Of a stretch of DNA of 64,000 nucleotides, positions 1-64,000 are shown piece after piece; positions within the stretch are counted from its first letter, which is position 1; each line of letters begins with the position of its first letter. The notes below the pieces were generated by a model. The model did no database searches. It saw nothing but the letters and a program-made list of their open reading frames with translations, and was not told the origin of the DNA. Source of the stretch: Sulfolobales archaeon HS-7 (GTDB lineage Archaea > Thermoproteota > Thermoprotei_A > Sulfolobales > Sulfolobaceae). The stretch lies in NCBI GenBank assembly GCA_019704295.1, contig AP024596.1, positions 1,920,001 through 1,984,000 on the forward strand. The letters are read 5' to 3'. The position numbers and the translations under genes were made by a program.

Positions 1-1
1 T

Positions 2-598
2 AAGAAGATCACTGGAGTAGATGGATTAAATAGGGTGCTTGAGGGAATTAATTCAGCAAAGGGAGCAGGATTTAAACAGATAAAGCTTAATTTCGTTGTA
101 ACAAAGGAAAATTTTGATGAGATACATAATATAATACAGTTTGCAGAAGAAAACGGTATGAATTTACACCTGATTGAGCTTCACCCCGTTGGACTTGGCA
201 AAGAGTCGTTCTCATCACATGAAGAGTTAACGTCAGTGGAGAGAAGCTTACAACACGTCGCCAGAAAGGTTGAAGTAAGGAAGAAACATTTTAGACCAGT
301 CTACATCCTTCCCTCAGGGATAAAGGTAGAGATAGTTAAGCCATACGCTAATCCCTTATTCTGCGCAGGGTGTAATAGAATAAGACTTACTGCTGATGGA
401 AAACTAAAAACTTGTCTATATAGAAATGACTTAATTGTGGACATCTTGGAAATTGTCAGAGGAGATTATAGTCCAGATGAGAAGAAACGCTTGATTGTTA
501 AAGCATTTAAAATAGCCAATTTTATAAGGGAACCTAACTTTAAGTGGAGATACTCTTATGATTTACCTTTCAGAGATATAGTTAATGCAAAACATTAG
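2..598 (+). CDS. moaA: GTP 3',8-cyclase MoaA, C-terminal part (5' end outside the window)
   Basis: Frame is open from base 2; C-terminal motif FCAGCNRIRLTADGKLKTCL. Confidence 0.93.
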   Translation, partial: KKITGVDGLNRVLEGINSAKGAGFKQIKLNFVVTKENFDEIHNIIQFAEENGMNLHLIELHPVGLGKESFSSHEELTSVERSLQHVARKVEVRKKHFRPVYILPSGIKVEIVKPYANPLFCAGCNRIRLTADGKLKTCLYRNDLIVDILEIVRGDYSPDEKKRLIVKAFKIANFIREPNFKWRYSYDLPFRDIVNAKH

Positions 599-1631
599 AA
601 GAATTAATAAATTATTAGAGAAAAAGGAGTGTGTTGCAGTATTTGGAGAGAGTAATGTCTTCTACTTCACCGGATTTCGAGGTGCTGGGACAGTTATTAT
701 TAGTGATGGCGTTGTAAATCTCGTAGTGCCAGTTTTAGAGGAGAATAGAGTTTCAGGAATAAACGGCGTAGAAACTATCGTTTACGGACTACCTGGTGTT
801 GGCCGTTCATCACATAAGAACTTTTATGAAGTTCTCCAAGGATTGTGTAGGGAAGGAAATACGCTTAACGTTAACGTGTCTTCATTAGATCCGTCACTTT
901 ACATTAATCTTACCTCCAAATATCAAGTAAAGGATATTTCAGAAGAGATTACATTAATGAGAGCTATAAAGGACGAGGAGGAACTAGAGTTTATAAGGAA
1001 AGCAGGAGAGATAACTTCTGTCGCACTAGAAAAAACAATAAATGAACTAGATGAGGGCAACAACGAAAAACTAATTGCCGGTACATTAGACTATTACATG
1101 AAAAAGCAAGGAGCAGAGGATTACTCTTTTCCAACTATTGTAGCTATTGCAGAAAACGCATCTGAACCTCATCATATACCTACTGGTCGACGATATAAGA
1201 AAGGAGATTTAATTTTAATAGACGCTGGTGCTAAGTTCGAGGGATACTCGTTTGACACCACTAGGACGATTTTTGCCGATACTCGAGAATTTAAAAAGAT
1301 CTACGAAATAGTTCTCGAAGCTCAATTAGAGGCAATAGATGAAATAGCACCTGGCGTTAAGGCCATTGAAATTGAGAGAAAAGCTAGAGGAGTTATAGAA
1401 AAGAATGATTACGGAAGATATTTTATTCACTCGACAGGACATGGAGTCGGAATAGATGTTCACGAATATCCTCCTATAAGCCTCAACTCTGCCGCAACAC
1501 TGGAGAAGGGAATGGTTATAACAGTAGAGCCTGGAATATATTTGGAAGGACGGTTTGGTGTAAGGATAGAGGATACTATTATAGTTGACGAAAAACCACG
1601 CGTATTACTCACTCCTTATAAACAAATTTAA
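585..1631 (+). CDS. pepQ: Xaa-Pro dipeptidase/aminopeptidase (M24)
   Basis: DAG..GYSFDTTRT, HSTGHGVGIDVHE, TVEPGIY, GVRIED motifs. Confidence 0.93.
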   Translation: MQNIRRINKLLEKKECVAVFGESNVFYFTGFRGAGTVIISDGVVNLVVPVLEENRVSGINGVETIVYGLPGVGRSSHKNFYEVLQGLCREGNTLNVNVSSLDPSLYINLTSKYQVKDISEEITLMRAIKDEEELEFIRKAGEITSVALEKTINELDEGNNEKLIAGTLDYYMKKQGAEDYSFPTIVAIAENASEPHHIPTGRRYKKGDLILIDAGAKFEGYSFDTTRTIFADTREFKKIYEIVLEAQLEAIDEIAPGVKAIEIERKARGVIEKNDYGRYFIHSTGHGVGIDVHEYPPISLNSAATLEKGMVITVEPGIYLEGRFGVRIEDTIIVDEKPRVLLTPYKQI

Positions 1632-1687
1632 AATCTTTTATAATATTCGCTTAAAAGGGATTCAAGCGTTATTATTTAGGATATAAG

Positions 1688-2314
1688 ATGGAGACTACAT
1701 TACATCAGGAACTACTTGTCACTGAGATATCGAAGCGTGTTAGAGAAATTCTTGAACTTTTAGGAGAGGATGTAAACAGAGAGGGACTAAAGGAAACTCC
1801 AGAAAGGGTTGCAAAAGCCCTACTTGAAATGACTAAGGGATTAAGGGAGGAAGAACCACAGATTAAAATATTTAGTTTAAAGAGTGATGGTTCGCCAACT
1901 GAGGATAATCAAGTAGTAATAGGGAAGGACATTAGATTCACTTCTTTATGCGAGCATCACCTATTACCTTTCATAGGTCACATTTCAATAGCTTACGTTG
2001 TGGGAAAGGAAGGGAAAGTCTTAGGGTTTAGTAAGCTTTCAAGAGTTGCCAATTATTTCGCCTCTAGACCTCAAATTCAGGAGAGACTTGTACAACAGAT
2101 AGCAGACGCATTAATGGATAGCGAGTTGAAGCCTGAAGGGGTTATTGTTATAGCTGAGGCTATTCATATGTGTGTCTACGTACGTGGGGTAAAAGACCCC
2201 GAAGCGTCGTTAACGACTATTGCGTCTAGGGGAATTTTAAAGACTAATGACAATATGAGACGTCAAGTACTTGATATGATAAACACTTCAAAAAGGAACA
2301 AGCCCTTACTGTGA
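1688..2314 (+). CDS. folE: GTP cyclohydrolase I
   Basis: [36 protein letters not shown] motifs. Confidence 0.96.
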
Positions 2315-2592
2315 ACTTACTCCTTCTTGGCAGAAGGGACCTCCTGCTTCTCAGCTACATCCTGCCCAGAGGGTTCTACACGCTCTGAGGGTCGTACCCC
2401 GAAGTTAACGTTACAGTCCCACATGGGACTATAATTGGAGTAGAGATGTACCGCATCAATCCTAGCTTAGGCGTCTTGGTAACGCTTACTTCATCGATAG
2501 GTGTTATTGATATACTGGCTGCGAACCGAGTTGTGCAAAGGAGGCTATTCGCCTGTGGGTCTTTCGCCCACTTAAACCTCCAACGAAGATAA
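2315..2592 (+). pseudogene. Decayed fragment encoding the C-terminus of a membrane-anchored protein (copy 1 of a dispersed family)
   Basis: + frame reads LPRGFYTL*GSYPEVNVTVPHGTIIGVEMYRINPSLGVLVTLTSSIGVIDILAANRVVQRRL with an internal stop; DNA aligns by eye with 25640-25865 and 27695-27905. Confidence 0.55.
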
Positions 2593-2723
2593 AACTATAT
2601 AGTTAATTGAATCAAGATTAAAGCCCTCAACTGTTGAGTTTAGCTAAATAGTACCTCAAAAAGTGAGGTCGTGTTTTCACCCCATTATTTATAAGTGAAG
2701 CAGGCAAATAAGTTACGATTAGT

Positions 2724-5162
2724 ATGGTCCAAACTAATGAGGTTATTGAATTAATGAAATCGTGGCCCTCACACTACAATCCAAAAGAGATCGAGGAAAA
2801 GTGGCAAAGAATATGGCTCCTTGAGGAATACTGGAAGAATGTCTTTAGATTCAAAAGCGAGGATCACTCTAAACCTGCCTTTGTAATTGATACCCCACCA
2901 CCCTTTACAAGCGGGGAATTGCATATGGGGCATGCATACTGGGTGTCCATGATCGACGCTATTGCAAGATCAAAGAGACTCCAAGGATTTAACGTTCTTC
3001 ATCCTCAAGGCTGGGACACGCAAGGACTTCCTACTGAACTTAAAGTACAATATCGTCTCAGAATACCCAAGGAGAATAGACAACTCTTCCTTGAAAAGTG
3101 CATTGAATGGACTGAGAAGATGATAGCCAATATGAAAAGCGGAATGATAAGACTCGGATATAGACCTGAATGGGAAAGATATGAATATAGAACCTATTCG
3201 AAAGAGTATAGAAGAGTTATCCAATTAAGTCTCATCGATATGGCAAGAAAGGGATTTCTTGAACTTCGCTACGGGCCTGTATATTGGTGTCCGCACTGTG
3301 AAACGTCTTTAGCTCAAAGTGAAGTCGGGTATAAGGAGGCTTCTGGTCTGCTTAACACCATAAAATTTCCCCTAAAAGATGGAGATGAGATAAGAATAGC
3401 AACAACGAGGCCAGAGCTAATTCCTGCAGTGCAGGCAATAGTAATTAATCCCAATGATACCAGATATAAGGCACTCGTGGGGAAGAAGGCAATATCACCA
3501 ATTTTTAACAAAGAGATACCAATAATAGAGGACGAAGCTGTAGATATGAGTTTCGGAACTGGTGCAGTTATGGTATGCACATACGGAGATCCGCAAGACG
3601 TGAAATGGCAATTGAAGTATTCCCTCCCTGTAAGCGAGATAATAGACGAAAAAGGAAGGATAAAGAATACAGGTATTCTAGACGGTCTCACTGTAGAGGA
3701 GGCTAGGAAAAAAATTCTCGAAATGCTGAAAAATCAGGATTATTTGATTGACAGTAAACCGATCAGACATAACATCTTGTCCCACACTGAGAGATCGGAT
3801 TGCGGCTATCCAATAGAGTTCCTCGTCAAAAAGCAATTGTATATAAAGGTCCTTCCCTTTACTGATTTACTTCTCAAGAAAGTAGACGAAATGACATTCA
3901 AACCCACGAAGATGAAGTATTTTCTAAAAGAGTGGATTAAAGGCTTAGAATGGGATTGGAACATTTCAAGACAGAGAGTCTATGGAACTCCACTTCCATT
4001 TTGGTTCTGTGATAACGACCATCTAATACCAGCGGAAGAGAGTTCATTACCGATAGATCCTCGAGAGATAACTCAAACTAAAAAGTGCCCCGTATGTGGG
4101 TTAACGCTTAAACCGATAACGGATGTTGCGGACGTATGGATCGACTCTAGTGTAACCCTATTATATCTTACACAGTACTATGATAACAAGGAACTAATCG
4201 AATATGCCTTTCCAGGAAATCTGAGGGTACAGGGAACCGATATTATAAGAACCTGGTTGTTCTATACGCTTTTCAGAACGTGGGCAATAACAGGAAAACT
4301 GCCTTTTAGCGAAGCGCTAATTCACGGTCAAGTGCTCGGACCAGATAATAGCAGGATGAGCAAAAGCAAGGGGAACGTGGTCTCCCCCTTAGATAGAATA
4401 GATGAATATGGAGCAGACGCCATAAGGATGACTCTTTTAGGCTTTTCAATAGGTGACGATTTTCCATTTAAATGGGAAACCGTAAGGGGAAGAAAGTTAC
4501 TCCTACAAAAACTCTGGAACGCTTGCCGTTTACTATATCCCTTCGTCTACGGAAAAGATCTTAAAAAACCAGATAAGTTGAGCGTAGTAGATAAGTGGAT
4601 ATTATATATGCATAAAACATTTATTATTAATGCAATAAATAATTACAATTCGTATGACTTCTTCAAAATAATTGAGGACTTTCATCGCTATTTCTGGGAG
4701 GTAATAGCGGACGAGTATTTGGAGATGATAAAGTATAGACTCTTTGAAAACGATGATGCTGCAATTTTTGTAGCTAGGAGAATAATAAAGGATCTATTGA
4801 TAGTCATCCATCCCCTAGCTCCGCACATAACTGAGGAACTCTACTCTAGAATGTTTGGCGATAGACAGAGTATCCTATTGGAGAGATTTCCAGACGTCTC
4901 GGATATTGAGGAAGATGAGTACTCGCTTAAAGTAGGTAATGCCATAACGAAAATTAACTCTGCGATAAGAACCGAGAAGATAAGACAGAAACTGTCGATG
5001 AATACGCCAGTAAATGTGAGATTAACTTGCGACGAAGAACTAAAAGAGCTAGTTAAAATTGTTGAAAAGGATATTAAAAATACCCTAAAAATTGAGAATT
5101 TAGAGATACTAAGTGGAAATCAACTGAAAGTAGAAGTCGTTAGATCAGACCATGGGAGTTAA
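2724..5162 (+). CDS. valS: Valyl-tRNA synthetase
   Basis: [13 protein letters not shown] (HIGH), [15 protein letters not shown] (KMSKS). Confidence 0.97.
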
Positions 5163-5194
5163 GCTCACCTATCGCTACTATATTTCTCTTCATC

Positions 5195-6385
5195 CTAGAG
5201 TTTTTCTATCATTTCTTTTATCCTATTTATTCCTTCTTTAATATCTTCTTCGTCTACGGCAAAACTAAGTCTAAGGAAACCCCTTCCTTGTTCGAGGGGG
5301 AAAACAGAACCTGGTATGGTTACAACACCGACCTCCCTAATTAGTTTTATCGCTAATTCACGTGCTTCTACATTAATTCTGTTCATAATTTCAGAGAAGT
5401 CGACAAACATGTAAAACGTCGCTTGTGGTTTGGTAATCCTTATGCCTTTTACACTAGATAGACTTGCAAACATCGTATCTCTCCTTCTTCTAAATAAATT
5501 AACCATCTCGTTTACCTCGTTAAAAGTCCTGAACGCGGCTAACGCTGCCTTCTGAACGAAGCTAGTTGCACAGGTGTAGATATTAGTTGCGAGAATGGAT
5601 ACCTTGTTAATTACTTCTCTTTCTGCGATAACATAACCGAGTCTCCACCCAGTCATAGAAAACGTTTTGCTGAAACCGTTTACGTAAATTACGTTCTCCT
5701 TCCATTCTGGAATTCTTAATACTGAGGACATTTGCCCTTCATAAATGAAGTTGTCATATATTTCATCTGCTATTACTACTACGTTGTTATCTTTAGCTAT
5801 TTTTACTACATCGGTGACTTCCTTCCTGGAGAATATAGTACCTGTGGGATTGACTGGATTATTAAGAATTACTACCTTAGTCTTTGGAGTTATCTTCGAT
5901 TGAAACTCTGAAAGATCTATTGAGAAATTATTGTCCTTCCTAAGCTTGGAAAAGATAGGTCTCCCAAATAACATTTTTACTGCTTCGCTATAGGAGTAAA
6001 ATGAAGGATCAAATATTATAACCTCGTCTCCAGGTTTTATATACAGTAATAAGCTCAGATAGAGGGCTACTTTCGTACCAGGGGTTATCGCGACGTTTTC
6101 AGCCGTTAGTTCCTCGCCGTATTTTTGATTTACGTATTCCGCAACAGCTTTTCTAAGTTCATAAATACCTAGTGAAGGAGTGTATTTTGTGAAGTTGGTA
6201 TCTATAGCTTCCTTTGCTGCGTCCTTTATCTCCTTAAAAGTCGGCACGTCTGGCTGACCAATTCCGAAGTTTATTATCCTTTTCCCTTCTCTTTTAGCGA
6301 CATCATTTGCAATTTCCTGGTAAATCAGCGTACTCTCCCCATTAAGAGACTCTATACTATCCGTAAACCTCTCTATTGGTTTCAT
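5195..6385 (-). CDS. aspB: PLP-dependent aspartate/aromatic aminotransferase, class I
   Basis: NNPVNPTG, DEIY, SKTFSMTGWRLG; last gene of the trp operon. Confidence 0.9.
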   Translation of the reverse strand: MKPIERFTDSIESLNGESTLIYQEIANDVAKREGKRIINFGIGQPDVPTFKEIKDAAKEAIDTNFTKYTPSLGIYELRKAVAEYVNQKYGEELTAENVAITPGTKVALYLSLLLYIKPGDEVIIFDPSFYSYSEAVKMLFGRPIFSKLRKDNNFSIDLSEFQSKITPKTKVVILNNPVNPTGTIFSRKEVTDVVKIAKDNNVVVIADEIYDNFIYEGQMSSVLRIPEWKENVIYVNGFSKTFSMTGWRLGYVIAEREVINKVSILATNIYTCATSFVQKAALAAFRTFNEVNEMVNLFRRRRDTMFASLSSVKGIRITKPQATFYMFVDFSEIMNRINVEARELAIKLIREVGVVTIPGSVFPLEQGRGFLRLSFAVDEEDIKEGINRIKEMIEKL

Positions 6386-6386
6386 A

Positions 6387-7145
6387 CTATTTCATCTCAT
6401 TCGCGGTGAACTCTCTTATTTTTTCGGGATTTTGAAGAAGACTAGTACCTATTAAAAACGCATCCGCCCCTGCCTTTCTAAGCATAAGTATTTCGCTCTT
6501 ACTAGTTATTCCACTCTCAGCTATCTTTATCATATTTTTCGGTATTAATGAGAGCAGAAGAGACGACTTATTTAGGTCGATTTTCAGATCTCTGAGGTTT
6601 CTTGAGTTAACGCCTATCATGTCTGGTTGTAATGAGTTAATTATCTCTAGCTCCTTCTCATTTGAGATCTCAACTATTACTTCTAAGTTAAACGACTTGG
6701 CGTACTCATACAAATCCTCTAACTCCCTTTCAGTTAATATAGTGGCTATCAATAAAATAGCGTCTGCCCCTATATTAAATGCCGTCTCTACCTGCATTGG
6801 TGATACTACAAAGTCCTTCATTAAAATAGGAATAGATACCCACTTTCCTATTTCTCGCAATAACTCATAATCCCCCTTAAAGAATTTCTCTTCTGTAACA
6901 ACACTTAAACCTACTGCACCATTATTCTGCATAAATGTCGAGTACTCAACAGGATCTATGGACACCTCGAGTCCAGAAGGAGAACCTCTCTTATATTCTG
7001 CGATAATTGGCGTAGTGTTATCGCCTGAATTCCCAATTCTGGTCGATAAGCTATGAATTTTCCTAGTTCTTTGAACGTCTACTGGGATTCTATTTAGCGA
7101 AATCTCGGTTACCTCCTTTAGCCATCCATCTAAAAGTCGAGGCAT
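6387..7145 (-). CDS. trpC: Indole-3-glycerol phosphate synthase (start taken at MPRLL, 7145)
   Basis: IIAEYKRGSPSG, LMKDF, GVNSRNL, AESGI motifs. Confidence 0.96.
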   Translation of the reverse strand: MPRLLDGWLKEVTEISLNRIPVDVQRTRKIHSLSTRIGNSGDNTTPIIAEYKRGSPSGLEVSIDPVEYSTFMQNNGAVGLSVVTEEKFFKGDYELLREIGKWVSIPILMKDFVVSPMQVETAFNIGADAILLIATILTERELEDLYEYAKSFNLEVIVEISNEKELEIINSLQPDMIGVNSRNLRDLKIDLNKSSLLLSLIPKNMIKIAESGITSKSEILMLRKAGADAFLIGTSLLQNPEKIREFTANEMK

Positions 7146-7152
7146 TGGTAGT

Positions 7153-7734
7153 TTACACCTTGTTAATGAAGTTATATAGAATTTTATAACCTTCCCTGGT
7201 TCCCACCGATTCTGGATGAAATTGAACTCCATAAACCCTATACTCCTCATGTTCTATTCCCATGACCTCCTGGTCTTCTTTAGAGACAGCCGTGACCCTT
7301 AACGGTGTTTTTACGTTCCTTACAACAAGACTATGATATCTAGTAGCGTGAAAGGTATTTGGTATACCGTAGTACAATCGAGAATTATAGTGAAATATCT
7401 CGCTAATTTTTCCGTGAAATATTGTATTGGCTTTCTCGATATTAGCCCCATATGCATATCCTATTATCTGATGACCTAAACATACCCCTAATATAGGAAT
7501 CTTGACTCCTAAGTTCTTAACGATATCAAGACTTATTCCAACATCCTCCTTTTTTAGTGGAGTCCCAGGACCCGGAGAAATAATTACCCTATCGGGATTT
7601 ATCCGCATTACACCTGATAAGGATATCTCATCATTTCTGATCACTATAGGAACGGTCCCTAATTGGGCTACCAATTGATATATATTAAAAACAAAACTAT
7701 CGTAATTATCAATAATTAGTGTTATGTCCACCAC
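7153..7734 (-). CDS. trpG: Anthranilate synthase component II
   Basis: IDNYDSF, SPGPG, GVCLGHQ, RYHSL, QFHPES. Confidence 0.96.
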
Positions 7735-9034
7735 TTCTCTCCTCTATAGCCAATTTAAGTGCGGCCAGTTTGTTTTCGACCTCCTTGTCCTCGGCCTCTG
7801 GGATCGAGTCCGCTACAATTCCTGCACCTGCTTGAAGTCTAAAATTGCCATTTATGGCAAATCCGCTTCTTATAGTTATGGCAAATTCGGCGTTACCATC
7901 CACCGAGAAATAGCCCACAGCTCCTGCATATGGACCTCTTCTATACCTTTCGAGCCTTTCTATAATTCGCATTGACATAGGTTTAGGTGCGCCCGAGACA
8001 GTACCTGCAGGGAACACTGCTTTTAACACATCGAATGAGTCATAACGCCTAGTGTCTAGATTACCTATTACTCTACTAACTATATGCTGTACGTGGCTAT
8101 ATTTCTCTATATACATGAGTTCAGGAACCCTAACTGTTCCCGGTATACTAACCTTGCCTATATCATTTCGCGCTAAATCAACTAGCATTAAATGTTCAGC
8201 CCGATCTTTTTCTGATCTCATTAGAGTTTGCTCTAGCTTCAAATCCTCCTCTGGATCAATTCCTCTCCTTATAGTCCCAGCTATAGGAAATGTCTCAATT
8301 ACGCCTTCGTCAACTCGGAATAAAGTCTCTGGACTTGAACCTATTATCACCCTTTCGTTAAACTTTAGAAAATACATATAAGGAGATGGATTAATTTTCC
8401 TTAGTCTTATATAAAAATCTATTAAATCCCCAGAATACTTGTAGGTAAGAATTTTTGATATTACGGTTTGAAACGTGTATCCTTCCTTTATATAGTTTAA
8501 AACTTCATTTACGTTTTTCTTAAACTCGTACGATGATATTACGGGTTTGCCCTCGCTGAAGTTAGTGCGTTCCCATATTTCTCCCCTACACTCAGGCAAA
8601 GAGCCTTCAACATAAGCAACGCTATTTAAATTATCGTATAAAACGACGTTCGAGGGAATAAAGAATTCTGCGTCTGGCCAATTCTCCACATTTGAAACTA
8701 AACTAGGAATTTTTTCATAATACCTTATAAGATCATATGATAGATATCCTATCGCTCCTCCTTTAAATCTGCTTGGAAAGTTAACTTGAACCGCTCTTTG
8801 AAGCAATCTTTTTACAGCTAGGAGAGGATCAGTCCCTTCGGAAAATCCTTCTTCACCCTTAATTTTTCCCTCTTTAATTTCAACTGCTCCTTTAGAACCC
8901 CATGCAACTAAGGTGAACCTTGCTTTATACTGAGGGCCCTCTAAACTTTCCAGGAGAGTTGCGTAATCGTTATCCTTTACACAATTAAATAATTGTAGTG
9001 GCTTGAGTAAATTGTTAATGCTCTTGGTTTCCAT
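7709..9034 (-). CDS. trpE: Anthranilate synthase component I
   Basis: [32 protein letters not shown]. Confidence 0.96.
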
Positions 9035-9617
9035 ACTTTACAGCCTCAATAAATTTTTCCACCTTTACTTCGTCCTTTTTACCTGGATATTTTTCCACGC
9101 CACTCGAAACGTCGTATATTTTAGCTTTGTAATTTAGGTAATTAATTACATTCTCTGGCGTAAGACCTCCAGCTATTCCGGCAAACCTGAGTTTTTCCTT
9201 AACCTTTTCCAAGAAGCTAATTGGAAGCTGAACTCCCTTTTTGTGAACGTCAATAAGAGGTGTAAATCCCTTCTCTATAATAGTATTCATATACTGTATA
9301 TATTCTGGTAAAGCTGGAATGTAAAGTATAGCGTTTACCGAACTCTTTTCCAATTCATTTAATTCCGACAGAAATAGCACTCTATGAATTTGAACTCCGT
9401 CAAATAATCGTCCTATTTTTACAATATCGTTTATATTTCCGCTCTGTTTTACGTAAATTACGTTTATACTTACAGATTTCTTTATTTCATTAGCTCTCTC
9501 TAGGTTCACAAACCTCGGAGTGTTTTCTTCACCTACAATGCCTATCATATCAGCGCCCTTTTCTTCTGCAAGTTTAGCGTCGCCCACGTTAGTTATCCCG
9601 CAGATCTTTACCTTCAC
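9015..9617 (-). CDS. trpF: Phosphoribosylanthranilate isomerase
   Basis: VKICGIT, AGGLTPEN, DVSSGVE. Confidence 0.95.
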   Translation of the reverse strand: MKVKICGITNVGDAKLAEEKGADMIGIVGEENTPRFVNLERANEIKKSVSINVIYVKQSGNINDIVKIGRLFDGVQIHRVLFLSELNELEKSSVNAILYIPALPEYIQYMNTIIEKGFTPLIDVHKKGVQLPISFLEKVKEKLRFAGIAGGLTPENVINYLNYKAKIYDVSSGVEKYPGKKDEVKVEKFIEAVKYGNQEH

Positions 9618-10654
9618 TTTTTCACCTTTTCCAAAACCTTGAGAAAGGGACTTACGTCGCCTCCACTAGCCTTTATTACCTCATTAACCTTCGTTATGAC
9701 TTCACTAGTATCATTAATAGCTAACTCATAACCGTCCTTGAAGTCCTTAACAACTCCAGCAACATAATACGCTACCGAGGAGTTTACTGCTATAAAATCC
9801 AACACATCCCTATCCAAACCAAGGAATGCCCTTATCACTTTTTCAACGGATTCTTCAGTGGAGCTTGCTTGTAGTTTTTCAATACTCACCCTATTTCGCA
9901 CTCCGAAATCTTCTGGAGATAGTCTAATCTCATCAATATCCTTCTCCACTAATATAACATGTGTTAAACCTGACAAACTTACTTCGTCTATTCCCGGTTC
10001 TCCGAAAACTACTGCGGATTTCGTTGTTCTAAGCTTATGAAGGGCTTCAGCCATCTTCCTAGCATAGTTAATAGAGAATACACCTATTACTTGACGTTCG
10101 ACCGAGGCCGGGTTAGTTAGAGGGCCGAGAAGATTAAAAATAGTTCTGACTCCTAACGTTTTCCTCACGTTTGCTACATTCTTCATAGCAGGATGATATA
10201 ACTGAGCGAAGAGAAATGCAAAATTACTCTTTATTACCGCAGACTTAACCTGTTCTGGAGATAGGTAAATATTGTACCCTAACCTCTCAAGAAAATCTGC
10301 ACTTCCCGTTTTACTGCTTACGGATCTATTCCCATGTTTTAATACTGGAACTCGCAAACTAAGAAGTATTGCCGAAGCCGTACTTACATTGATAGTATGC
10401 ATGAAGTCTCCTCCGGTACCCGCAGTATCAATCCCCTGAGGAAAGTCCACTTTTATCATATGCTTCCTCATACTCTTGGCAAATCCCAAAATTTCCTGCT
10501 CGCTTTCACCCTTAGCCCTCAGGGCTACGAGAATGGCAGAAGTTACTATTTCAGACTGTTCCCCATTAATTATACTATCTGCAACCTCTTCGGAAATTCC
10601 TTCATCTAGGTCGATTTTTTCTAATATCTTTTCTAGAATCTCCTTAGTATTCAT
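9614..10654 (-). CDS. trpD: Anthranilate phosphoribosyltransferase
   Basis: DTAGTGGD, NVST, KHGNRSVSSKTGSAD. Confidence 0.96.
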   Translation of the reverse strand: MNTKEILEKILEKIDLDEGISEEVADSIINGEQSEIVTSAILVALRAKGESEQEILGFAKSMRKHMIKVDFPQGIDTAGTGGDFMHTINVSTASAILLSLRVPVLKHGNRSVSSKTGSADFLERLGYNIYLSPEQVKSAVIKSNFAFLFAQLYHPAMKNVANVRKTLGVRTIFNLLGPLTNPASVERQVIGVFSINYARKMAEALHKLRTTKSAVVFGEPGIDEVSLSGLTHVILVEKDIDEIRLSPEDFGVRNRVSIEKLQASSTEESVEKVIRAFLGLDRDVLDFIAVNSSVAYYVAGVVKDFKDGYELAINDTSEVITKVNEVIKASGGDVSPFLKVLEKVKK

Positions 10655-11375
10655 TTAATAACCCCATGAGTTTCCTGCCTTTAGCTAATGCCTCCTCAAC
10701 TCCTCCTGTTTCTAAAGCCTGAATGAATGTAGTACCTATCGCTATTCCGTCTGCGCCAGCAGATAGTGCAAGCCTTATATCGTTTTCGTCTGACAGTCCG
10801 AATCCTACTATTATTTTCTTGTCTACTAGCTCTCTTATTCTTCTCACTAACCGTTCTATTCCTATTGGTATATCTACACCGGTCGTAGGTCTCATCCCGT
10901 AATAGAGAAACAAATCGGTAAGCTTTGATGTAGTAACTATGAAGCTGTCAGGAACCGTCGGAGTTACGAAAATTACGTTTTTTAATCCAACCTCTTTCGT
11001 AATCGTTGCTATTTCCTCTACTTTATTCGGAAAGTCGATGAGTAAGTCAGGGAAAAGAACTCCATCAACCTCATACGAATAAATTTCCTCTAGAAACTTC
11101 TTAACATTAGCCAAGTGTTCCTCAACGTAAGAAAGAACAACTATAGGGACGTCTACGTAATGTCTTAACTCCTTAAGAACACTTCCCATTTCGAGTTTTC
11201 GAGTATTCACAGCTCTGTAACTCCTTCTGATCACAGGCCCGTCGTATTTAGCATATGCGGGAGGTAATCCTACCTCTATTGCTGAAGCACCTACCTCTAC
11301 GATCCCCTTCATAAAAGCGAGGAACTTCTCATCAGTAGGATATCCTATCGTATCATAAGCTACTAGCTCTCGCAT
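10644..11375 (-). CDS. trpA: Tryptophan synthase alpha chain
   Basis: GYP, EVG..AKYDGPVI, VGFG, GADG motifs; operon context. Confidence 0.94.
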   Translation of the reverse strand: MRELVAYDTIGYPTDEKFLAFMKGIVEVGASAIEVGLPPAYAKYDGPVIRRSYRAVNTRKLEMGSVLKELRHYVDVPIVVLSYVEEHLANVKKFLEEIYSYEVDGVLFPDLLIDFPNKVEEIATITKEVGLKNVIFVTPTVPDSFIVTTSKLTDLFLYYGMRPTTGVDIPIGIERLVRRIRELVDKKIIVGFGLSDENDIRLALSAGADGIAIGTTFIQALETGGVEEALAKGRKLMGLLNEY

Positions 11376-12640
11376 TACTCCCTCAGCCTCTTCATCATGG
11401 ACTCGTAATTAGTTAAATCTAGCAAACCGTGGCCACTGAAGTTAAAGACTATCGTCTTCCTATCACCAGACTTCTTGGCATTACGTGCCTCCTCTATAAC
11501 CGAAGCTATTGCATGGGCAGTCTCTGGTGCAGGCACTAGTCCTTGGGATTCTATCATTAATTTAGCTGCATCGAAAACTTCTGCCTCCGAATACTCTCTC
11601 CACCTTACTTTACCCCTCTTTATTAGCAAACTGAGGGATGGGGCGACTCCGTGGTATCTTAGACCACCGGCATATATTGAGGGAGGAACATAATCTTTTC
11701 CTAGGGTTATCATTTTTATCATAGGAAGTATTCCCGCTGAATCAGGATAGTCGTATTTATATTCACCAAGTGAAAACTTAGGAATTTCTTTCGAAGCCAC
11801 AGCTATATATTCCTTTCCTACATTGTTTCCTATAAAGGGAAAAGCAAATCCGCTGAAATTGCTTCCACCTCCCACGCAACCTATTAACGTGTCGGGTTCT
11901 ACGCCCTCCAACTCTAATTGTTTCATAGCCTCTTGTCCTATAACACTCTGGTGCAAAACGACTAGATCTAAAACACTGCCTACTAAATACCTATAACCGT
12001 TCCTTAAAGAATACTCTACTGATTCGCTCATTGCTATACCTAATGAACCTGGGTGATTAGGATTCATCTCCAATATCTTCTTTCCATATTCTGTTAGTTG
12101 ACTAGGACTTGCAAACACTTCACCACCATATAAATTCATTAACGTTTTTCTCATCGGTTTTTGTTCTAAACTTACCCTTACCATAAATATAGTGGATCTC
12201 ATTTTATACAATGACGCGGCCAAAGCGACTGCAGTACCCCATTGTCCAGCTCCAGTTTCTGTGACAATGTGCGCTATACCCTCTTCTTTTGCAAAATAGG
12301 CCTGAGCTAACGCTGTGTTTATTTTATGAGAACCTGTTGGTGTAGCTCCTTCGTATTTAAAATATATCCTTGCGGGCGTGTTAAGTTTATCTTCCAATCC
12401 TTTAGCTCTTATAAGAGGTGTCGGTCTACCTATAAGTAAATATTTGCTTAGTACCTCCTCTGGTATTTTTACGTATCTCTCCACAGTAAACTGTTGCCTG
12501 AGAACCTCCTTTGGTAAGATTGATCTTAACAAATCTATCTTCGACCGTTCATCGTCTGGAGGATCGCGTGGAGGCGGAAGCGGTTCGGGGAGATCTGGGA
12601 CTATATTATACCAATATTTCGGAATTATTTCATCTACCAT
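11375..12640 (-). CDS. trpB: Tryptophan synthase beta chain (TrpB2 type, in operon)
   Basis: [32 protein letters not shown]. Confidence 0.96.
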
Positions 12641-13074
12641 TGGTGCATCATAAGCACCTTGTAGGCATAACTCAAAATTTGTTTATAAGCTTTACTATAC
12701 CAACTTATCGCCAAAAACCATAACATGAAAGAGGCACAGTGACGCAAGGCCTCTACTGACAATAGGGAGGTTGTTTTTTAGAGTTTAGCTCCAGGCTATC
12801 AGCCTTAATACGTAGTCTTAAAAAAGACGCAAAGGACAGTTTCCATGAGTTTTGAATTAGAAGTTTCCTCATATCTTAATAAAATTTGGGAAAAGTGCTA
12901 AGATGAGAGACTATTAATAAAGATTTTTATAATTATTACTTACTTAAGTATAATTGTAAGTAGTTCAAGGGAGTTTACAGTGATTACTATTATAAACCCA
13001 TTCTTTTAAACTAGAAAATAAGGCATTTTCCTTGTCCGTGCAGAAAAACGTATTAGTACATCCCCATTGGGCAT

Positions 13075-13347
13075 TCACATAGTATAAAAATCGTCAAATT
13101 CCCCCATATATTGATCGAGTTCAAAATCTACCTTCTCCACCTGCGCGGTTATAGGTCCTTGCTTTAAATATTCTAACAATTTAGTTAAGGCTTCCTCATG
13201 ACCTTCTGCAATAACTTCCACTGAACCGTCATCTAAGTTTTTAGCGTATCCCGTTAATCCTAATACCTTTGCCCTAGTATATACAAAATGCCTAAATCCT
13301 ACACCTTGGACATTACCATAAACCTTAGCCTTAAGCCTCCTTAACAT
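13075..13347 (-). CDS. acyP: Acylphosphatase
   Basis: VQGVGFR and [13 protein letters not shown] motifs. Confidence 0.95.
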
Positions 13348-13356
13348 AGTGATCGT

Positions 13357-13409
13357 ACCTCAGAGTCGCTCCACTTCATCACTTATCAGACACCTCACCT
13401 CATCACAAT
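13357..13409 (-). ncRNA. Box C/D methylation-guide sRNA
   Basis: Minus strand: GTGATGA (C)-GGTGAGGTGT-CTGA (D')-TAA-GTGATGA (C')-AGTGGAGCGACT-CTGA (D); four consensus boxes with canonical spacing. Confidence 0.9.
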
Positions 13410-13440
13410 TTTTTAATATAGTGAAGGGTTTTAAGTATTG

Positions 13441-14529
13441 ATGATTAGAATAGCTATTGCAGGACTTGGTAACTGCGCCTCGATGCTAATTCAGGGGATA
13501 GAATATTATCGTCAACACGGAGAGGACTATTATGATGGTCTAATAACTCCGGTTATAGGTAGTTACAGAGTTACTGATATAGAGGTAGTTGCGGCTTTCG
13601 ATGTATCAAACAATAAAATAGGGAAAGACATATCTGAGGCAATATTTGAAAAACCCAACATAACCAGAAAAATAGTTGAACTAGAAAAGAAGGGAATCAC
13701 AGTATCTCCAGGCCCTGTCATGGACGGCGTGGCCCCACATATGAAAGATATTTTCAACCCAATAGAGTTAGCAACCCGTGATGACGTAATAGAAGAACTG
13801 AAAAAAAGCAAAGCTGAAATATTAGTAAATTTGCTTCCAGTTGGAAGTGAGAAAGCATCTAGAGAATACGCATACGCAGCAGCGCATGCAGGTGTAGCTT
13901 TCATCAATTCAATTCCAGTATTTATTGCTAGCGACCCGTCAGGCGAATTTCCCGTACTATTTAAACAGAAGAATCTGCCGCTAGTAGGGGACGATATAAA
14001 GGGGCAAATCGGGGCTACAATATTTCACAGGAGTATAACCTCGTTATTCAGAATGAGGGGGGTATCTATCGAGGAAACATATCAACTTAATGTGGGTGGC
14101 AATACGGACTTTTTGAATATGAAAACGGAATCAAGACTGTCTTCGAAAAGGGTAAGTAAAACTAAGGCAGTAACAAGTACCCTGAATAATCCAGAGGTAA
14201 TCGAAAACGAAGGTCGTGTAAGAATAGGACCGAGTGACTTCGTACCTTCATTAGGCAACACGAAAATAGCCTATATATATGTAAAGGGGACCGGATTCTG
14301 CGGGGCACCTATAAAGGTAGAAGCGTCACTCGAGGTTGATGATAAATCTAATTGTGCAGCTGTATTAGTTGATGTAATAAGGGCTACAAGGTTAGCATTA
14401 GATAAAAGGATTGGTGGAGCAATAAAAGAAATCTCGGCTTTTTACTTTAAGCATCCCCCTTTTCAGGCAAAAGATGACGATGAAGCGTATGAATGGTTCC
14501 ACAACTTCATCAATATGCGTAATATGTGA
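13441..14529 (+). CDS. ino1: myo-Inositol-1-phosphate synthase
   Basis: [40 protein letters not shown]. Confidence 0.95.
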
Positions 14530-14776
14530 CGAGTTACCGGCCAGAAAGTTATGTGTATTGTGTGGTAGGGAAGTGTGCGAGAGACACTTTAATGAGGATA
14601 AAAAAATATGTGCAATTTGCAGTATTTCTCTATGTCAAATTTGTGAAAAACATCTTTCAATATCCTATTGTAATAACTGTAAAAGATTGATCTGCGACTT
14701 GTGCACGGCGAAAAACAACGGAGCTTCTCGTATATGCAAGGAATGCGTTACACTCTACGAATCTTCTCAAGCATGA
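14474..14776 (+). CDS. Small multi-zinc-finger (B-box-like) protein
   Basis: Repeated CxxC/CxxH motifs; overlaps the 3' end of ino1; start may be 14492. Confidence 0.75.
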
Positions 14777-17084
14777 TTTTTCTCTCAATACTCTCTACTA
14801 ATCTCCTAGTATATGCCACTGTGTCGGGATTTACGCTTATGCTATCTATGCCTTCTCTCACGAGGAATTCGGCAACTTCTGGATACACGCTAGGTGCTTG
14901 ACCGCATATTGATACGGTCTTGCCGTACTTATGCGCTGTTCTAATTAGCCTCTTCATTGAGAGCAGTACTGCTGGATCTCTCTCATCATAATATCCCATT
15001 CGTGCCAGGATTTCTGAATCCCTATCTACTCCAAGAGTAAGTTGAGCTAGATCGTTGCTGCCTATACTAAAACCATCTACAAGTCTAGCAAACTTGTCGG
15101 CTAATATTATTGCAGAGGGGACTTCGGCCATAATCCATACCTTGAACTCAACCCCTCTTTTTAGCCCCATTTCTTCAATTATAGCTAAAACTCTTTTTAC
15201 CTCCCATGTGGTCCTAACGAACGGTAACATTACCCAAACGTTCTTTAAACCCATTTCGTCTCTTACTTTCTTCACCGCCTCAACCTCTAATCTAAACGCC
15301 TTCTCGTATTGAGTGCTAATGTACCTTGATACTCCTCTCCACCCAATCATAGGGTTTCTTTCCTCTATCTCGAATTCCTCTCCTCCTATTAACCTCCTAT
15401 ACTCATTAGTTTTGAAATCTGAGAACCTTACTACAACCGGCCTTGGATAAATTGCAGACGCAACTAAGCTTATTCCCTCAGCTAACTTTTCTACAACAAT
15501 ATCTGGTTTACCGATCTTGATTAGATATAGTGGATGATACTTCACCCACTCACTAAAGATAAATTCTATTCTCATCAAACCTATTCCGTCAAAGGGAAGT
15601 GAGATGTACTTATTAATCACGTCAGGTTGCCCTAAATTCATGTATATCTTAGTCCCCGTAATAGGATAGTAAGTTACTTGTTCGGAAACATACTGTTTCG
15701 ATTCTTCAATTCTTATAGATTCTTCAAACTCTACGCGACCTCTGTATACGACACCGCGAGTGGCATCTACCGTAATTTCCTCCCCTTCTTTTATTTTTTG
15801 TGTTGCGTCCCTAGTCCCCACAACCGCAGGTATACCAAGTTCTCTGGATACTATAGCAGCATGACTTGTAATCCCTCCTTCATCAGTTACTATAGCTCCT
15901 GCTATTCTCATTACAGGTACCCAGTCTGGGTCCGTCATCTTAGTTATCAGTATGTCTCCCTTTTTGAAATCCTTGGCATCAGATACCGACAGGATTACTC
16001 TAGCCCTACCAGTCGCTAGCCCTGGACTAGCAGCCAGTCCTTTTACCACTATTTCAGCAGAAGAAGCTTTTGTAGATTGCGTGCCTGATCTTTTATTGGT
16101 AGTCCAGAAGGTTTCTGGTCTTGCCTGAACTATGAATACGTTTTCAGGAAACTGAAGTTCGGAATCTATAGCCCATTCTATATCCATGGGATGACCATAA
16201 TGCTCTTCTATTTTCTTTGCCATCTTAGCCAGCTCTATTGCCTCTTCATTTGATATACTCATTTCCTTTGCCTCTTCTCCAATTAGTGGAACTTCCTCAT
16301 TGCTTCCAGAATTCCTATTGTAAATCACCTTTAGCAATTTCTCTGAGGTTTTCTTCTCAACTATTTTTAACGAATCCTTATCAATAACTACCTCATCAGG
16401 AGTTACTTTTCCTCCAACCACTGATTCTCCGAGTCCCCAGTTCGATTCTATCACAATGAACTTTGTGTCCCCCGTAGCAGGATGTAAAGTGAACATCACG
16501 CCTGCGCTTTTTGCATTTACCATTTTTTGAACTACAACTGCTATCCCTATATTGGACGAATCTATGTTCTTCATCTTCCTGTAGGCTATTGCCCTTTCGT
16601 TATATAAACTGGCCCAAACCAATTTCACCTTATCGAGCAGTTCGCTTTCTCTTACATTAAGATAAGTATCTTGCTGACCAGCAAAACTGGCTTCTCCTAT
16701 ATCTTCTGCAGTGGCAGACGATCTTACCGCAACTAATACCCCAGAACTACCTATCTTTTGCTTTAACTCATTAAACTTACTCTGTATGGTACTGATAACT
16801 TCTTGAGGAATTTCAGAATTGATAATTAATTGCTTAATGATCATTGAAGCCTCCTTCTCATCCTTATTTGATAGAATTTGCTGTATTTTTTCGGCAATTT
16901 TATTATAATGAAGAAAATAATGAAAGGCTTTTACTGAAATCACAAAACCCGGAGGAACTTTGACTCCAAAAGACACTAATTCTCCAAGGTTTGCCCCTTT
17001 TCCACCGGCTATATCTATCATTTCTTTTTTAATATCTTCAAATGGGAGAACAAATTCCTCTTGCTTCTCAATAAGTGATACCAT
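14748..17084 (-). CDS. ppsA: Phosphoenolpyruvate synthase
   Basis: [40 protein letters not shown]. Confidence 0.97.
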
Positions 17085-17177
17085 AATATTCGCAATGGGA
17101 TATGTGAAACACTTAACTAAAAAACTTTATGATCTATTGAATATAATTACAAATTATAATTATGGATTATAGGTAAT

Positions 17178-17828
17178 CTATTTTGAGGGGCTCTGTTGAG
17201 TTGTAGTAGCGTAGGATGGTAAGTCGGGGAACTTCTCTTTCATTCTCTGTTCAGCGACAATCGATGCCTCATTAAGTATCTTCTTAGCTTCAGGAGATGC
17301 ACCAACGTACTCCAATGCTCCTCCAGTGAATTCTCCAGCTTCGAGTACTGCTCCCTGAATGGACTCCTCTAGTTCCTCTAGTTCAAGTCCTATCTCTGGC
17401 ATGATACCCCTCATCATGCTTCTTAGCTCCTTAACCACGCCTATTACAGGTACCAGATTCGTAAATACGTCACCAATAGTCGTAAATGTCTCTAGCCTCA
17501 ATTGAACCTGCTCTAGTGCTATCTGAGTGGCTATTAGTTGTCTTACTATCTTCCTGATCTCGGCAACTTCATTAGCATACATGTTCGCCCTAGGCTGATC
17601 TTTAGACATATATGCTTCAACAACTCTTTCGAATAATACTTTGTCTCTCTCCTGCATTTTTGCTACGTATACCTCGAGCCTGTTTAACATAGACCTTAGC
17701 TTATAATCTGCCATGGCCAGTCTGTAGCGTAACGGTTCGTGAGATTTGAAAGCTCCCTTTATCCTCTCACCTATTGTGGGTTCTTCCTTTCCATTCCAAC
17801 CCTTCACGAAATCATTCATATTTGCCAT
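17178..17828 (-). CDS. cdvB2: ESCRT-III paralog, CdvB1/B2 family (CdvB2 by recalled synteny with ppsA)
   Basis: Snf7-like core ([14 protein letters not shown]), C-terminal FPDLP MIM2-like motif, no wHTH tail. Confidence 0.85.
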
Positions 17829-17892
17829 GAGTTATCTAAAAATAGTATTGTAGGGCGAGTATTTATTAAAGGTTTGACATGATATTACCATA

Positions 17893-18171
17893 ATGCATTT
17901 AGCGATACGGAAAATTAACGAAAAGCTCGAAATAAATAACGTCTCTAATGAGAACATTACTATTTTATCTGCTATAATAAAATATTCTACTGTATCAGAA
18001 TCTCCGACCCGTGATATTTCAAGAAGATACATCACAAGCACCTTAGATCTAAATAAAAATGTAAGGCCGGGAGAAAAAATAGAAATTAATGTTTTAGATA
18101 TACCGATCTCCGAGATATCAGTCGTTATAGGTTCCGGACTTAAGATAGTTAGGGAGACTTATACTGTTTAA
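17893..18171 (+). CDS. Hypothetical protein, beta-rich
   Basis: 92-aa ORF divergent from cdvB2 with protein-like composition. Confidence 0.6.
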
Positions 18172-19591
18172 AAAGATGTTTATACTTTTCCACTTTTTTT
18201 GATATCTCGTCATCAGGCGCCACCTCTTCCGGCCATTCATGACCCACTTCTTCTTTAGTCTTCCTAGTAGCGTCTATTCCTAACCGGCTTCCTACTAACG
18301 GTCTTTCTGTAGTATGATCTAAAGAGTCAGCAGTGATATTATCGATAATTACAACATCCCTTTTCGGATCAACAGTAGTAGACAATGCGTAAATCACGTG
18401 ATTAAAGTCGTGAACATTAACGTCCTTATCTACGATAATCATGATCTTCAACAAACTGAGTTGTCCTACTCCCCATAGACTTAACATAGCCTTTTTACCC
18501 TGGCCCGGAAAAACTTTGTTGATGGAAAAGATACCCACTCCTGTAAATAGACCGTGTATTGGTAAGTTCATATCGACAAGTTCTGGTACTATCATTTTCA
18601 GAAACGGAAGGAATATTCTTTCTACTCCTTTTCCTATCCACGCATCTTCTAACGGCGGTTTCCCAACTGAAGTAGCGTGAAATATAGGTTCCTCTCTTGT
18701 GTAGAACTTTTCAGCTTTAAATACAGGGTAATAATCTGCTGGAGTATAATATCCTAGGTGATCCCCGAACGGGCCTTCAAGCCTAGTATCGTTCATGTCT
18801 ACGTAACCTTCTATTACTGATTCCGCAGTTGCTGGAACTCTAAGTCCATTCGTAAGTCGGAATAGTCTAACTCCCTCATTTCTCAAAATTCCCGCAAATA
18901 AGTACTTATCGATTCCTGGCGGGACGGGCGAGGCTGCAACAAAAGCAATTACTGGATCGACCCCATTCACAATAGCAGCAGGTATCTCCTTTATTCTCCT
19001 TTCCAAGTATCTTTGGGCAGTTATTCTACCTCTTTTAAGGGCCTGCCAATGTACAATCACCTCTTTATCCCCGACGATCTGCATCCTATATACACTTACG
19101 TTATGAACATTCGCGTCTGGATCCTGTGTAACAAGTAGTGAGAATGTGAAAAAAGTTCCTGCGTCCTTTGGCCACGTCCTCAATGCTGGGAAAGATTTAA
19201 TACTAAACTCCTTTCTCTCCTGAAATTGCGCCCTCGAGTTCTTAGGTAGGATCTTCCCTAAACCGATCATAGTACCCATGCTCTTAAGTTTGCTTTGTAA
19301 GGTATAGGGGGTTGATGAAATTGATGAAAAGAAGTTACTAGCTATTCCCTCCAAATCCCTCGTTCCGAGAATATTATAAATAGCCTCTACGGAGTTAAAC
19401 AAGTTAGTTACCATTTTCCATTCTGGATAATCCCTTATTTTAGTGAAGAGGAGTGTAGGAGCATTTAAATATGTCGCATTTCTGGAGATCTCTGCTATCT
19501 CTAAGTTTACACTTACCTCATCATTTATCGTTATTAAGTTGTTTCTCTCCCTAAGATAGGCTAAATACTCTCTAAGATCCTTAAATGTCAT
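18149..19591 (-). CDS. ubiD: UbiD-family prFMN decarboxylase
   Basis: [23 protein letters not shown] motifs. Confidence 0.93.
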
Positions 19592-19685
19592 ACTTTTTGA
19601 TATCGAGTTGCGGTAATAAAATGTAGGATTAAAATAATATGCGTGGTTCCCACGGGGATGCGGTTCACATAATTGCCTTAGAGGT

Positions 19686-19850
19686 ATAGCAGTGAGTCTC
19701 CCTAAGTGAGCTACTCCCTCCTGAAGGAGGAAGCTTCCTGCTTCATAACTCTACCTTGCCAGTACTGAAGTACTGGTAGAGGGCGGAGTTCCACAGGCAC
19801 TAAGGGTGGCTCCCACCCCGACCTACGCAAGATATTTAGAGAAGCATTAT
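19686..19850 (-). ncRNA. Predicted TnpB omegaRNA (reRNA) with guide TTAGGGAGACTCACTGCTAT
   Basis: Established TnpB architecture: the scaffold overlaps the 3' end of tnpB and the right end, and the guide is the flank after TCAC; 5' boundary is approximate. Confidence 0.6.
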
Positions 19851-21044
19851 AGTCACGGTCAGTTACCCAACCGCATTTAGGACAAGTAAAGATACGGTCG
19901 TTTAAAGTTAGATCTTCCTTCACATATCCACATCTAGCACACGTTTTTGACGTGTTTAACGGGTTAACTAACAAAAATTTCTTTCCATACTTCTCTATCT
20001 GATATTTGATTATATCCCTTAGCTCACCAAACGATACATCATGTAACCTCATCCTCAGCTTCCTCAAGGACTTACCAACCAGCTGCTTAACGTTAATATC
20101 CTCCATTACCACAACATCGTAATTCATCGATAGGTACTTCCCTATCTTCATGTACACATCTTTCCTCAAATTAGCAAGATGTTCATATGCTTTAGCTAAC
20201 TTTGCCTTGGCTTTAAACCAATTCTTGGAGAGGAACTTCTTCCTAGACAATTCCTTGTGCAAATGCTTGATCTTACGGAGTGCTTTCTCGTAGAACTTGA
20301 AGTTGGGTAAATACTCACCATCTGAATTTGTTAGAAGCTTCTCAAGACCAACATCTATTACCACTACATCGTTAGTCTTCGGAGCTTGCTGGAACACATG
20401 GTCTTCCACTACAAATGATATGTATACTCTTTCAGACTTCGTTAGCTTAACTATCACTCTCTTTATCTTGTCCAACGTAAAGTCTCTATGGACAATGACC
20501 TTGAAGATGCCTAAGTGAGACAAACGTAGTACAAGCAGTTTCTTTTTACTCTTTCTACTTCCAATCCTTATTTCTCTGACGGATAGTATCTTCCAACCAC
20601 TTTGAGGATAGACAAGAGAATACCACTTGTGAACTTTCTTTTCCTTAGGAAAACGTGGTAATCCTTCGAAGAACCTCTGTCTTGCTTCATTAAAACGATT
20701 TGCTATTTCTTGTACCACTTGTGAATGGAGTTGTTTGTACTCCTTGTCTTGCTTTCTCAAGTCCAGAGCTAACTGTCTTAACTCCGTTTGTGTTAGACCT
20801 TTTCTATCTCTTTGGTAGAAGTAAATGTCTGCCCATCGTAACGTGTTGTACATCTCACATGTTAACTTGAAATGGGCTTTTAACACCCTCAAGGTTTGCT
20901 CGTCTGTAAAGGCACGAAAACTAAACGTTACGATGAACATTAAAAAAGTTAACATTTTATATTTAAAAACTTAACTACCAAGGGGACTATCCATCTCCAC
21001 CTTAAAAGCTGAAGTTTTCTGTCCCCTTTGAACCCCTTATTTTT
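19706..21044 (-). mobile_element. tnpB-only (IS1341-type) IS200/IS605-family element, no tnpA
   Basis: Left-end hairpin AAGGGGAC...GTCCCCTT at about 20979-21028, preceded on the minus strand by TTTAT; right end CTTCCTCCTTCAGGAGGGAG-TAGC-TCAC ending at 19706. Confidence 0.85.
19711..20955 (-). CDS. tnpB: TnpB RNA-guided endonuclease
   Basis: RuvC I (IDVG), RuvC II (MEDI), Zn finger CARC/CPKC, RuvC III (DRDYNAS); all three catalytic residues present. Confidence 0.96.
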
Positions 21045-21511
21045 ATAAAATGGGTCACAGTTTTGTGGGCTACCCTTCTTGGAAATATTTCCTTATAATC
21101 CATTTATAGGGAAATATAACCCTTCCGTCATATTAAGCAAACCGATATTATGCAGTAAAGACTACAATTTCGCTCTATATTAAAGAACGTTAGGATTGAA
21201 TACATGTTCTATGTTCAATAAAAATAATCTATACTTATTCAAATATATATAATCAAGCTTACTTTTGAATTAAAAAGTCATATCGTGTAACTAATGGATT
21301 AGCTTAGCAGAAGGGTGAACATTTCATGAGATAAAAAGGCTCTAGGTGTAAGATATTTCACTAGAGCATACTTATCTTAAAGACAGGATAAATTATACCG
21401 GTTTGGAATATATCAAGTTATAGCTATATGTCGACGCACTTATACTAGGAAACAGTCGCAAAATTCGTGCTATGAACAGAGTGTTAAGGATGAAAGAAAG
21501 GTGAGATTCTC

Positions 21512-22768
21512 TTGAGTATAGAGGTTATAAAAATTGGAGGCTCTGTACTGAGTAGGCCAAAAGATTATGAGTTAATAATAGATAAAATAAAGCAAGAACT
21601 TGCTAATAACGAAAGGTTAGTACTAGTGGTTTCCGCAACTAAGAACACGACGGATGATCTAATAAGGGCTTTATACGATAGGAAAAACGCTTCTCATCTA
21701 GTTAACTTGATTTATAAACGAACATTAGAACTTTTGTCAAAAGTAAGCACTGGAGACGTTTTCGAGAAAGCGTTTTCAGAGGTTTCTGAATTAGCTACTC
21801 AAATGGAAAGGATTGCATGGTCGTTAGCTGTATTAGATACGATAACACCGCGAATATCCGATTATTTTCTTTCATTCGGTGAAAGGATTTCGTCTGTAAT
21901 AATGTGGTCAGCCTTAAAGAGCGCTGGGTTGAGAGTCGCTAAAGTTCGTGATGTGCCCCTAATTACTGATAAAAACTATGGAAATGCGAGTATCAATGAG
22001 GAATCTTCTGCAAAAAAACTAAGGCAGTTAGTTACTATGGATGATAAAGTTATGATAGTTCCAGGCTTCATTGGTATCAGTGAAGACGGAGACTATACAA
22101 CATTAGGCAGAGGAGGTAGCGACTACTCTGCAACAATAATAGGTAAATTATTAGGAGTAAAAACAATCAAAATGATTACTGACGTTCCTGGATTACTTTC
22201 TGGCGATCCGAGGATTTTCAAGGACGCGCATACTATCCCGCAATTATCCTTTGAAGAAGCGGCTGCCCTATCTACATTTGGTGCGAAGAAGTTTCATCCA
22301 AAAACGTTTGATCCACTAATCGGAAGTGAGATTAACGTTAACATAGAGGGGTTATATGATAACGCGTATACGGTAGTAAACTCATCTATCCGAGATCCTC
22401 CACTTAAAGGAGTAGCCCTGACTAAAAGGCTATTCAATATCAGAGTTAATCGCTCTGACGTTACGTTAAGTAAATTAACCAGGGAGTTAAACACGATGTT
22501 TGGTAGTTTCCTTGGTTCTACAGTTAATGTAATAACAGATGAATTAAAGGGGGTTGAAAACCCAAGCAACGTAATAGGCGTTGCAGTAGTTGGTTACGGT
22601 ATTTCCAAAAAAAGAATATACTCAGAAATAATTAAAATTGCGTCTGACTACGAGTTATTCTCAATAGTTCGCAATTCCGATTTTATATCAACTTTTATAA
22701 TCCCTGAAAAAGAAGCGTTTGACTTCGCCTTACAAATTCACGATAAGGTGATATCTTGGATAAGATAA
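21512..22768 (+). CDS. lysC: Aspartate kinase
   Basis: [31 protein letters not shown]. Confidence 0.93.
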
Positions 22769-23796
22769 GAGTCAGCATCTTGGGTTCTACAGGAATAGTG
22801 GGCCAAATAATGATCAAGTTACTAAATAACCATCCTCTTATAGAGGTAGTTAGAGTAAGCGCCTCGCATTCAAAGATAGGCTTAAGGTATACTGATGCTG
22901 TTCGTTGGATAGCCGGGGGAAAAATTCCGGAATACGCGGCGAACATGAGGTTAGTATCGACAGATCCTGAAGAACATGAGGACGTCGATCTAGTTTTATC
23001 CGCTCTACCCAATGAGATAGCGGAAGATGTAGAAGTTAAGTTGGTAAGAAGAGGGGCTACAGTGATCTCTAACGCATCTCCCCTTAGAATTGAAAGTGAT
23101 ATACCGTTAATTAACCCTGAAGTTAATTGGAAGCATCTTGATGCGGTGAAAATACAGAAAGAGACCAGAAGATGGAAAGGTATTTTGGTAAAGAATCCAA
23201 ATTGTACATCCGCCATTGTCTCACTTGTCTTAAAACCCCTAACATCGCTAGGGCTGAAGGAAATTTACCTCACCACATTACAATCCGTAAGCGGTGCAGG
23301 CTACAAAGGCTTACCGTTTATGGCTATAGATGGGAATATAATACCATATATAAAAGGAGAGGAGGAGAAGATAGTTGTAGAAACTAATAAGATGTTGGGT
23401 ACGTCATCTAATACCGGCATAGTTCCCAACAACCTCAAAGTATTTCCAACCTCTATTAGAGTACCTACGAAAATAGGTCATATGGCTATCATAAATCTCG
23501 TACTTAATGATGAATACGACAGCAAGGAAATAAAAGAGAAATTAACAAACTTCAAAGCTTTGCCCCAGGAAAAGAATTTACCTACTGCACCGGAGACACC
23601 AATAGAGGTTACAGAATTGGAGGACAGACCTCAACCTTCGCTTGATCTAGAGGAAGGGATGAAAGTGAAAGTTGGGAGAATAACCGTTAACAAAAACACG
23701 GTTAGACTAATTGCACTAGGAGACAACTTGGTGAGAGGGGCCGCTGGAATAACGATTTTAACCCTAGAAGTTATGAGAGAATTAGGATATGTTTAA
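22756..23796 (+). CDS. asd: Aspartate-semialdehyde dehydrogenase
   Basis: [28 protein letters not shown]; directly downstream of lysC. Confidence 0.92.
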
Positions 23797-24424
23797 TGCA
23801 GACTTTCACGTGCATACGTATTTTAGCGATGGTAAAAACTCTCCAGAGGAAATGATATCCTATGCGAAGCGTATAGGGATTGATGTAATAGCAATAACTG
23901 ATCACGATACATTTGACGGGGCTAAAAGAGTTTTAAAAGATGCGATACCAGGCATCGAGATAACGACTCAATACGGTCATGTAGTAGTACTGTGCATTAA
24001 ACCAGTACAGCTTAAGACTGTTCTACCAGAATTAATTGATAGTGTGGAAGAGAATAATTGCGTTGCTTTTCCATCCCATCCGTTTGATCCCTTAAGGAGT
24101 GGTATAGGAGACTTGGTGTTCGAATATCGTTTTCACGCTATAGAAGTTTACAACGCCAAAGCTCCAAGAAGTTCCAATAAAAAGGCTTTGGCGGCTGCAA
24201 AGAAATTAGGACTTCCCGGTTTGGCAAACAGTGATAGTCATGTTAAGTACGCTATAGGAGCCGGCAGGAACGTAATAGACATAAACGAGTTTGATGTTGA
24301 GGAGATTTTAGAGTTTATAAGGAAGGGTAAAACGATCCCAGTATCCAAAGGGCTAACAGTTAAAGCTAAGTTTGAAATAGCCAAATGGTATATAGAGAGG
24401 AAGTTTGCGAAGCATACCCGCTGA
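23789..24424 (+). CDS. PHP-family phosphoesterase
   Basis: [26 protein letters not shown]. Confidence 0.92.
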
Positions 24425-25628
24425 ACTTTGTGTAAGATGCAAAGGTCACAAGCTTTTATGCGGATTGCTTACATGTCCTTTAACGGAAAGATTTAGGGCT
24501 ACAATAAATATATCCGCAAGGATTAGAAAGTTTAATAATCAGTTTTCAGTTAATGGTTCAACGCCTCCCAGTGTATTAGTTGGAGAAAAATTCTACCCTA
24601 AAATTAACGTCATGTTGAACGTTCCTCCTGAAGTTTACGGTGATGAGGCAAGGAAATATGAAGATCCTATAGGATGGTGGGGAAAGGCTTCCCTTAACGA
24701 CATTATTCGTTACAGATCCTCGATGCTCTATTTGTCGAACAGAGTCGACGTTAAAGACCCTTGGAAATTATATGAAAAGGAAATATCTCCGTCGGCGATT
24801 TCACATACACCTGTATCAACTGAGGCTAAAATTGAACAGAGTATAATACCGACCCTCCGCTTTGATGGTGTTATCTATCCTCGGGGTCCAACAGTTAAAG
24901 CCAATAACGTGAGGATAACGGACGACCCGAAAATCGACGAGGTCATGGAAAAGGTAATTTTCGATGATATAAAGGCGTCAACTGCTATCAAGGAGTTGTA
25001 TTCTAATGGGACTGCGATTTACAAGATCATTCAAGCTCTCTCACTAGGTTTACTAGGGGAAAGGAAGAATAGGAAATTAGTTCCAACTAGATGGGCAATT
25101 ACAGCAGTAGACACTACAATATCTAAGAGCATCCTTAATTCAATAAGGGAATATCAGGAATATGATAGAATTTCACTATTTTATTCTAAATATTTGGGAA
25201 ATAAATTTTTCGTAATACTATATCCATCAAAATATCAGAGTACTTGGATAGAGATATGGCATCCAATGACGCCCTGGAGCGGAGATTTAGCGATAGTTGA
25301 GCTAAAAGAGGATTATTTTGGAAAATATGAGTATATGGATGGTGGTTATATGGCAGCCCGTCTTTCCATACTAGAACATCTAAATAGCATGAAAAGGCAA
25401 GCAGGAGTTATAATTATAAGGGAGATAACAAGTGATTACTTCGCACCCGTAGGAAACTGGCATATTAGAGAAACTGTAAAAAACTTAAGTAAGATGGGTG
25501 ATTTTGAAAACTTAGAGGATACGCTAAGGTTCGTTAAAAACAGACTTACAGCTAATATAGATTTAATGTCTCTAAGAAGTATCAAAACTGTTCTCGGACA
25601 AAGAAGAATTGACTCTTATTTTTCCTAA
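24405..25628 (+). CDS. nreA: Nre-family DNA repair protein
   Basis: N-terminal CxxC..C..CP, RKLVPTRWAITAVD, C-terminal PIP box QRRIDSYF. Confidence 0.92.
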   Translation: MRSIPAELCVRCKGHKLLCGLLTCPLTERFRATINISARIRKFNNQFSVNGSTPPSVLVGEKFYPKINVMLNVPPEVYGDEARKYEDPIGWWGKASLNDIIRYRSSMLYLSNRVDVKDPWKLYEKEISPSAISHTPVSTEAKIEQSIIPTLRFDGVIYPRGPTVKANNVRITDDPKIDEVMEKVIFDDIKASTAIKELYSNGTAIYKIIQALSLGLLGERKNRKLVPTRWAITAVDTTISKSILNSIREYQEYDRISLFYSKYLGNKFFVILYPSKYQSTWIEIWHPMTPWSGDLAIVELKEDYFGKYEYMDGGYMAARLSILEHLNSMKRQAGVIIIREITSDYFAPVGNWHIRETVKNLSKMGDFENLEDTLRFVKNRLTANIDLMSLRSIKTVLGQRRIDSYFS

Positions 25629-25639
25629 ATTATGCCTGC

Positions 25640-25865
25640 GAACTGTCCTTACTGACAGGGCTTTCCTCTTCTCCACCTTGCCATAAGAGTTCCATAGACA
25701 CCAAGAGTACACCAGCATGAGCTTCATATGGTATTCCATGCAGAGTCGTTGATTGGAGAGGAGGCGTACAGCACCGACCCTAACTTAGGCGTCTCGATGA
25801 CTCCGTCAGTGACTACTACCGATATAACGTCTGCGAACTGTTTTAGACGATGGACTACTCCATTA
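25640..25865 (+). pseudogene. Decayed membrane-anchor gene fragment (copy 2)
   Basis: VFHAESLIGEEAYSTDPNLGVSMT aligns with VPHGTIIGVEMYRINPSLGVLVT of copy 1; shared DNA ttggag...cttaggcgtct. Confidence 0.55.
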
Positions 25866-26110
25866 GACGTTCTGGGTAAAGTTGTTATCTCTTTTATTTT
25901 GGTTTTGAACACTCGGATACTATCTCCTTCCACAGGGAAAACGCGTAGCGCTAGGAATGAGGATAGCAATTCCCTGCAAGGGTTTAGTCGTGAAGAGGTC
26001 CAAGTTGCCCAGGCCTAAGAACGTCAAGGACTACGACGTAGATGTAGATAGGGTTCTGGACTCACTGTTCCCATAGCTGTGTTAGAGACGAAGTACGTAG
26101 CGCCTCACGG

Positions 26111-26896
26111 TCAATAATGTATTGTAACGATAGTTATTGCCTGGATAACGGAAAATAGATTCGCTATCTGTTCCGAGTAAACGCTTTTAGATAGTAGAGA
26201 ATCGCTGATCGTTGCATGTTCTGGTTTGTTTGACATGATAATTCCGTCCTCAGCGAGGTAACCCGCTAAATCTGACGGTATTTTATAATCTGGCAAATTA
26301 TCTATATAAATTACACGTGATCCTCTAGCTACGTGATATGCATCGTCAAGAAACTCGATCCAGTTTTGAGTATTATCAAATTTCCCTTCAACATATTCCT
26401 TGAACTCCTCAGTCAGTTTATTGTGGGAAAACGCTTTAATATTAAATCCTAAGAGGGCCCCAAAACTGCTTAAACTATCAATAATTTCGTTTTCCCCTAT
26501 TATTGAGATATCCGGTACTGTCCCAAACCTTTCTATCACTACAATTATATCCGCCACGGACCTTGCTAGCCTACAATCCGCTAATTTGATAACCTTTTTA
26601 TCGTTAATTAGCTTCGTGTCCTTATCCAGTGAGATAATCAAGTCTATAGAAGGTAATACAGGCAAGTAGTTTATATCCTCATTCAATGTGCTGTACTTTA
26701 CTCCAAGTTCATCTAAAGAGATCTCAGCGATAGCTTTCAGTAATGACTCTTCTTTTGATTTAAGTATACCCCTTTTTCCTTGTAACTTAGGGAGCTTCGC
26801 CCCAGCTTGTCTTAGATTTTTCAGTGTTCTCGCTGCATTTATTATTTCCTTGATTTCCCATTTAGAAAGACCTAGGGAACAAATGTTTTCAACCAT
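26111..26896 (-). CDS. Degenerate ornithine/aspartate carbamoyltransferase-fold protein
   Basis: OTCase-like outline (LSKWEIKEIINAA..LK, LQGK, SVYSEQIANL) but no STRT, HPxQ or HCLP motifs. Confidence 0.7.
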   Translation of the reverse strand: MVENICSLGLSKWEIKEIINAARTLKNLRQAGAKLPKLQGKRGILKSKEESLLKAIAEISLDELGVKYSTLNEDINYLPVLPSIDLIISLDKDTKLINDKKVIKLADCRLARSVADIIVVIERFGTVPDISIIGENEIIDSLSSFGALLGFNIKAFSHNKLTEEFKEYVEGKFDNTQNWIEFLDDAYHVARGSRVIYIDNLPDYKIPSDLAGYLAEDGIIMSNKPEHATISDSLLSKSVYSEQIANLFSVIQAITIVTIHY

Positions 26897-26931
26897 AAAA
26901 GATAAGGACTTTTCTCAACATATTATTATTA

Positions 26932-27538
26932 ATGAATCAGCTAGAGGTCATTGAGACTTTGATAAAAGAGAGGCAGGGGAACAGGCCTCGGTATGAGAAG
27001 GGTCATGTAATTTTGGCACTTAACGTAATAAGAACTAAGCAACCTATAGGAAGAATAACGATAATGAAAGAAGTTGGGTTATCAGAGGCTTCTGTGAAGA
27101 CCCTGATTAAAAGGATGAAAGAAGTTGGGTTAGTTACCGTAGATAAGGTAGGTGGGGTTTAGTCTAACTAACCTTGGTATTGAGTTCCTTAGAGAATGGA
27201 GTGGCCGGTATGAAATAATTAACGGAGAAATAGGTAGTCTAGGATGGGAAGTCACTGGGCTAAGGATAATAGAAGGGGAGTATATCTTGCAAAAGTTTAC
27301 TCCTGTCGAGCTGAGAGATATGGCGGTAAAATGTGGTGCTGATGCAGCGCTAATCATAGTATACAGAAAAGGGGTAATAGAAATGCCTCCCATGACTGTT
27401 AAGGAGGTGGAACCTATCATAGCCGAAATAAGAAATATATGTACATCATGTAAGGAAAATGACGTATTGATTTTATCAAGTCCGCAGAACCCGCTAATAT
27501 CTTATGAAATATCTATAAAACTTATGAATTTATCTTAA
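26932..27538 (+). pseudogene. wHTH + DUF4443-like regulator split by a +1 frameshift (or a sequencing error)
   Basis: ORFs 26932-27162 and 27152-27538 join as ..VDKVGG/FSLTNLG.. if one G is removed from G4 at 27154-27157. Confidence 0.7.
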
Positions 27539-27694
27539 TAATTATCTTATACTGATAATTTTTCTTTAAGAGAAATATGCACTTCTCGTAGCCGTCAGGT
27601 AGTACAAGGATACACTTAACTAATGATAATACTCTAACAGGTAGAACAAAACTTGTCTTACTTTCAATGCATATCTAAGGCACATTAATGGATC

Positions 27695-27905
27695 TACGGT
27701 GACGAACAGGGTCGTCCACCGCTAGCAATAGGGGGTTCGACAGGTACTTAACCTGTTTTACCTAACATTGAACTCGATGCTTACAGTATCTCGCGTTGGA
27801 CTAGTTGGAGTAGAGGCTTATCACAACCACATACTTAGGCGTGTCGGTGGCTGCGTCAGTGACTATGAATTAAGGAGTCAACAAACTGTTTTGGACGATG
27901 GGTTA
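27695..27905 (+). pseudogene. Decayed membrane-anchor gene fragment (copy 3)
   Basis: Shares acttaggcgt, cgtcagtgacta and aactgtttt.gacgatgg with copy 2, and ttacagt/ttggagtagag with copy 1. Confidence 0.55.
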
Positions 27906-28185
27906 CCCTTCTGTCCTCCGTTCCCGTTTTTGAAATTGAAGTTGTCAATAATCTGTACGCAAAAGGAACTCTGAAACTAAGGAAAGGACGTGCTGCTACG
28001 CCTGTCACCTGATAGAGTAATGTGTGTTACCGTCGGAGTGCTACACTACATCAAGAACAATCTCTTTGAATACGCCTTACGTGATCCCCAGAGGCTTTAC
28101 TGTTCTTAAAATATAGGTACAATAGTCTGGAAATAAAATATATAACGAAAGACCCTTATCTTTAACACGAGCAAGTAAAGAAGAC

Positions 28186-29229
28186 ATGATAGGAGTCATA
28201 ATAAACCCTTATGCAGGTACTGGTGGACGATTAGGTCTTAAAGGAAGTGACAGAATAAGAATTAAAAACCCAGAAACTCCTAAAAAAGTTAGAAGATTTC
28301 TAAGCGAACTACATAACGTGCCGATAATTACCGCGAAGGGAAACATGGGTCAGAACTTTCTCGAAGGCAGATACAGTGAGCTTATAGAAGTTGGAGGAGA
28401 AGAAACTTACCCCGACGACACTATTTTCGCGGTAAGGGAGCTAATTAACCGGGGGGTAAAAGCAGTTATTTTCGGTGGAGGAGATGGTACGGCGAGAATT
28501 ATTGCACCAATTACCCGTTCTAAAGTACCAATATTAGGGATACCTTTAGGAGTCAAAATGTATAGTGGCGTATTCGCCCAGACACCTGAAGATGCTGCCA
28601 GAATAGTAAATGGGTTCGTGAAAGGTAACGCCGAACTGGAATTAAGGAGAATAATGGATTTAGATGAATACGAGTACTTTAGGGGCATTTACCACTTGAG
28701 AGATTACGGAGAAGCTCTTACCATAACATATGAAAACCTTGTCCCATACGGAAAAGAAGAGGTATATGACGACGCTAACGCGTTAGCAGATTACATCCTG
28801 AGTATTATGAATGACGACGTATATTACATTATGGGTCCGGGAAACACTGTTAAACTCGTCGAGAGAAAGTTAGGAGTTACAAGTGATTTACTTGCGGTAG
28901 ATGTAATTCAAAACAGGAAACTAGTATTCAAGGACGCAGACTATCTAACCCTATCTGCTCTTACTGGAAAAATAAGACTAATCGTATCTCCAATTGGCGG
29001 TCAGGGCTTCATTTTAGGAAGAGGAAACCAACAAATAGGGCCAAACGTTCTTTCTAAGATCGCTAAGGACGATATAATTATTATAAGTTCCCTAAGCAAG
29101 GCTGTCAAATTACAATGCATTAGAGTTGATACAGGAGATTCGATTTTAGATAGGAAATTTTCGGGGATATATAGGATAATAGTCGGAGAAGGTGAGTACT
29201 TGGCTATATCAACGTGTAGTCATACTTAA
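28186..29229 (+). CDS. ATP-NAD/AcoX kinase family protein
   Basis: NPYAGTGG, GGDGTAR, GIPLGVKMYSGVFA, GGQGFILGRGNQQI. Confidence 0.88.
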   Translation: MIGVIINPYAGTGGRLGLKGSDRIRIKNPETPKKVRRFLSELHNVPIITAKGNMGQNFLEGRYSELIEVGGEETYPDDTIFAVRELINRGVKAVIFGGGDGTARIIAPITRSKVPILGIPLGVKMYSGVFAQTPEDAARIVNGFVKGNAELELRRIMDLDEYEYFRGIYHLRDYGEALTITYENLVPYGKEEVYDDANALADYILSIMNDDVYYIMGPGNTVKLVERKLGVTSDLLAVDVIQNRKLVFKDADYLTLSALTGKIRLIVSPIGGQGFILGRGNQQIGPNVLSKIAKDDIIIISSLSKAVKLQCIRVDTGDSILDRKFSGIYRIIVGEGEYLAISTCSHT

Positions 29230-29304
29230 GATAAGAATTAATAATGTATAACCAGTTTCTTCCTTCACTTACAGTTTTAACTTAGTCTGAGTTTATGATA
29301 ACTT

Positions 29305-30006
29305 ATGTCCCCCAATGATAAGCGTGAGGAATTTACGGAAGAGTTAAAGAGAGGGGGACCTAGGTCTAGGCTAATGGAAGCTGTCCTTCTACTTCTCCAA
29401 GGTCGACCAATGAAAACCTCTGAAATATCTAGGAATTTAGGATATGAAACAAAATATATTAGTAGTTACCTTAGCTATTGGAAAAGGAAAGGACTAGTGT
29501 ATTTAGAGGGGGGAAGGTGGCATCTATCTCCGCTAGGGGAGGATCTCGCCAAGGATATAGCCGACGCCATGACGAACTCCAGGGCTGACAAATACATAGC
29601 TATGGCAAAGCAAATTGTGGAAGAACATGTTAAAGAGTCAATAAACAACAAAGTAAATATTAAGAAAAACAATAGGAAACAAGAATCTTTGTCGTTCATT
29701 GACTCTTTAACAAGTAAAGAGGACAAAGAACGACAAAAGCAGAACTGTATGGATGAGATATTGGACAAATTAAATGAGGAAGAGAAATCTGTGGTGGAGT
29801 ACTTACTCTCAAAGTACATTGAGTGGGGATCTGCTTACGTGTATAGCGACCAGATACAAGAGGAAATGGGCGCGGATCACGTATGGTTATTTAAGGTTCT
29901 TAGAATGTTGCAGAGTAAAAGGTTAATTTATCTATATCACGACCCTAAGTTGGGATTAAGGGTAGGCTTTTCCACGTCAATAAAAAGGCTACTTGAGTCC
30001 TGCTAG
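29305..30006 (+). CDS. whiP: Winged-helix replication initiator WhiP
   Basis: Two wHTH domains; GGPRSRL..LGYETKYISSYLSYWKRKGLVY..GGRW signature; Sulfolobales synteny. Confidence 0.85.
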   Translation: MSPNDKREEFTEELKRGGPRSRLMEAVLLLLQGRPMKTSEISRNLGYETKYISSYLSYWKRKGLVYLEGGRWHLSPLGEDLAKDIADAMTNSRADKYIAMAKQIVEEHVKESINNKVNIKKNNRKQESLSFIDSLTSKEDKERQKQNCMDEILDKLNEEEKSVVEYLLSKYIEWGSAYVYSDQIQEEMGADHVWLFKVLRMLQSKRLIYLYHDPKLGLRVGFSTSIKRLLESC

Positions 30007-30309
30007 AAGACACGGTCCGCTTTCTAAAATTGCATGTAATTAACTTTTCGTCTTATTCAAAGGTCTTGGTAGACTGAAGCTACTTGATTATATTACTTAA
30101 ATTGTAATAGAGTCCTAAGAACTCAGGAAAGAGACTTTTACTTTCCGTATAGTACTCTACTTCTTCTATAAGGTGATAAAATCATTAAGACTTGAACACA
30201 TATAAGTTATACAAACCTAATCTAGTATCGTTATTGATATACAGACCTTAGTAGTAGTAGAAATCTATATAATAGTTCTCAGTATGTAATTAGGTTAGGG
30301 GTAATTGTT
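30007..30309 (+). other. Candidate replication origin (oriC3-like)
   Basis: AT-rich 300-bp spacer next to whiP with short inverted repeats (GGAAAG 30126-30131 / CTTTCC 30141-30146); location inferred from the established whiP-oriC3 linkage. Confidence 0.4.
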
Positions 30310-30630
30310 TTGAGCAACAAACCCGTAAAGATGACCGATGAGGAGCTAACAAAGGAGTTATCTAAGACAGAGAAGGAAGCAGAGAAAAAAGATAAAAAGA
30401 AACAGTGGGTTGAAAAAATGATAAAAAGCGCTAAGACTTATTATAAAATATGTCCCTACTACGATAAAAAAAATGGGAAATGCTTCCTATCTCTAGGCGA
30501 TAGGTGTACACGTGATGGAAAATTTGAGACGTGTCCGGTATTTCTCAACTTCCTTGAGAATAAGTATAATGAAATATCAGCTAGGAAAAAGATTTTGCCT
30601 ATGGATTTCACTGATTTAACAGTAGCTTAA
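30310..30630 (+). CDS. Conserved crenarchaeal Cys-motif hypothetical protein
   Basis: CPYY-x6-C-x6-C-x8-CP pattern. Confidence 0.75.
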   Translation: MSNKPVKMTDEELTKELSKTEKEAEKKDKKKQWVEKMIKSAKTYYKICPYYDKKNGKCFLSLGDRCTRDGKFETCPVFLNFLENKYNEISARKKILPMDFTDLTVA

Positions 30631-30758
30631 CGTAATTTATCGTTCAACTATTACTGAGAGCTCATTAGTATGTCGCACGTGGTTTGTCCCTCATAAGCGT
30701 ATAGGAAAGCCCGAATAGATAAGAGATATTTAGATTGCTAATGTGAGTATTTATGGGA

Positions 30759-30837
<79 letters not shown>

Positions 30838-30939
30838 CTTCTATTAAAATGAAGGGGAGTTACGTTCTCCTCATAGAGGCATGAATAAAACATAAAGCCT
30901 TATTTTTGGAAAGCTGTTACTTAATCATGAAAGAGGGTA

Positions 30940-31096
30940 CTGCTGCACTAATTTACGTAACAAAGTTTGGCGGGAACAAGGGAGGAGAATCCTGGAGGAG
31001 AAACTTGGACTGACGCAGGCAATAAAGCAATTGGGAGTAGGTAGGACTACTTTATACAGGACATGTGAACGTCTCGAAAGCCCTGTTCGGACTTAA
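30940..31096 (+). pseudogene. N-terminal HTH remnant of a Sulfolobales tRNA-targeting tyrosine integrase
   Basis: Frameshifted translation LIYVTKFG/EQGRRILEEKLGLTQAIKQLGVGRTTLYR resembles the recalled N-terminus of these integrases; lies about 100 bp after the tRNA. Confidence 0.65.
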
Positions 31097-31219
31097 TTAC
31101 CCTGGAACTACTCTTTCACTCCTCTTTTGCCGTACTCCTTAATGGTAGCTATTATTAGCAGTTGAATTTCCCTCGGTTGACCGGGGAGTTAATAATAATA
31201 TCCATTTATATTGGTCGAT

Positions 31220-31382
31220 TTATCGTTCTTTTGCGAACTGTAATTAATTTATGGGAAAGATAGATGAAATACAGTAAATTGCTGAGCGTAATTCCCCGCC
31301 CAGTGATTGTAGTAATATTGAATTTAAATTCGTTATAGTTATTAAAATAAACTGAATTCGTAATGGAGACGTGAATTACACC
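31220..31382 (+). repeat. MITE-like ~160-bp element, copy A
   Basis: Aligns with 51345-51510 (direct) and 34239-34400 (core inverted); degenerate terminal inverted repeats. Confidence 0.75.
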
Positions 31383-31656
31383 TATACGTGTAAAAACTAG
31401 GTTACGCACCTTCTTCTGAGATAAAAATCGATCCTTTCCCTACTTTAATGGAAATTTGACTAATTTCTACTCTTGTGAACGAGATTTTCTCGTGTTTTCG
31501 AAATTGTCTCATTTTTAGTAGAATTGGCGAAACACGACTGCTAAATCGGCTTTCTCAATAAAACTCGTTTTTACTTCTCTAAGTAGTAAATACTGACAGA
31601 GGGCATAGAAGTACATTAATAGTTTCAAGAAAAGCGATATCTTTAGTTTTTCCCTT

Positions 31657-32889
31657 CTACAAAATAGCCTTATCTTTTCTAGCTAATTTCACTATGATAT
31701 CTTTAACTGCTTGGTAACCCAATATCGATTTTATGTCTTTAGTTCGTTTAATCTCAGTATATTTTTTCTCGGCATAAACTACTTCTACTACTTTAAAGAG
31801 CTTATACACGGCATTTACAGCCTTATTATAAATATCTAGTTTTTTCTTAAATTGTTCTTCTGATTCGCTAGGTTCTTTCTTAGGACGAACCATTATTTTC
31901 TGTAATACAGGGAGTACCGTTTTTTCAATTAACGGATCATTAACTCCAGTTTCTTTAAGTAACTTCTTAAGATAGTCAGGCTTACGAAGAGCCTCTGCAA
32001 GGGATATCTCCTTTAGTGAATAGATATCCAGGACTTTTATTAAAGTAGGATCAATCTCATTTGGTACAGGTTTCATTCGAAACGTTGATTTTGGTATTGA
32101 AATATCTATATTAAAGAAAGGAGCAATAAATACTGTAGGAATTTCTATCATTTGTTTATATGTATAATTAAATTTTAGTGTACGGTCAGTATCAAGACTT
32201 ATTATAAGAACGTCTTTATTTGATAAATTATTCAGCATAAAAGTATAATTTTTTCTAATTATTTTATTTTTGGAATCAAATTTATGGAACTTAAAAGCTA
32301 GATTATATACTCCTTCGTCCAATAGTCTTGTGACAAACTCACTAAACCTATTGTCATCTAAATCAAGAACTGGAATAGCATTTAACCTTTCGTCTATGGC
32401 CGAGATCTCTTTATATATTTTCAAATAATCATCTGGGTTTAACCTTAAATATGGAACAAAGATATCTGAAAAACCACAGTCTTTTAATACATTTACGCCT
32501 TCTAACAAAAGATCTTTCTTATTTACCTCAGATAGATTATCTACATCTTTCTTTGGAACATATAAGTAAGCAGCGTTGACTTTAGTATTTTCTGTCTGAC
32601 TATCTAGAAACTCTTGAGAAATACGCTGAAGTCCGCTAGCTGGCGCTCCTTTTCTAAGGATATCATGTATACGTATTAAATCAAGTAAAGGACTATTCAA
32701 TACTCTAAATACGTCAGGAATATAGATTCTTGATGGTATATCGGCTTTCGCATTTAGATACGTACTAGTTATTGCTGCTTCTGGAGTAACGAAATTACCT
32801 TTATCAGTATTTACTTCTAAAATTCTCACTTCTATGTTAGAATATTCAGATGAGTTCACAAAATCTCTTAATTTTATTGACTTAATCAT
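31657..32889 (-). CDS. TGT (tRNA-guanine transglycosylase)-fold-like protein lacking canonical catalytic motifs
   Basis: N-terminal RILEVNTDKGNFVTP; barrel segments GFSDIFVP, AIPVLD, FFNIDIS; C-terminal helix like the TGT HNL..EI helix; no DSGG, no FD nucleophile, no CxCxxC. Confidence 0.6.
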   Translation of the reverse strand: MIKSIKLRDFVNSSEYSNIEVRILEVNTDKGNFVTPEAAITSTYLNAKADIPSRIYIPDVFRVLNSPLLDLIRIHDILRKGAPASGLQRISQEFLDSQTENTKVNAAYLYVPKKDVDNLSEVNKKDLLLEGVNVLKDCGFSDIFVPYLRLNPDDYLKIYKEISAIDERLNAIPVLDLDDNRFSEFVTRLLDEGVYNLAFKFHKFDSKNKIIRKNYTFMLNNLSNKDVLIISLDTDRTLKFNYTYKQMIEIPTVFIAPFFNIDISIPKSTFRMKPVPNEIDPTLIKVLDIYSLKEISLAEALRKPDYLKKLLKETGVNDPLIEKTVLPVLQKIMVRPKKEPSESEEQFKKKLDIYNKAVNAVYKLFKVVEVVYAEKKYTEIKRTKDIKSILGYQAVKDIIVKLARKDKAIL

Positions 32890-32903
32890 AGTAGTTTCAC
32901 CAA

Positions 32904-33434
32904 CTAAAGCTCGTTAATTTTGTCCCATATAGTCTCTATTTTCGCTTCAGATTTGGTTGTGTAAGGCTTCCATTCTTCGTATGTATATTTAATATAACCA
33001 CGTTTAAGCCTAGATTGTTCTAGGCCCATCCTAATCTCCTTAAGTCTATTTACATCTTCCTTTTTCAATAACTTCAGTAACTCTTTTGCCTTCCTCTTCC
33101 CTTTTTCAGTCAATTTGTAAATTTGCCTTTCCCTTAATGTACCTTCAATATCAATTTTGTTTGCGTACCACAATAACTCCAAGTTATACAATACAAAATC
33201 ACTGTAAGGCCCATACTTATAGCCGTAAAATTCCGGGTCCTCTATCTGGTAACCTAACAACTTAAGCTCATTCCACATGTTAAAAACTAACTTAGTGAGG
33301 AAAGTCCTTCCCTTTATGGGTATATCTGGTTCTAGACCAAGGATTATTAGTAATAACTCGTCTAGAGTAAAATCGTCGAGATCATCCCTACACTCATGTT
33401 CGTCTTTTATGTATACGGTATCATCCCTAATCAA
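32904..33434 (-). CDS. Panacea/SocA (DUF4065)/YwgA-like winged-helix protein, putative antitoxin
   Basis: IKGRTFLTKLVF ... FYGYKYGPYS ... YKLTEKG signature. Confidence 0.8.
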   Translation of the reverse strand: MIRDDTVYIKDEHECRDDLDDFTLDELLLIILGLEPDIPIKGRTFLTKLVFNMWNELKLLGYQIEDPEFYGYKYGPYSDFVLYNLELLWYANKIDIEGTLRERQIYKLTEKGKRKAKELLKLLKKEDVNRLKEIRMGLEQSRLKRGYIKYTYEEWKPYTTKSEAKIETIWDKINEL

Positions 33435-33969
33435 TTAGTATTACCCCCTTAACTTCCTTTTCAAAAGTATTGTTATCTAAAATTGTATCAATTAGCACTC
33501 TGTGTTTTTGCCCTTGATTATCATGATAATCTAGGAATATGTGAATATGCGTTACTTTCCTACCAATATTTTTGAGCCAAGCTAACGGAGAAGCAACAGG
33601 TATAACCTCAGCTACTAGATGTTCAATATATGCATTTTGATCTAAATCTCTTCCACATAAACCATATTCTGTTAGCTTCCTTAAAATCTTTTTAGACTCT
33701 TTCGAACCTTTACTATATAACCTATTATATTGGATTCTCTTACCATCTTCCGCAACTTTCAAGAGTATGAATTTCTTGCCACATTTAAGACATTTGAAAA
33801 CGCTAGGCTTATTTCCTGTTTTTCTCTTTTCCTTAGTACTGTACTGTCCACCTACACTTCCAAGCTTCAGGATATTCAGATCCGCATGAAACTCTTTCTT
33901 TACTTCCTTAGATAACGTCTCATTAGCATCTATCTCGTTACCACAATATGGACATACTATCTTACTCAT
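33427..33969 (-). CDS. Zn-ribbon protein with an inserted amphipathic beta-hairpin; function unknown
   Basis: CPYC...CLKC; GAGGT ribosome-binding site upstream; 8-nt overlap with the next gene. Confidence 0.75.
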   Translation of the reverse strand: MSKIVCPYCGNEIDANETLSKEVKKEFHADLNILKLGSVGGQYSTKEKRKTGNKPSVFKCLKCGKKFILLKVAEDGKRIQYNRLYSKGSKESKKILRKLTEYGLCGRDLDQNAYIEHLVAEVIPVASPLAWLKNIGRKVTHIHIFLDYHDNQGQKHRVLIDTILDNNTFEKEVKGVILID

Positions 33970-34090
33970 TGAAGGTACCTCTTTTCGCCATGGGAGCCAA
34001 AGCCCTAAAATACACGCCGGCTAAAATAATAATGTAAGTATGATGGAATTTTGGATATCCCTTCAATGGAGTGGGCATAACATATTCCAT
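33962..34090 (-). CDS. Possible 42-aa leader ORF of the island operon
   Basis: MEYVMPTPLKGYPKFHHTYIIILAGVYFRALAPMAKRGTFNE; its stop overlaps the next start (ATGAGTAA); TATA-like TTTTAAGG at 34108-34115. Confidence 0.3.
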   Translation of the reverse strand: MEYVMPTPLKGYPKFHHTYIIILAGVYFRALAPMAKRGTFNE

Positions 34091-34238
34091 AAACTGTTAT
34101 CGTTACTCCTTAAAACTTTTGTTTATTATTTTACAGATATATAGTAAAATTTTTACATTAAGTTTGATAAATATTTACCTGAAGTCTACCGGAGGCTTAG
34201 CTTTCACTCATTATTTTGCTTTCAAAACTCTTAGTAGT

Positions 34239-34400
34239 GGGCCGTTCCGCGTTCATTGTGAATTCAGTTTATTTAGAAAAAAAGAATGAATTTAATTGAA
34301 TGCTATCATATGGACTAGTGGAGATTGGCACTTAACAATTTCCTTTATTTAATCCCTATTTGCCATAATTACAATTCGCAATGGAAACCTGAATCACCCG
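34239..34400 (-). repeat. MITE-like ~160-bp element, copy B (core inverted relative to A and C)
   Basis: Reverse complement contains cgaattgtaatta...aaattgttaag...aaataaactgaattc, matching copy A. Confidence 0.7.
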
Positions 34401-34435
34401 CATATTATCTTAATCTATAGAATACTAATAAAACT

Positions 34436-36254
34436 ACATTTTTTCAACTTTATCAATACCTAACGCATTAAACGAGTTTCCTAGCACAGTCTTAACCCCC
34501 TTAACTAGGTAAAGTCTACTCGTCTTTTTCCTCTCATCCTCTTCTTGGAGAATCCTCTCCCTAGAGTACCAACTATTGAATAAATCTGCGAGGTTCTTTA
34601 TATAAATTGTTAAATTTTCTAATTGTAACGACTCATATGTAATTTTTAAAATATACGGAAACTTTGCAATAGAAATAAGTATGTCCCTCTTTGTATTAAC
34701 GATATCCTTAGTATCAGCTAGCTCTAAGTTTAACTCCCCGGTAAACTTCGACATTATACTATTAGCCCTTACGTAAGTATATTGTAAATACGGTCCGCTG
34801 TTCTCATTCAGATCCGTAACTCTGTTCACGCTGAAGCTTAACGGCTTAGTAGCTGAAGCGCTCAGTATAGCGTACCTTATTGCAGATCTGGCTAGACTTG
34901 CCGATGTGGAAATATCTCCGTTCTTCTCCAAAATTTTCTGTTTAACAACGCTCTCGACTGCGTTAAAGAGTTCGTCAATAGTGACGTATCTTCCCCTCCT
35001 TCCACTCATCTTAGTTCCCTCCAAATTAACCATAGCGTATGAGTAATGATATAGGTTTTCGGCAATTCTTGTAAATCCTAAAAGGTAAAGTGCAGCTCTT
35101 AACTGAATTTGAGGAATTGTCTGTTCTTCGGCGATGACATTTATAACTAAATCCGAATTTTTGAACTTCTCCAGCGTATAGGCGATATCCCTTATTGTAT
35201 ATAAAGAGGTTCCGTCTTTCCTCGTAACTACTAATGGCGGTATCTTTAAACCTCTGGGTATCTTTAAAATATCTTTCACGTCTTCGGGTAGCTTCTCGAA
35301 AGATATGGCCTTAGCATCCTTATGATAAATTACGTGAGGCGAGCTGAGTATTTCATCAATTATTTTCTTAACTTTTCCACTCCACAATAACTCGCTTTCG
35401 TAATCGTAAAAGTTAAACGACACCCCTAAATTGCTAAGAGTTTCGTTAAATCCGTTTAGTATTTCATTAACAAACTTCCTTATCCTCTCCTTATACTCGT
35501 TATTTCCCTCTTCATATTCTTTGAGGATTCTATTTATTTCTGCTTCTGGATCCGCGTCTTTTTCTATTTCCTCCTTAAGTTTCCAGAATTCGGGAAATCT
35601 TTCGGATAGCTCTTTTGCTATGGCTACTAACTCATCTATTTTTCCCTTATCATTTGGGGTTTTAGATAGCTTAACTATATCAACTATTGTACTGGTCGAG
35701 GCGTACACCAATCCGTAGAAATAGTCTGCTTTAATAGACGGTAGAGGAGATGGCCAATGGAGTTTTTCTAATCCATAAGCTAGTACTCCTACTTGCCTAC
35801 CAGAATCGTTAACGTAGAATCTAGTTGTGACTTCGTCACCCATATAACTGAGAAATCTAGCTAATGCGTCGCCTATTACCGCGTTCCTTAGCGCACCGAT
35901 ATGTAATGGATGTATAGGGTTTGCACTAGTATGTTCTACTACAGTCCTCCTTCCAGTTTTTTTCTCAGGGAATCCATACCTATCGTCTAATTGGGAAAAG
36001 AGAGAACTAAATAGATTATCTACGTTTATTACTGCGTTATAGTATATTCCTACTTTATTTATTTCTTTAATATATTTTTTCCCTATAATTTTGTCAGGTG
36101 CGTTAGCACCTTTTAGCGGAGTTGATAAATCGCCAAACTCCTTCCGAGGGGGTTCGGATATTTTCTTATAAATTATTTCCCGCGACAGACCTGTATATCC
36201 TTCTAGAATTTCCGACATCTCTAACATCGCTTCTTCAATTAAGTCCTGACTCAT
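34436..36254 (-). CDS. argS: Arginyl-tRNA synthetase (start taken at MSQDL)
   Basis: EHTSANPIHPLHIG, DGTSLYTIRDIAY, KMSGRRG, GPYLQY, C-terminal EKM. Confidence 0.96.
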
Positions 36255-36310
36255 AACCAACTCACAATCCTTAAAAGGAATAATAGGCGAATAGTATATA
36301 ATGATTTTCA

Positions 36311-36502
36311 ATGAAAAAGAAAATCGATATACTAATAATAGAGGACTTTACTGGAGAAAGGATTGATGTTCCAGACCATCAGCTTCTTGATACCGGAGAC
36401 TCGGAGATAATAATAACGAAAATCCATATCCCAGACTGGTTAGGGGAGTCGACAGAAACCGGTATTCACGTTAATATCGTGAAGGACGTTGTCGAAACGT
36501 AA
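36311..36502 (+). CDS. Small hypothetical protein
   Basis: 63-aa ORF divergent from argS and overlapping the next gene. Confidence 0.55.
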   Translation: MKKKIDILIIEDFTGERIDVPDHQLLDTGDSEIIITKIHIPDWLGESTETGIHVNIVKDVVET

Positions 36503-36863
36503 AACGTGTCCATATTATAATTCAGGGTTCTGTTTTTCACCCGCATTAGACAAACCGACACAGGATGTGACTTCACCTAGGACTTGTATGGGTGAATACA
36601 CCACATGTAATCTTTACCGACCGACTGATGAGAAGGAGGGAATTGAAAAATTTGAAGCGGACACAGTTGTCGGTTTTTATAAAGAGGTCAACAGTATTAC
36701 GGAAGATATATCAAGTGAGTGTCCCTTCTTTAAACTTATCGATATCGATAATGTAAAACTTGCAATATGCAAGGTTGAAAATAGAGTTTTAACTAAAAGT
36801 CAGGCGTCATTATGTAACAAAAATTGGAGAGATTGCCCTTTTTACAACAGGGAGGTTTTTTAG
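36489..36863 (+). CDS. Cys-rich hypothetical protein with two 4-Cys repeats
   Basis: CPYY..C..C..C and CPFF..C..C..CPFY. Confidence 0.7.
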   Translation: MSKRKTCPYYNSGFCFSPALDKPTQDVTSPRTCMGEYTTCNLYRPTDEKEGIEKFEADTVVGFYKEVNSITEDISSECPFFKLIDIDNVKLAICKVENRVLTKSQASLCNKNWRDCPFYNREVF

Positions 36864-37150
36864 GTACCTAATTTGGCGTATTTTCCGTCGGAAAGTATTG
36901 TCACCACACCGCTCTCGGAAAGGCTATTCAGTGCCCTCCTTATCTTATCCTCGCTTGCAATACCTGAGAGTTTACTATGAAGCTCTTTAAGATTCATTGG
37001 TTGTTCTGACAGTAAATCCAGTAAAATCTGTTTTAATTCATCCTCATTAGGGGCGGTCATCACGGTAACCTCTTTATCGACATACACGACTTTGAGTTTG
37101 TCCTCTACCTCATTTTTCTTGTCAGCGGTAATTTTCCTTTTTCGGGGCAT
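36860..37150 (-). CDS. Small winged-helix (ArsR-like) DNA-binding protein
   Basis: ILLDLLSEQPMNLKELHSKLSGIASEDKIRRALNSLSESGVV. Confidence 0.8.
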   Translation of the reverse strand: MPRKRKITADKKNEVEDKLKVVYVDKEVTVMTAPNEDELKQILLDLLSEQPMNLKELHSKLSGIASEDKIRRALNSLSESGVVTILSDGKYAKLGT

Positions 37151-37238
37151 AAACATCTACCTTATATTACATTCTACCTTCTACTTTATAAAATTTTTAA
37201 CAATTTCCATTTTAGTCTTTTACAAGCCTATTTATTAC

Positions 37239-37997
37239 TTAATAGTTTAAATATTTAATCATATCTCTCTCCGTAATTATACCGTCATCAATAATTATTG
37301 CTCCGACCTCTGGGCTTTCATATAATTCTTTTGCAGCCTCTCCTACGGATATGTTGGGGTATTGCTTTATTGGTACTGCGACCACCGATGCTGGCTCGAA
37401 GAGTGTAGTTGTATCGTAGCCTTCTTCAGCTAATTTTGAGAAGATCCACTTTATTACGTTAAAGAGAGTAACGACGCTAACTATACTAGAGTTGCTTCTT
37501 AGCGGAATTCTTCTTATGTTCTTCGCTATCATCATCTCTAAGATCTCCTCTATAATAGAGTTTTCCTCAAGGGAGATTATCGGTTTAGACACTTCTACAA
37601 CCTTGTCTCCTCTATTGAAGAGTGCTTGAAGAATAGATCTTTCCGAGACTACACTAATCCTATTATTGTGCTCCATGGGGACTACCCCGAATTTCCCCTC
37701 TCGTAATACCTTTACAGCTTCGTCTATAGAAGACGCCTTTACTATGTTTCGCGTCATAATCTCAGAACATTTCTTTTTAAGTAAATTCCTCAGGTTTCCT
37801 ATCTCTAAAAGTTCTATACCTTCCTCGGCTGGCAGAAACAGTCTGCTTGCCAGATCTTTAATGCTAAGGACCCCTACAGCTCTCCCGTTCTGAGATATTA
37901 TTGCATGTTCTGCCTTTTGTTTTACCATGAGACTTACTGCATACCCTATATCCATTTCAGGTGCTATTAACGGAATGAATTTATCTGTTAAATCCAT
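37239..37997 (-). CDS. CBS-domain protein
   Basis: Repeated CBS motifs (GVLSIKDL, VVSERSI, IRRIP, GIITERD). Confidence 0.85.
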   Translation of the reverse strand: MDLTDKFIPLIAPEMDIGYAVSLMVKQKAEHAIISQNGRAVGVLSIKDLASRLFLPAEEGIELLEIGNLRNLLKKKCSEIMTRNIVKASSIDEAVKVLREGKFGVVPMEHNNRISVVSERSILQALFNRGDKVVEVSKPIISLEENSIIEEILEMMIAKNIRRIPLRSNSSIVSVVTLFNVIKWIFSKLAEEGYDTTTLFEPASVVAVPIKQYPNISVGEAAKELYESPEVGAIIIDDGIITERDMIKYLNY

Positions 37998-38515
37998 AGG
38001 CTTATACTAAGTTTCATCTTCGAATAATAAAACATATCATTTCAAGAACATACGGAAATACAACCAATTGTATTTCTTAACGCTTAAAATGTCCTTGTAA
38101 GATCGAAAGATGGGCAAAGTTAATACTACTATGCCTTTGCGGCACTTCCTGAGTTTTGTGTAACTAGCTTTAACAGATACTAGAGTTAACTTGCTAAGAT
38201 CTAAAGCCTTCAATTACTTTCTACCAAATTGTAGAATCTCCTGAAATTCAGGAAAACGCTGTTTTTATTGTGCTAAGAATTTGCTCAAATCCAACGTTGG
38301 AATTATGAGTTGAATAATTTAAGGTAAAATCTCATTCTGTTTTCAGGAACTTAAAGTTCAGACAAAAGACATTCGCTTTCCTTATAACTCAATATTATTT
38401 CAAATTATTAGTCATACATAATTGATATATATTTATAATAATCTAAATCATAACTTCTAACCTATATGTATGGTAATTTTCTTCTTAATAACTAGCTCTT
38501 TTAGAGAGTCTATCA

Positions 38516-38536
38516 GGGGATAACTTAATTATCCCC
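38516..38536. promoter_or_regulatory. Palindromic operator candidate over the TATA region of arginine decarboxylase
   Basis: GGGGATAA-CTTAA-TTATCCCC, perfect 8-5-8 inverted repeat. Confidence 0.5.
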
Positions 38537-38553
38537 CGTGTCACACGTTGATA

Positions 38554-38961
38554 ATGGAGGCTATAGGTAAGGAAATGGCAGAGGAATCCCTCACCACAAA
38601 ACCCCGTGATAGAATCATTGGGAAGCACGTTTTTGGAAACTTATATAGTATCGACGAGAAGATATTAAGGGATAGGGAATACCTACATAGTGTCGTACTT
38701 GATGCAGTTAAGATCGCAAATATGAAACTGGTAGAGTCGAAAAGTTGGGAGTTTGGAGGTCAAAAAGGAGGAGTCTCGGTTATCTCGCTAGTAGAGGAAA
38801 GTCATATCGCTTTACATACATGGGTAGAGTATAGCTATGCGACTGTAGATGTATATACGTGTGGAGAGAATAGCAATCCTGAAGCTGCGTTCAATTACAT
38901 TGTTTCTAAATTAAAACCTAGAGATTACCAAGTGTTTTATGCCGATAGGAGTAGTCAATAA
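38554..38961 (+). CDS. Pyruvoyl-dependent decarboxylase of the SpeD family, probably the crenarchaeal arginine decarboxylase paralog
   Basis: [10 protein letters not shown] cleavage motif, DVYTCG; position beside HMG-CoA synthase matches the arginine-specific paralog by recalled synteny. Confidence 0.8.
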
Positions 38962-39068
38962 CCAGATCGCAGGGTAACAGTTTCTTAAAGATAGAATAGA
39001 CATTTGTCTATACTCCCCCTAGACGCTAGTCGAAAAATTTATAGAGGGCCTAATATGTATTAGGTAGC

Positions 39069-40115
39069 ATGAAAGCTGGTATAGTCGGATGGGGAGCTTA
39101 CGTCCCAAGATACAGAGTAAGAGTAGCAGACATAGCTAATTTGTGGGGCATAGAGAAAACCACTGTTAAATCTCTAGGTTTACAAGAGAAGTCAGTCCCC
39201 TCTCCAGATGAGGATTCATCAACGTTGGCATGGGAAGCATCGATAAATGCTATAAGAAGGGCAAAGGTTTCACCTAAACAGATAGAAGCAGTTTTCTTTG
39301 GTTCCGAATCAAAGGTATACGCTGTTAAACCCACTGCAACAATTCTAATAGACGCGTTGGGAATAACCAATAATTCTCTAGGTGTTGACATGGAATTTGC
39401 GTGTAGAGGCGCATCAATAGGGCTTAAAACAGCATTAGCGATGACTATTTCCTCACAAACAAAGTACAGTTTGGTTGTAGGGGCTGATATAGCGCAATCT
39501 AATCCCGGTGATGTGCTCGAATTAAGTAGCGCTGCAGCAGCTGTAAGCTTTGTAACAGGTCCTGAAGGTGAATCCGCTGCTGTACTCGAGGAATCCACGT
39601 CTTTTACGAGCGATACTCCAGATTTCTGGCGTAGGGATGGTATGCCATATCCTCATCACGGTGAGGGTTTTACTGGTGAACCAGCGTACTTTTACCACAT
39701 TGAAAACGCCGTCTTGAACCTTCTTGAGAAAACTGGATTAAGGCAGTCCGATTTCGATCACGTTATATTTCATCAACCAAATGGAAAGTTTCCTATTCAA
39801 GTAGCTAGGAAACTTGGCTTCCCTATAGAGAGAACTAAGGAGGGAATGGTTGCCCCGTATATAGGAAACCCCTATAACGCTTCAGCACTTTTAGGTTTCG
39901 CAAAAGTTCTTGATATAGCTAAACCTGGGCAGCGGGTACTAGTGGTTCCTTTTGGAAGTGGAGCAGGAAGCGATGCGTTTAGTTTCCTCATAACTGATAA
40001 GATAGAGGAGAAGAAGGCCTTAGCTCCCACAACGTCCTATTACATAGACAGGAAGAGCGTAGTCGATTACGCGTTTTACGCGAAGCATACTCATAAAATA
40101 AAGGTGATAGAATGA
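39069..40115 (+). CDS. hmgB: Hydroxymethylglutaryl-CoA synthase
   Basis: [33 protein letters not shown]. Confidence 0.93.
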
Positions 40116-41212
40116 GTAAAGTTTACATAGCAGGAGCCTCAATGACGAAAGTTGATAGACATTATGATATGGGAATAAATGAGTTATATCTGGAGACATT
40201 CCAGGGCTTGAGAAATACAGTTAAAGAATGGATAAAACCAGATACGTTAATAGTGGCTAATACGTATGGAGAGGCCGTAGAGAACTCGTTAGCTCTTGGA
40301 GAAAAACTAGCGTCCACATCGTCACTACAGGGAATAAGAACTTTTCGCGTTGAGAATGGAGATGCGAGTGGAGGGGCAGCAATAGATTTAGCCTTCACGC
40401 TGGTGAAGTCTGGGGTTTCCAAAACAGTTTTGGTATCTGGGGTTGAAAAAACTTCAGACTACCCATCAAAATATATGACAGAATTTTATTCTAAAACTCT
40501 AAATAAATATGAGTTTTATAGTGGGATAAATCCCGCATCAATTGCGGCATTAATGATGAATATGTATATGAAAAAATACGGAAAAGACTCGTCCTATTTC
40601 GCAAAATGGCCAATAAGAATGCATTCAAACGCAGTAGAGAATCCATACGCTTATTTGAAATTTAAGATAGATGAAAACACTTATTACAACTCTCAAGTTA
40701 TATCGTCGCCGTTAAGGCTATTCGATTCTGGAGCTAGAGCAGACGGAGCAGCAAGTGTAATCGTAACTGACGAGGAAAATGCTAGGAAAATATCCGATTC
40801 ACCTATAGAGATATTAGGCGTATCAACATCATCCTATTGTTACCAACCTGAGTTAACACTTCCCGCTGTTAAGGACTCCTTTTCTAACGTTACCAATAAA
40901 CTGGGGGGAGTTCCTAAGATTATAGAGATTCACGATTCTTACTCCATTCTAGCAGCGCTGGTGCTAGAGTCATCCGGCTTATCAAAGTACGGTTCTTCGT
41001 TAGATGATATACCGGACGGAGTAAACTTAAGTGGTGGTCTGAAAGCAAGAGGATATCCTGGTGGCGCCACCGGAATATATCAGCTAGGTGAGATATATAT
41101 GCAGCTAGCTGGAACTTTTCCAGGAAAAAGAGAAACAGGTGAAAGCGGAGCTATAATTTCTACAGGCGAATTAGGAAGTTCCGCATATTCAGTTGTGCTG
41201 GTGAGAAAATGA
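40112..41212 (+). CDS. Thiolase-family protein with substituted catalytic residues
   Basis: Thiolase fold, but ENGDASG, HDSY and GYP replace CxS, HDC/AF and GHP. Confidence 0.85.
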
Positions 41213-41604
41213 GGCTAACACCTCCAATCTTATGGAGAAGCAAGGGGTCATTTTACCAACTTGTTGCATCAAAATGTGAAGAATGCGGTAAATTCACTTT
41301 TCCCGTACAAAGCGTATGTATGCATTGTGGCAGTAGTAAGGTAATCCAAGAAAAGTTAAGTGGAAGAGGAAAAGTAGTCTCTTTTACTGTAAATTATCAA
41401 CATAGAACGGGGTTTGAAAAGGAGATGCCCCAGATCATAGGACTAATAGAGTTGGAGGAGGGGATCACTATAACGGCTCCCATAGTTGAAGTCTCTCCCG
41501 ATGAGTTAAAGGAAGGGACTGAAGTTACTGCATGTCTTAGAAGAGCTAGAGCGGATTCCACAAACGGTTTAATACAATATATTTTTAAATTTAGGCCGGT
41601 GTAG
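41209..41604 (+). CDS. DUF35 Zn-ribbon/OB-fold scaffold protein
   Basis: CEECG..FP..CMHCG followed by an OB fold; HMGCS-thiolase context. Confidence 0.9.
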   Translation: MRLTPPILWRSKGSFYQLVASKCEECGKFTFPVQSVCMHCGSSKVIQEKLSGRGKVVSFTVNYQHRTGFEKEMPQIIGLIELEEGITITAPIVEVSPDELKEGTEVTACLRRARADSTNGLIQYIFKFRPV

Positions 41605-42831
41605 ATGGAATTAGACGAACTGTTAAAAAAATTGGAAAAAAAAGAAATTGATTTCAATAAGCTGGAGAGTTACTTAAATCCAAATGAAGCTGCTCTTCTC
41701 CGTAGGCTATTCATAGAGAAGAACAGTGGTAAAAGCTTATCCTCTATCGGTTCTACTATAATAGATTTTAAAGACGTTTATGGGAAAAACATAGAGAATC
41801 CTATAGGTGCAACTCAGATTCCGTTAGGAGTAGCCGGTCCCATCAATATTAATGGGAACTATGCAAAGGGATCATTTTACGTACCTCTTGCAACAACTGA
41901 AGGAGCTCTAGTAGCGAGCGTTAATAGAGGGATAAAGGCAGTAAATGCATCAGGGGGCGTAAACGTAATTATCATTCATGATAGTATGACACGAGCTCCA
42001 GTTTTCTCGCTTCCCTCTATTAGCTATTGCAAATTATTCATTAATTGGATTAATGAGAATTTTAGTAAAATAAAGGAAGTTGCGGAAAGCACTACTAAAT
42101 ACGGAAAGCTTAAGAGCATTGATACGTTTGTTACTGGAAACAACGTGTGGCTTAGATTCTCATTTTCTACAGGTGACGCAATGGGAATGAATATGGTAAC
42201 GTTAGCAGTGGAGAAAGCTTGCGAATATATAGAAAAAGGTTTTCCTGAAGCTAAGTGCATCGCCGTTAGCGGAAACATGTGTTCAGATAAGAAATTATCA
42301 TATGTCAACACTCTTCTTGGGAGAGGAAAGACAGTAATTGCTGAAGCAATATTACCAGGTAAGATCGTAAAAGAGTTTCTAAAATCCAGAGCAGAAGAAA
42401 TAGTAGAAACTAATCTCAGGAAGAATTGGCTGGGGAGCGCTAGAGCTGGTAGTCCCCAGTTCAACGCACATTTTGCAAACATAATTACCGCTATTTTCAT
42501 AGCAACAGGACAGGATGTAGCACAAGTGATAGAAAGTAGTAGCGGATACACATGGGCGGAAGTAAGGGAGGATAACCTTTATTTTTCCGTAACTTTGCCT
42601 TCATTAGAAGTGGGTACTGTCGGAGGAGGAACACAATTGCCTACGCAGTCCGAAGCCCTTAATTTGCTTGAGGTTAAGGGTAGCGGAAATCCGCCTGGTT
42701 CCAACTCCTTAAAATTTGCGGAAATTATAGCAGCAACTGTTCTCGCAGGAGAGTTAAATTTACTTGCGGCAATTACGTCGAGAGAACTAGGTAAGGCGCA
42801 TATGAAATATGGAAGAAAAATGAATGTTTAA
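41605..42831 (+). CDS. hmgA: HMG-CoA reductase, class I
   Basis: [28 protein letters not shown]. Confidence 0.96.
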
Positions 42832-42855
42832 AAGTAAAGAAAATAATGTTGATAT

Positions 42856-44151
42856 ATGAGCGAATCGCAAACGTTAGAGGAAATAATTAAAATTACATAC
42901 AGTCATAATAAGTGGAGGAGAACGGAAACTCTTAATCTGATTCCTTCCGAAAACGTAATGAGTCCATTAGCGGAGTCCCTTTACCTTACGGACATGATGT
43001 CTAGATATGCTGAGGGCAAACCTTATAAAAGGTACTATCAGGGGACTAAGTTCGTGGACGAGATCGAGGTTTTAGCAAATAAGTTAATTTCGCAGGTATC
43101 TAATGCTAAGTATTCAGATCTAAAGGCGACAAGCGGAACTATAGCTAATGCGGCGGTATTTAGAACACTAGCAAACTGCGGAGACAAGGCTGTCATAGCA
43201 CCAGTACAAGCGGGAGCCCATGTGAGCCACACCCGCTTCGGAACATTGGGAGCTTTAGGCATAAAGCAAATAGACATGTCTTATGATCAGGAGATATATA
43301 ATATTGATGTGGACAACGCAGTGAAGTTAATTGAAAAAGAGGCACCTAAGTTTGTAGTTTTAGGGGGAAGCCTTTACCTATTCCCTCACCCAGTGAAGGA
43401 AATTGCTGAGGCAGCGCATTCAGTAAACGCTCAGCTAGTGTATGACGCTGCACATGTTTACGGTCTTATAACAGGTGGAGTATGGGAAAATCCTTTAAGT
43501 CAAGGGGCTGACGTAATGACGGCATCTACACATAAGACTTTTCCCGGACCTCAGGGAGGCGTCATAGTTTCTAATGAGGAGGAAGTATTTAAGCCTATAT
43601 CAAAGAACGTATTTCCCTGGTTTGTAAGTAACCACCACTTACATAGACTGCCAGCAACCGCAGTAACTGCTCTTGAAATGATAAAATTCGGTCACGAATA
43701 CGCTTCACAAATTGTAAAAAATGCAAAATCGTTGGCGGAAAGTTTAGTTTCTAGGGGATTTAAGGTGATTGGCGAAGAGTTAGGATACACGTCAAGTCAT
43801 CAAGTGGCAATAAACGTTAAAGAACTTGGAGGTGGTGCATACGTAGCTAAGGAATTGGAGGAAGCTAACATTATTACAAATAAAAATCTGCTTCCACAAG
43901 ATACCCCAGACAAGGTTGAAAATCCTAGTGGTATAAGACTTGGGGTACAGGAAATGACACGTTATGGAATGAAGGAGGATGATATGGATAGGATTGCGTC
44001 GTTTATGGAGTCGTTATTAATAAGAAAAGAAAGTAAAGATAAAATTAAGCACGAAGTTATCGAATTCAGGTCTCAATTCCTCGAAGTCAAGTATACGTTT
44101 AATATAGACTTAGGTAAGTATTCTAGTTTTAAAATACCCATGCTTATCTAA
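42856..44151 (+). CDS. glyA: Serine hydroxymethyltransferase
   Basis: [24 protein letters not shown]. Confidence 0.96.
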
Positions 44152-44551
44152 CTAAAATCACGGTAGTTATTGCGTTAGCTCCTATTGATAATGCCACGGA
44201 ACCTATATTTATGTCATTGTTCACAGAAGAGCCTCTAGCCCCTAGGATCACTGCATCATAGGTATTTGCGTTCATTTCGTTCAAGATTTCATTCGCGATA
44301 CTGCTGGTAGTTAGATCGAGTTTAACTTTCTTATAGCTAAGTTTAACCTTATCGCTAACCCTTTCCTCTACTTTCTTTTCTACTTCCTCACATTCATTGC
44401 TACATACGTTTATTACCGTAATTTTTGAACCGTATCGCATCGCGAAATCGATAGCTAAATCTAAAGCTCTCATACTATTCGCTGAACCGTCAACTGGGAC
44501 TAATACATTCCGAAACCAGAAGCTGACCTCGTAAGTAGGGGGGAAACTCAT
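44144..44551 (-). CDS. Universal stress protein
   Basis: [20 protein letters not shown]. Confidence 0.9.
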
Positions 44552-45561
44552 AATAACTCTCCTCTCATAATCCCTAGATTTCTATCAGTTAGTTCTTTTG
44601 AATCTTTATATCCCATAGATGCCCTTATTGCATCTATGTTCTCCGGAACCACTATAGATTCTTGGTGAACTGCGTAAACTAAATTGATAAGGTTCTGTCT
44701 TACGTCTATCGAACCTTCAAATACGGCGACTTCGTACAGATCTCCTCTGATTCTACCGAGATCCCTAGTAACTTCTAGTATTTCTGCCGTGCCCTCTATT
44801 TCGGCTGTTAGTGGAATTACTACTATTCGACTAGTATTCCTAAGAGTGTCAAGTACTTCTTCTTTCGTAACATCTCTTTTTGTCCTTACTTCTAAAGAGT
44901 GCATATGCATTAGAGTGGTTGGTGCTATTATGGCAGTAGTATATATATCTAAGTCCTTAAGCACTGTTTTCACGTCTGCGGCGTGATGACTTGGCTGTGT
45001 AACGGGATCTAAATCCAGCGAGTTTATTGGGCCCTTTCCCGTTTCTTTAGGATCAGCCCCTCTTCTGACTATTGTCGCTCTAACTCTTTCCAACCCAGCT
45101 AAACCATTTATTGTACATAGAACTCTAAGGAGACCGGTTGTGTTACATGAGACTACTCTTATATACTTCTTATCAATTCCCTCGTCATAATTACATAATG
45201 CGGAGAAGGAGATGTCAGCGACATTGGCCTTCTCGCCGCCCTGAAATATAGCTTTTTTCCCAAGCTTACTATACTGTTCTTTATACTTTACTCCTATCCC
45301 CCCTGGAGTTGCATCCACTATGATATCAGCTTTCTCGAATAGAGCATTAATGTCGCCTGCAACCTTAATTCCCCTTTTTTCGAACTCATCTTCACTTTGA
45401 TGTGGAACGAATAAGGGATATCCTTTCCTTATAGCGATCATTGCCTCATATGACGGTCTAGTCTTGGAAACACCTACTAGTTCCATATCGTTCTGTTGCT
45501 TTATCGCGTCCGCGACTCTCTTGCCTATAGTTCCATAACCGTTAACTGCTACTTTTATCAT
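44548..45561 (-). CDS. gap: Glyceraldehyde-3-phosphate dehydrogenase (archaeal type II)
   Basis: [30 protein letters not shown]. Confidence 0.96.
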
Positions 45562-46777
45562 CCTGTACACCCCTACTTAGAGCTTCGATGGCAGGAAGCT
45601 TTTCGCCTGCAAGAAACAAAAGCAGCGCCCCGCCACCAGTAGATACGTGAGTTTTTGAAGGATCTATTGTCGTATAATCTAACATACTAATCATGTGGCC
45701 GCCACCAACTATTACAAACCCTTTGCTTTCCATTGCTGAAGTCATAATCCTAATCGTCCCTTCCCTAAACCTTTCGTCTTCAATAACACCCATAGGACCC
45801 CTCAATACTATCACGCTTGCTTCCTTCATAAGTGAGGAATAAACACTAACTGTAGTTTCCCCTACGTCCTTTATTAGATTTTCAACTTTTGACGCCGGTT
45901 CGTTACGGATCTCCCCTTTTTCATCAACAGTTTTGAAATCTAAAGGTATTTCTAAAGGAGCACCGCTTAGCAGGGTTTTTCTAGCCCTTGGAATAAGTGA
46001 CGTCGCTCCAGTCTTTTCTAAAACCTCTAAATTCGCTTTTCCCAGATTAAGTCCTTTTGCTGCAGCGAATAGGACTGATACGAGGCCTCCGAGAAGAATT
46101 CTATCCGCTACCCTATGTCTTGATAAATTTTCTATAATCCTTATACTATCGTGAATTTTCCCCCCGCCCATAACAAATACCTTAGGGCCGTCATTGGGGT
46201 TGAATATTTTAGAAAGGGCGCTAACTTCCTTTTCCATTACTCTTCCAGCCGCTGAGGGTAATAAATAAGGGAACCCAACTAAACTTGGTTGACTCCTATG
46301 GGATGCTGCAAAAGCATCATTTATAAAAAGGTTGAAAAGAGGGGCTAACTTCTTTACTAAAAAAGTTCTTGCCTGCCTCTCCATCTCCGTTTCCACGATT
46401 TCCTCGGAAATCATTCTAATATTCTCAAGAAGTAATACGTCTTTAGGACCAGCCTGCTTTATCTTTTGAATCGCATAAGGACCTATAATATCCTCTACAA
46501 ATTCCACAGTGTGTCCTAGATGCCTGGATAACAGTTCTGCATGCTGATTTAGTGAGATGAAATCATCGTCACCAGGTCTTCCCTGATGAGATAATATTGT
46601 AATAGAAGCGTTATTTTCCAGAAGTTCTTTGATAGTTTGTATGTGGGACTTTATTCTAGAATCATCAAGTACCTTACCTGTTTTCTTGTCGACAGGAGAA
46701 TTTATATCTACTCTTAACAAGACCTTTTTGTTTTTGATTTCCACATCATCCATTGTTGGTATAGTAAGCGAATTCAC
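45542..46777 (-). CDS. pgk: Phosphoglycerate kinase (start approximate)
   Basis: [28 protein letters not shown]. Confidence 0.95.
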
Positions 46778-47409
46778 TCTTATCAGATGTAAACCACCAC
46801 ATTCTATTTCGCTAATATCTTTAAATATATTATAGTACAAGGACACTATTAATTTCTTCTATAATTTATTCGAAATTAATAAAAATACTTATTAGAATGA
46901 TCTATTAATAATTATAAAGTCATTATTAATATAAATTACACTCTATTAAAAATTTAAGAACGTTAGATGTACAGTAAGTTTATGATGGTTACAAGTTGCA
47001 TTGATCTTATATGGGGGTTAAGCCAGGAGAAGATTCGTGATAGCGTCTAATGTGTAATAAATGTAATTTACTTTAAAAACTAAATTACCGACTTCTTAAG
47101 CTTAAAGTATTCAGCGGTACATTCTGCAAACTTTCAACTTATGGTACTCGAAACCCCTTTTTAGCCTTAACTCTTGAGAAATACGTAATTATTTGTGATT
47201 GTTCTTAATAAACTTATTTTATATTATCTATCTTCTAGTAATTAAACGGATTTAATTCGGAAGAGACGTATTTTATAACTTTTTAGTTTATCTAGTTATT
47301 CTGTTAATTACGCACTGGATACTGTCACGTGATGATAGCCTTCCTCATTAAAAAAGACTTTGCAGAGAATGCGTAAACGATAATATTAATGGAGCAGGTT
47401 CCGTCGAGA

Positions 47410-47520
47410 CGTCTATGCTCCACCAAGCAGTCTCGTGGGACACCATGAACATCAACCCTACTGGGAGTGGGAGCGACCCTCAGTGTTATAGAGTCCTCTA
47501 TTACTAGGAGAAGGCAGTGA
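47410..47520 (+). pseudogene. Possible fourth, more diverged membrane-anchor fragment
   Basis: Frameshifted MNINP/LGVGATLSVIESSITRRR resembles INPSLGVLVTL...RR of copy 1. Confidence 0.3.
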
Positions 47521-47613
47521 GTCCCATTCATAGGGGCGCAGTACTTCCCAAATTCACGACTTATACTGATATTCTCATATACTATAAAGACAAGTAATTA
47601 GAATGAGATCATT

Positions 47614-47898
47614 ATGGACATAGAGATCGAACTGATAAGGAAATTAGAGACACTTGCCTTATTGAAGTTATCAGAGGAAGAAGAAAACAATATAATTAAT
47701 GATATAAAAAAAATACTAGACTTTTTCAATACCATACAAAAGGCGCAATTAAGTGATGTCGAGCCATTGTTCCATCCCATTAAAAGTACACATCTCCGTC
47801 CAGACGAAGTTAAGAACGGACTAACAAAAGAAGAAGCGTTAGCTAATGCGAGTAGTGTTGAAGGGGGATACATCAGAGGTCCACGCACTGGTGAGTAA
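47614..47898 (+). CDS. gatC: Asp/Glu-tRNA amidotransferase subunit C
   Basis: LA.L.LSEEE, LRPDE, ALANA..GGYIRGP; precedes gatA. Confidence 0.9.
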   Translation: MDIEIELIRKLETLALLKLSEEEENNIINDIKKILDFFNTIQKAQLSDVEPLFHPIKSTHLRPDEVKNGLTKEEALANASSVEGGYIRGPRTGE

Positions 47899-47901
47899 AA
47901 G

Positions 47902-49302
47902 TTGATTTCTGAATACATAAAATGCGTCACTGATGAAGGTATAGAAGAATGCATATCAAGAGTTTATGACAGAGTAACCAAGCTAGAACCCAAACTGCAC
48001 GCATTCATAACATTAGTAGATAAGGATACTGTAATTAATAATGCAAAGCAAGTTAGGTCGAGGAAATTAATGGGGTTACCTGTCGCGGTTAAGGACAATA
48101 TATCCACTAAGGGGATAAGAACAACGTGTGGATCAAGAATGCTATCAGAATACGTTCCGGTTTATGATGCTACTGTGATTGAGAGATTAGCTTCCAAGGG
48201 AGCAACCATTCTCGGAAAAACAAATATGGATGAGTTCGCTATGGGTTCGACAACGGAAACGAGCTTTTTTGGTCCGTCTAGAAATCCATGGGATTTGACC
48301 AGAGTTCCAGGTGGCTCATCTGGGGGCAGTGGAGTGGCTATAGCGAGCAAGATGGTTGAGATTGCTTTAGGCAGCGACACCGGTGGTTCTATAAGAGCAC
48401 CCGCTTCGTTTAATGGTGTTTACGGATTAAAGCCGTCCTACGGAACGGTAAGTCGCTACGGACTTGTTGCTTACGCAAACAGTTTAGAACAAATTGGACC
48501 CATGGCTAGAAACGCATCTGATCTAAAAATTCTTTTCTCGATTATATCAGGGTTCGATATTAAGGACGCAACTACCGTAAGTTTTGACAAAAAGGACGAT
48601 GTTGACATTAAGTTAAATGGATTTCGTATAGGTATATTAAAAGACATTATGGATCGTTCTTCACCAGAAGTACAAAATGTGATGTCGAGTTTTATCGAGA
48701 AGCTATCTTCCGAAGGAGCTTTAATAGAAGAAGTGCAGTTAGGCTATATCGACTATATTTTACCTGCATATTACATAATAGCCATGTCAGAAGCCTCGTC
48801 AAACCTAGCGAGATTCGATGGCGTAAGATATGGCTACGGTAGATATAAAGAAGGCACTTGGATACAAACTTTTTCTGCAAATAGAGCAGAGGGATTCGGG
48901 AGCGAAGTGAAAAAGAGGATTCTGCTAGGTTCGTTTATTTTGAGCGCTGGATATTACGACGAGTATTATATTAAGGCACTCAAAATAAGGAAGTTGGTTA
49001 AGGAAAGTGTAGATAACATACTTAAGAGTCATGATGTAATCCTTTCACCAACAATGCCGATCCTTCCACCTAAACTAGGAGATGTGATTGACGATCCGTT
49101 AAAAATGTACGCAATGGATCTTAATACAGTCGTTGCAAACTTAACTGGAATACCTGCTGTTTCAGTTCCCGTGGGATTTTATCAAGGACTGCCTGTAGGG
49201 GCACAATTTATGGGCAAATACCTTAATGACTTTTTCCTATTAAATCTCGTATCAGAGGTCGAGAAGATAACTAAGATGGCAGAGTTAACGCCATCAATAT
49301 AA
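47902..49302 (+). CDS. gatA: Asp/Glu-tRNA amidotransferase subunit A
   Basis: [38 protein letters not shown]. Confidence 0.96.
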
Positions 49303-49340
49303 ATATTTTTATTTCGAGAATTCTCACTTTCTCATATAAG

Positions 49341-50417
49341 GTGATTTGTGCTCTGACGCAAGACGCTTATAGTTTTCTCTTTAGGGAATTGGAGAAGCAG
49401 CGGTATCACATAATTGGTTCCCATAGCGTATATAAGAAATGTCATTGGACTCATGAAGCCATTACTAAAAACAGATTTTGTTATAAAGGAAAGTTCTACG
49501 GAATAGAGAGTCATAGATGTGCGCAAATGAGTCCATCTGCTCTTTGGTGCTGGTTTAGATGTGAACATTGCTGGAGATTAGAACCAGAAGATGTGGGCCT
49601 TGATTGGGATGAAACGAAGATCCCAACAGAGGACGATCCAGAGTTAATAGCTGAAAAAAGCATAGAGGAACACATAAGATCGGTATCTGGCTACTATGGA
49701 ATGAAGGGTGTTAACAAAGAAAAAGTGAAAGAAGCTGAGGATGTCAAACATGTAGCCATAAGCCTAACGGGAGAACCCACGTTATACGAGAGAATAGGGG
49801 AGTTAATTAAGGAATATCACAAAAGGGGTATTACCACGTTTTTAGTAACTAGTGGAGTGAGACCTGACATACTAGCTAACTTGGAGGAGGAACCTACACA
49901 ACTGTTTGTTTCCTTACAGGCTCCTAATGAATATAAACACAAGATATTTAATAGACCAATTATCGCAAATTCCTGGAACTTAGTCATGAAGACCTTGAGG
50001 ATTTTACCTAGTTTCAGTTGTCCCACGGTTATACGATTGACTATGATAAACGGATTTAACATGTCAGATAAAGATGCCGAAGAGTTCGCCAAGCTTTTTG
50101 AGATAGCTAAGCCCACCTATATAGAAGTGAAGGCGTATATGCACGTCGGACCGTCAACGTTAAGACTATCAAAAGACGCCATGCCTAGACATAATGAAAT
50201 AAGATTATTCGCAGAAAAGTTGGCAGAATTAACAGGGTATAACATTTTATCAGAACATATACCTAGTAGAATAGTTCTCCTTTCTCAGTTGAATCGCCCA
50301 ATAAAAATAGGCAACGCATGGAGCGATTCGTGGAATTGGTCAACCAGAGATCTGGAGGACGATGTTTCTGGTGAATATAGAGAAGCAGAAACTAGCTGTA
50401 CGGAGGGTCAGATTTGA
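49341..50417 (+). CDS. taw1: tRNA 4-demethylwyosine synthase (TYW1/Taw1), radical SAM
   Basis: [17 protein letters not shown], CxxxCxxCWR, [17 protein letters not shown]. Confidence 0.94.
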
Positions 50418-51074
50418 AAAGTTAGTGATACATGCTGTTTCGTAGCCCTTATTGTAGTATCATCTGCAAGTGGCGCAATATCACAAAACGAGCTAGCAAA
50501 AAAACTCCAGGTTTCACAACAGACCATTTCAAGGAAACTTGCTGAACTGGAAGCTGAGGGTCTTATTAAAAGAATAATAGGAAAAGATGGTGAAATAATA
50601 AAATTAACTGACAGTGGAGCTAATATACTTCAGGAATGTGGGAAATATGTCCTAGACGCTTTGAAGAATAAGTTTATCCTTGAGATATCAGGCAAAGTAG
50701 TAAGCGGTTTAGGTGAGGGAAAAATTTTCCTAATGCAATCTTATTATTTAAATGCCTTTAAGGAAAAACTTGGTTTTGGACCTTATCCAGGCACACTTAA
50801 TGTAGTAATTGATGATATTTTATCAATGCAAAATAGAGTAGAATTAGATATGCTCAGAGGTATTGAGATCCCTGAGTATAGAGAGAAAGAGAGAGTTCTT
50901 GGTTCTGTGAAAGCCTTTTTTGCCAAGATAAATGATGAAATTGATGGAGCAGTTGTTATACCTGCAAGGACTATACACCCTAAAAGTGTAATCGAAATTA
51001 TATCGCCTTACTATCTACGGGAAAAATTAAGTCTAAAAGATGGAGTTAGAGTTAAGATAACCGTATTCGCTTAA
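50414..51074 (+). CDS. ribK: HTH-fused CTP-dependent riboflavin kinase (RbkR type); start codon out of frame in this sequence
   Basis: Frame is open from 50418 with an HTH ([20 protein letters not shown]) continuing into [15 protein letters not shown]; TTG at 50414 has an RBS but is one base out of frame. Confidence 0.85.
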
Positions 51075-51344
51075 TCTGAACTCTAACAGAGATTTAAACG
51101 TTACTTATCTTAACGGATAACATCGTATAAATATTTCGATTTAACTTCAAACATAGTGTTAGCTAGTATTGTTAAGTAGATGTCTCAATCTACAGTGAAA
51201 TAAGGGAGGATCACTCGGTTCGTAAGGTTATTATACCAGGCTCTAAACTCGGTAGCTCCCTGGTGAGTAGAGAGCTTCCAGAAAATTCTTACGTGTTTCA
51301 TAAAACTTGAGCGGTGTGAGTAATTCGTCTCGACAATGAGAAAC

Positions 51345-51510
51345 CAGACCCTCACCGCGTATATTGTAAACTGTAATTTATGAGAAAGATAGATGAAATG
51401 CAGTAAATTGTTGAGCGTAAATTCCCATACCGTCAATGCGGCAGTATTGAATTAAATTTGTTATATTTATTGAAATAAACTGAATTTGCAAAGGAGGCGT
51501 GAATCACCCG
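51345..51510 (+). repeat. MITE-like ~160-bp element, copy C
   Basis: Shares gaaagatagatgaaat.cagtaaattg.tgagcgtaa and aaataaactgaatt with copy A. Confidence 0.8.
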
Positions 51511-51611
51511 TTGTAGAACACCCTAGTTTTCTTTTACCTCTTCTTATACACTCACACGTAATTAACTTAGTTAACTAGCCTTAAGAGAATATGATTAAAA
51601 TCTCTTTAACT

Positions 51612-51977
51612 TCATAACGCTTCTATTAGCCAGCGGTTCATCTTGTTACAGGATTGCGGACTCACGTGACTTCCGTTTTGACATTTATTTATTAATTTGC
51701 ATGAAAAACAAGGTATATCTATTATGTTTCCTAAGTTTGCAATAATATCTATGTTATCGTTATTGGCAATATATAACATGACGACCTTTTTCCCATCAAC
51801 GATTGTCGCCTCTTTCCTTACCAATCCTTTTCGGATTAACCTGGTAACATTTCTCGCTGCTTCGGCGCTCGATATTCCCAATATTTTACTGACGTCTGCT
51901 TGTTTTATTCCCTTTTCCCCAGCTTGTCTTATTTTTGAATATATTATCTCTTCTATCTGTGAGGCAGTACTTTCCAT
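51612..51977 (-). CDS. Transcription factor E beta (Rpc34/C39-like; wHTH + Fe-S Cys motif)
   Basis: wHTH followed by PCFSC-x5-C-x9-C..WL; downstream of tfb2. Confidence 0.85.
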   Translation of the reverse strand: MESTASQIEEIIYSKIRQAGEKGIKQADVSKILGISSAEAARNVTRLIRKGLVRKEATIVDGKKVVMLYIANNDNIDIIANLGNIIDIPCFSCKLINKCQNGSHVSPQSCNKMNRWLIEAL

Positions 51978-52085
51978 TTAGAACCCCATTGCGACTATAT
52001 ATATTTCGCTACATTTGTTATTAACCTTTATCATAATGATCAATAGGAAAAAGATTTATAAGGAGAACAAGAAAAACTATTTTAA

Positions 52086-53000
52086 TTACATATAAACTTT
52101 TATATCTAAATTATCAACTATATCTCTATATCTATTCCTTACTGTGACCTCTGTAATACTTCCTGCTTTAGCTACTTCCTCCTGAGTTTTCTTGTGCCCA
52201 AGGAGAACCGCTATTAAATACACTGAAGCGGCTGCTATTGGCAAGGGACTTTTCCCGCTCGCTAAACCGCTTTTCTTAACTTCATTGATAAGCTCAGCAG
52301 CTTTAGTAACAATGTTTTCTTCAAGTTGAAGGTTGCTTACTATCTGAGGCACAAATCTAACTGGTTCGTAACCTTTTCTCTTCTTTGTCAGATCTGGGTT
52401 TGCTAAGGTTATCTTATCTTTAGCCCTCCACATTTCCTCCTTAGTTATTCCTACGATCCTCAGAATTTCGGGTTCCGATTTAGGTTCTCCCTTAATATTA
52501 CATGCCTCCTCAATAGCTGCGGCAACTACAGCCCTTACGTCGATGCGCTTCATTAGACCTTTATCTACTACCTTTCTTATTAGTTTCCCAGCTTCCTCTT
52601 TAACCGAAGGCGTTACTCCTAGCTTTCCGCTAATATCATGCAAAGTGCTTAAGGCCGTGATAAGTTTTTTATCTGCTTGCTTGATTCTCGATTTTTTATT
52701 TTCTCGATTATTATAGATTTTTTCACGTATTCCCCTAATCCTGTTTCTTCTACTCACTCCTATTCTAGTTCCTAACCCTTCATCGTGTACTAGAGGATTC
52801 ACCGGACTGTATGTGTTCCTTTGTTTCTTCTGTTCCTGATTATAGATTCCATAGCCAAGACCATCATCTATCATTTGTTCTTCAAGAACAATTCCACACT
52901 TACAACATTTTACCTCTCCATTTACTTTATCGGTTATTGGTTCATGTTTTCCTCCTAATGGACACTCCGAGTTAGACGTATTATCAGTTACTGTTGCCAT
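52086..53000 (-). CDS. tfb2: Transcription initiation factor B paralog TFB2
   Basis: N-terminal Zn ribbon, two cyclin repeats, SGKSP..AAA, ITEVTVRNRY; gar1-tfb2-TFE-beta order. Confidence 0.88.
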   Translation of the reverse strand: MATVTDNTSNSECPLGGKHEPITDKVNGEVKCCKCGIVLEEQMIDDGLGYGIYNQEQKKQRNTYSPVNPLVHDEGLGTRIGVSRRNRIRGIREKIYNNRENKKSRIKQADKKLITALSTLHDISGKLGVTPSVKEEAGKLIRKVVDKGLMKRIDVRAVVAAAIEEACNIKGEPKSEPEILRIVGITKEEMWRAKDKITLANPDLTKKRKGYEPVRFVPQIVSNLQLEENIVTKAAELINEVKKSGLASGKSPLPIAAASVYLIAVLLGHKKTQEEVAKAGSITEVTVRNRYRDIVDNLDIKVYM

Positions 53001-53261
53001 TCATCTCCTCCTCTCCTCAAAGAAGACTTTCTCCCCTTTCTTTATCTCTTCTAGACTCTTAACTAAAATATAAGGCTCGTTTACATTTCCAACGACATCT
53101 AGGACTTGACCTACCTTTCGTTTTTTTTCATCAAAGATATACTTTCCAACAAGCTTATATTTAGTATAATCCATCTTGTTTATTCCCTTGACTAGCACCT
53201 TATACCTAGGTAAGCTATTATAAACGTAACCCAATTGAGTTAATCTGCTCTTTGCCATCAT
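53001..53261 (-). CDS. gar1: H/ACA RNP protein Gar1
   Basis: KVGQVLDVVGNVNEPYILVK. Confidence 0.85.
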   Translation of the reverse strand: MMAKSRLTQLGYVYNSLPRYKVLVKGINKMDYTKYKLVGKYIFDEKKRKVGQVLDVVGNVNEPYILVKSLEEIKKGEKVFFEERRR

Positions 53262-53295
53262 CTCTCTATATTATCAGTCATTTTATATATACGTT

Positions 53296-53309
53296 AGTAT
53301 TGTAATACT
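53296..53309. promoter_or_regulatory. Palindrome upstream of the gar1-tfb2 TATA box, resembling cell-cycle (aCcr1/Ccr-1-type) boxes
   Basis: AGTATT-GT-AATACT just upstream of TATATAAAA (53281-53289, minus strand). Confidence 0.5.
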
Positions 53310-53478
53310 TCAATAGTTCTCTCGATAAGTAATATCATTATTAACACGGCGGATTACGTCAAACTTTATTTATAAACGTAGGCAAAATAATTAGTTTTAT
53401 TTACTATCGACATTAGGATAACCATATATAATAAGTTAAATCCAAAGATAAAAATATAAACATACTTATATCGAATAG

Positions 53479-54585
53479 TTATAGAGCCTTGAATTTTTCC
53501 TGCCACGCTTCATAGATTTTCGTAATTTCTGCACTGACGCTAGGCTTTCTTAATTTGAAAGCCTCTTCAAATTCCTTCATAGTAACAGGCCGTGGCTCTT
53601 TACTTCCCGTCTTGAACATCTCCTTAACAATTATCATATGGGCGGTCTGCACTAGATCCCTTATATCGCTAGCTGTGTAACCCTCAGCCTTTTCGGCTAA
53701 CGTCTGTATATCGAGCCCGGTAGTTTTTATTTTCGACGTATAGAATCTAAAGAGCTCTACCCTTTGCTCCCTGTCTGGAAGTCCTATGTAAATTCTTTTC
53801 TGGAAACGTCTTATAAAGGCCTCGTCTAATTTCCATGGTTTATTTGTAGCACCGATAACATAGACTTTAAAAGTCTCTGATTTGTCCTGTAATCCATCCA
53901 TTTCCTTCAAAAACTGATTTCTTACCCTAGCTTCTCCGCCAATTTCGTTGTTAAAAGAACCAAGCAGTGCGTCTAACTCATCTATGAAAACGACAACAGG
54001 TTTATTTTCCTGTTTTGATAATTCCCTTGCCTTTACGAAGACTTTTGACACGTTTTTCTCTGACTCACCGAGCCACTTTGACATAACTGAAGCGGCGTCA
54101 ATATGCATAAATTCTGAGTCGATTTCATTAGCCACCGCAGCGGCAATCATTGTCTTTCCGCATCCAGGGGGACCATAAAGCAAGATGCCCCTAGGCCAGC
54201 CGAGTGGAAAAAGATCGGGTCGCATTGATGGATATATTATCGATTCCCGTAACGCTTCTTTTACGTTATCTAGCCCCACTATATCATCAAACCTTACTTT
54301 AGGTTTTTCCGATAGTACAATGACTTCTGACGTTTTTTCTTGAGGGGAATCGCCTTCCGGCAGCATTTCCTTAAGGACTTGGATTCTCTTTTTATATTCA
54401 TTAATCATCTGTTCATACGCATGACGAGCTACGGAATCAGGATATAACGCTACCAACTGTGTTAGGACATCTATCGCACGTTGATAATTGGTTATAGCAT
54501 CATCCTTTCTCCCTTCCTTGTCTGCTCTAACAGCAGTTATAGCATATTTTCTCGCTAGATCTTCTAGCATTATTTGAGCGCTCAA
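53479..54585 (-). CDS. cdvC: Cell division AAA ATPase CdvC (Vps4)
   Basis: N-terminal MIT domain, [20 protein letters not shown]. Confidence 0.96.
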
Positions 54586-54591
54586 CTTCTA

Positions 54592-55362
54592 TCACGTAAA
54601 GACTATTTTCCCCTCTTTGCTCATTCTTTCTAACACTCTTATTACGGTTTCCCTATCCGCGTTGTACGTCTTGCAGAAGTCGTCTATATCGAATATGTTA
54701 CCGTGTGTTGTTATATAAAATAAAACGTCAGTTTCGCTTATTGGATTATAACTTTGAATATGTCCTTCTGTAGATGGGACGTGAGGGAATGTATTAGATA
54801 TTTCTTGTAACTTAGTCTTCATCTGATCTTCAGCTAACTTTGACGCTTCTTCGTATATTTGTCTCGCCTGCTGATCCATTATACTTAATGAAGAAGTATC
54901 AATAATTGGGATTTTAGAATTAGCAACTATCTCATTTAGATTACTATTTAGGTTCTCAAAACCTATTGCAAGCTCTGGTACTGCCTTCTTCACCTTATCG
55001 ACGATTAGAGATATAGCCTTTGATGTTGAATAGAGATTCATCCCTATTTCCTGCATAGTCTGAGCTTTCTCTAGTCTTAACCTTATTTTCTCTAACGTGA
55101 GGTAAGCCGTATAAACGATCTTAATCATATTCCTTAGCTCCGCTATCTCCTGAGCGTATATTGATGCTCTAAGCTTATCTTCATCTAAGTGGGCTACCTT
55201 TAACCTTCTGAATAGCTCCTTATCTCTCTCCTCTAATCTTCTCTTAACACCGTCAAGCTTGTCCATCTGTTCGCTGATAGCAGCTTGGACCCTTGTTATA
55301 ACCTCAGGTAGATTCCCTCTTCTCCCTCCGCCAGTCATCCTCTGGAAAAAATCCCTTATCAT
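54592..55362 (-). CDS. cdvB: ESCRT-III cell division protein CdvB
   Basis: Snf7 core, FPHVP MIM2-like motif, C-terminal wHTH; lies between cdvA and cdvC. Confidence 0.93.
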   Translation of the reverse strand: MIRDFFQRMTGGGRRGNLPEVITRVQAAISEQMDKLDGVKRRLEERDKELFRRLKVAHLDEDKLRASIYAQEIAELRNMIKIVYTAYLTLEKIRLRLEKAQTMQEIGMNLYSTSKAISLIVDKVKKAVPELAIGFENLNSNLNEIVANSKIPIIDTSSLSIMDQQARQIYEEASKLAEDQMKTKLQEISNTFPHVPSTEGHIQSYNPISETDVLFYITTHGNIFDIDDFCKTYNADRETVIRVLERMSKEGKIVFT

Positions 55363-55380
55363 TTTCTCCTTTCCCCGCGA

Positions 55381-56073
55381 TTAACTCGGCGTTACTTTCA
55401 CAGGTATGGGCATCTGAAACTGCGCCTCCTCTTTCTTTTCCGAGGCCGACGCAATGGGCTTTACATCTAGACTATCCTTATCTATCGATTCCATCTTGTC
55501 TAATGTCTTTCTTATGTCGTCTTTCTCTAAGGAGTATGCATCTCTTGACTGTCTCAGAGCGTCGACAGATAGCTTATATGACGTTTCTGGAACTTCATTA
55601 GAAATATAATTCATCTTTAACATAGCAAGCGCTTTTTCTATATGTAGTAATTGATCGTCGATCTCATTAATTTTGCTCTTAAGCTTGTTTTTAAGCTTTA
55701 CGTAATCGTCTTTTAATTTTAACGCCTCTGTGTCTAGTTTCCTTTTCATCTCGTCGTACATTCCCTTCGAAATGTCTCCTTTACCATACAGTTCCTCCAA
55801 AGCTCTTTGCCTTCTTCTTGTCTTCTCCATTAATGTCATAATTCTTATCGCATCTGCCTTCCATTCAGGGAGGACATAAACTTTTTCATCCTCTGCTCTT
55901 AGCATAGAGGGTTCTAATGTTACCACGTCTTTACCTACTATAGCCTCAATACCAGTTACTGTTCCGTCAATCTCAGTGTAAACATTAACTATTAGTCCAA
56001 ACTCCCTCCCATAAATATCCTTAACCTTCTGACCTACATACTTTGATATTTCATCCGAGGATAATATTGGCAT
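55381..56073 (-). CDS. cdvA: Cell division protein CdvA
   Basis: PRC barrel (GQKVKDIYGREFG), coiled coil, C-terminal PIPVKV ESCRT-III-binding peptide. Confidence 0.95.
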   Translation of the reverse strand: MPILSSDEISKYVGQKVKDIYGREFGLIVNVYTEIDGTVTGIEAIVGKDVVTLEPSMLRAEDEKVYVLPEWKADAIRIMTLMEKTRRRQRALEELYGKGDISKGMYDEMKRKLDTEALKLKDDYVKLKNKLKSKINEIDDQLLHIEKALAMLKMNYISNEVPETSYKLSVDALRQSRDAYSLEKDDIRKTLDKMESIDKDSLDVKPIASASEKKEEAQFQMPIPVKVTPS

Positions 56074-56133
56074 ATGAACGATCCTCAATTTGTTCTTGCC
56101 TATAGGTTTGTTTTTAAGGATTATTCCTAGAAA

Positions 56134-56190
56134 AGCCTCAGCAGGTCCCAGAACATCACCGGTAAGTGCTTTTAACCTTCATCATAGGCT
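56134..56190 (-). ncRNA. Box C/D methylation-guide sRNA, predicted tRNA-Lys(UUU) target
   Basis: Minus strand: AGCCT-ATGATGA (C)-AGGTTAAAAGCA-CTTA (D')-CCG-GTGATGT (C')-TCTGGGACCTG-CTGA (D)-GGCT, with a terminal stem. Confidence 0.88.
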
Positions 56191-56221
56191 CATTATTCCT
56201 TACGAATTTCTAGCTTTTTAA

Positions 56222-56500
56222 ATGAAACTAGACAATATCATTTACAGTATGTCGCTTGAAACACTTCAAGGTTATCTCCATAATGTTACAGGGTTTGTGC
56301 ATAATATCAACTTAAGTGGTATCTCGAACATTCTGATTTTACTAGGTTTTTCATTACTGGTTCTGCTGTTTTTCGCTTTATTGATTTATGGTATGGTAAG
56401 GGCCTTTTCATCTGTGCCTAATATGACAACTAAACAGTTCATTGGACTCCTAGTTTTGATAGGTGCTACTCTATTACTAATCGGACTACTGCTTCCCTAA
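56222..56500 (+). CDS. Small membrane protein (2 TM)
   Basis: Two strongly hydrophobic segments; start may be 56249. Confidence 0.7.
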   Translation: MKLDNIIYSMSLETLQGYLHNVTGFVHNINLSGISNILILLGFSLLVLLFFALLIYGMVRAFSSVPNMTTKQFIGLLVLIGATLLLIGLLLP

Positions 56501-57756
56501 AGATAAAGTGCGTTCTTTCCTAAATATTTTAACTCGTATAACTTTTCTAACGTGAGAAGTCTGTTATATTTTGATATCCTCTCCCCTCGTGCCGGTGCTC
56601 CAGACTTTATAAAATCTGATGACAAACCCACAGCAAGATCTGCGACGTAGTTATCCTCTGTATCCCCGCTTCTATGGCTTACGATAGTTTTAATGTTATT
56701 TCTCTTTGCTAGTTCGACGAAGTCAAAAGTTCCCGACAGCGTACCTATCTGATTCGGCTTAACAATAACTCCCTTCGTGGCTTTCCCCTTTATTCCCTCA
56801 GTAAGATAAACACTATTCGTCGCATATAGATCATCTCCTACAATTATCGTCTTCTTTAAATTCTTCTGTAGTTCAGTAAAAGAGTCCATATCGTTCTCGT
56901 GAAATGGATCCTCTAAGTAGAGTAAAGGATATTCATCGACTAGTCCCCTGTAATAGTCTAGTAATTCGTCCTTTGAGAACTCCTTATCATCTAAAACGTA
57001 AGCTAATTTTTCTTTATAGTAAAATTCACTTGCAGCAGCATCCATTCCCATGGCTATTCTACCATCAAATCCTGCATCCTTAATAGACGAATATACTAGA
57101 TTTAAGGCTTCCTCTGTTCTACTGAGAGGTGGAGAGAAACCCCCTTCGTCTGCAACAGAGGTAAATATCGGTCCGAATTTTTCTTTAATTTTCCCCTTTA
57201 ACTTATGGTATACAAGCGATGATGCCTCTATTGCCTCCTTAAATGTCTCAAAGTTGAAGGGTATAATCAAGAACTCCTGAATCCTTAAGTTATTTCCTGC
57301 ATGAACTCCTCCATTGATAATGTTAAGAAGAGGAACTGGAATTGTTCGAGCGAATTTCCCACCAATATAAAAGAAATAGTCTACACCCAACTCTAAGGAT
57401 GCAGTACGAGACGCAGCTAATGAGGTAGCTATAGCTACGTTTCCTCCTATCTTGCTGAAATTATTCGTTCCGTCTATATCCTTTAGTATTTTGTCAATAT
57501 TCCTCTGGTCTGTAACATTAACGCCTTTCAGAGCAGGTTCAACATAATTTTCAATTACCCTTAATGCATTGTTAAGAGTGATACCATTAGAATCTCTTAA
57601 CTCAAAGGCCTCTTTAGAACTTTTAGATTTTCCTGCAGGAGCGTCCGCGTACGCCGCATAACCACTTTTCGTTTTAACGAAGACTCGTAAAGTTAGATTT
57701 GCTCTCGAATCTATTATTTCCACGCCGATTATCGAATCTATTTGATACTCGTTCAT
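56497..57756 (-). CDS. eno: Enolase
   Basis: NIINGGVHA, DEGG, VGDDL, VKPNQIG, SHRSG, ERISKYN. Confidence 0.96.
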   Translation of the reverse strand: MNEYQIDSIIGVEIIDSRANLTLRVFVKTKSGYAAYADAPAGKSKSSKEAFELRDSNGITLNNALRVIENYVEPALKGVNVTDQRNIDKILKDIDGTNNFSKIGGNVAIATSLAASRTASLELGVDYFFYIGGKFARTIPVPLLNIINGGVHAGNNLRIQEFLIIPFNFETFKEAIEASSLVYHKLKGKIKEKFGPIFTSVADEGGFSPPLSRTEEALNLVYSSIKDAGFDGRIAMGMDAAASEFYYKEKLAYVLDDKEFSKDELLDYYRGLVDEYPLLYLEDPFHENDMDSFTELQKNLKKTIIVGDDLYATNSVYLTEGIKGKATKGVIVKPNQIGTLSGTFDFVELAKRNNIKTIVSHRSGDTEDNYVADLAVGLSSDFIKSGAPARGERISKYNRLLTLEKLYELKYLGKNALYL

Positions 57757-57811
57757 ATTTCTCCTTCCGATAGTTTATTATGTTATTTCGGGTATTATTT
57801 ATTGTCCTTAC

Positions 57812-58117
57812 ATGATAGAGGATTCGTTTATATTCATCGTCCTAATAACGTTTACACTGATCACCCCTTTATATTTTCGGTTACTTTACGGAAAACTAAG
57901 TAACGTAAAGGCGTTCGCGTTTGCATGGACTACGGCCTTTTACTACATTTCATATATTTTCAATTATGGCGTAATCCCAGCTTTCATCGCGTTAGTATTA
58001 CTAAACGTAAGTTCATACTTCCTTATCATAAAAGAGCACATTACCTTAATTTCTACCGGAATAATATTTTTATTAACTATATGTGTTTTGGTCATAATTT
58101 ATTATGTATTGCTGTGA
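57812..58117 (+). CDS. Small membrane protein (4 TM)
   Basis: Almost entirely hydrophobic 101-aa ORF. Confidence 0.65.
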   Translation: MIEDSFIFIVLITFTLITPLYFRLLYGKLSNVKAFAFAWTTAFYYISYIFNYGVIPAFIALVLLNVSSYFLIIKEHITLISTGIIFLLTICVLVIIYYVLL

Positions 58118-58129
58118 TCCATAACATAT

Positions 58130-58456
58130 ATGGCTAGAGGTAAAAAAACCCAAGATAAGGGAAAATGTCCGAGTTGCGGAAAGGAAGACGTTAAACCCAC
58201 TAAGACGTGGCAGTTAATATCTCCTCTTCCTGATGCTAAGGGGAGGATAACCATAACAGTAATGGGTTCTTATGTCTGCGAGCAATGTGGATATCATTGG
58301 AAAGGGGTAGTGTCTAAAATTAAGGCAGGGGGCAGTTCTGTGGAAATCGAGGGAAGGAAAGGTGTTAAACAGGTTGGAGAGGAGGATGAACAAGACAGGG
58401 GCTTTGTAATAGAAATAGACGCTGACAACTTGGGTGAAGATGACGAAGAAGAGTGA
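58130..58456 (+). CDS. Cren7-related Zn-ribbon protein with an acidic tail
   Basis: CPSCG..KPTKTWQL.SP..KGR...G.Y.CEQCG pattern. Confidence 0.7.
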   Translation: MARGKKTQDKGKCPSCGKEDVKPTKTWQLISPLPDAKGRITITVMGSYVCEQCGYHWKGVVSKIKAGGSSVEIEGRKGVKQVGEEDEQDRGFVIEIDADNLGEDDEEE

Positions 58457-58871
58457 TGTAGCAGTAGTGGTATTGGTTTTGGTCATTTACCTAGCGATAC
58501 TGACAGGACTGGTAAACCCAGCTACTGTAGACGGGGTTTCAATGTATCCTATATTCCAGAATGGTTCATTAGTATTTTATGATCCGGGACACAGTAATAT
58601 ACAGTTATATTCGGTAATAATCTACAGGTCGCTTCAAAATACACCAATAATTCACAGGGTGATCGGGATTCGCAGAGTAGACAGCATTCCTTACTATATA
58701 ACGCAAGGTATAGATAAAATAACCAATCCGCTACCCGATAACGTAGTTGGCTTTGAAAGCAGAGAGGGTGCACCTGCTAATACCGTGATAGGAGTGGTTA
58801 TTAGCGTTGGAGGAATCCAAATTAGCATTCCCTACTTAGGATACATATCCATGCTGTTTTATGGAATTTAA
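58434..58871 (+). CDS. sec11: Signal peptidase I (S26, Sec11 type)
   Basis: TM segment, then GVSMYP, IIHRV, TQG..N..PD, IPYLG. Confidence 0.9.
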   Translation: MKMTKKSDVAVVVLVLVIYLAILTGLVNPATVDGVSMYPIFQNGSLVFYDPGHSNIQLYSVIIYRSLQNTPIIHRVIGIRRVDSIPYYITQGIDKITNPLPDNVVGFESREGAPANTVIGVVISVGGIQISIPYLGYISMLFYGI

Positions 58872-58948
58872 TTTATAAGGGAAAATGAGCTTAATTGAAC
58901 TGAACAATATTTTAATTAATTAAGATACTCTAATAATTATAAGACAAT

Positions 58949-60454
58949 TTATAGTGTGACATTTTCCCCTCTTTCCCTTCTCTTTAGAACTCTATATGTG
59001 GGAGTTATAGTAGTGGGCTTGTTTGCATATACGTTATCAATTCTTCTCACTGACGTGTTATAAGGACTCATCCTAATTTTTTCAGGTTCTTTTCTAGCCG
59101 TTTCCATTATTTTTCTTAAGGCTTCCGCAAGTAGTTCTAATGCGTATAAAGGTTCGCCTTCTGTAGGTTCTATCATTATAGCCTCCTCTGCTAGTTGAGG
59201 AAAATATATGGTAGGGGCGTATATACCATAGTCCAATATTGATTTAGCTATATCCTCTGCACTTACACCATAGGAGTCCTTGGCGTTTTTCGCTGAAAAA
59301 ACCACCTCGTGCTTTCTTATTCTGGAATTGTTAGGAAAAAGGGTGAGGCCCTCTACTCCCTTTAATTTTGTAATTAAGTAATTTGTGGCAAGAGTACTCA
59401 TTATAGCCACGCTCCTAACCCCCTCGCCTCCAAGCCCTAATAAATAAACGTAAGCTCTAACTAGATTGCCCACGTTACCGAAGTATGAAGACATCTTTCC
59501 TATAGTTTTCTCTGGTTCTTTAATTAAAATGCGATTATCCTGTTTTATTAATACCGGGGAAGGTAAATAATCTGTTAATTCGTTCTTAGCGCAGACTGCT
59601 GCAGCTCCAGGTCCTCCCCCTCCATGTGGAACAGCAAAGGTCTTATGAAGATTAAGGTGAACTATGTCAAAGCCCATATCTCCCGGTCTTACAATGCCTA
59701 ATATTCCGTTTAGATTAGCGCCGTCATAGTATAGCTTTCCGCCTTTTTCGTGAACTACCTTTGATATTTCCAATATATTTTGCTCGAACAGTCCTAGCGT
59801 ATTTGGATTAGTAAGCATTAGTCCCGCTGTTTTATCACTTACTATATTTTTTAAAATATTTAAGTCCAATAAACCTTCCTCGTTCGATTTTACATATATT
59901 ACCTTAAATCCTGCCATTGATGCACTAGCAGGATTAGTGCCGTGTGCAGTGTCTGCAACTAAAATCTCGTCCTTATTAATACCATTATCGATGTTTAGCT
60001 TCTTGATCATCAGCACGCCAGCTAACTCACCAGAACTACCTGCAGGAACGGCAAGACTGCATCGATCCATTCCTGTAAGTTCTTCAAAAATAGTCTGAAG
60101 TTCATATAAGGTTTCAAGTATTCCCTGAACTGTACTAGGATCCTGTGAAGGGTGAAATGTCTCGACAAGTTCTTGTCCTATAACCTCTGCTTTAGGGTTA
60201 TACTTCATAGTACATGATCCCAAGGGCATGATTCCGTTATCAACTCCAAAATTCATTTGAGAAAGTCTAATGAAGTGTCTTACTACTTCGATCTCATGTA
60301 AACCAGGCATATTAACTACGGTCCTTTTAAAAGCTCTAGATTTTACATTTGAAGCAACGTCCGGTACATCCTCTTTGCTTATAAGAAATCCATTGGTTCT
60401 AGTATCCCCTATCTCATGAATTAAAGGTTCCTCCCATCTTGCTTGTTTCCACAT
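58949..60454 (-). CDS. gcvPB: Glycine dehydrogenase subunit 2
   Basis: PLGSCTMKYNP, AHGTNPASA, HLNLHKTF..PHGGGGPG. Confidence 0.96.
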   Translation of the reverse strand: MWKQARWEEPLIHEIGDTRTNGFLISKEDVPDVASNVKSRAFKRTVVNMPGLHEIEVVRHFIRLSQMNFGVDNGIMPLGSCTMKYNPKAEVIGQELVETFHPSQDPSTVQGILETLYELQTIFEELTGMDRCSLAVPAGSSGELAGVLMIKKLNIDNGINKDEILVADTAHGTNPASASMAGFKVIYVKSNEEGLLDLNILKNIVSDKTAGLMLTNPNTLGLFEQNILEISKVVHEKGGKLYYDGANLNGILGIVRPGDMGFDIVHLNLHKTFAVPHGGGGPGAAAVCAKNELTDYLPSPVLIKQDNRILIKEPEKTIGKMSSYFGNVGNLVRAYVYLLGLGGEGVRSVAIMSTLATNYLITKLKGVEGLTLFPNNSRIRKHEVVFSAKNAKDSYGVSAEDIAKSILDYGIYAPTIYFPQLAEEAIMIEPTEGEPLYALELLAEALRKIMETARKEPEKIRMSPYNTSVRRIDNVYANKPTTITPTYRVLKRRERGENVTL

Positions 60455-60455
60455 C

Positions 60456-61796
60456 CTATTCCGCCACCTTCCGTATCATGTAGTCGATCATCGACTTTAG
60501 GTGAACTTCCGTAACACAGAATAATGCCACGTTGTCTTTTAATTGCAGACCTCCATGTATGCCGTTTTTAAGAAGTTTCTTATGTATCTCGTCATAATCT
60601 GTATTGAATAGTATAGTAAATTCTTCGAAGAAATCACTCTCAAGGTAAGGTTCTATTCCCCTTATCTCAGTAAGTCCTTTAAAAGCGTAATGGGCTCTAT
60701 TATATATTTCCCTAGCCAGTTCGCTGATTCCTTTTCCTCCAAGTAAGGAGAGATAAACTGCATTGGCTAATGCTATAAGAGCCTCGTTTGTGGTTATATT
60801 CGAAGTAGCTTTTTCTCTTCTTATGAATTGCTCCCTAGTTTGGAGTATTAAGGTAAATGCTCTATTATTCTCCACGTCTTTGGTAAGCCCAACTATTCTG
60901 CCCGGTAGCTGCTTAATTAATTTCTGTTCCCATCTCGTTGCAATAATTCCATTTAGAGGACCACCAAAATTCATCGGAATTCCTAGCTCCTGACCGTCTG
61001 ATACTGCAATATCCGCCCCATATTCGCCTGGCGACCGCAGTAATCCTAGACTTACTGGAGATACGCCTATTATTTTCAGAGCGTTATATTTCTCGGCTAA
61101 TTCGAAGACGTAATCTATATTTTCTTCTATAACTCCAAAGAAGTTTGGCTGTTGAATATATATTGCAGCTGTATCTTGCGACATTTTTTTCTCTATATCC
61201 TCTAGTATCAGTTGTCCACTACGATCGATATCTGCCTCAATAACTCTAATACCTTTACCGCTAATCCATGTTTTAACTACTTTAAGGTGACGTGGATTAA
61301 CAGATTTGGGAACAATGACAGTTTTTCTACCCGTTATCCTATATGCCATTAATAAAGCTTCAGCAAGAGCTGTACCCCATTCGTAATGTGACGACGTTAC
61401 TACATCCATTTCGAAGAGATCGGCAATAAGACTTTGATATTCAAATAAAGCTTGAAGGATGCCCTGTGACATCTCCGGCTGATAGGGCGTATATGAAGTA
61501 TAGAACTCTTGTCTGCCTAATATTTCCTTTATTACTTTTGGTGTATAATGAGGGTAAATTCCTCCTCCTAAGAAGGGGGGCATGATTAACTTAGCGTTTT
61601 TCTCCTTCCTATTATCTATTAAGTTTTGGATCTCATACTCCGATAATGGTTCCTGTGGTAATGAGGTGAAACTATTAACGAATTTGACGTAGGGAGGTAT
61701 GTCAGAGAATAGTTCCTCCGTATTAGCAAGACCTATTACTTTTAACATTTCGTTTATTTTAGATAAATTAGGCATCCACGGATGGAAGTCCAGCAT
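60456..61796 (-). CDS. gcvPA: Glycine dehydrogenase subunit 1
   Basis: YTSYTPYQPE.SQG, QTREQFIRREKATSNI. Confidence 0.96.
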   Translation of the reverse strand: MLDFHPWMPNLSKINEMLKVIGLANTEELFSDIPPYVKFVNSFTSLPQEPLSEYEIQNLIDNRKEKNAKLIMPPFLGGGIYPHYTPKVIKEILGRQEFYTSYTPYQPEMSQGILQALFEYQSLIADLFEMDVVTSSHYEWGTALAEALLMAYRITGRKTVIVPKSVNPRHLKVVKTWISGKGIRVIEADIDRSGQLILEDIEKKMSQDTAAIYIQQPNFFGVIEENIDYVFELAEKYNALKIIGVSPVSLGLLRSPGEYGADIAVSDGQELGIPMNFGGPLNGIIATRWEQKLIKQLPGRIVGLTKDVENNRAFTLILQTREQFIRREKATSNITTNEALIALANAVYLSLLGGKGISELAREIYNRAHYAFKGLTEIRGIEPYLESDFFEEFTILFNTDYDEIHKKLLKNGIHGGLQLKDNVALFCVTEVHLKSMIDYMIRKVAE

Positions 61797-61838
61797 AATG
61801 TTATAACCTCACTTTACGCTATTTAACGTTGTATTTCT

Positions 61839-62879
61839 ATGAATACAACACCTCTCATTGAATTTGAGGAAAAGTTAGGGGCTAGTACTGGTGAATTTGC
61901 AGGTTGGACAATGCCTATGAGTTATAGAGGATATAAAGAGGAGCATATGGCAGTAAGGAACAATGTAGCACTTTTCGATATATCGCACATGGGAAGAATC
62001 ATTATTGAGGGAAAAGAGGAAGAACTTCAATACCTTTTAGCTGGGCTTGTAGGAGAGAGTTCGTTAAGAATGTACGGTCCGAACGCGTTTCTCAATGATA
62101 AGGCGACTTTCTTAGACGATGTCATGGTGTATAAATTAGCAGAAAATAGATGGTTGATAGTGACAAATGCTGTAAATAGAGAAAAGGTAATTGATTGGAT
62201 AAGAAGGAATTCCTCATTGAACGTGACAGATGCAACATTTGATTATTGCATGCTCGCCTTACAGGGTCCAAACAGTACGCGTCTAATTGGTAATGACGAA
62301 ATGTCTCGATTACAATTTAAGGTTAATGTGAAAGTTTTTGGAGAAAATGTCTTTATTTTAAGCCGATCCGGATGGACGGGAGAGGATGGGTTTGAATTAA
62401 TACTGAAACCCGATGCTGCCCATCAAGTAATGAGTAAAATGGTTCACGAGAAGGTGGAATTGGCAGGTTTAATAGCCAGAGACAGCTTAAGGCAAGAAAT
62501 GGGTTTTGTGCTATATGGCGAGGATATAGATGAGTCTACAAACCCTGTAGAAGCTAGATACTGGCTTTATTCATTAGAAAAGGAATTTATAGGAAGAGAA
62601 GCGATACTATCGATTTTAACTTCTGGAGTCAGTAGGATTAGAGTGGGGTTTAAATTTGAAAGAAATGAAAAAATTGTTCCTAAAAAGGACGGCAGTATAA
62701 CTGTAAGAGATAAGAAAATAGGTAAAATAACTAGCGCTACTTACTCTCCCTTTCTTAGCAGACCAATAGGAATGGGATATATCAACTCAACACATGCCTT
62801 GTTCGGACTTAAAGTTGAACATGAGCACAGGGGGAAGAAGTACGAAGTTAAAATCTCGGATTTCCCATTAATTAAGTGA
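61839..62879 (+). CDS. gcvT: Glycine cleavage aminomethyltransferase T
   Basis: FAGWTMP, LFDISHMG, RSGWTGEDGFE, ARDSLRQEMG. Confidence 0.95.
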   Translation: MNTTPLIEFEEKLGASTGEFAGWTMPMSYRGYKEEHMAVRNNVALFDISHMGRIIIEGKEEELQYLLAGLVGESSLRMYGPNAFLNDKATFLDDVMVYKLAENRWLIVTNAVNREKVIDWIRRNSSLNVTDATFDYCMLALQGPNSTRLIGNDEMSRLQFKVNVKVFGENVFILSRSGWTGEDGFELILKPDAAHQVMSKMVHEKVELAGLIARDSLRQEMGFVLYGEDIDESTNPVEARYWLYSLEKEFIGREAILSILTSGVSRIRVGFKFERNEKIVPKKDGSITVRDKKIGKITSATYSPFLSRPIGMGYINSTHALFGLKVEHEHRGKKYEVKISDFPLIK

Positions 62880-62884
62880 TAGTA

Positions 62885-63295
62885 ATGAGTGACCAGGTTA
62901 AAGTCGGGAACTACGTTTTGCTTAAAGATCTATACTATACTGATTCTGACGAATATGTAAGAATTGAGGGGGATGTTGCAGTGGTAGGAATAACCGATTA
63001 TGCACAAAAGAAGTTAAGGGATATAGTGGGGGTGGATTTGCCAGAAACTAATAGGAAAGTATCAAAGGGGGATCCTGTGGCCACAATCGAGTCAGTAAAG
63101 GCAGCTGCTGATATTCTCTCACCATTAAGTGGTGAGATGATCGAGGTTAATGACGAACTAAGGGCTTCACCAGAGATCATAAATCAAGATCCGTATAATA
63201 AGGGATGGCTTTTCAAACTTAAGATACTTAATTCTAACGAGATCTCCGAATTGTGGAAATGGGAGAAATATGCGGAAAAAATAAAAGGTGACTAA
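62885..63295 (+). CDS. gcvH: Glycine cleavage H protein
   Basis: VGITDYAQ, IESVKAA (lipoyl Lys), NQDPYNKGW. Confidence 0.95.
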   Translation: MSDQVKVGNYVLLKDLYYTDSDEYVRIEGDVAVVGITDYAQKKLRDIVGVDLPETNRKVSKGDPVATIESVKAAADILSPLSGEMIEVNDELRASPEIINQDPYNKGWLFKLKILNSNEISELWKWEKYAEKIKGD

Positions 63296-64000
63296 AACGG
63301 AAAACGTTCAATACATAGAATATGAAAGACCTGTTCTCCCTAAGATTTCCTTCATGATTATTGGAATTCCGGATGCGGGACTTGTAGGAGAAATAGCTAC
63401 CGAATATCTTATAAGAACTCTAAATATGAAAGAAATAGGGGAGATCGACGTAAAGTCGAATTCTCTACTTGTTGTGAATGTAAATAACGGAATTTCAAAA
63501 TCGCCTATTCGGGTATTTCATACCGGCAATATAGTTGCCGTCAACTCTTGGTCCCCAATTCCTCAAGAACTTATAATACCCATTACTGAAAAATTGTTGG
63601 AAACTTCGCAACTACTAGGTGTTACCGAAACTATTTCCATAACTGGATTACCAGTACAAAACAGGTTAGACATTCAGTCCCCCTCCCTCTACTGGATTGC
63701 TAGTAGTAAATTACTCGCTTCCTCCTTAGAGAAATTAGATAGTATAAAGAAATTCGATGAGGGATATATTGTAGGCCCATACGCAGGAATACTCCTTGAA
63801 TCTAGAAGGAGAAACATTTCAAACCTTGTCATAACGGCCGAATCCTTTCTCGATTTACCAGATCCTGAGGCAGCAGCCGCTTCACTCAATTTCCTATCCT
63901 ACTATACTGGCACGAAAATAGACGTAGAACAGCTATTAAAAGAAGCGGAGGACGTCAGGGCTAAAATAAAGGAATTAATGAGTCAAACTAGGAAGCAGAT
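63288..64000 (+). CDS. PAC2-family proteasome assembly chaperone (3' end outside the window; absent from the ORF track)
   Basis: GTG at 63288 opens MTKTENVQYIEY...IIGIPDAGLVGEIA...PDPEAAA. Confidence 0.85.
   Translation, partial: MTKTENVQYIEYERPVLPKISFMIIGIPDAGLVGEIATEYLIRTLNMKEIGEIDVKSNSLLVVNVNNGISKSPIRVFHTGNIVAVNSWSPIPQELIIPITEKLLETSQLLGVTETISITGLPVQNRLDIQSPSLYWIASSKLLASSLEKLDSIKKFDEGYIVGPYAGILLESRRRNISNLVITAESFLDLPDPEAAAASLNFLSYYTGTKIDVEQLLKEAEDVRAKIKELMSQTRKQ

Follow-up and report, generated by a model that had tools for sequence, protein, structure and literature searches.

A candidate archaeal conflict module combining a zinc ribbon protein, a Panacea-like protein and a TGT-fold barrel in Sulfolobales archaeon HS-7

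Three closely packed genes of Sulfolobales archaeon HS-7 had been proposed, in a prediction made from the DNA alone, to form a new defence or toxin-antitoxin system. Do these genes belong together, and if so, which of the three products would be the toxin, and what would a TGT-like barrel do next to a Panacea-like protein? We addressed these questions on a 64,000-nt stretch of contig AP024596.1 (hereafter the window, to which all coordinates refer) and on related loci of other archaea.

The locus and its surroundings

ORF translation of the window gave three intact reading frames, all on the minus strand (Table 1). Their tight coupling was as announced, with an 8-nt overlap between genes 1 and 2 and a 14-nt gap between genes 2 and 3, and ribosome binding motifs (GAGGT, GGGGT and GGTGA) were found upstream of the genes. 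The DNA upstream of the trio (33970-34090) lies outside all three genes. A sigma-70 promoter scan, whose model is unsuited to archaea, remained at chance level. The AT-richness attributed to the trio was clear for gene 3 (GC 30.6%, in the lowest 0.7% of 1184 long ORFs, for a genome at 39.6%) and for gene 1 (33.9%, lowest 3%), and weak for gene 2 (35.8%, lowest 7.5%, with an average GC3).

Table 1. Features of the HS-7 locus, in window coordinates
Feature	Position	Strand	Description
tRNA-Arg(CCG)	30759..30833	+	likely integration site
Integrase N-terminal HTH remnant	30896..31096	+	similarity to an intact integrase of the same genome
Short dispersed repeat, family A	31231..31380		MITE-like; 39 genomic hits of at least 100 bp
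Short dispersed repeat, family B	31382..31546		second repeat; 28 genomic hits of at least 100 bp
Gene 3	31657..32889	-	410 aa; TGT-fold TIM barrel; candidate regulator binding the gene 2 product
Gene 2	32904..33434	-	176 aa, TTG start; Panacea/DarG-C-like winged-helix protein; candidate antitoxin and hub
Gene 1	33427..33969	-	180 aa; zinc ribbon and weakly DUF4258-like C-terminal domain; candidate toxin
Short dispersed repeat, family A	34239..34402		between the trio and argS; 77 genomic hits of at least 100 bp

The trio had also been placed in a decayed, tRNA-linked insertion deprived of its integrase. The tRNA gene and an integrase remnant are indeed present. Elsewhere in the HS-7 genome an intact integrase of 416 aa adjoins tRNA-Phe, and its N-terminal HTH matches a fragment around 30959-31060 (E 6e-4; 49% identical in about 35 residues), which supports the remnant. 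However, a duplicated tRNA 3′ end (att site) was looked for near the trio and none was found, and the borders of the insertion could not be fixed by synteny, because five relatives have neither a tRNA nor argS within 1.5 kb of the upstream core gene. The first family A repeat of Table 1 is inverted relative to the copy across the trio and, read in reverse, matches 34254-34381 at 69% identity. The inverted repeats could suggest a composite transposon, a reading set aside since they are 69% alike and present in 39 to 77 copies across the genome.

Recurrence in archaea and a copy in fuselloviruses

The family was reached by HMMER searches over representatives, followed by iteration; word-based searches went no further than the query itself or a single new protein. 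A middle gene followed by a barrel gene, in the same order, was present in 37 of 42 evaluable non-redundant archaeal loci, and the complete trio in 33 of 41, most of these loci having been found via the middle gene alone. This survey of neighbourhoods agrees with the proposed three-component module. This mobile module occurs in Sulfolobales, Nitrososphaerales, Methanomethylicaceae, Archaeoglobaceae and Thermoplasmata, with a patchy spread (8/401 genomes of the phylum, 6/251 of one order, 4/96 of the Archaeoglobi class). Three loci were each found in a reduced state: in L018 the barrel is intact and no middle gene lies within 17 kb of it; L058 has a middle gene on its own, on a contig that also bears an integrase; and L172 has a gene 1 with an internal stop, the only gene 1 seen apart from a middle gene. 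Among plasmids, no relative of the barrel was returned with one query.

Trios often adjoin restriction or toxin-antitoxin genes. One sits within a type I R-M operon (L032), another adjoins HsdM (L069), and a third is next to MNT-HEPN and PIN pairs (L003). The first slot of the module is exchangeable: it is held by a stand-alone DUF4258-like gene in L064 and L066 (Pfam E 1e-4) and in L067, and L019 has PIN/DUF3368 together with a Panacea-UPF0175 fusion. PADLOC gave no named-system match for the HS-7 trio or for other members, so that the trio does not appear to be a catalogued system, as had been expected; no gop, beta or cII match was obtained for 39 members at E 0.01. No model of Pfam, NCBIfam or PADLOC names the barrel, and no description of the trio was found in the literature searched, which took in few subscription journals.

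The middle gene is also carried, alone and shortened to residues 1-156 of gene 2, by the fuselloviruses SSV3 (ORF16), SSV4 (ORF159a) and SSV5; the viral scans, with the middle gene as query, returned only SSV4 and SSV5. The viral copy is 90% identical to the cellular copy of L003 and nests, with support, among the Sulfolobales copies in a tree. Its dN/dS is 0.07, a low value that may predate capture, and the SSV3 and SSV4 copies are set apart by just 3 conservative and 2 synonymous codon changes. It retains 19 of the 32 residues predicted to contact the barrel, including the core contact loop, and lacks the last helices of gene 2, so it may target the barrel or else have no function. In Sulfolobales, viral capture of an antitoxin has been proven for Phd-Doc (PMC11065993); SSV4 ORF159a is absent, by accession or name, from the text supplements of that paper. 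The lone viral copy points to an anti-virus role for the trio, and together with the R-M and toxin-antitoxin neighbours it makes the proposed defence or toxin-antitoxin function plausible.

The three proteins and a predicted complex

The signature reported for the middle protein was found in the gene 2 translation (GRTFLTKLVF, YKYGPYS and YKLTEKG). Across 37 homologues the PI.GR..L.K..F and YGPYS motifs are kept, with K48, F51, G75, P76, Y77 and S78 conserved at 89-100%; the K..F/Y helix and GPxS are thus present. The family profile hits the DarG C-terminal domain (7yk3, E 0.002), in keeping with the Panacea-like assignment. Against Pfam SocA_Panacea (PF13274) gene 2 scored 14.4 bits, below the cut-off of 25.7, and 3 of the 37 family members matched this model (best E 5e-5). 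Gene 2 also matches phrog_24871 (E 5e-23). Two sets of matches were not retained: PADLOC PDC-M19A (E 2e-5), which covers the winged helix alone, and weaker matches of 280-330 aa (L072-L108), which have no adjoining barrel or gene 1 and of which one, when scanned, was a DUF488 fusion. Panacea systems are toxin-first in 78% of cases, and the stand-alone domain neutralises toxins by direct action (PMC10440598).

Gene 1 had been described simply as a zinc ribbon protein. The ribbon is there, with C6, C9, C60 and C63 around a long hairpin (CPYC...CLKC). It is followed by an alpha/beta domain of about 90 aa that weakly resembles DUF4258, of RelE/BrnT fold, a family of BECR-fold toxins (PMC11980606). 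In 30 homologues the four cysteines are conserved at 93-100%, His143 at 66% and Arg157 at 70%. The profile matched DUF4258 proteins with a probability of 55% (E 1e-4, over 27 columns only, with a negative control at E 0.48). L064 and L066 retain the HA..R motif of DUF4258, and the zinc-ribbon clade has D-V/L in its place. Comparisons with Pfam, the PDB and the Atlas gave no match naming gene 1, and direct comparison with three local DUF4258-like genes reached no significance. The RelE-like assignment, drawn from these profiles, is therefore weak. The evidence leans to a toxin role for gene 1. Because the first slot is exchangeable, gene 1 is likelier than the barrel to be the toxin, the barrel being then a regulator.

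For gene 3, an initial fold from three sequences was poor (pLDDT 51) and was discarded. The AF2 model retained (pLDDT 81) superposed on TGT with Z 20.1 and 19.9 (rmsd 4.0-4.4, 313 aligned residues), the best non-TGT barrel giving Z 13.6. The top 50 Foldseek rows were all TGT, with an Atlas TM of 0.65. The model has the TGT-specific N-terminal hairpin and C-terminal helices, at an identity of 8-10%. Structure comparison thus upheld the predicted TGT-like barrel. Sequence profiles gave only noise against the PDB and a weak profile-profile match to true TGTs (probability 12% and 3%), and no PF01702 match was found in Pfam; since these comparisons are weak, the assignment rests on structure.

The barrel had been called catalytically altered, and this proved correct for the whole family. 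The DSG motif (Asp102 in Z. mobilis numbering, after strand 3) is present in 0 of 42 members, where LQP is found instead (LYV in HS-7). The nucleophile Asp280, three residues past the G.D of strand 8, is likewise missing from all 42; the most frequent residues there are A, S, V, I, C or L (Ile265 in HS-7), the register being derived from a profile alignment of low probability together with secondary structure. At or adjoining the place of the guanine-reading Asp156, after strand 4, stands Pro146, 92% conserved, and no conserved Asp, the register being that of the 3%-probability alignment. The CxCxxC...H zinc site is absent from the HS-7 barrel and found in one of the 42 members (L064). Most barrels outside Sulfolobales keep a polar set (Arg38, Lys48, Arg236, Ser251, His254 and His368/Glu369) at 79-94%. 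The HS-7 barrel lacks the family-conserved Ser/His pair, Arg38 and His368, and the pair is missing in all four Sulfolobales barrels, their trios being nonetheless intact. HS-7 retains 15 of 24 family-conserved barrel positions and the other Sulfolobales copies 9-16; because these are equally deviant, the divergence is clade-wide. With the catalytic aspartates gone family-wide and the Ser/His pair gone in Sulfolobales, a barrel sensing or attacking guanine as TGT does, as the original prediction had it, is unlikely. The HS-7 genome has its own ArcTGT elsewhere.

A model of the complex between the HS-7 gene 2 and gene 3 products scored 0.62, compared to 0.00 for the best control. The mark used is met by 58 of 80 solved pairs and 2 of 110 mismatched pairs, a calibration that is rough for this case, with its own alignments. 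Runs agreed in at least 95% of contacts, with a partner pLDDT of at least 76. The model supports binding of the barrel to the Panacea-like protein, the predicted contacts being with the RxGWDQLG loop and the C-terminal tail of the latter. Such a tight predicted pair would be compatible also with the barrel being a toxin.

Possible roles and relation to known systems

A role of the trio in conflict or defence, taken in general, is probable. In the wiring that we favour, to which we give a probability of about 0.45, gene 1, with its zinc ribbon and RelE/DUF4258-like domain, would be a toxin, probably an RNase, and the Panacea-like product of gene 2 would restrain it. The TGT-derived barrel, its catalytic residues gone, would have lost base exchange and, as modelled, would bind the gene 2 product as a stabiliser or sensor, the counterpart of SecB in TAC systems. 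Infection would upset the barrel-Panacea contact and free the toxin, leading to dormancy or abortive infection, and the gene 2 copy found in SSV3, SSV4 and SSV5 would be an orphan antitoxin holding the toxin off. In its widest form the proposal is possible, though doubtful: it would be a pan-archaeal antiviral defence whose Panacea antitoxin and exchangeable RNase toxin are under the control of a catalytically dead TGT barrel, and the viruses would counter it with a captured, truncated antitoxin.

The complex model, and the core contact loop retained in the viral copy, would also suit a barrel that is itself the toxin, acting through a remodelled nucleotide or nucleic-acid site, neutralised by Panacea binding and blocked by the viral copy, with gene 1 as an accessory sensor. 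Direct neutralisation is known for stand-alone Panacea proteins (PMC10440598), and the polar set of most non-Sulfolobales members could form such a site. Yet both aspartate motifs are lost in all members and the Ser/His pair in four Sulfolobales copies of intact trios; in the variants the first slot is taken by toxin-like RNase genes, a lone intact barrel exists (L018), and TGT-fold relatives have been described as acting in negative regulation rather than as toxins (10.64898/2026.10.19.760177). We consider this reading unlikely. The barrel, with conserved polar residues in most members, might instead still be an enzyme or small-molecule binder, making or holding an inhibitory nucleobase product that silences the gene 1 effector, Panacea being an adaptor. 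Such chemistry is proposed in the same preprint for TGT-related TIM-B proteins, whose effectors include a BECR RNase, and Cap10 sets a precedent, its TGT fold recognising a partner that is nucleobase-modified (10.1101/2025.04.06.647259). It is quite unlikely here, as PF14350 has no match, the base-reading and nucleophile aspartates required in Cap10 appear to be absent, the residual site is lost in Sulfolobales, and no recurring QueC or CD-NTase gene was seen among the neighbourhoods listed, which were read by eye.

The tRNA-linked site with its integrase remnant, the patchy spread and the solitary middle gene of L058, whose contig bears an integrase, would fit a selfish module of integrative elements, serving addiction or the stress response and devoid of antiviral role, the viral copy being a passenger. 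But trios lie within or next to R-M loci, and the viral copy begins exactly at the ATG, has a clean end and is intact in three viruses, which makes this explanation improbable. Finally, the HS-7 copy, being on a long branch, may be decaying. That it would be a mere relic of a family functional elsewhere is suggested by the 15 of 24 barrel positions kept, the loss of the WGRG tail, a gene 2 that is the longest Sulfolobales branch, and the repeats and integrase fragment around the trio. We find this very improbable, since the three frames, the overlap and the ribosome binding motifs are intact while the integrase is nearly erased, other Sulfolobales copies are equally deviant, and the HS-7 barrel-Panacea pair passes the complex test.

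Should the favoured wiring hold, immunity would have put the TGT fold to a third use, here purely as a protein regulator, and the module would bear on what Panacea domains sense. In its widest form the proposal would bring both a new defence architecture and its counter-defence, accessible in the Sulfolobus-SSV model. Apart from CRISPR and restriction, the means by which archaea resist viruses are poorly catalogued. An unannotated gene, present in three fuselloviruses that are in culture, also becomes a candidate for an anti-defence role, a claim testable with existing genetics because these viruses are cultured.

No named system matches the trio, which by analogy would work like Panacea toxin-antitoxin, TAC and TIM-B systems. 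With PanA-PanT (SocA/DUF4065) and the DarG C-domain it shares the GPYS-type winged-helix core of the middle protein and the toxin-first order; in L067, the succession of a DUF4258-like gene and a zinc-finger-Panacea gene mirrors MqsR with ZBD-PanA (PMC10440598). It differs from PanA-PanT in a middle protein under the Pfam cut-off, in an extra, constant TGT-fold gene, and in having its zinc ribbon on gene 1 rather than on the antitoxin. TAC systems (HigBAC, MqsRAC; PMC11980606) have the same order of toxin, antitoxin and third partner, this partner being predicted to bind the C-terminal part of the antitoxin; the third gene of the trio is a TGT barrel and not a SecB-like chaperone, so that the likeness is an analogy only.

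TIM-B systems (phage P4 gop-beta-cII and relatives) likewise couple a TGT-related barrel, proposed as a negative regulator, to exchangeable effectors (candidate ones in the trio), with an optional middle gene; PanA is named in the preprint only in a separate two-gene context (10.64898/2026.10.19.760177). Unlike them, the trio is archaeal, lacks TGT-equivalent catalytic residues and a convergent nuclease gene, and has a Panacea-like middle gene instead of a metallopeptidase. PF14350, the TIM-B/P4 beta family, did not match the HS-7 barrel at E 1, nor the trio locus of five trio-bearing genomes. Cap10 of type IV CBASS (PDB 9ntn, Z 13.9) is another TGT fold re-used in defence for partner binding, but it keeps its base-reading residues and, with Asp73 and Asp122, the nucleophile Asp248, aspartates that seem to be absent in the trio barrel, and needs a QueC-like Cap9 and a CD-NTase, neither of which is encoded at the HS-7 locus. 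TGT, ArcTGT, QTRT2 and DpdA share the fold across 313 residues, and the L064 member even retains their zinc site; the trio barrel lacks their catalytic motifs, no PADLOC Dpd match was obtained, and dpdB and dpdC neighbours are absent at the HS-7 locus. For a partner subunit without catalysis, QTRT2 sets a precedent. As for the viral copy, it belongs to a different family from the orphan antitoxin SMV1 gp44 (Phd); SMV1, like the fuselloviruses, holds the antitoxin-like gene of a host module without the rest of that module, and the paper on SMV1 also describes ADG.51, a viral copy in its own case reduced to the N-terminal winged helix (PMC11065993).

Linkage and setting of the trio

With gene 3 as sole query, none of 60 relatives was matched. 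HMMER over cluster representatives then yielded two distant homologues of gene 3, and at each of these loci homologues of genes 1 and 2 lie ahead of it. Iterating the search extended the family to Nitrosopumilaceae, Nitrosotenuis, Methanomethylicaceae, Archaeoglobaceae, Thermoplasmata, further Sulfolobaceae and a large number of metagenome contigs. Linkage was scored on 47 non-redundant gene 2 loci, 42 of which had enough downstream DNA for the gene 3 test. Gene 3 directly followed gene 2 in 37 of these 42, and the full trio was recognised by profile in 33 of 41 loci, these counts including kin, which are not independent. The linkage is not circular, because most loci were found through gene 2 alone. 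Co-occurrence in other archaeal genomes, on which the original prediction depended, was therefore found. Its view of the trio as an unnamed system also held: no PADLOC model covers the gene 3 barrel, and no paper on the trio was found in the literature search. We conclude that the trio is a real, conserved archaeal system, hitherto undescribed in the literature searched.

The three intact genes are tightly coupled as described from the sequence, with the 8-nt overlap, the 14-nt gap and the RBS-like motifs all present. Their GC contents (33.9, 35.8 and 30.6% for genes 1, 2 and 3, versus 39.6% for the genome) make genes 1 and 3 clear outliers, but not gene 2, so that the reported AT-richness holds only in part. 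The trio is placed between tRNA-Arg(CCG) and argS, with multi-copy repeats on both sides. Concerning the supposed decayed, tRNA-linked insertion, a short fragment past tRNA-Arg(CCG) resembles the N-terminal part of an integrase that is intact and tRNA-linked at another site of the genome, but no att repeat was found at the trio locus. The region of the integrase next to tRNA-Phe is a probable integrated element.

Coordinates of the trio and of other features
Feature	Location	Strand	Description
Gene 1	window 33969-33427	-	intact ORF, 180 aa
Gene 2	window 33434-32904	-	intact ORF, 176 aa
Gene 3	window 32889-31657	-	intact ORF, 410 aa
Dispersed repeats, ~150 bp, MITE-like, two families	window 31231-31380, 31382-31546, 34239-34402		28-77 long matches each in genome
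Core gene, Cys-containing	window 30310-30630		106 aa; conserved (60-67% identity) in five relatives, where the nearest 1.5 kb holds no tRNA; no Pfam family
Integrase	L165:2254-3501 (genome 2092753-2094000)		416 aa, intact, N-terminal HTH; adjoins tRNA-Phe
Gene 2 fusion	L139:5058-6569		residues 1-156 + 350-aa region with P-loop-like motif and hydrophobic segment; downstream of intact gene 1
Lone gene 2	L058:127-702		full length; 83-84% identity to Archaeoglobaceae copies
Further Panacea-like genes of the host	L140:3420-3899, L141:3420-3881		other partners
Gene 2 copies with 70-100-aa extensions or insertions	L026:1885-2751, L013:8936-9727, L030:5599-6465, L046, L047		from, or kin to, Nitrososphaerales
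HD-domain gene and second small winged-helix gene near trio	L015:10659-12473, L016:120-1716		two unrelated genomes; winged-helix partner in L015 Panacea-like

A TGT-fold barrel without the TGT catalytic residues

The gene 3 structure model (39-sequence alignment, pLDDT 81, pTM 0.84) best matched bacterial TGT (Z 20.1), ArcTGT (19.9), non-catalytic QTRT2 (18.4), and Cap10 and DpdA (13.9), at 8-10% identity, confirming the TGT fold suspected for the 410-aa protein. Descent from TGT is supported by the one family member, L064, that keeps the TGT zinc motif. The near-invariant Asp262, being located ahead of strand 8, equals the first, structural Asp of the G.D.FD motif of TGT. Three residues further, at the nucleophile position, the family has small or hydrophobic residues, and the DSG motif was found in none of its members. 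These losses make base exchange by the TGT mechanism very unlikely, and the idea of a barrel acting on guanine like TGT is not supported. A normal ArcTGT is encoded elsewhere in the host genome, a single 2.15-Mb contig whose genes, together with the viral connection, suggest Sulfolobales.

Putative partners of the barrel

Gene 2 has Panacea-type motifs and its family profile matches the DarG C-terminal domain (E 0.002), but it scored below the Pfam cut-off for Panacea. The product is Panacea-like and would work like a Panacea antitoxin, by analogy, though it falls short of formal membership. The model of its complex with the barrel scored 0.62, versus 0.00 for the best control; the mark for this score, a rough one as our own alignments were used, is attained by 58 of 80 solved pairs and 2 of 110 mismatched pairs. 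Runs concurred in at least 95% of contacts, with partner pLDDT of at least 76. On the gene 2 side the predicted contact takes in residues 130-176, with the conserved RxGWDQLG loop at its centre; on the barrel side it takes in residues 42-59, 93-101 and 317-360, where Lys48 and Pro52 are 80-88% conserved. This barrel surface is roughly the one that TGT uses for dimerisation. The modelling supports a putative binding between the two products.

Separately, the two further Panacea-like genes of the host have other partners: in one case a 285-aa gene in convergent orientation, in the other a gene of the MSKKRKS... family that lies downstream and seems to be split. Other Sulfolobaceae show both arrangements again (L122-L137, L143-L145), which look like additional uncharacterised pairs. 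A large group of 280-330-aa proteins whose N-terminus is Panacea-like (L072-L108) are probably of the PADLOC PDC-M19A type; L073, the sole one scanned, has a C-terminal DUF488 domain.

The gene 1 zinc ribbon has four cysteines with a long hairpin between, and its C-terminal domain opens with a strand-helix-helix segment that aligns weakly to DUF4258 proteins, a tentative match (probability 55%, E 1e-4, 27 columns; negative control, E 0.48). The later strands carry one His and one Arg, 66-70% conserved and both present in the window copy, in a pattern reminiscent of RelE. At three loci (L064, L066, L067) the first slot holds a stand-alone DUF4258-like gene, and at L019 a distant barrel has a PIN/DUF3368 gene and a Panacea-UPF0175 fusion in divergent orientation to it. 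The constant pair is therefore genes 2 and 3, and the remaining slot accepts toxin folds of the RNase type. DUF4258 counts among the BECR toxin families and has no known target (PMC11980606), and the toxin gene comes first in most Panacea pairs (PMC10440598).

Viral copy, proposed wiring and comparison

The fuselloviruses SSV3 (ORF16), SSV4 (ORF159a) and SSV5 have a gene for a 159-aa protein that shares 90% identity with residues 1-156 of the gene 2 product of L003, a trio locus; genes 1 and 3 are absent alongside it in all three. DNA similarity begins at the ATG and ends just past the RGLDRLSPR loop. In a midpoint-rooted tree the viral copy is nested, with support, among Sulfolobales copies, which therefore indicates transfer from cell to virus; the window gene 2 is more distant kin (40% identity). 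The dN/dS of the viral copy against L003 gene 2 was 0.07, a signal that may date in part from before the capture; divergence among the viral copies is too small for a selection test. The viral copy retains 19 of 32 predicted barrel-contact residues. In the Sulfolobaceae locus L139, which has no barrel, gene 2 is cut near residue 156, at about the viral truncation point, and fused to a region with no Pfam match, a hint that residues 1-156 form a functional unit. The lone gene 2 of L058, on an integrase-bearing contig with small ORFs around and no barrel beside it, may be another case of capture by a mobile element. For Phd-Doc, it is established that Sulfolobales viruses capture antitoxins (PMC11065993). 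The viral gene 2 copy is a testable candidate counter-gene to the trio.

Starting from what is established, namely the gene linkage, the barrel fold, the missing TGT catalytic residues, the exchangeable slot and the orphan copy in viruses, we propose that gene 1 would encode an RNase toxin and gene 2 its antitoxin, bound by a barrel acting as a non-catalytic stabiliser or sensor. Were the barrel to let go of the gene 2 product, arrest would follow, and the SSV copy would serve as counter-defence. We give this whole wiring, in which barrel-Panacea binding is modelled and the roles are deduced, a probability of about 0.45. A barrel found alone and intact (L018) and a gene 1 found alone but broken (L172), one case each, fit this wiring; that the barrel itself is the toxin is unlikely.

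A TIM-B-like enzyme or ligand binder is a rather doubtful reading of the barrel. Most gene 3 members share a polar set (Arg38, Lys48, Arg236, Ser251, His254, His368, Glu369), but the Ser/His pair is missing from all four Sulfolobales copies. Presence of the trio is patchy (8 of 401, 6 of 251 and 4 of 96 genomes in three sets); it lies within a type I R-M operon at L032, adjoins HsdM at L069 and MNT-HEPN and PIN pairs at L003, and has ordinary genes around it at many other loci. We hold a plain addiction module to be improbable. That the window copy, repeat-flanked, with intact frames and 15 of 24 conserved positions retained in gene 3, is a local relic seems very improbable.

Judged by their defining features, Dpd, type IV CBASS, TAC and PF14350-type TIM-B were rejected as assignments of the trio. 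The proposed wiring would work in a manner similar to TAC modules. It would also work like the TIM-B systems of a recent preprint, in which a TGT-related barrel is proposed to restrain exchangeable effectors, a BECR RNase among them (10.64898/2026.10.19.760177).
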